DNA of 27,151 bases from a virus. Its lineage: Duplodnaviria > Caudoviricetes. The stretch covers positions 1 to 27,151 of the IMG/VR virus record IMGVR_UViG_3300020042_008659; one strand, written 5' to 3'. Every line of letters starts with the position of its first letter. Within the stretch, counting starts at the first letter, position 1. The translations under genes and the position numbers were made by a program. Below, one piece after another: positions 1-27,151 of this stretch. The notes beneath the pieces are model-generated. The model did not search any database, was not told where the DNA came from, and saw only the letters and a list, made by a program, of their open reading frames with translations.

Positions 1-34
1 AAAGCATGGAAAACACTTTTAAAAAAATACATCG

Positions 35-172
35 ATGAGCGTAAATAAACGTCGCCCACTAGGCAAGCAAGAAGATATTTTCCACCAAGCGTGGAGAAAT
101 CGAAAAGAAGCAAAAGAGTTGAAAAATAAATTTGCAAATATTAAACCTGATAAAATACTAAGAAAATGTTAA
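35..172 (+). CDS. small basic hypothetical protein (45 aa, MSVNKRRPLG...)
   Basis: Read manually, absent from the ORF track; ATG 35 to TAA 170-172, stop overlaps the start of the next ORF. Confidence 0.5.
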   Translation: MSVNKRRPLGKQEDIFHQAWRNRKEAKELKNKFANIKPDKILRKC

Positions 173-714
173 AAGGGAAAGCAAAAATTGATTTTGAGAA
201 ATGGATTAAGGTAAGAGGAAATGATTTTGTATCAATAGTTGAAGCATATCCACAAGAACTGATTGTAAAATTTGAACATTTAGACGAAAATTTACAAGCC
301 GCCTTAATTATCGATTGGTTTGATTCGGTGGGTTACACGATAGACAGAGATTCATACGATAAAAAAATGATAATAACTGACTGGACGGATGGAAATGAAA
401 TAAGAACTTTTGTCGATTGTGATTATTTAAACCCTTTTTTAGAATGGTGGGAAGCTGCTATTATTAAAACAAACGAAATTTACAACCATATTAAAAAAAC
501 AACCATGATCCGATTTATAAAAATTACAGGCATTTACAACGACGACGAAGAGCAATGTTTTGCTTTTTTCGACACTACAACGGATAGATTCCTTGATTTT
601 GACGGTGTTCAGGTTTTCGAAGATTTGAAAGACTTCAAAATAAATTACACTAAGAAATGTGGCTATGACTATTTTCGGTTGGTAGATTTAATTCCCGAAA
701 CATTTAACCCTTAA
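166..714 (+). CDS. hypothetical phage protein, possibly two fused genes (internal start at 505)
   Basis: 182 aa ORF; in-frame ATG at 505 preceded by A-rich TTAAAAAAACAACC. Confidence 0.7.
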   Translation: MLKGKAKIDFEKWIKVRGNDFVSIVEAYPQELIVKFEHLDENLQAALIIDWFDSVGYTIDRDSYDKKMIITDWTDGNEIRTFVDCDYLNPFLEWWEAAIIKTNEIYNHIKKTTMIRFIKITGIYNDDEEQCFAFFDTTTDRFLDFDGVQVFEDLKDFKINYTKKCGYDYFRLVDLIPETFNP

Positions 715-727
715 AAAAAATAAAAGA

Positions 728-856
728 ATGACGACATTTTTAACAGCAACCCTAATCATCTTTGCAGCATTCATTTTGTGGATATTGCAAGATACTATTA
801 CGGAACTATTAAGCGAAGGAAAATCCTTTGCCGTGAAAGAAACTAAATTTTATTAA
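728..856 (+). CDS. small single-TM membrane protein (42 aa, MTTFLTATLIIFAAFILWILQ...)
   Basis: Read manually; A-rich leader, hydrophobic N-terminus, tightly packed between neighbours. Confidence 0.5.
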   Translation: MTTFLTATLIIFAAFILWILQDTITELLSEGKSFAVKETKFY

Positions 857-857
857 C

Positions 858-1028
858 ATGGCAAGAAAAACAAAAAAAGAATTAGCCGAAGAATGGGCTA
901 AAAAAAATAATACCTGCGGTGACAACCCTTGGTTTGACAAAGAAAACACCTATTATAATCTAATGGTAGATCAAATATTGAAGATGGCAAAGTATATAAA
1001 TGATAACTTAAAAACTAAATCTTATTAG
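858..1028 (+). CDS. hypothetical protein (56 aa, MARKTKKELAEEWAKK...)
   Basis: Read manually; starts 1 nt after the previous stop. Confidence 0.55.
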   Translation: MARKTKKELAEEWAKKNNTCGDNPWFDKENTYYNLMVDQILKMAKYINDNLKTKSY

Positions 1029-1048
1029 GATTTAAAATAAAACATTAC

Positions 1049-1056
1049 TATATTTG
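1049..1056 (+). promoter_or_regulatory. Bacteroidota-type -7 promoter element TATATTTG
   Basis: Matches TAnnTTTG consensus, intergenic position. Confidence 0.65.
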
Positions 1057-1059
1057 TCA

Positions 1060-1139
1060 CCTGCATTAGTGAATTTTCATAATTAATATTTTTTGGTTAG
1101 TGGTAGAAAGGCACCTCTTTTTTAAGGGGTGTTTTTTTT
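1060..1139 (+). ncRNA. candidate small RNA (~80 nt)
   Basis: Lies between a -7 element and an intrinsic terminator, with no ATG on the + strand. Confidence 0.45.
1110..1139 (+). terminator. rho-independent terminator
   Basis: Stem GGCACCTCTT / AAGGGGTGTT (with G-U pairs), 4-nt loop, T run to 1139. Confidence 0.75.
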
Positions 1140-1154
1140 GTTTAATATTTTTTG

Positions 1155-1162
1155 TATCTTTG
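1155..1162 (+). promoter_or_regulatory. -7 promoter element TATCTTTG for the terminase operon
   Basis: TAnnTTTG match directly after the terminator, 4 nt before ATG 1167. Confidence 0.6.
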
Positions 1163-1166
1163 GGGC

Positions 1167-1601
1167 ATGGCTAGACCGAGTGAATATAACTTTGATGTGT
1201 GTATTGAAATCTGCTCAGAGGTAGCAAATGGTTTCAATATCAAAACAGTCCTTAAAAGCAAGGACGAATACCCTACGTTTCAAACTTTCTGCAACTGGAA
1301 AAGAGCAAATCAAGAATTGTTTGACCTGTATGTAAAGACTATGCAGGACAAAGCTGAATCAGAAATGGAGGAGATAGATCATGTTTACGATATGCTTAAG
1401 GCTGGTGAAATCGAGCCAAGCGCAGCAAATGTTTTGATTCAGACCAAGAAATGGACTGCTTCGAAATATTACCCTAAAATGTTTGGAGACAAAACGGACA
1501 TTACAAGCGGAGGTGAGAAAATTAACAATCAATCAATACCTTTAGTTTTATCGGATGGTAGGAGCTATGAGGATTTGAAGAACGAGCTTAAACCCGAATG
1601 A
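1167..1601 (+). CDS. terS: terminase small subunit
   Basis: MARPSEY start, HTH-like PTFQTFCNW segment, C-terminal KMFGDKTDITSGGEK; ATGA overlap with terL. Start moved from TTG 1152 to ATG 1167. Confidence 0.85.
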   Translation: MARPSEYNFDVCIEICSEVANGFNIKTVLKSKDEYPTFQTFCNWKRANQELFDLYVKTMQDKAESEMEEIDHVYDMLKAGEIEPSAANVLIQTKKWTASKYYPKMFGDKTDITSGGEKINNQSIPLVLSDGRSYEDLKNELKPE

Positions 1602-2992
1602 CGTACGGAGTAACCGAAGTTTTTGTAAAGCACGATTACTATTCTGAATTAAGAATCAAAATTCTTAAAAAAGAAGGTGGTCGTTTTTTCGTTTGTGAAG
1701 ATTTGGGCGACAGGCTAGAAGTAAGGGATGAAGTAATTAACACTAAAAAATTATACCCAATAGTAGAGAATTTCCTAACTTATAAACTTGACGATACTTT
1801 TTTTTATATTTATGAAGATGGAAAATATTCTCAATATAGATATAAGTATATTAAGCATGTAGGTAGCTCTCGTAGTTCAAAGAGCTGGAGCCTTGAAGAA
1901 AAAGCCACAAGAAAATGCGAAGAAATACCTACTACTAGGGTAACTATCTGGAGAGATACTAGGGAGTCTTTAGGTAATTCAGTTTGGAAAGATTTCCGTA
2001 AAATATTTGCGCTATCTGGAAGACCTTATAAATTCCCACGAAACACAGTACCTATTCATTTTGAAAATGGATCCATTATTGAACCACACGGAGACGACAC
2101 GACAAACGCCCACGGTATAACGCAGGACGTAGCTTGGCTGAATGAGCCTTATAAAATGACCAAAGAGACGTTCGACCAAATTGACCAGAGAGCAAATCAA
2201 ATTTGGATAGACATAAATCCATCGGGCAAACATTGGAGCGATGAACTAGATCATCATCCTAGGTGCAAAGTCATACATTCTACATTCATGCTTAATCCTT
2301 TTTGCCCTATTGAGCAAAAGAAAAAGATACTATCGTATGATCCAAGTAATCCCGTGAACATAGCTAACGACACGGCAGACGCTTACATGTGGAGCGTTTA
2401 CGGCTTGGGCATGAAAGCAGAGAAACCAAATAGAATTTTTAAAGGTTGGAAAACCTTAACAAATGCCGATTTTGAAAAACTACCGTATCAGTCTTATTAT
2501 GGCTTAGATTTCGGATTATCTGCACCGACTTCTTTAGTCGAAATGAAATTCGACGGTGACGAAAACTACTTTTTTAAAGAGGTTCTTTACAAGCCTCTTA
2601 ACGACAATGTTATCAAAAAAATGGAAGGCATAAAAGGCAGTTTAACGGAGGAGTTTGAAAGGCTTGGAATACCAAAACATAAACAGATCATTTGTGATAG
2701 TGGAAATGAGCTGAACAAAGAGGAAAGCAGAAAATTAAAGAATGCCGGTTACAATGTTATTCAAGCAAAAAAGGGTAGTGGTTCTATTGCCGCTGGTATC
2801 GAAACCATGCAGAAGAGCAAAATACATTATACTAAAGAATCTATCAACATAGAAAATGAGTACGAAAACTATTGTTGGAAAATATGGCAAGGGATTCAAA
2901 TGGACGTGCCAGAGGAAAACGGAGACGATCACGCATTAGATGCAATGAAGTATGTGATTTCTTGGTTTGTGAAAGTTTTTAGACTATCTTAG
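1598..2992 (+). CDS. terL: terminase large subunit (PBSX-like)
   Basis: Walker A-like GSSRSSKS, Walker B WLNE, motif III DINP, nuclease acidic motifs GLDFG, CDS and DHALDAMKY. Confidence 0.93.
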   Translation: MTYGVTEVFVKHDYYSELRIKILKKEGGRFFVCEDLGDRLEVRDEVINTKKLYPIVENFLTYKLDDTFFYIYEDGKYSQYRYKYIKHVGSSRSSKSWSLEEKATRKCEEIPTTRVTIWRDTRESLGNSVWKDFRKIFALSGRPYKFPRNTVPIHFENGSIIEPHGDDTTNAHGITQDVAWLNEPYKMTKETFDQIDQRANQIWIDINPSGKHWSDELDHHPRCKVIHSTFMLNPFCPIEQKKKILSYDPSNPVNIANDTADAYMWSVYGLGMKAEKPNRIFKGWKTLTNADFEKLPYQSYYGLDFGLSAPTSLVEMKFDGDENYFFKEVLYKPLNDNVIKKMEGIKGSLTEEFERLGIPKHKQIICDSGNELNKEESRKLKNAGYNVIQAKKGSGSIAAGIETMQKSKIHYTKESINIENEYENYCWKIWQGIQMDVPEENGDDHALDAMKYVISWFVKVFRLS

Positions 2993-3004
2993 TAAAAAAA
3001 AAAT

Positions 3005-3133
3005 ATGAAAGAATCTGATAAAATATTTCAAGTAAAAACAGTTGGAAAAACACAAGAAAGAGCCTTGCATTCACTTGTTTGTGTAAACGATAATAGCGAA
3101 AACTTACAGCAAGTTATTTCAAGGTTAAAATAA
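3005..3133 (+). CDS. small hypothetical protein (42 aa, MKESDKIFQV...)
   Basis: Read manually; A-rich leader, fills the terL-portal gap. Confidence 0.4.
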   Translation: MKESDKIFQVKTVGKTQERALHSLVCVNDNSENLQQVISRLK

Positions 3134-3170
3134 AAATATGACGATTTTAAAGTTATAAGTTAAAAATTAC

Positions 3171-3204
3171 TATATTTGCCTAATTAACAATATTGTGAAA
3201 TATC
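3171..3204 (+). promoter_or_regulatory. -7 element TATATTTG plus leader hairpin ATATT-GTGA-AATAT upstream of portal
   Basis: Consensus match; similar arrangement recurs at 18086-18113. Confidence 0.6.
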
Positions 3205-3210
3205 GATTTT

Positions 3211-4395
3211 ATGGGGTTATTAGATTTTTGGAAAAGTAATAAGGTGTTCGTCGAGCGTGACCGCAACGGCAATTTCGCCTATTCTTTTTTAGACCAAGAC
3301 GGTTTCAAAAACTCAGAGAAGTATTTAGATATTTCCCTAAGTAATCCAGTGATTATAGCCATTATTGCTCTTCGCTCTAAGATTTTCTCACAGATGAAAA
3401 TCACCCATTTAAACGCTTCGGGTAAACCTATCGAAAATAGCGAGATAATAAAACTACTAAAACAGCCTAACTACTTTCAATCTCAAGAAGATTTTTTATT
3501 CCAGTTAATGTGGTTTATGTCAGCCGTTGGCACTAACATCACGTACAAGGTTCAAGGCTCGCAATCAATAAATTCAATTTACAATTTAGTACCTAGCGAA
3601 ATCGACTTTAACGATACTCACAAGGTTAAGTCATTTCTATACACTAAAGCAGAGCAGAAAGCGCACGAAGAGCAAACTATAAAGTATAAGCTAGATAATC
3701 AAGAGTATAAGCTAAAAATTAAAGACTTGACTTTTGTCTTTGATTTAGCCAATGGCTTGTGTAAGAACTCGTTTACATCAGCACCAAGTAGATTAAAAGG
3801 TATTTCTAAGACTATTGAGAACATAGAAGAAAATTTACTATCTAAAAATGTAAATCTTAAAATGTCTCAAAAGTATTTGATGGCTTCTCAAAGTGATGGG
3901 AACGAGGTTCAAATACAAGATAGCGACAGACAAGATATATTCTCAAAGATTTCCAAAAAGTCATTACTTATAACTAATGCCAATATCAAGGCGCAACACC
4001 TTGTTAGCGATATGAAGCGTTTATACTTGGATGAGCAGTTAAGTAATGATGCTTTGACCTGCTTAAATGCGTTTGAGATGTCTAAGGACATCCTAACATA
4101 CTTTAGTACTAATGGAGGATTAAGTGTTAGCGACAAAGAGCAGGCGATGATAAACTACATTCAAAATTCTATCCAATCTGATGCAAATAACGTGATGAAT
4201 AGCTTTGCTAGCTCGTTTGGGTTGATAGATAAAGGAGAGAGCTTAGTAGCTTCTTATAATCATTTGCCAGTTATGCAACTAGTGATGAAGGCAAAGATTG
4301 ATACGCTAAAAGCTTTTCAAGAAACATTGATTTACGAAGCACCAGAAGAACAAAGAAGATTAAGTAATGATTTTAAAATAATTTTAGGGTTATGA
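3211..4395 (+). CDS. portal protein (HK97-type)
   Basis: 394 aa after terL; LLKQPNYFQSQEDF and IYNLVPSEI motifs typical of HK97-family portals. Confidence 0.88.
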   Translation: MGLLDFWKSNKVFVERDRNGNFAYSFLDQDGFKNSEKYLDISLSNPVIIAIIALRSKIFSQMKITHLNASGKPIENSEIIKLLKQPNYFQSQEDFLFQLMWFMSAVGTNITYKVQGSQSINSIYNLVPSEIDFNDTHKVKSFLYTKAEQKAHEEQTIKYKLDNQEYKLKIKDLTFVFDLANGLCKNSFTSAPSRLKGISKTIENIEENLLSKNVNLKMSQKYLMASQSDGNEVQIQDSDRQDIFSKISKKSLLITNANIKAQHLVSDMKRLYLDEQLSNDALTCLNAFEMSKDILTYFSTNGGLSVSDKEQAMINYIQNSIQSDANNVMNSFASSFGLIDKGESLVASYNHLPVMQLVMKAKIDTLKAFQETLIYEAPEEQRRLSNDFKIILGL

Positions 4396-4487
4396 AAGAA
4401 GTAAAGAAGCCACAGCTTACCCAAGCGCAAATTGATAAGTTGAAAGCAGATAAAGAAAAACAATTGCAAAACCTTATAAAAAAATGA
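4392..4487 (+). CDS. 31 aa microprotein (MKEVKKPQLTQAQIDKLKADKEKQLQNLIKK)
   Basis: ATGA overlaps with both the portal stop and the protease start. Confidence 0.55.
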   Translation: MKEVKKPQLTQAQIDKLKADKEKQLQNLIKK

Positions 4488-5314
4488 TTGTAGTTAAAGA
4501 ATTTCCAGAAAGAACTTTTGCAAATAAAGAAGAATTGTTTTCTGCATTAAGAGAAAATAAATCAACGCTTATTGCTCAAAAGAAAATGATTACAAAAGAA
4601 TCTGATTCTTTAATTCATTATGTTGAGGCGGAAGAGAAGAATTTAGAAGCAAACAAAGCCGACAATTATCAAGATATTGACATTTCTAAAATAAAAGCCA
4701 AATTAGTAATAAATACCACAAACATAATGGATAGTCATTCCGACGTTCATTTAAAAGGGATTTGGACGAAATCGGCAAAAGAGCAAAAAAACGTAATGCT
4801 TTTGCAGGAACATCAAATGAAATTCAACTCAATAATTTCTAGTGAAGTAAATACAAGTGTAAAAACTATGTCTTGGAAATCATTAGGTTTTGATTTTGAA
4901 GGAAATACAGAAGCATTAATTTTTGATACTGAAATATCAAAAGAGCGTAATTCTTTTATGTTTGAACAATATTATAAAGGCTACGTTAAAGAGCATTCAG
5001 TAGGTATGAGATACGTTAAATTAGATTTAGCCATAAATTCAAAAAACGAATTTGACAAAAAAGAAAAAGAAATTTGGGACAAATACATTGACGAAATTGT
5101 AAATAAAGAAGTAGCGGAAGCACAGGGGTACTTTTGGGCAGTTACAGAAGCTAAAATAGTAGAAGGTTCAGCAGTTGTAAAAGGCTCTAATTTTGCTACT
5201 CCAACAATATCAATCGAAGCCGTTAAAGAAGACACTCCGATAGAAACAAAAGAAGAGCCGACAAGCGAAGTCACTCAAAGGATGCTAAAAGAGTTATTAA
5301 ATAAATTCAATTAA
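4484..5314 (+). CDS. prohead protease (HK97/S78-like)
   Basis: Between portal and capsid; DSHSDVH, LLQEH (His), HSVG (Ser), EGSAV motifs. Confidence 0.8.
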   Translation: MIVVKEFPERTFANKEELFSALRENKSTLIAQKKMITKESDSLIHYVEAEEKNLEANKADNYQDIDISKIKAKLVINTTNIMDSHSDVHLKGIWTKSAKEQKNVMLLQEHQMKFNSIISSEVNTSVKTMSWKSLGFDFEGNTEALIFDTEISKERNSFMFEQYYKGYVKEHSVGMRYVKLDLAINSKNEFDKKEKEIWDKYIDEIVNKEVAEAQGYFWAVTEAKIVEGSAVVKGSNFATPTISIEAVKEDTPIETKEEPTSEVTQRMLKELLNKFN

Positions 5315-5322
5315 AAAAAACA

Positions 5323-6504
5323 ATGGAAGAAATTATTAAAGATTTAGGTCAGAAAATTGACGCAATGAAAAATGAAACAGTTTCTAAAGCCGAGCTTATT
5401 GAAGTACTTTCAAAAGTAAAAGCGTTGGAAACACAAGGGGAAGACGTGTCTCAAATGAAATCCGATATGGAACAAGTAACATTGAGGGTTTTAGGGCTTG
5501 AAACAAAAGGAGAAACCGACAATATTCCTGAATCATTAGGTACTTTGCTTAAAGAAAAAAGCGATGAGTTAAAAGCAATGAAAGAGAAGTCTGGCGCATC
5601 TGTTCAGATTACTTTAAAAGCTGCTGGAACAATGGCTTTGACAACAAACACAACAGGTCAAATCCCACAAGCAGAAAGAGAGCAAGGAATTACAAGAGTT
5701 GTAAGGCGTAACCCGTTTATCTTAGAGTTGGTAAATGTTGGTACTATTATGTCAAACGTTTGGGAATGGGTTGAGCAAAAAAATCCTGACGGAGGCGCTG
5801 GAATGACTGCAGAGGCTGCCGCAAAATCACAAGCGGACTTTGATTTAGTAGTTGCTTCTGCTAACGTTAAAAAAGTAACTGCTTACATCAAAGTTACTAA
5901 AGAAATGTTAGACGACGTAGCGTTAATGCGTTCAGAAATCGACCAAGAATTAACCGAGTTAATCAACTTGAAAATTGATGAGCAATTATTGAACGGAACA
6001 GGATTAACTGTTAACTTAGTAGGAATCAACACTAATGCTACTGCTTGGGCTGCTGGAGCATTTGCTTTAGCTATTCCAACGCCTAACGTTTTTGATGTGC
6101 TTAGAACGGCTGTAAACCAAGTTCGTGTTAACTTGTTTGAGCCTACTTATATCGTTATGCACCCAACGGATGTTACCAAAATGGATTTAGCAAAAGGATC
6201 CGACGGTCATTATGTGTTACCTCCTTTCGCTTCAAACGATGGCACTCAAGTAAGCGGTATTCGTGTAGTTGCTAATACAGGGGTAGCAATTGACAACTTC
6301 TTAGTTGGTGACTTCTCTAAAGCAGGCGTTCGTTTCAAAGAAGGATTGACTATCAATGTAGGTTACGAAAATGATGACTTTACTAAAAACTTAGTAACTA
6401 TATTGGCTGAGGCTAGATTGGTGCAAAGAGTAAAATCAAATCATTACGGAGCATTTGTAAAAGGCGTTATTTCAACTTCTATTACTGCTTTAACTAAACC
6501 ATAA
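5323..6504 (+). CDS. major capsid protein, HK97 fold with N-terminal coiled-coil scaffold (delta) domain
   Basis: VTKEMLDD, LLNGTG, VMHPTD, FLVGDFS, DFTKNLVTILAEAR motifs. Confidence 0.95.
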   Translation: MEEIIKDLGQKIDAMKNETVSKAELIEVLSKVKALETQGEDVSQMKSDMEQVTLRVLGLETKGETDNIPESLGTLLKEKSDELKAMKEKSGASVQITLKAAGTMALTTNTTGQIPQAEREQGITRVVRRNPFILELVNVGTIMSNVWEWVEQKNPDGGAGMTAEAAAKSQADFDLVVASANVKKVTAYIKVTKEMLDDVALMRSEIDQELTELINLKIDEQLLNGTGLTVNLVGINTNATAWAAGAFALAIPTPNVFDVLRTAVNQVRVNLFEPTYIVMHPTDVTKMDLAKGSDGHYVLPPFASNDGTQVSGIRVVANTGVAIDNFLVGDFSKAGVRFKEGLTINVGYENDDFTKNLVTILAEARLVQRVKSNHYGAFVKGVISTSITALTKP

Positions 6505-6508
6505 TTAA

Positions 6509-6658
6509 ATGGAAGTTAGACTATTAAAAGATTGGGCGGGTTATAAAAAATCCGCCTTAATCCAAATAGAAGATAAAGACGTTTTAACGAAAGGGCTTGA
6601 AATCAAACTTTTTGAAGAGCTAAAAGAAAAAACTAAAAAAGATGCAAATAGTAAATAA
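6509..6658 (+). CDS. small post-capsid protein (49 aa, MEVRLLKDWAGYKK...)
   Basis: Read manually; typical position and size, overlaps the start of the next gene. Confidence 0.65.
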   Translation: MEVRLLKDWAGYKKSALIQIEDKDVLTKGLEIKLFEELKEKTKKDANSK

Positions 6659-7247
6659 ATCATATTTCAATAAGCAAAATTATCTACACATACCGTTAGC
6701 GGTATCAAATCCTTCGAGCGTGCCAAACAACGCAACTGAGATAGATTATCTTTGCGAAAAATTGGAACGTGAGATATTACTAAACGCCCTTGGTTTAAGT
6801 CTTTACAACGAAATTAAAGCGATTACAGACATCAACACGGCAGCAGAAAAGTTTAAGAAACTGATCCAAGGTGACGAATACGATGGTAAAATATGGCTAG
6901 GGCTTGATAATGATGATTCATTGATAGCAAACTACATTTACCAAGAATTTGTGACCCAAACAGATATTAGACTTTCGGCAACTGGAGCGAAAAAAGTAAA
7001 TCCTGAAAACGCAACGAATCAAACACCTCGTTATTTAATAGCGGCTGCTCATCAGAATTTCATCAAGCAATACCAAGGCGAATATTTAATCGAGCCTATT
7101 GTAATTGATAATTTTATTGATTGGTATGGGCGTGATTGTGTCGAAAAAAGCTTATATGGGTATTTGATGGACAAGCAAGCCGATTTTTCAAATTGGAAAC
7201 CTGAGTATTTCAAAATTTACGAAACCAAAAACAGCTTTGGAATATGA
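6642..7247 (+). CDS. putative head-tail adaptor/connector
   Basis: 201 aa; function by synteny only. Confidence 0.55.
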   Translation: MQIVNKSYFNKQNYLHIPLAVSNPSSVPNNATEIDYLCEKLEREILLNALGLSLYNEIKAITDINTAAEKFKKLIQGDEYDGKIWLGLDNDDSLIANYIYQEFVTQTDIRLSATGAKKVNPENATNQTPRYLIAAAHQNFIKQYQGEYLIEPIVIDNFIDWYGRDCVEKSLYGYLMDKQADFSNWKPEYFKIYETKNSFGI

Positions 7248-7741
7248 TTGTTTTCGAGGAAAAATTGAGAGAATTAATAGGCTTAATGCCTGATTTGAAT
7301 GGTACTTACCCTATTCGATACGACTGGGGGACGGTTGATGTCCTGAATAAATACTTGACGCTTCCAGAGACTGTTTCAAAGTATCCTTTAATTTGGCTAG
7401 TAACCGACAGCACTAAGCGTGATTTGTTAAAATCTAAAGTATCTAGAACCACGAGACTTGTAATAGCTACAATGTCAAATGATGTAGATGGTTTTAATTT
7501 TCAGCAATATCAAACTGATTATAAGTATATTCTTCTGCCTACTTACGAGAATTTAATAAAATTACTTAATAGTAGCGGTGTTTCTAAGATAATTGGCAAC
7601 TCTATTGTTGAAGAAATGAAGCCGAACTACAGTTTTAGAGATAATGGTAAAGGTTTGATAGACGTTTGGAATGCTCTGGTTATTGATTTGGATATTGAGC
7701 TTACAGAAGGGTGTATTAACCAAGTAAAATTCACAATATGA
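7244..7741 (+). CDS. putative tail terminator/neck protein
   Basis: 165 aa upstream of the tail tube gene; YPLIWLV motif; synteny. Confidence 0.5.
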   Translation: MIVFEEKLRELIGLMPDLNGTYPIRYDWGTVDVLNKYLTLPETVSKYPLIWLVTDSTKRDLLKSKVSRTTRLVIATMSNDVDGFNFQQYQTDYKYILLPTYENLIKLLNSSGVSKIIGNSIVEEMKPNYSFRDNGKGLIDVWNALVIDLDIELTEGCINQVKFTI

Positions 7742-7881
7742 GTGAAAAAAAGAAAAAAGAACAGACTTTCAAAGTCGTTAAGAAAATAACGATTGACAAA
7801 GTTTACTTAGCGGGGCAAGGTGTTACGCTATCGGACGAAAAAACAATTAAAAATTTAAAAAACTTAAATTACATAAAATGA
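7738..7881 (+). CDS. 47 aa basic protein (MSEKKKKEQTFKVVK...)
   Basis: ATGA overlaps at both ends. Confidence 0.6.
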   Translation: MSEKKKKEQTFKVVKKITIDKVYLAGQGVTLSDEKTIKNLKNLNYIK

Positions 7882-8783
7882 CATTAGAAGAACAAATCAA
7901 CTCAATTAACTGCTCTGGAAGCGGTGTAAAAGGTACTGGTTTAGCGGGTTGCAGAATAGATATGAAGCTCATTAGAGCTTGCGGTTTGCTTCAAAAAGGC
8001 TATGTTTTAACCGAGTTTATTGATAAAGAATACTTGGAGAGCCTTATTAAAGATGGTATTCTTATTATGCTTCAAGGTGTGGTCACATTCGAAGATGCTA
8101 CAGCAGATGATAACATCATCACAAGAGCAGGCACAGGGATCAAAGTTGTTGCTGGGAAAAATCCTTACGAAAAAGTAATGACCTTTGACAATGGTATCAA
8201 TTTCCACACAGCATTAAAAACGCTTTCTGGTTATGAAGATTACGATATCGTATTTTGGGACATCGACAATACAATGTGGATGACTCAAACAAAATCAGGG
8301 CAACCAAAAGGCTTCACCCTTGGTATGTTTGAAAATGGGAAGTATACAAATGCTAACGGTGTTGACTCAGCAAGCCAAAGCGTTATGTTCCAGATGATTG
8401 AACGCTATGAGTTTGACGATTTAATTACTTGGGTGACAAATGATAACTTAGACTTCTACTACACCGAGTTGAAAGGTGTCAATGAAACTATTGTGACAGT
8501 GTCGCCTATTGCTCCAGCAGCTACAACGATTAGCACATCGGTTTATTTGTTAGACAAAACCCATCCAGTAGAGGGCTTGCTTGTGGCTGATTTTGCAGTT
8601 ACAAAAGATGGCGTGGCTATTACTCCAAGTGCGGTGACGTATAGCGCAACCACTAAGAAGTATTCGTTAACCGTTCCTGCAACCGTTGCGGCTCAGGTTT
8701 ACACGGTTTCTTTGAAAAATACAGTTAAAACATTGGCAGGGGTATTTTACAAGTCAAATACAGATAGTGTAGTTGTAGCGTAA
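7878..8783 (+). CDS. major tail tube protein with probable C-terminal Ig-like domain
   Basis: 301 aa, T/V/A-rich beta C-terminus, followed by a strong terminator; synteny. Confidence 0.75.
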   Translation: MTLEEQINSINCSGSGVKGTGLAGCRIDMKLIRACGLLQKGYVLTEFIDKEYLESLIKDGILIMLQGVVTFEDATADDNIITRAGTGIKVVAGKNPYEKVMTFDNGINFHTALKTLSGYEDYDIVFWDIDNTMWMTQTKSGQPKGFTLGMFENGKYTNANGVDSASQSVMFQMIERYEFDDLITWVTNDNLDFYYTELKGVNETIVTVSPIAPAATTISTSVYLLDKTHPVEGLLVADFAVTKDGVAITPSAVTYSATTKKYSLTVPATVAAQVYTVSLKNTVKTLAGVFYKSNTDSVVVA

Positions 8784-8804
8784 TTATTAAAGGATTTAGT
8801 TATT

Positions 8805-8836
8805 AAAAGCCGTTGCGTTAAGTAACGGCTTTTTTT
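8805..8836 (+). terminator. rho-independent terminator
   Basis: AAAAGCCGTTGC / GTAACGGCTTTT stem followed by a T run. Confidence 0.85.
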
Positions 8837-8837
8837 G

Positions 8838-8845
8838 TATATTTG
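8838..8845 (+). promoter_or_regulatory. -7 element TATATTTG abutting the terminator
   Basis: Consensus match 11 nt before ATG 8857. Confidence 0.6.
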
Positions 8846-8856
8846 ACAAAAAAAGT

Positions 8857-9033
8857 ATGAAAAAAGTTTTTTTTGAAATAGGAGGACATAAAATGGTTAT
8901 GGAAGTAAATTCAAATACGGATGCCGAGGCAAAAGAAATTGTGAAAAACAAAATTATATTTCACAAAATAGCAGAAAAAAAAGATGAAGATATTGAAAAT
9001 ATTTTAAAAAATATTTTATCTGTTATAAAATGA
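8857..9033 (+). CDS. hypothetical protein (58 aa, MKKVFFEIGGHKMVMEV...)
   Basis: Read manually; ATGA overlap with the next gene. Confidence 0.6.
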   Translation: MKKVFFEIGGHKMVMEVNSNTDAEAKEIVKNKIIFHKIAEKKDEDIENILKNILSVIK

Positions 9034-9470
9034 CAACTATTCGTGACTATATGGACAAATGCGATTTGGTCATTAACAACTTAGTTAATGAGCAGAAAAA
9101 AGTTGTCATGCGTAATAAGCAGAAAATAATCACGCTAAACAAGATGCAGTTCATTGACGGATTTGGGAGCGATGACCGAGTTTTAAAAAATCAAAATCCC
9201 GTTTTTTCTGGAAAATACAGAACAGGAGATAAGCGAGGTCAAAAGTATGATTTTTTCGAAACGGGTGTTTTTTACCGTGGTTTAAACATCAAGTTCGACG
9301 GTAATGAAAGCTTTGATATTTTTTCAACGGGCATAGATACTACTCCTGATAAATACGACTTCTTTAAAGGGTATTTTAATCTTTTTGGATTAGACACGGA
9401 AAGCAGAAGAATTTTAAACTACGAAATAATCAAGCCTGAATTAATTACTTACATAAAAAAATATTTATGA
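9030..9470 (+). CDS. putative neck/tail completion protein
   Basis: 146 aa, basic, FETGVFYRGL resembles the DTG.L..S motif of neck/morphogenesis proteins; synteny. Confidence 0.45.
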   Translation: MTTIRDYMDKCDLVINNLVNEQKKVVMRNKQKIITLNKMQFIDGFGSDDRVLKNQNPVFSGKYRTGDKRGQKYDFFETGVFYRGLNIKFDGNESFDIFSTGIDTTPDKYDFFKGYFNLFGLDTESRRILNYEIIKPELITYIKKYL

Positions 9471-10108
9471 TTTTTCAAAAAATAAAATATTACGATAACA
9501 TTGAGATATTGCCCCTTTACAACTTTGACAAATATCGAAGCACAAAGGATTTAAATTGGTTTATTGTTGGGTATGACGGGAGGCAAAAAAAGCTAAACAA
9601 CGAAAAGTTAAAAGAAATAGAAACATCAATTATCGACCAATATTTTAAAGAAATTGACGATGCTACTTTTTTATCAAGACTAAAAAAGTGGGGCGAGATT
9701 GATATTTTAAAATCAAAATATGTAGTTGTTAAGTCTTTGGTTTCAACAATGTTGGCTTTAATATCATCTAACAATGAAGATATGGAGCTAAGATTGAATC
9801 TCATAAAATCATTAAAAAAACACGGCTATTCTATACCAGAAATAAACACTATTGAAGGAGATATAGAGAGTTTAATGATTATTGATTCGGGAGTTGAAGG
9901 CATAAAAACTCAAATACACCTGATTGAAAAAGAGCTTGTAATTACCGAAAAAAAGAAGGCTTCACTACATAGTCAGCTTAGACTGCTTGAAATAGGGTTA
10001 GGCTATAATTACAGATTAAACGAGAAACAAATTACCGTGTCGGAGTGGGTAGCTGAATGCAAATTGTTAGAAGAAAAGAACGCACAAAACAACAATGTTA
10101 AAAAATAA
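9467..10108 (+). CDS. putative tail assembly chaperone
   Basis: 213 aa helical protein directly upstream of tape measure; synteny only. Confidence 0.45.
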   Translation: MIFQKIKYYDNIEILPLYNFDKYRSTKDLNWFIVGYDGRQKKLNNEKLKEIETSIIDQYFKEIDDATFLSRLKKWGEIDILKSKYVVVKSLVSTMLALISSNNEDMELRLNLIKSLKKHGYSIPEINTIEGDIESLMIIDSGVEGIKTQIHLIEKELVITEKKKASLHSQLRLLEIGLGYNYRLNEKQITVSEWVAECKLLEEKNAQNNNVKK

Positions 10109-10111
10109 ACG

Positions 10112-13100
10112 ATGAGTAATACTGTTGATGTTATATTTGCTCAGGAAGCCATTGCTTCCATAAAAAAAGCAAAAGACGAATTAGCTTTGGCGGCTGCCGA
10201 AATTCTTAAGATTTCGCAAAACGTAACGACGCTGAATAATAATTTTAGAAACCTACATGTACCAAGTGACTTGACGGCTCTTAATGCTGCTAACGCTCAG
10301 TTAACGGCACAAATGCAAGCGCAAGCTGCCGCTTTGGCTACTTTGCAAAATCAGTACAATCAACTATCGCAGAGTAGAAATAGAAACAATAGCCAATCGG
10401 CAGAAGAAGCGGTAAACCAGAGGTTGCTAAATAGAAATGCACGAGAGGCAGCCACAATAACCTCTGCTTTGGCGGGTAATTACGGCAGACTAAATGCAGA
10501 GCATCAAAGAGCTTCGAGAAACTTACAAGATTTAATAGTAAGAGGAAGGCTTTCGACTCAAACCCAAAGAGAGTATAACCGTGAACTGCAAAACGCTAGA
10601 AGGGACTTTGAACAACTTGACAGGAGGATAAGGGCTGCTGATTCCGCAGTAGGCAGGTTTAATAGGAGCGTAGGTAATTACCCTATAAATGCCGCAAAAG
10701 GAATAAAAGAATTAATTCAAGCCTTTGGGGTTACTGGAGGAGTAGTTGGAGTTATTGCGCTAGGAAAAGGCTTGTTTGAAACAACTAAAGAGCTGATGTC
10801 TTTGGACGGGGCAATGAAACTGGTTACTAAAACAAGTGATAATTTCGCAAATCAGCAAGTTTTTTTGAAAAGAATATCAGAGGCTTATGGCGTGGAAATA
10901 TCGGCTTTAACAAAACAATTTACTCAATTTTATGTTTCGGCTAGTGATAAAATTTCAGCCACCGAAATACAGAATATATTTGAAAGTGTCGCTAAATCAT
11001 CAGCTAAAATGGGCTTATCTGTTGAAAGTCAAGATAGAGCATTTTTAGCCCTCAATCAAATGATGTCTAAAGGCTCTGTAACTGCTGAGGAGCTAAAAGG
11101 ACAGCTGGGAGAGGCATTGCCCGGGGCTTTTGGTATAATGGCTAGAGCCATAGGTGTCACCGAGAAAGAGCTAGGAAAGTTGATGAAAGAAGGAGACGTT
11201 GCAGCCTCAAAGGTGTTGCCTTTGTTCGCCAAGGAGCTAGAAAAAACTTATGGCGTTGAGAATGTTAAGCGGGTGGATAATTTATCCGCTGCTCAAACTA
11301 GATTTTCAAACGCTTGGAAAAACTTTGTAAGAAGTTTAGACGCAGACGGAAACAAATTAAGCAAATTCTTTTCAAAAATACTAAACATCACTAGCGATTT
11401 GATAAAAGGAGTCGAAATTATGTCTCAATCTTCGGAAGAAAGAAGACTTAATATTTTAAAAGGGTTGCGGGACAAAGGCTATTCTGAAACATTAGAATAT
11501 TATAAAAACAACAAGGAAGCTACCGAGGAGGACATGAGACTGCATAGGCAGTATACTATCCAAAAAGTAGATGAATTTAATAAAGAAAAGAAGCTTATAA
11601 TAGGAAGAATTAATATGTTCAAGACCGTGTACGGGGATAGAGAATTTATAAAGGCAATTAAAGGGGGTGATGTTGAAGGTAACAGAGCCAAGGCAGAGGC
11701 AGAATATAGAGCTGATTTAGAAAGACTAAAAAATATAAGTCAAGTCTCTCAAAAATACGCTGGCGAAGTTGGGGCTTTAAATCAACTATTGCAAAAAAAA
11801 CCAACAAATACAGGAGAAGAAGAATTAACCAAGGAGCAAGAAAAAGCATTAGAGGAGCGCTTAAAAAGCCTTTACGAGTATAATAAGGCGGTTTTAGAAC
11901 TAGAAATAGCGAAAAACACAGCTCTAGTAAACAATGAAGATTCTTACTACACGGATAGATTAACGGCTTTGGATAAGTTATTGGTAAGTCAGTCAAAACT
12001 AACAAAATTAAACTTTGATGAAGAAATAAGGCTAGCCAAGGAAAATGATTTAAAGAAGAAAACAGCCTTAGAAAAATTCAACAAAGATGCTTTTTTGATT
12101 AGGGAGGAGTATTTAAAAAAACAAGCGGATTTAGAAAAATTAGATTTAAACCAAATAACAACATTCGCAAAGGGCAAAGATTCTGATCCTTTGAAAGACT
12201 TAGCCGAAAGCGGAAAAGAGGCGACGAAAGAGCTTGAAAACACAGCGGAAGCAGTCGAAAAAGCTAGAAAACAACTTTTGGAACTAAAGAAAACTACGGA
12301 TGAATGGCTTGGGTCGTTTAGTAAGGATTTCTTAGATAGTAGCGGATTTGGCACTCTTTCTGATTATTTGGATGGGACATTTAAGAAATTAATAGAAGGT
12401 GCGGAAACTGTAGAAGAAAAATTCGCCGTTACTTTCAATGCAATTGCTGAAACCGCACAAGAAGCATTCAATTTTATCTCCAACGCTTCACAAGCTAATT
12501 TCGACGCAGAATATTCGAGACTAGAAAGTCAAAAAGAAAACGCTCTTAAATTTGCTGGAGAAGGTACGGCAGCAAGAAAAAAGATAGAAGATGACTATGA
12601 GAAAAAGAAAAAAGAAGTAGCGAACAGAGAAAATAAAGCAAAGCAAAAACAAGCGATATTCAATATCGCCATAGATACAGCTCAGGCGGTTGTTGCTTCA
12701 TTTATCAAAGACCCAACAGGAATAACGGCTGCAATTATCGCAGCTTTAGGAGCTGCACAAATAGGGGTAGTTGCTGCTCAAAAAATACCACAGTATTTTG
12801 ATGGAGGTATTCACGGAGGAGGTTTAGCGATGATTAACGACTCAGGAAGTTCGAACTATGTTGAAACCGTTGTTACGCCTGATGGTAAGATTCAGCAATT
12901 TAAAGGGCGTGATGTCGTAACTGATTTACCAAAAGGTACTGAGATTTTCACTCCTGAACAATGGCAGCAAAAAGAGCTTGAACATATGATTAATAGCCGT
13001 GGTGTAATGTTAAACAATCAAGTTAGTCAAGGAATGACAGAGGAGCAACTAGACAGGGTAATGTCGAAGCATTTTAGCAAGATACAAGTAAGCAAAACAG

Positions 13101-13198
13101 TTTACGACAAAAAAGGGTTTAGCTCTTACGTAGAATATCAGGGCAACAAAACAATCAGAAATGCTAACCGTGCGTCAGGCACAGGATTTAATGTATAA
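10112..13198 (+). CDS. tail tape measure protein
   Basis: 1028 aa Ala/Lys/Glu-rich coiled coil with tape-measure motif ALNQMMSKGSVTAEELKGQLGEALPGAF. Confidence 0.93.
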   Translation: MSNTVDVIFAQEAIASIKKAKDELALAAAEILKISQNVTTLNNNFRNLHVPSDLTALNAANAQLTAQMQAQAAALATLQNQYNQLSQSRNRNNSQSAEEAVNQRLLNRNAREAATITSALAGNYGRLNAEHQRASRNLQDLIVRGRLSTQTQREYNRELQNARRDFEQLDRRIRAADSAVGRFNRSVGNYPINAAKGIKELIQAFGVTGGVVGVIALGKGLFETTKELMSLDGAMKLVTKTSDNFANQQVFLKRISEAYGVEISALTKQFTQFYVSASDKISATEIQNIFESVAKSSAKMGLSVESQDRAFLALNQMMSKGSVTAEELKGQLGEALPGAFGIMARAIGVTEKELGKLMKEGDVAASKVLPLFAKELEKTYGVENVKRVDNLSAAQTRFSNAWKNFVRSLDADGNKLSKFFSKILNITSDLIKGVEIMSQSSEERRLNILKGLRDKGYSETLEYYKNNKEATEEDMRLHRQYTIQKVDEFNKEKKLIIGRINMFKTVYGDREFIKAIKGGDVEGNRAKAEAEYRADLERLKNISQVSQKYAGEVGALNQLLQKKPTNTGEEELTKEQEKALEERLKSLYEYNKAVLELEIAKNTALVNNEDSYYTDRLTALDKLLVSQSKLTKLNFDEEIRLAKENDLKKKTALEKFNKDAFLIREEYLKKQADLEKLDLNQITTFAKGKDSDPLKDLAESGKEATKELENTAEAVEKARKQLLELKKTTDEWLGSFSKDFLDSSGFGTLSDYLDGTFKKLIEGAETVEEKFAVTFNAIAETAQEAFNFISNASQANFDAEYSRLESQKENALKFAGEGTAARKKIEDDYEKKKKEVANRENKAKQKQAIFNIAIDTAQAVVASFIKDPTGITAAIIAALGAAQIGVVAAQKIPQYFDGGIHGGGLAMINDSGSSNYVETVVTPDGKIQQFKGRDVVTDLPKGTEIFTPEQWQQKELEHMINSRGVMLNNQVSQGMTEEQLDRVMSKHFSKIQVSKTVYDKKGFSSYVEYQGNKTIRNANRASGTGFNV

Positions 13199-13201
13199 GT
13201 T

Positions 13202-15835
13202 ATGAGATTCTTTTTAAATTTTCTATCAGACAATTACGGACGAAAATTAATCGACGAACCGATAAGATTTTCCGATGTCGATTTTAACATTAAGCAACGC
13301 TCTGGAGGCATGGCTCGTGATGTTGCTCTGAATGGAGATAAGATTGATTTTGAGTTTACCTACATGCGAAATCATGAGATTAAGCAGCTTCTGTATTATT
13401 TCAATCGATTTGGATTTGAGGCGAAATGTAACCTTGAAATAGAAATAGACGCAAACAACACTTACATTTGTGAGCTTGATTTTGCAAATGCTCAAACTGA
13501 CGACTATCAAGGTATCAAGTTAAAAGGGCTTCCATTGTCTGATTATCAGGTTTTAAAAAGAAGAAAATCGGTAAAGGTTGATTTGTTTAGCGATAAAAAT
13601 GCGGACGGAGACTACATTTCTCCGTTAGCGCCTGAGAACATATTAATGTTAGCAACCCCTTTAGTTCAAAAATCAAAATGGGAGCAAACAACAGACTATA
13701 ACGAAAATTTAGACGCTAAAGGAAGCGACAATCCAACGGGCGACGACTGCACCAACTGGTATTTCGTCAACCCGTGCCAGTCATTAGTCGAGCAAGGAAT
13801 CGAAGATAGCTCTTCTTTTTTTGTGGCAAGTGAAAAAACGCAAAACAGAAATAGCCCCGCTACGATTTCTCAGTTTTATATTGTAAAGGCAAAAGATAAC
13901 CTTAAAAATATAAACATTAATATAAAAGGATTGGATTTGAATCTGACAACCGACACAGACAACGGAGGGAGCGGATATGTATCTATGTCACTTCTTGTAA
14001 AATATGGTGCAGATTTAGCCACAGCCACGGAAATAAACTTGCTTAATGCGTATGTCGAAGAGAATAGATCATTTTCTCATGTTGGAGATTTTGTAGCTAC
14101 TATTCCAGAGATCAAGCGTGATGATAGTGTTTGGGTGTTCTTTCAATTTAAAGTTAGACAGTCAAAAACAAATGTTGTTGGAGATCCTCGTTTTGAATGC
14201 TTCACGGAAATCAAAAGCGGCTTAACGATAGAAGCTACTGCGGAAAGTACTTCTTACAACTCAATATGTTCATCTTTCGGGCTTTACGATGTATGCTCTC
14301 AAATAGTTAAGTCAATTTCTGGAATGGAAATAGTTGCGCCAAGATTTCAGGCAGGAGGTGACTTATACGGAAATAGACTGCTAAACGGAAACCTTTTGCG
14401 ATCAATAAAAGACAAGCCTTTTAATATCAGCCTTGAAGATTTAGAAAAATCATTTCCAGAAATAAAATTCGACTACCAAATAATGCCAAATGGAAAAGTT
14501 TTTTTCGGTGGCGAAACAGACTTCTATACAAATGTAGAAATGGCGGTGTTTCCAAACACGCAATTTGACGAAATGACCAAAGAATTTAATCCATTGTACA
14601 TGGTCAATGAATTTTCTTTTGCTTATAAGAATTACCAGTCTTTAAAAGAAAACACCGTGGCAGGTTCAGCTGATACTATACACGGTGAAAGTCGTTATGT
14701 GTTTAATAATAAAAAAGTAGAAAATAAAAAGGTAGTCGAGGTTAACTGGACAAGAGATACACTATTAATTGAAACTCAAAGAAAGCAAGGTTTGTTAATT
14801 TCTGAAAATACCACTACTCAGGACGACGACGGAATATTCATCCTAGACACTATCGCCACAACAAATGACCAAACATTTACAGAAGTTACGGAGCTATCAC
14901 ACACATATCAAGCGGCTACAGAAAAGCTGATACTAAGAACAGATGGCGTTATTAATTTTACACTTCTTGGTTTTCAAGCAAACAGTGTTTTTAAAATTTT
15001 GGCACCAGACAATAACGCAGGAGACTACACAGTAAATCAAATTGACCCTAGTCAAATAACACTAACAAGAATTTCAGGTGGCGCAATAGGAAGTTCTAAC
15101 GATGGTATCAGAAGCACTCGTTATCAATATACTATTGATGACGCTTATATTCCCCACACAAACAGAACCATCCAAGGTTTTGACGGAGTGCCGTTTAATT
15201 TAAACGCTGGCGACAAATACTCAAATCTAAACTATTCTATAGGTTGGAATATCAGAAGATTTTGGAATAGTTATTTGGCAACTTGCAATATTTTTTGGAA
15301 AGACATCACAATAAAAAACACTTGGTACAAAAACAATGGAGAATGCACAACAAGTATAAATGGTGTTATTGTTAAAGAAAAAGATGATTTATTGCCAAAC
15401 AACCCTATTGTAACCCCTTTTATGTATAGCGATGTTGTATTTAAACACGTTGATTTCCTTGACTTTGTAAATTTACAAAATTCGATTAGAACGCAATGCG
15501 GGTTTGTAAGGTTTATCGACAACAATAGAAAAGTAGTTAAACTCTACCCTACTGAGGTTGAATATTCATTGCTAGAGAAAAAGCTAAGTATCAAGGGGGA
15601 AGAGAAGTACGAGCCTACGACCATGCTTATAGTCACTGAGCAAAACTACATTTTAATCAACAACGAAACTAGGGTAGATTCAATTATTTACGAAATAAAA
15701 AACGAGAAACTTTACGTGTTTGACTCGACAAGACAGCTACTTTACAACGGAGTTTATTGGCATGAGGTCAGCGTAAACGGGGCTTTTGCAGACACTCAAA
15801 ATAAATTAAAAGAATGGATGGATTTGATGATTTAA
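13202..15835 (+). CDS. large tail tip/hub structural protein
   Basis: 877 aa beta-rich ORF immediately after tape measure. Confidence 0.65.
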   Translation: MRFFLNFLSDNYGRKLIDEPIRFSDVDFNIKQRSGGMARDVALNGDKIDFEFTYMRNHEIKQLLYYFNRFGFEAKCNLEIEIDANNTYICELDFANAQTDDYQGIKLKGLPLSDYQVLKRRKSVKVDLFSDKNADGDYISPLAPENILMLATPLVQKSKWEQTTDYNENLDAKGSDNPTGDDCTNWYFVNPCQSLVEQGIEDSSSFFVASEKTQNRNSPATISQFYIVKAKDNLKNININIKGLDLNLTTDTDNGGSGYVSMSLLVKYGADLATATEINLLNAYVEENRSFSHVGDFVATIPEIKRDDSVWVFFQFKVRQSKTNVVGDPRFECFTEIKSGLTIEATAESTSYNSICSSFGLYDVCSQIVKSISGMEIVAPRFQAGGDLYGNRLLNGNLLRSIKDKPFNISLEDLEKSFPEIKFDYQIMPNGKVFFGGETDFYTNVEMAVFPNTQFDEMTKEFNPLYMVNEFSFAYKNYQSLKENTVAGSADTIHGESRYVFNNKKVENKKVVEVNWTRDTLLIETQRKQGLLISENTTTQDDDGIFILDTIATTNDQTFTEVTELSHTYQAATEKLILRTDGVINFTLLGFQANSVFKILAPDNNAGDYTVNQIDPSQITLTRISGGAIGSSNDGIRSTRYQYTIDDAYIPHTNRTIQGFDGVPFNLNAGDKYSNLNYSIGWNIRRFWNSYLATCNIFWKDITIKNTWYKNNGECTTSINGVIVKEKDDLLPNNPIVTPFMYSDVVFKHVDFLDFVNLQNSIRTQCGFVRFIDNNRKVVKLYPTEVEYSLLEKKLSIKGEEKYEPTTMLIVTEQNYILINNETRVDSIIYEIKNEKLYVFDSTRQLLYNGVYWHEVSVNGAFADTQNKLKEWMDLMI

Positions 15836-15840
15836 TGTTT

Positions 15841-15874
15841 AAAACCGTTACATTAATTTTGTAACGGTTTTTTT
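15841..15874 (+). terminator. rho-independent terminator
   Basis: AAAACCGTTACA / TGTAACGGTTTT perfect stem plus T run. Confidence 0.88.
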
Positions 15875-15875
15875 G

Positions 15876-15883
15876 TATATTTG
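15876..15883 (+). promoter_or_regulatory. -7 element TATATTTG abutting the terminator
   Basis: Consensus match 16 nt before ATG 15900. Confidence 0.6.
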
Positions 15884-15899
15884 TTTAAAAATTAAAAAT

Positions 15900-16325
15900 A
15901 TGGCAAATGTAATATACAACTCTTTCAAAAGGGATGTTTTTTTAGGAAGTGTCGATTTGTTAAACGACACTGTAAAATTAATGCTAGTTACTTCTGCATA
16001 CGTGCCAAACATTGACACACACGCCAAAAGAAGCGACATTACTAATGAGGTAGTAGGGACTGGATACACGGCAGGTGGAGTGACATTGGCAAACAAAACG
16101 GTAACAGTAAACAATACTACAGATAGAAGTGTGTTCGATGCTGACGATGTTACGATACCAGACGCCACAATTACTGCGAGAGGGGCGGTTTTGTACAAAT
16201 CAAGAGGAGGCGCAGCAACAGCGGATGAGTTAATTGGATATTTAGATTTTTTGGTAGACAAGACCTCGGGGGGAGGAAACTTTGATATAACATTCGATGC
16301 GGCAGGAATCTTAACAAACTCTTAA
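15900..16325 (+). CDS. small virion structural protein (MANVIYNSFK..., GYTAGG, FDADDV)
   Basis: Start moved to ATG 15900 because the track's TTG start lies in the terminator/promoter; motifs resemble phage minor tail/fibre-associated proteins. Confidence 0.65.
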   Translation: MANVIYNSFKRDVFLGSVDLLNDTVKLMLVTSAYVPNIDTHAKRSDITNEVVGTGYTAGGVTLANKTVTVNNTTDRSVFDADDVTIPDATITARGAVLYKSRGGAATADELIGYLDFLVDKTSGGGNFDITFDAAGILTNS

Positions 16326-16326
16326 A

Positions 16327-17160
16327 ATGGCAATCACAACAGTTGACGGGGTAGTAAGTGCCTTAGGAGGTAGTTTTACCCAATTCATTATAGATAAAGC
16401 CTCCGTAGCTAACCAGACAGCAGGGCGCATGGTTTCATTATGGCGTGCATCTGCTGGTATTCCAGCACAAGCGGCAATACCGACGGCAGCAGTACAGCTG
16501 AGTAATGGAGCAGTAGGGTCTATCGCTTTTACAAGCCAAGTATTGCCCGCCAAAGCTTATTTAGGATTTGCAGATTATTCAAATTCAGTCGCTGGGAATT
16601 CTCTTGTTTTTTGCGATAGAATCGCTAATATGGGTGGATTAGATTTTAATATTACAACCGCACAAACCACTAATTTGCCTATTAATTTAGGAACTTTGGG
16701 CGTTGTTTCCGAAAGGATAGGTGCTGCTAATTATAGCGATATACAATGGTATTTAGAGGTATATACCGATGGAGGAGCTACAGCTTCGAATGCAACTATC
16801 GGGGTTATTTATGATGACAATCTATCTGGGAATCTAAATGTAGTCGCAGTTGGAGGGACATTAAGAGCGGGGCAATGCATCGCCTTAAATCCTTTTAAAG
16901 TGATTAATGGAAGATACATAAAGGCTGTAACTAGCGTTCAATTGTCTGCCGCCACGGGTACGGTTGGTAATTTTGGAATTACAGCCGTTAGAGAGCTGGC
17001 AAGTTGCAGTAATGACGTAGCTTCTAAGCGTGAGAATTTCGATTGGGCGAAATTAGGACTGCCAACTATCCCCTCAGGGGCGTGCGTTTTTCCCATGGTT
17101 TACCCAGTATCAACAAGCTCAGGTATAGTGAAATCTATAGGCAAAATAGTTTATGGCTAG
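16327..17160 (+). CDS. hypothetical, probably virion-associated beta-rich protein
   Basis: 277 aa A/G/S/T/V-rich, coupled to neighbours. Confidence 0.6.
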   Translation: MAITTVDGVVSALGGSFTQFIIDKASVANQTAGRMVSLWRASAGIPAQAAIPTAAVQLSNGAVGSIAFTSQVLPAKAYLGFADYSNSVAGNSLVFCDRIANMGGLDFNITTAQTTNLPINLGTLGVVSERIGAANYSDIQWYLEVYTDGGATASNATIGVIYDDNLSGNLNVVAVGGTLRAGQCIALNPFKVINGRYIKAVTSVQLSAATGTVGNFGITAVRELASCSNDVASKRENFDWAKLGLPTIPSGACVFPMVYPVSTSSGIVKSIGKIVYG

Positions 17161-17836
17161 TTACACGCAAGTTGTAAAAAGATATTGTGGAGGCGATGCT
17201 ATTTGGACGAACAAAAGCAACGCCTCTAATATTATTAGCGACGACTTTTTTGGTATAATCAACGCCTCTGCTGCTGTTTCTGAATTAAATTTAACCGCTC
17301 TGTTGAATGTGGTTCAATGCAAAAGCGGTTCATCAGTGACAGTTGGTGTGATTGATTCTAATTTATCGGTAATCGACGCAACAGCAAATGGGAGTTCAGC
17401 AGTATTGGTAAGTGTAATCGATTCTTATTTTTCACTAAATACGGCAACAGTAAAAGGAGGTGCCTATAATGCGGTAAATACAATCGATTCGACTCTATTG
17501 CTTAACGAATCGACCGCAAAAGGAGGCACGACGATATCAGCAAGTGTTCTTGGGTCAAATTTATATGTAAATAATGTTTTCGCAAAAGGAGGCGCATTTA
17601 TACAAAATAATACATTAAATAGTATTTTAACTATAAATCCAGCCACAGCCACAGGGGGGATAATTTCAGGTGCTGTTGTCGAGGTTTTGCAGTTAAATAT
17701 TAGTCTAAATCAAGTTGTATTTTTGGCAGAAGATGGGCAATATGAAATCTTAGAATTAAAATCAAAAATAACAAATTTTCAATCATGGGGAAGTTATACA
17801 AAGGTCAAACTAATCTTAAAATCACAGCTGAGGTAG
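17153..17836 (+). CDS. repeat protein with ~22 aa period (fibre-like)
   Basis: IDS-x-L...ATAKGG repeats; AAAGGAGG at 17453/17519/17585 and GATTC at 17354/17420/17486 (66 bp spacing). Confidence 0.65.
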   Translation: MASYTQVVKRYCGGDAIWTNKSNASNIISDDFFGIINASAAVSELNLTALLNVVQCKSGSSVTVGVIDSNLSVIDATANGSSAVLVSVIDSYFSLNTATVKGGAYNAVNTIDSTLLLNESTAKGGTTISASVLGSNLYVNNVFAKGGAFIQNNTLNSILTINPATATGGIISGAVVEVLQLNISLNQVVFLAEDGQYEILELKSKITNFQSWGSYTKVKLILKSQLR

Positions 17837-18081
17837 GCGATGATTTAACAGGTTTTTCTTATGCTAAGTTAATATTTAGAAGCCCGAGAAATATCGACAA
17901 AATAGCGGAATCAACCACTATAAAAGATGCTGCTAACGGGATATTGGAATTTATAGCCAATGATCCGTCTTTTTTTAACGAATCAGGTAGGTGGATAGGA
18001 TGGGCTAGATGTATAAATGCACAGGGATTAATATCAATTGGTGAGCCTAATGCGTTTTTTATTTATGAAGAAGGAAATTAA
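17785..18081 (+). CDS. small Ig-like/BppU-N-like structural adaptor
   Basis: 98 aa, DAANGILEF...SGRW pattern; 52 bp overlap with the upstream gene. Confidence 0.5.
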   Translation: MGKLYKGQTNLKITAEVGDDLTGFSYAKLIFRSPRNIDKIAESTTIKDAANGILEFIANDPSFFNESGRWIGWARCINAQGLISIGEPNAFFIYEEGN

Positions 18082-18085
18082 TTTG

Positions 18086-18113
18086 TATATTTGCCTAGCT
18101 AACGATGTGAATC
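18086..18113 (+). promoter_or_regulatory. -7 element TATATTTG plus GAT-GTGA-ATC mini-hairpin
   Basis: Shares TATATTTGCCTA and TGTGAA with the portal promoter. Confidence 0.6.
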
Positions 18114-18126
18114 AGGGGGCGAAATA

Positions 18127-18933
18127 ATGGTAGAACCGATAATAAACATATACAGGAGTAAAGAAGAGGCGTTTTATTTTGAAAACTCCCCAATAAACAC
18201 GCAATATATTTTCAAAGGAGTTCAATTATTGCCAAATAATCCATTAAAATACGTTCAAATTACCAACACTCCCAACGGCATAAATTTAGAAGATTGGACT
18301 GTTTTTGTCGTTGATTGCAAAGGAAATAAAACCAATATTACTTCAAGTTTTTTGGTTGAGTCGCTTACAAATTCAGACAACGGAAATCCCCAGTTTTATT
18401 GGTCTTTAAAAAATATCCCCCATGATTTTGGTTGGAAAATGGTTTACTTAGAAATCAATCAAGCTGTTGGAGAGACCTTTTACAGCACGCCATTCATGAT
18501 TACTAACATAGACAGCGCAAGAACTACACAATTTCACTACAAAGACTATAGAGACGATGTTTATCAATCTATCGGCTTAATGTCGTGGTTCTTGGAAAAC
18601 ACAAAGCAAACAGAGCTTACAACATCTTATGAGTTAAGCACTAGAAGTACAGTAGCTACAGCTTTAAAGGTGTCTAAATTAAAAAGATATAGAACCGAGC
18701 CGATGCCTAAAGATTTAATCATTTTGCTTACGGACATCTTAGAAAGTCCTATAGTTTACATTAATTTGCTCAGATCATCGCTTTTCGAAGCGGTGGATAT
18801 TGCGGATAAAACAGCACAAGAGAATTTTGCATCAATAGATTTTACGATTTCGCCAAATAAAAATGATTCATTTTTAGGGCTTGCAGATTATAACGGATTT
18901 GATTACGGACAACTAGATTATCAGACTATATGA
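18127..18933 (+). CDS. putative tail/baseplate structural protein
   Basis: 268 aa in tail module; synteny only. Confidence 0.55.
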   Translation: MVEPIINIYRSKEEAFYFENSPINTQYIFKGVQLLPNNPLKYVQITNTPNGINLEDWTVFVVDCKGNKTNITSSFLVESLTNSDNGNPQFYWSLKNIPHDFGWKMVYLEINQAVGETFYSTPFMITNIDSARTTQFHYKDYRDDVYQSIGLMSWFLENTKQTELTTSYELSTRSTVATALKVSKLKRYRTEPMPKDLIILLTDILESPIVYINLLRSSLFEAVDIADKTAQENFASIDFTISPNKNDSFLGLADYNGFDYGQLDYQTI

Positions 18934-19541
18934 AAAAATTAATATTACTTTTTGTTTTGTTTTGTGGCACAATTTCGGGACAAACCACTTACAATGATGT
19001 TTCGAATTTAATAAATTCGAATTTAGCCTCTGGAATAAAAATACAGGCAAACAAGCATCGTGAAGTAGAGCATGCCTTGTTGAATTTTGCCAATCAAAAT
19101 AGTTCTCAGCAATTTGACATAAAAGCAATTTACGTAAATTCAACCTATTTAGGTGAAAATTTCGAAGCGAACGGATTAGGAAAAAATTTGCGTGCAGGCT
19201 GGGCGATTTGTAACGGAAATAATGGAACTCCAAACATGGGAGGACGTTCAATAGTAGCTTATGGTGGAGATTTTACCACCCTTAACGCTATTGGAGGTTC
19301 TAAAGACGCTATTTTGGTAGCTCACGATCATAAAGCGGTTTCGTCAGTTAATCCAAGTGGGGAATTTTCTTCTACAAATAAGCGTTTGGCAGCGTACAGA
19401 ATTAACGGAGGAAACACAGAATATGGCTTACAAGGCACAGCAACAGTGCCAAATACAGGAGTAACTACCGCAGAAGGTGAATCTGGAGCAAACAAAAACA
19501 TGCATCCGTACATTGTACTAGTATATATAATGAAATTATGA
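18930..19541 (+). CDS. tail-collar domain protein with N-terminal signal-peptide-like segment
   Basis: GWAICNGNNGTPNMGGR and NKNMHPYIVLVYIMK motifs; N-terminus MKKLILLFVLFCGTISGQ. Confidence 0.75.
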   Translation: MKKLILLFVLFCGTISGQTTYNDVSNLINSNLASGIKIQANKHREVEHALLNFANQNSSQQFDIKAIYVNSTYLGENFEANGLGKNLRAGWAICNGNNGTPNMGGRSIVAYGGDFTTLNAIGGSKDAILVAHDHKAVSSVNPSGEFSSTNKRLAAYRINGGNTEYGLQGTATVPNTGVTTAEGESGANKNMHPYIVLVYIMKL

Positions 19542-22489
19542 GTAACAGTTTAATAATAACAAAACAGCCAAGCGGAGTATTTTCGCTACAGTTAAACGGA
19601 GAAGATGTAGTTAGAAGTGAGCAAAACAGACTTACAATGGTAGGTAACTACTGCCATTTTAAAACCGCAAACGGGGCAAATGTAGTAAAAGAGCAGATGC
19701 TGCTGTTTTCAGAAATCACTTTGATTACAACTATCACGGAAACGTTCACAAGTATAGATCAGTTATGGCAAAGGCTTATTGATGTTGGTTTCTTTGGCAC
19801 TCTTGGCAGCGGTGGCGGTGGCGGAGGTGCTGATAAGTTTACCGAGCTAACCGATACTTTTCCTAGTTATCTAGGGCGTGACAATCAAGCATTAATCATA
19901 AACGAAAGCCAACAACGAATAGAGAGTGTGCCTTTTTATAATGTTCAGAACTTCACCCAGCTAGCAGACACTCCAAGTACGTTGTTGGCGAATAAAATGA
20001 TTACAACTAATGACAGCGGCACGGCTCTTGTCATGTCTGACATTCCTTCACTACCAGAGCCATCTTTAGCAAGTGTTGGTACATTCGATTATGCGGATTT
20101 AGCTACGCAAACAACACCTTTGTCGTTTGTAACTAATGTGCCAAAGAAACTAACAAACGACGGATTAGGAGCAACAAGCAACAGTGCCTTTCCTCCATAT
20201 GGCGTTACGTCGCTTTGGAATTCTATCGATAACTCTTGCGGCTTTTCTCAACTGAGCAATGGAGACGACACAGGCATAAGAATAGATATAACAGTGACTA
20301 CTACATCGGCAAACCAGATAGTGAGAGGTTATTTAAAGCTAGGCGTAGGCACGGCTTCTGAGTATGATTTACAATTTTTTTCTGAAAATATAAAGACAGC
20401 AGGAACAAATAACTTAACTTTTTTCACAAAAGTGTACATTGGCTCGGATGAAATCAGGAATGCACCTGCTGATTTCTATTTAGTCAGCGACGGCAATGGA
20501 AGTGTAAAAATAAACGGCTGGTACTTTTCAGTTACAAGAAGAAGCGTCAATATAGTTTCAGTAGAAAATTCAGGCACTACTTGGGGCAGTATAACGGGGA
20601 GTTTATCAAGCCAAACTGACTTACAAAGCTCACTAAACAGCATAGAAGACCTTGCTAAAAGCAAATTAAACGAGCTATATGAGATCAATGGCTATGTTGC
20701 TCAAAATGCACCGACGTCATTATCTAGCACTAGTTACGAGAGTTTTCCTCTGATGGTTAGAGGACAATCTAATAAGATATTTCTTTTTTATCGACAGGGT
20801 GCGGATCACGCTACGAGCAAAGGCGTAATTAGAATGCGCACTTCAAACGATGGTGGTGGCACGTGGTCGTCTGATGGCATCATTGCTTCTGACACTATCT
20901 ATGATTGCAGGAATGTAAGCGGTGGCGTTACTCCAACAGGTAGAATAGTGTTATTTTACATGCGCTACAATTTTACAGCATCTACTAGTTTCGACCAAGG
21001 TTTTATTTACTCGGACGATGACGGTAGCACATGGAGTAATTACCAAACCATACCAAGCGGCACGCATACTTTTTTTAGCCCATACGGAGAAATGATTTCT
21101 ATAGGAAATAATAAGCTAATGTTGTGCTGGTATGGTGAGACTCCAGCAACACCCACTTACAGCACTTACATAATAACATCTTCAGATAACGGCTTAACTT
21201 GGTCAAGTGCTATAGCCGTACTTACTTCAACATCACTAAGATATGGTGAGTCGTCATATGCTTACCTAGATGGTGGTATTATTGTTGGACACGTTAGAAA
21301 TTCGACGGGCAGTCCACTTTATCAGGTAATTTCAACTAATAACGGTGCGACATGGACAAATCAAGGAGTTACAACTGTTGATACCGCAGCGCAAGTTTCG
21401 CCAATGTTGGCAACATTTATAGATCCAAATAATCAGAAGTACATAGCCTCGTTCTACGCCAATAGAGGCGATAACAAGTTGAAGGTGTCAATAGCCGAAT
21501 ACGCTACAGCGGTAGCTGGTGTAAGTGGGTGGACAAGAACAGATATTGATAGTCATACATGGACTGATTTTGGTTACCCGACAGTAGTAAAAAGTAGAGA
21601 AAACAATAAGTTTCTGATTGCGTATTATAAAGCTGCATCGACCACTTTAGCGAGTATATATTTCAAGAATTATACTCCAAATTACGGGAGTATTGCCGTA
21701 ACTGGCACTATTTCCGCAAGTGGAAATATCAGTAGTTCCGCTAATGTATCAGCCGTTGCAGATATTTCTGGAAAGGATTTAAAAAGCTCGAATACATTGC
21801 AGATAAAAGGCGTAGTAACGGTTTTCCCAACTGCTGGAAACGGGCTAGAGGCTTACAATTCAACGGCTACCGCATCGATAATACAAGCGTATAACAGGAC
21901 AACATCTGTATTTAACGGCTTGAATTTTAGAGGCTCGATATTGCAATTCTTCATTGATGCCACTGAGGCGATGAGAATACACGCTTCAAGGGGTGTTAGT
22001 ATCGGAAATGCTACTGATTTAGGCGCAGGAACCTTAAATGTTGCGGGAAACATCACAACAATAGCGGGTACTACAGCAAATCATGCGGTGATTAAGTCGC
22101 AACTGGATGCGGTGGCTAGTTCAGCCACCAGTGCAAGCTACACACCTACGCTGACGGCTAATGGAAATATAACATCTTTAGCGTTGCAATCAGCTACATG
22201 GACGAAGATTGGCAATATAGTTACGTGTCAAATTATAGCGACAGGCTCATTAACAGCCTCTCCGGCAAACACCTCGTATATAGCCACTTTACCTTTTACC
22301 AGACTTGCAGCTTTAAAAACCGTCGGGGTTTCTAGCTTGATTGACAATAGCAGCACTCCTACTGGAAGCGGTATAGGAATTACGCAAGCAAACGCCACGC
22401 AAGCAATATTCAACGTAAACTATGGAGGCAGCACAACAGGCACAGGACGAACATTTATCATGAATTTTACTTACGATGTAACTCAATAA
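19538..22489 (+). CDS. tail fibre/receptor-binding protein with BNR/Asp-box (sialidase-like) propeller
   Basis: Four Asp-boxes SNDGGGTW, SDDDGSTW, SSDNGLTW, STNNGATW; poly-Gly hinge; WGSITGSLSSQTDL fibre motif. Confidence 0.8.
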   Translation: MSNSLIITKQPSGVFSLQLNGEDVVRSEQNRLTMVGNYCHFKTANGANVVKEQMLLFSEITLITTITETFTSIDQLWQRLIDVGFFGTLGSGGGGGGADKFTELTDTFPSYLGRDNQALIINESQQRIESVPFYNVQNFTQLADTPSTLLANKMITTNDSGTALVMSDIPSLPEPSLASVGTFDYADLATQTTPLSFVTNVPKKLTNDGLGATSNSAFPPYGVTSLWNSIDNSCGFSQLSNGDDTGIRIDITVTTTSANQIVRGYLKLGVGTASEYDLQFFSENIKTAGTNNLTFFTKVYIGSDEIRNAPADFYLVSDGNGSVKINGWYFSVTRRSVNIVSVENSGTTWGSITGSLSSQTDLQSSLNSIEDLAKSKLNELYEINGYVAQNAPTSLSSTSYESFPLMVRGQSNKIFLFYRQGADHATSKGVIRMRTSNDGGGTWSSDGIIASDTIYDCRNVSGGVTPTGRIVLFYMRYNFTASTSFDQGFIYSDDDGSTWSNYQTIPSGTHTFFSPYGEMISIGNNKLMLCWYGETPATPTYSTYIITSSDNGLTWSSAIAVLTSTSLRYGESSYAYLDGGIIVGHVRNSTGSPLYQVISTNNGATWTNQGVTTVDTAAQVSPMLATFIDPNNQKYIASFYANRGDNKLKVSIAEYATAVAGVSGWTRTDIDSHTWTDFGYPTVVKSRENNKFLIAYYKAASTTLASIYFKNYTPNYGSIAVTGTISASGNISSSANVSAVADISGKDLKSSNTLQIKGVVTVFPTAGNGLEAYNSTATASIIQAYNRTTSVFNGLNFRGSILQFFIDATEAMRIHASRGVSIGNATDLGAGTLNVAGNITTIAGTTANHAVIKSQLDAVASSATSASYTPTLTANGNITSLALQSATWTKIGNIVTCQIIATGSLTASPANTSYIATLPFTRLAALKTVGVSSLIDNSSTPTGSGIGITQANATQAIFNVNYGGSTTGTGRTFIMNFTYDVTQ

Positions 22490-22504
22490 AAACTAAATAA
22501 CAAC

Positions 22505-22759
22505 ATGAAAACAAGTAAATTTGGATTACTAGACTGGAAAGACTTAGGAAAGGGTATTTTAGTGGCTATATTGGCTTATTTAGCCAATTGGGCGCAAAAT
22601 ACTTTCATACCTAGCTTAAATGTTTCTTCCGAAGTAAAGGTGATGCTAATAACTGGTATCGCTTATTTGATTAAAAACTGGCTCACTCCACAAAATGAGG
22701 TAACTCAGATTCAAGGTTTAGGAGGCACAAACCCCCCGACAAAAAAAGATGAAAAGTAG
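22505..22759 (+). CDS. putative holin (2 TM)
   Basis: 84 aa, two hydrophobic helices, charged C-terminus, head of the lysis cluster. Confidence 0.6.
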   Translation: MKTSKFGLLDWKDLGKGILVAILAYLANWAQNTFIPSLNVSSEVKVMLITGIAYLIKNWLTPQNEVTQIQGLGGTNPPTKKDEK

Positions 22760-23093
22760 GCATTGGTTATTAATATCGCTTTTATTCATTTCTGAAATAA
22801 AGGCGATATTTTACAACAGCGATACTAGGTACTACTGGTTAGTAGACCCCAAACACTCGAGATTATTGTGTAATATTTTAAAGGACATATCAACGTCAAT
22901 AATAATTATTGTTCTTTGCTTTTACGCTTTAAAAGGCGCAAAGGATAGTTTGCTTAGATTTATTATTTCATGCCTAATAACCCTCTCGTTTCTCGACCTT
23001 ATACACCTCGCAATAAATGACATGCAAGGTTTTGTTTTACTTAAAATTGCTCTTTCAATTGGAATCACTAAAATTATTCGCCAATACTGCTAA
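22749..23093 (+). CDS. multi-TM membrane protein
   Basis: 114 aa with 3-4 hydrophobic segments. Confidence 0.6.
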   Translation: MKSRHWLLISLLFISEIKAIFYNSDTRYYWLVDPKHSRLLCNILKDISTSIIIIVLCFYALKGAKDSLLRFIISCLITLSFLDLIHLAINDMQGFVLLKIALSIGITKIIRQYC

Positions 23094-23400
23094 TTTCTAC
23101 CTATATTGTCTGTACGGCTATAACCTAATAGACATAACTAAAAAAGTAGTAGACGGTTTCTTTAATGTGTCAGATGCTACATCATTTGCTCAGTTAGTGT
23201 TATTGGTTTTAGGTGTTATAATGATGGCGGTGAAAGTTCAGCATTCTTATAGCAACTGGAAGCTAGACAGGCAAATAAAAGCCGAAAATTTGAAGAAATT
23301 AGTAAATCAAAACAAAGAATTTAATCTTAATGTTGAGGTAGCAGAACGGCTAATGAAAGGCGCAAAAGAAGACAAAATTAAAATTAAACCCAATGGATAA
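23017..23400 (+). CDS. membrane protein with C-terminal coiled coil (holin-like); real start may be TTG 23059
   Basis: TM LVLLVLGVIMMAV then charged helix; overlaps the endolysin start. Confidence 0.55.
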   Translation: MTCKVLFYLKLLFQLESLKLFANTANFYLYCLYGYNLIDITKKVVDGFFNVSDATSFAQLVLLVLGVIMMAVKVQHSYSNWKLDRQIKAENLKKLVNQNKEFNLNVEVAERLMKGAKEDKIKIKPNG

Positions 23401-23869
23401 AATAACAATAGACAGGATCAAAACAGCACACCCAAGTATAAGGGAAATGCTGTTAAAACAATATCAAGAAATCAACTCATTGCTTCCAAAAGGCGTAAGG
23501 CTTAGATTTGCTTATGTTTACAGATCAATAGCCGAGCAAGACGCTTTATTTAAGCAACGACCAAAGGTAACTAACGCAAAAGGAGGTCAAAGCATTCATA
23601 ACTATGGATTAGCTTTCGACATCGTTTTGCTTTATGATAAAGACGGAAACGAAACGTTCGAAACAGCATCTTGGGAGCAAAATAAACACTGGATGCAAGT
23701 TGTAAACTATTTTAAATCAAAAGGATGGGAATGGGGCGGTGATTGGGCTAAATTCAAAGACGCTCCACATTTTCAGCTAAAGAAAAAAGACGGTAGCAGC
23801 TACAAGTGGCAGGAACTTATTAAAATGCCTACTATTATTGATAACGGCTTAAAATATCCAAAATTATGA
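23393..23869 (+). CDS. endolysin, M15 family zinc peptidase (L-Ala-D-Glu peptidase type)
   Basis: YRSIAEQDAL, TNAKGGQSIHNYGLAFD (SxHxxGxAxD), WGGDW..FKDAPHFQ. Confidence 0.92.
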   Translation: MDKITIDRIKTAHPSIREMLLKQYQEINSLLPKGVRLRFAYVYRSIAEQDALFKQRPKVTNAKGGQSIHNYGLAFDIVLLYDKDGNETFETASWEQNKHWMQVVNYFKSKGWEWGGDWAKFKDAPHFQLKKKDGSSYKWQELIKMPTIIDNGLKYPKL

Positions 23870-24006
23870 AAACTAAAAAACCTTTTTTTGAAACAACAGT
23901 AGGCAAAATTTTAAAAATAGTAGCTAGTGCCGTTATAAGAAATCAAAAAGGCATTAAGAACACGCCTAATGCCACTAAAGTTGATAAGGTTATTGATAGT
24001 CTATAG
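23866..24006 (+). CDS. 46 aa cationic amphipathic peptide
   Basis: Read manually: MKTKKPFFETTVGKILKIVASAVIRNQKGIKNTPNATKVDKVIDSL; ATGA overlap with the endolysin stop. Confidence 0.6.
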   Translation: MKTKKPFFETTVGKILKIVASAVIRNQKGIKNTPNATKVDKVIDSL

Positions 24007-24223
24007 TTCCAATAAGCAAATCCCATTCAAAAAATTTTATCGCTTGGCTAATTGCTATTTCCTTGGTATTATAAAACCAAGGATTATTGCTCATTCCACT
24101 AACTGAAATTAAATGCGTCCAATATTTTCTTTTAAAAAATAAGACGCATTTTTCTTTTTGAATTTCAACTACCCAACCTTTCGGATATTCTTTTACTCTA
24201 ACTTTTAAGTTTTCTAAGTGCAT
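23990..24223 (-). CDS. hypothetical protein (77 aa, MHLENLKVRV...)
   Basis: Start moved to ATG 24223 with A-rich leader. Confidence 0.65.
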   Translation of the reverse strand: MHLENLKVRVKEYPKGWVVEIQKEKCVLFFKRKYWTHLISVSGMSNNPWFYNTKEIAISQAIKFFEWDLLIGTIDYQ

Positions 24224-24240
24224 AACTATTTTTTTTATAA

Positions 24241-24423
24241 TTAAAAAGGACATTCGTTTTTTGGTTTAGGAATCAAATCATTATAATCTCTTTTTATTTT
24301 TTCGGCTATTGCTTCTCTGATAAAATTACCAACATCAACGTTGTAAGATTTCATCTTCTGCAGCGTTTTTAGCTGTGTCTCAGAAATACGTATAACCTTT
24401 GTTTTTATTAGTAGTTTACTCAT
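24241..24423 (-). CDS. small ribbon-helix-helix-like DNA-binding protein (60 aa)
   Basis: TKVIRISETQLKTLQKM...VGNFIREAIAEKI fits the strand-helix-helix pattern. Confidence 0.6.
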   Translation of the reverse strand: MSKLLIKTKVIRISETQLKTLQKMKSYNVDVGNFIREAIAEKIKRDYNDLIPKPKNECPF

Positions 24424-24455
24424 TTTGTAATACATTTATAGCGAGTAGCCAGTAG

Positions 24456-24662
24456 TTAGGGAACAGCTTGTATAGGAACGTCCAAAAGACCTCGAAATTC
24501 AATATTTCCACAATTTGGACAACAATAATGACTTCCCCATCCGTCTTTATCTTTTTTTAGTTCTTGTTGTTCCAAAGTACCTTCCCATTTACATTTTTGT
24601 TTAGTGCATTGGTATGCTTTTGGCTTTTCACCCCATTTTGTAAATTTTCTTTTTTGTGCCAT
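24456..24662 (-). CDS. zinc-ribbon protein (68 aa), gene of cassette B
   Basis: CTKQKC...CCPNC; start at ATG 24662; stop lies within the core site. Confidence 0.7.
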   Translation of the reverse strand: MAQKRKFTKWGEKPKAYQCTKQKCKWEGTLEQQELKKDKDGWGSHYCCPNCGNIEFRGLLDVPIQAVP

Positions 24663-24686
24663 TTTGTTTGTCTTTAAAAAATCCGA

Positions 24687-24823
24687 TTCCCTAACAATGC
24701 ATAACACTAATTACGGCATCGGTATTGAATTTATAGTTTAGTTTTGTATCAGTGATACGGTTTTTAATCTGGATGTTTCGGCTTACTTATTCCGTAACTA
24801 GAGTTATGCTCAACATTATCACT
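24687..24823. repeat. attC-like imperfect palindrome (137 bp)
   Basis: TTCCCTAAC, arm 24699-24716, central GTATC-AGT-GATAC, arm 24792-24809 (16/18 complementary), ATTATCACT. Confidence 0.7.
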
Positions 24824-25025
24824 CAGATTGGGAAATGCTTACTGAATTGTAATGTATATTTTCAAGAAGTCTTATACATTCTTGATTAGAAAGAGCTATC
24901 TTTTCGATATAATCTCTTACAAATTCAATTTCTTCTTTATTTTCTAGTTTTTCTAAAATTTTACAAATAAGAAAGAAATCTTTTCCGCTACCTCTTTGAA
25001 TCCCTTTGTTTTTAAATTCGCTCAT
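24819..25025 (-). CDS. hypothetical protein (68 aa, MSEFKNKG...), gene of cassette A
   Basis: Start moved to ATG 25025; TGA TAA stops lie within the core site. Confidence 0.65.
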   Translation of the reverse strand: MSEFKNKGIQRGSGKDFFLICKILEKLENKEEIEFVRDYIEKIALSNQECIRLLENIHYNSVSISQSE

Positions 25026-25109
25026 AATTTTAGGTATTAAAAAGCCGAAGTGATAACAGCTACTACAACTAACTAGGGTATTTCGGCTTTGGTTATTGTT
25101 ATCTGAGTA

Positions 25110-25117
25110 CAAATATA
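25110..25117 (-). promoter_or_regulatory. -7 element TATATTTG driving the minus-strand island
   Basis: CAAATATA on the + strand upstream of all four minus-strand genes. Confidence 0.6.
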
Positions 25118-25192
25118 GATCTATTTTTGATATAAAAATGTTAATGTTTTGTTAAAATTAAAAATAAGTATTAAATTAATCAATCTATACGC

Positions 25193-25200
25193 TATCTTTG
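25193..25200 (+). promoter_or_regulatory. -7 element TATCTTTG driving the early operon
   Basis: Consensus match 26 nt before ATG 25227. Confidence 0.65.
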
Positions 25201-25226
25201 GTAAAAATTTAAAACAAGAAAAAATT

Positions 25227-25376
25227 ATGAAAAGAAACTATTTCACTATTCATCAGAATAAGAAGCCGAAAAAAATAAAATATTCTAAAATTTATAGCAA
25301 AGAACAGCAGGAAAAAATAAGAAAATTAAACGAGTTTTTGAGATTAGAAATAGAAAAATTAAAACAAATATTATGA
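25227..25376 (+). CDS. small basic hypothetical protein (49 aa)
   Basis: Start moved to ATG 25227; ATGA overlap with the next gene. Confidence 0.55.
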   Translation: MKRNYFTIHQNKKPKKIKYSKIYSKEQQEKIRKLNEFLRLEIEKLKQIL

Positions 25377-25678
25377 AAAGAATTTTATTAACGTTGTTGA
25401 AACTAATCAACAACTACACAAACCACCAAATTACGGCTAAAGAAGAAGCTGGACAGATTTTAAAGTATATGCTGTTAAAGAGCGATACTAAAAGAGTGAT
25501 TGAAGTTTACAAAGAGCTAAACGAAGCTATCGAGCAAGAAATGGATAACCGAGCTTTTGAGGCTTTAAGAACCGCTAAGTTGATTCAAAGCGAGTGGGGG
25601 GTAAAGAGCACCGTTAAAGACCCTGCTTTTGATAAACCAATTAATAATATAAAAGTGGTTTATGAAAGAGTTAATTAA
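25373..25678 (+). CDS. hypothetical protein
   Basis: 101 aa ORF in a packed operon. Confidence 0.7.
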   Translation: MKRILLTLLKLINNYTNHQITAKEEAGQILKYMLLKSDTKRVIEVYKELNEAIEQEMDNRAFEALRTAKLIQSEWGVKSTVKDPAFDKPINNIKVVYERVN

Positions 25679-25689
25679 AAAATGAGAGT

Positions 25690-25977
25690 ATGAAATTATT
25701 CAAAATAAAAATTAGATTTGTAAGTATCTATAAGTTTTGCAGGCATAGGACGAAATGGAGTGTTAGATTAAGATATCCGTTACGCTCTATAAAAAGAGAC
25801 TTGTATTCTTTTATCCCGTCTTATAAAAGGCTCTGGAATGGCTCTTTAATATATTTTGGAGTAAAACACATGTATATTGAAATTGACAAACGAAATATTA
25901 ATAATATTGAGGATTTTGTTGCTGAAATGAAATCACCTCGGAAAATCACTAAATGTGGCAAAGGTCATGCGTTATAA
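25690..25977 (+). CDS. hypothetical basic protein
   Basis: 95 aa ORF in a packed operon. Confidence 0.6.
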   Translation: MKLFKIKIRFVSIYKFCRHRTKWSVRLRYPLRSIKRDLYSFIPSYKRLWNGSLIYFGVKHMYIEIDKRNINNIEDFVAEMKSPRKITKCGKGHAL

Positions 25978-25992
25978 TTTAAAAATAGATAT

Positions 25993-26409
25993 ATGAAAGC
26001 AGCACAATTAAGACTAGGAAATTTGGTAAAATATGGCGAAAATATTGTGCCAATAAAATCAATACATACAGAAAGTGTATTGAAAAATGAAGTAACGGTA
26101 AATGTGGAGTTAAATGAGAAAATACGAAACCTTTGCGTGTATATTTATGAAATTGAACCAATACCATTAACAGAGGATTGGTTGGTAAAACTAGGATTCA
26201 GGAAAAATCAAAATTCCGAAAAATATTTTTTACCTATCCAGAATATAAAGTGTGAGATTCACGCTGAAAGATTTAGAGGTGTGATTGTTCTTGAAATACA
26301 CAATCACGTAATGCCTATAATTCCTGAAACGGAATCATCAGTTCACGGACTACAAAATTTATACTTCGCTCTTACAGGAAAAGAAATTAATTACAAACAA
26401 ACAATATGA
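25993..26409 (+). CDS. hypothetical phage protein (LRLGNLV...IEPIPLTEDWLVKLGF...VHGLQNLYFALTGKE)
   Basis: 138 aa; motif pattern I associate with Bacteroidota phage accessory proteins, function unknown. Confidence 0.75.
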   Translation: MKAAQLRLGNLVKYGENIVPIKSIHTESVLKNEVTVNVELNEKIRNLCVYIYEIEPIPLTEDWLVKLGFRKNQNSEKYFLPIQNIKCEIHAERFRGVIVLEIHNHVMPIIPETESSVHGLQNLYFALTGKEINYKQTI

Positions 26410-26675
26410 GAAAACAAATTATTGAAATCTTCGAAAAAAAAATAGAAGATAAAACGTTAAAAACTGGAAACATCTGCCCGACCACTGTAAAAAACTGGAA
26501 GAAGAAAAATACTCGCATGTACATCGACAAAGTGGAGAAGGCGATGGAAGAAAACGAAATACCAGAGCCTTTTTTTTGGAACGGTACTTACGACGGGCTT
26601 CTTGAAATCAATGCAGAGTGCGCTAAAAAGCTAGGAAAAAACAGTTTAAAAATTGAAATAACCATTAATCAATAG
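26406..26675 (+). CDS. putative HTH DNA-binding protein (Cro/XRE-like)
   Basis: ICPTTVKNWKKK resembles a recognition helix; weak. Confidence 0.4.
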   Translation: MRKQIIEIFEKKIEDKTLKTGNICPTTVKNWKKKNTRMYIDKVEKAMEENEIPEPFFWNGTYDGLLEINAECAKKLGKNSLKIEITINQ

Positions 26676-26682
26676 AAAAAAA

Positions 26683-27151
26683 ATGAAAAACGAAATTACA
26701 ACAGTAGAAAATGTAAGTGAAAAAATATTAGTTGAATACTTAGATGTTATGGGTATTAGCCCAAAATTAGAAGAAAAAGAGAAAATTCAATTTCTTAATA
26801 TTGCTAAAACATTCGGGTTAAATCCTTTTAAACGTGAAATATTTTGTACAGTTTACGGGGAGGGGCAGTACAAGCAATTATCCATCATCACTGGCTATGA
26901 AGTCTATATTAAAAGAGCTGAAAGAAGCGGACAGTTAGATGGATGGAACGCCACCACATCGGGCAGTGTAGCTACAAACGACTTAAAAGCAACGGTTACT
27001 ATTTACAGAAAAGATCGCCAGCACCCTTTTGTTTGGGAGGTTTTTTATGATGAATGCGTTCAAAAAACAAAGACTGGAGTTGTTACTAAATTCTGGGAAA
27101 AAGCTAATTTTATGACAAAAAAAGTTTGCATTTCTCAGGCTTTTAGATTGT
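26683..27151 (+). CDS. bet: single-strand annealing recombinase Bet/RecT family (runs off the window)
   Basis: Manual translation: FGLNPFKREIF, IITGYEVYIKRAERSGQLDGW, FWEKANFMTKKVCISQAFRL. Confidence 0.88.
   Translation, partial: MKNEITTVENVSEKILVEYLDVMGISPKLEEKEKIQFLNIAKTFGLNPFKREIFCTVYGEGQYKQLSIITGYEVYIKRAERSGQLDGWNATTSGSVATNDLKATVTIYRKDRQHPFVWEVFYDECVQKTKTGVVTKFWEKANFMTKKVCISQAFRL

Follow-up and report, generated by a model that had tools for sequence, protein, structure and literature searches.

Integrons are recognized, in the account of Cury et al. (2016, PMC4889954), which also covers the 'inverted integrase' layout, by an integrase with an IntI-specific insertion and by RYYYAAC/GTTRRRY cores that surround an imperfect inverted repeat and are complementary within each cassette. 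The folded site measures about 55–140 bases and has extrahelical bases in the stem of the L box; the gene precedes attC, the promoter is close to attI, and insertion takes place at this fixed site beside the recombinase, between the G and the TT of the core, cassettes being duplicated and reordered.

Clusters of attC sites are also described in phages. Qi et al. (2023, PMC9892861) reported 17 CALINs in 10,705 genomes, none of which, in the accessible part of that source, belongs to a Flavobacterium phage, and IntI1 gave no recombination at P12002L_attC1, a Polaribacter phage site that belongs to the family described here. The phage CALINs resemble the present array in that single genes are organized as cassettes with attC-like sites in phages devoid of an integrase, and the bottom strand listed there is, in the accessible entries, the gene-sense strand, in agreement with the polarity found here; in contrast to the present case, only 'divergent directions' are mentioned in P12002L, and the same part of the source names no insertion site, reversed genes or non-IntI recombinase. 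Another related system is rAID-1 of Bacteroidales, which combines a XerD-like recombinase and integron-like repeats; its close recombinase homologues are, in the available text of the report, restricted to Bacteroidales (Ross et al., 10.1101/471110). The available text identifies it by a 5' XerD-like recombinase more than 44% identical to BF9343_RS08045, and the system treated here was compared with it by description. Host arrays treated below share with rAID-1, as outlined in that text, at least two co-directional genes behind a recombinase with repeated intergenic motifs. In contrast, the window has no recombinase, and its two cassette genes, which have no family match over the cut-off, do not display the immunity cargo given in the available text, where rAID-1 is placed on Bacteroidales chromosomes with immunity genes and neither a hairpin structure nor a crossover nor a phage form is given. 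A literature search with most subscription papers outside its scope brought up no publication dealing with reversed cassettes, the half site or Flavobacterium arrays; the accessible parts of PMC8618304 and 10.1101/2024.07.02.601686 hold nothing on this cassette system, and PMC10392669 was set aside as concerning a different locus.

The window, that is the whole stretch of DNA analysed (27,151 bases), corresponds to the entire virus record IMGVR_UViG_3300020042_008659, which is about 71% complete according to CheckV. Its DNA matches among named phages comprise 14 records, 12 of them from Flavobacterium phages and the others from Polaribacter phages. The plus strand up to 24006 carries terminase, portal, capsid, tail and endolysin genes, the early gene block finishes with a RecT-like gene, and four small genes on the minus strand (23990–25025) lie between the late block and the early genes. 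A 983-aa protein (19538–22489) has repeated SxDxGxTW motifs, which we take to be Asp-box-like, the protein probably being a tail spike or a glycosidase. The minus-strand region is, in our judgement, quite probably a short, partly decayed integron-like cassette array of Flavobacterium-type phages, this estimate embracing both what comparison reveals and the mechanism proposed below. Comparison of loci reveals its unit, crossover, insertion site and polarity, as well as the sites shared with hosts and the recombinase linked to them.

The cassette array of the window

The first-pass annotation had described an integron-style cassette array with no integrase beside it, and all the units, ORFs, cores, stop codons, ATG spacings, arms, apex and promoter element that it listed are present in the sequence (Table 1). 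The array itself stands; the degenerate state of the window copy and the large chromosomal arrays of hosts had been missed. Gene annotation and protein search reveal no tyrosine recombinase anywhere in the record; since this is about 71% complete, a recombinase gene may lie in the missing portion of the phage.

Table 1. Features of the cassette array and its surroundings, in window coordinates
Feature	Position	Strand	Description
Terminator-like hairpin	23950–23973	−	Would end the array transcript ahead of the lysis genes
Fixed small gene behind the half site	24241–24435	−	64 aa (60 aa from ATG 24423); PHROG 25647
attI-like fixed half site	24435–24463	+	Before the small gene; unrelated DNA from the core on
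Predicted crossover	between G24455 and T24456		Between G and TT on the plus strand, between AA and C on the gene strand
Cassette B body	24455–24695 (241 bp)	−	Between paired cores GTTAGGGAA / TTCCCTAAC, 9/9 complementary
Cassette B gene	24456–24662	−	68 aa, two CxxxxC/CxxC motifs
attC-like site of cassette B	24687–24823 (137 bp)	top strand = +	Core, 3-nt spacer, arm, loop, arm, 5-nt spacer, core
18-nt arms of this hairpin	24699–24716 and 24792–24809		2 mismatches, paired without a bulge
Hairpin apex GTATC-AGT-GATAC	24746–24758		
Cassette A body	24815–25057 (243 bp)	−	Between cores ATTATCACT / AGTGATAAC, 8/9 complementary
Cassette A gene	24819–25025	−	68 aa, no family
One-arm remnant of the hairpin once belonging to cassette A	25058–25093	+	Likeness to the hairpin junction of locus L089
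Probable Bacteroidota-type −7 promoter element	25110–25117	−	TATATTTG; faces the array; read from sequence

The stop codons of the two cassette genes, TAA and TGA, lie inside the cores and the ATGs are 33 and 32 nt from the core G. The likeness that had been noticed between the two leaders is real and corresponds to the cassette end common to the whole family, not to something special to these two genes. Likewise, in the 137-bp stretch that had been called a palindrome the cores, arms and apex pair, and the remainder is unpaired, the element not being palindromic throughout. The product of cassette B is probably a zinc ribbon on the strength of its two cysteine motifs, and a Pfam-type profile search gave zinc-finger matches below the cut-off only; a relative of this protein at 56% is encoded in locus L116, a 74% identical relative of the cassette has other neighbours in L087, and a 263-base public contig is identical to 24455–24680 throughout and differs from the window at positions below 24455. 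The product of cassette A has no PHROG or Pfam match and no relative in viral contigs, and its atlas matches are all below 0.8.

The crossover core of the cassette B hairpin is ATT, while the same hairpin type has GTT in 17 of 19 copies, GAT in one and ATT in the window. The 66 bases at 25037–25102 are 79% identical to a stretch with a hairpin junction in L089, and no second full site is detected in the window by either the site detector or a covariance model, the remnant at 25058–25093 being without a significant fold. With ATT at the crossover, a single arm left of the cassette A hairpin and an intact half site, the window copy looks frozen.

The half site is the point at which the closest relative and two public contigs part from the window (24458–24461), and its first 13 letters (24435–24447) are identical, in the same register, to a host attI-like site (L161). 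The fixed small gene behind it has a weak match to DUF6290 (E 0.0024, below the cut-off), and its product is presumably a ribbon-helix-helix regulator. A TGTA-A-TACA palindrome (24426–24434) sits on the insertion site, before the start of the small gene, and is almost invariant in 73 loci; it may be a candidate operator of this gene, and if the small protein binds it, self-regulation or a control of access to the insertion site would be conceivable.

At the other end of the array, the promoter element was named on the basis of TAnnTTTG, which we take to be the −7 promoter consensus of Bacteroidota. A sigma-70 promoter scan, which looks for the wrong promoter type, did not cover 25110–25117 and found 5 promoters against 8.1 expected. 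The stretch from 25093 on is 94% conserved in the closest relative (L001), whose array differs. A second TAnnTTTG element, TATCTTTG (25193–25200, plus strand), faces the early genes. The segment 25093–25226, which is likewise 94% conserved in L001 and shares 44 bases with phage 11b, is probably a divergent promoter region. As for terminator-like hairpins, the scan found 3 against 0.4 expected. Farther on, a 17-base direct repeat (25220–25236 / 25366–25382) spans two successive start codons, and the 146 bases between its copies, equivalent to a 49-aa gene, are absent from two public contigs; read from these sequences, the loss is a repeat-mediated deletion, separate from the cassette system.

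Taken singly, the window hairpin is not more stably folded than shuffled sequences (DNA z −0.66 and −1.20), and the same holds for the two end regions. The window has 4 self-complementary 9-mer core pairs; 100 shuffled versions gave 1.1 on average and 4 at most. By themselves such pairs constitute modest evidence, and it is membership in a family that raises the feature above chance.

The site family and gene exchange in related phages

The first-pass annotation had suspected a distinct site family, a view strengthened by the missing Rfam match, by a consensus stem without bulges and by a recombinase under the integron-integrase cut-off. In particular, an Rfam covariance search of the window gave no match up to E 1, and six related loci gave two matches far under the gathering score. 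The arm 18-mer matched 24 viral stretches, in most of which the element recurs with unchanged limits between unrelated flanks; L100 and L103 were chance matches and L085 a duplicate, and all three were dropped before sites were counted. An exact scan of 185,579 genomes for the 18-mer yielded 10 stretches, nine of them seen as 18-mer matches and one with both arms in L115 (G001:C63), a 9.2-kb contig of a Flavobacterium bin with 10 detected sites in phage-type polarity, which is probably a phage contig.

A self-written detector that looks for AAC, spacer, stem, spacer and GTT was applied to 105 loci, not de-duplicated (80 related loci, 21 of the 24 18-mer loci, L105, L115, L116 and the window), and found 222 sites, with up to 10 in relatives of the window; in the first 40 loci there were 73 sites in the real sequences against 3 after shuffling. 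The 219 complete sites form 136 sequence types at 72% identity. In an alignment of 69 long sites, 91.3% of the cells are paired, compared with 59.0% when shuffled and at most 43.6% when slid, and stem covariation is 0.758 against 0.179 and at most 0.154, respectively; all 15 stem pairs are changed on both sides. These sites had been selected for having a stem, and the figures therefore indicate that pairing is kept while the sequence varies, not that the stems are unexpected. AAC and GTT are paired in 69 of 69 aligned sites, in one of them, that of the window, by a G-T pair. The six variable core letters all match in 82 of 124 cases within the cassette and in 5 of 219 across the hairpin. The consensus stem has 1x1 mismatches and no bulged bases, and 2–4 extra letters in one spacer may serve in their place; in fact, the spacers are unequal (1/5, 3/5, 3/7), and the long one follows the stop codon in 206 of 209 oriented phage sites. 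The covariance model of this family, built with the window site among its members, recovers that one full site in the window. Several phage genes begin within the hairpin loop and run through arm and core (L001, L087, L093, L179).

The half site stands before the small gene in 73 of the 80 related loci, and the DNA is unrelated from AAC on. L001 matches the window at 92.5% identity as far as 24461 and at 93.9% from 25093 onward, and between these positions it carries 2.8 kb of different genes; a contig of run X3, with the same 2.8-kb filling length, was not counted as independent. In a further public contig another filling starts at 24458, and a joint 24477–24677 in run X7, with 22 letters on one side, was left out of the evidence. 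The public runs were compared as contigs; none of them covered as much as half of the stretch searched, and no RNA run was listed. The alignment across related phages that had been proposed as a check thus gives flanks that are kept, a gene content (24455–25093) that is replaced and breaks at the core, and the idea of a gene-capture or shuffling platform with self-complementary cores and attC-like hairpins is borne out by gene swaps at the cores in relatives.

The cultured F. psychrophilum phages show how cassettes are rearranged. FPSV-D35 (L105) has cassettes with the ends of both window cassettes and different genes inside, and corresponds to FPSV-D15 with a single additional unit, made of hairpin and gene, at the half site; 6H has two copies of a 378-base unit, one of them at the half site; and blocks common to these phages and to three related IMG/VR records occur in different orders at nearly 100% identity. 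Among the loci compared, where cassettes at least 99.8% identical have different neighbours, the upstream hairpin is kept and the downstream one changed (L012/L013/L014; L006/L009). Some cassettes of L105 (6125–6430, 7252–7850) hold two small genes behind their own A+T-rich leader and resemble regulator pairs with a promoter. Fifty distinct junctions, counted pairwise and not independent events, were collected from the phage or prophage arrays of 6H, 23T, 2A, FPSV-D15, FPSV-D35 and three related IMG/VR records: 41 coincide with the AAC that follows a stop codon, 9 lie elsewhere, mostly inside hairpins or at unsequenced gaps, and the GTT preceding a start codon accounts for none. The letters shared at junctions are 3–6 only (TAAC), and unrelated hairpins are joined.

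By these comparisons the mobile unit is a hairpin with its downstream gene, which is added, duplicated and reordered with breaks at the AAC after the stop. Because the junctions lie at AAC and units are added or duplicated at the half site, the crossover is placed between AA and C on the gene strand (G and TT on the plus strand of the window), and the half site is taken as the insertion site. The first-pass annotation had implied a classical layout, with the hairpin behind the gene and insertion beside the promoter; instead, the hairpin travels before the gene, and insertion occurs at the promoter-distal end, at a half site that had been overlooked.

Gene swaps could also be produced by homologous recombination between conserved boundaries, promoted by a phage RecT-like protein, the hairpins being regulatory or carriers of start codons. 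The window does have a RecT-like gene, some genes start inside a hairpin, and some junctions (9 of the 50 phage junctions and several host ones) are within hairpins; however, a homology of 3–6 letters joining unrelated hairpins, core pairing that tracks the cassette and a dedicated tyrosine recombinase at the head of host arrays and of some phage arrays make this explanation very improbable.

Host arrays and their recombinase

A search of hosts with a covariance model, another proposed check, found sites in 89 of 101 Flavobacterium genomes. The four host arrays that were fetched have 23–36 sites each, and three of them, together with contig L149, follow a co-oriented tyrosine recombinase of 345–347 residues. 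In host arrays the short spacer comes after the stop codon, which is the classical orientation, in 95 of 103 oriented sites. A counterpart of the attI-like site lies about 90–250 bases behind the recombinase, and the GTT core downstream of the enzyme pairs with the core of the first hairpin in 4 of 4 cases. In 20 further loci picked for the recombinase alone, a site is present in 14, with 23 sites in sense, none in antisense and 5 undecided, two opposite-strand calls falling in the attI-like stretch; the core pairing is found in 9 of 20. In the other six loci no site was found in the fetched stretch, four of these being cut by contig ends at 2.2–4.2 kb. One genome (G035:C1) has two long arrays with common cassettes, at about 2.31 Mb and at 3.74–3.77 Mb, one cassette recurring several times, and within the fetched stretch the recombinase is beside only one of them.

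Duplicated cassettes in hosts begin and end at GTT on the strand with the short spacer first (G035, G090), which is the same physical crossover as in phages, and several host junctions fall inside hairpins. Moreover, the trinucleotides flanking the cores follow the same strand in hosts and phages (after the core AAT, CAG or AAG; before it ACT or CGA), those of the window being CAG and CGA, twice. This agreement implies that the shell is shared and that the gene alone is turned; by comparison, the plus strand of the window has the anatomy of a host array (attI-like site, GTT with its crossover after the G, cassette, AAC, hairpin) with every gene antisense.

The array recombinase is present in 84 of 201 Flavobacterium genomes (E 1e-100). 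The host enzymes, of 346 residues, score 202–213 bits on TIGR02249, whose cut-off is 265, and match it in two pieces; aligned with IntI, they are without the insertion that is present there. Their nearest solved structures are XerA/XerC-like proteins (E 1.5e-40 and 6.3e-39), and IntI4 is found at E 5.1e-34. The IntI insertion binds bulged bases. Classical IntI was rejected as the enzyme, being over the cut-off in one of 301 Flavobacterium genomes; this sole case (L123, G228:C174) is on a 1.5-kb contig, is 30% identical to the array recombinase and may be a binning contaminant.

The enzyme could be imagined to act in the fashion of Xer, within the same system and at the same crossover, on double-stranded core-spacer-box sites whose arms are binding sites or form a cruciform, with no single strand involved. 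The XerA/XerC-like relatives placed ahead of IntI4, the missing insertion and the stem without bulged bases are in keeping with such an activity, which nevertheless appears unlikely: the arm sequences vary freely while all 15 stem pairs stay complementary, which suggests that structure and not sequence is read, and cassettes are duplicated within one array (6H; G035, G090), as replicative single-strand recombination would yield.

Phages can also harbor the enzyme. The phage-borne relatives have 263–287 residues and are 35–40% identical to the host enzyme; in Leef_1, Freya_10, Ingeline_1 and two IMG/VR records the gene lies directly behind an AAC core, and in the enzyme-bearing phages it occupies the place of the small gene of the window. 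Reversed sites precede the phage enzyme in Leef_1 (four) and in Freya_10 (one), the detector found no site before the recombinase of Ingeline_1, and both IMG/VR records carry reversed arrays, one of which holds the hairpin type of the window. Freya isolates differ in length, and these differences were not traced to cassette changes. A word-based search of viral contigs confirmed no copy of the host recombinase; relatives at 35–40% escape this method and were later found otherwise. The tyrosine recombinase of L093 (25% identical to the host enzyme) and a 400-aa integrase of FPSV-D35 (31% over 140 aa) were excluded from the array family by identity. A tyrosine recombinase is encoded in 3 of 10 related records; none is encoded in the 36.6-kb record of L001, which CheckV rates as 100% complete. 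For the window phage, supply of the recombinase in trans, as the first-pass annotation had supposed, is the likeliest possibility because neither the window nor its complete closest relative encodes one; enzymes that could act in this way were found in hosts and in some phages.

These data also bear on the possibility that the array is an ordinary integron CALIN, made of host cassettes passively captured by the phage and processed by a classical IntI. Phage CALINs are indeed published, including sites of Polaribacter phage P12002L that our detector also finds (PMC9892861). This origin is largely refuted and hardly to be expected: the single IntI among 301 Flavobacterium genomes, on its 1.5-kb contig, is unlike the array recombinases, the arrays are actively reordered in phages, and the genes are reversed in phages (206 of 209) and not in hosts (95 of 103), which excludes captured host cassettes.

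Proposed mechanism and meaning for Flavobacterium and its phages

For the integron-like array favored here, we infer a folded single-stranded substrate, catalysis by the array enzyme, its supply in trans and a transcription route across the cassettes. By analogy with integrons, with the gene-sense strand as the 'bottom' strand, the hairpin would form on a single strand, and a dedicated Xer-like tyrosine recombinase would join this folded strand to the double-stranded half site; the cassette would thereby be copied as well as moved. The enzyme acting on the window phage would be the 346-residue recombinase of the host or the 263–287-residue relative of a co-infecting phage. The phage genes would be read from the far-end promoter toward the insertion site, with transcription probably starting from 25110–25117, crossing the two cassettes as well as the small gene and ending at the 23950–23973 terminator. 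The two resident cassettes may now be largely locked in, and the half site would still be able to accept new ones.

Compared with integrons (PMC4889954), the family has RYYYAAC/GTTRRRY cores around an imperfect inverted repeat, with ATT in the window copy, and these are complementary within the cassette (82 of 124 in the family; 9/9 and 8/9 in the window). GTT/AAC pairing cassette by cassette, a folded site of about 55–140 bases and cassette duplication and reordering are further common traits, as is, judging from the comparison of loci, a fixed attI-like site, beside the recombinase in hosts, with a crossover between G and TT. In contrast, the stems of the window and of the consensus have no extrahelical bases, the spacers are lopsided, and the IntI-specific insertion is absent from the host recombinases and has no counterpart in the window. 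The order with the gene before attC and the promoter near attI is found in hosts and not in phages, where genes are antisense and new cassettes are farthest from the promoter. The system works like an integron and is not an integron by the defining test of the integrase.

A broader reading, which we put forward tentatively, is that Bacteroidota and their phages share an equivalent of the integron, in which a Xer-like recombinase without the IntI insertion acts on folded single strands and phages fill the same shells with reversed genes. The notion of a ready shell is based on core-neighbor letters that follow site polarity in hosts and phages and on identical shells that carry unrelated genes; if true, cassettes would be made by placing a gene, in either direction, in such a shell, and the genesis of cassettes would be testable in cultured phages.

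Integron surveys keyed on IntI and standard attC models miss the recombinase (84 of 201) and the sites (89 of 101) of Flavobacterium genomes. The hypervariable region of cultured fish-pathogen phages would be explained by site-specific shuffling, in which phages use the gene-capture chemistry of the host with the genes turned round. The system thus offers material for two questions, namely whether folded strands can be recombined without the IntI insertion and how a gene enters a cassette.
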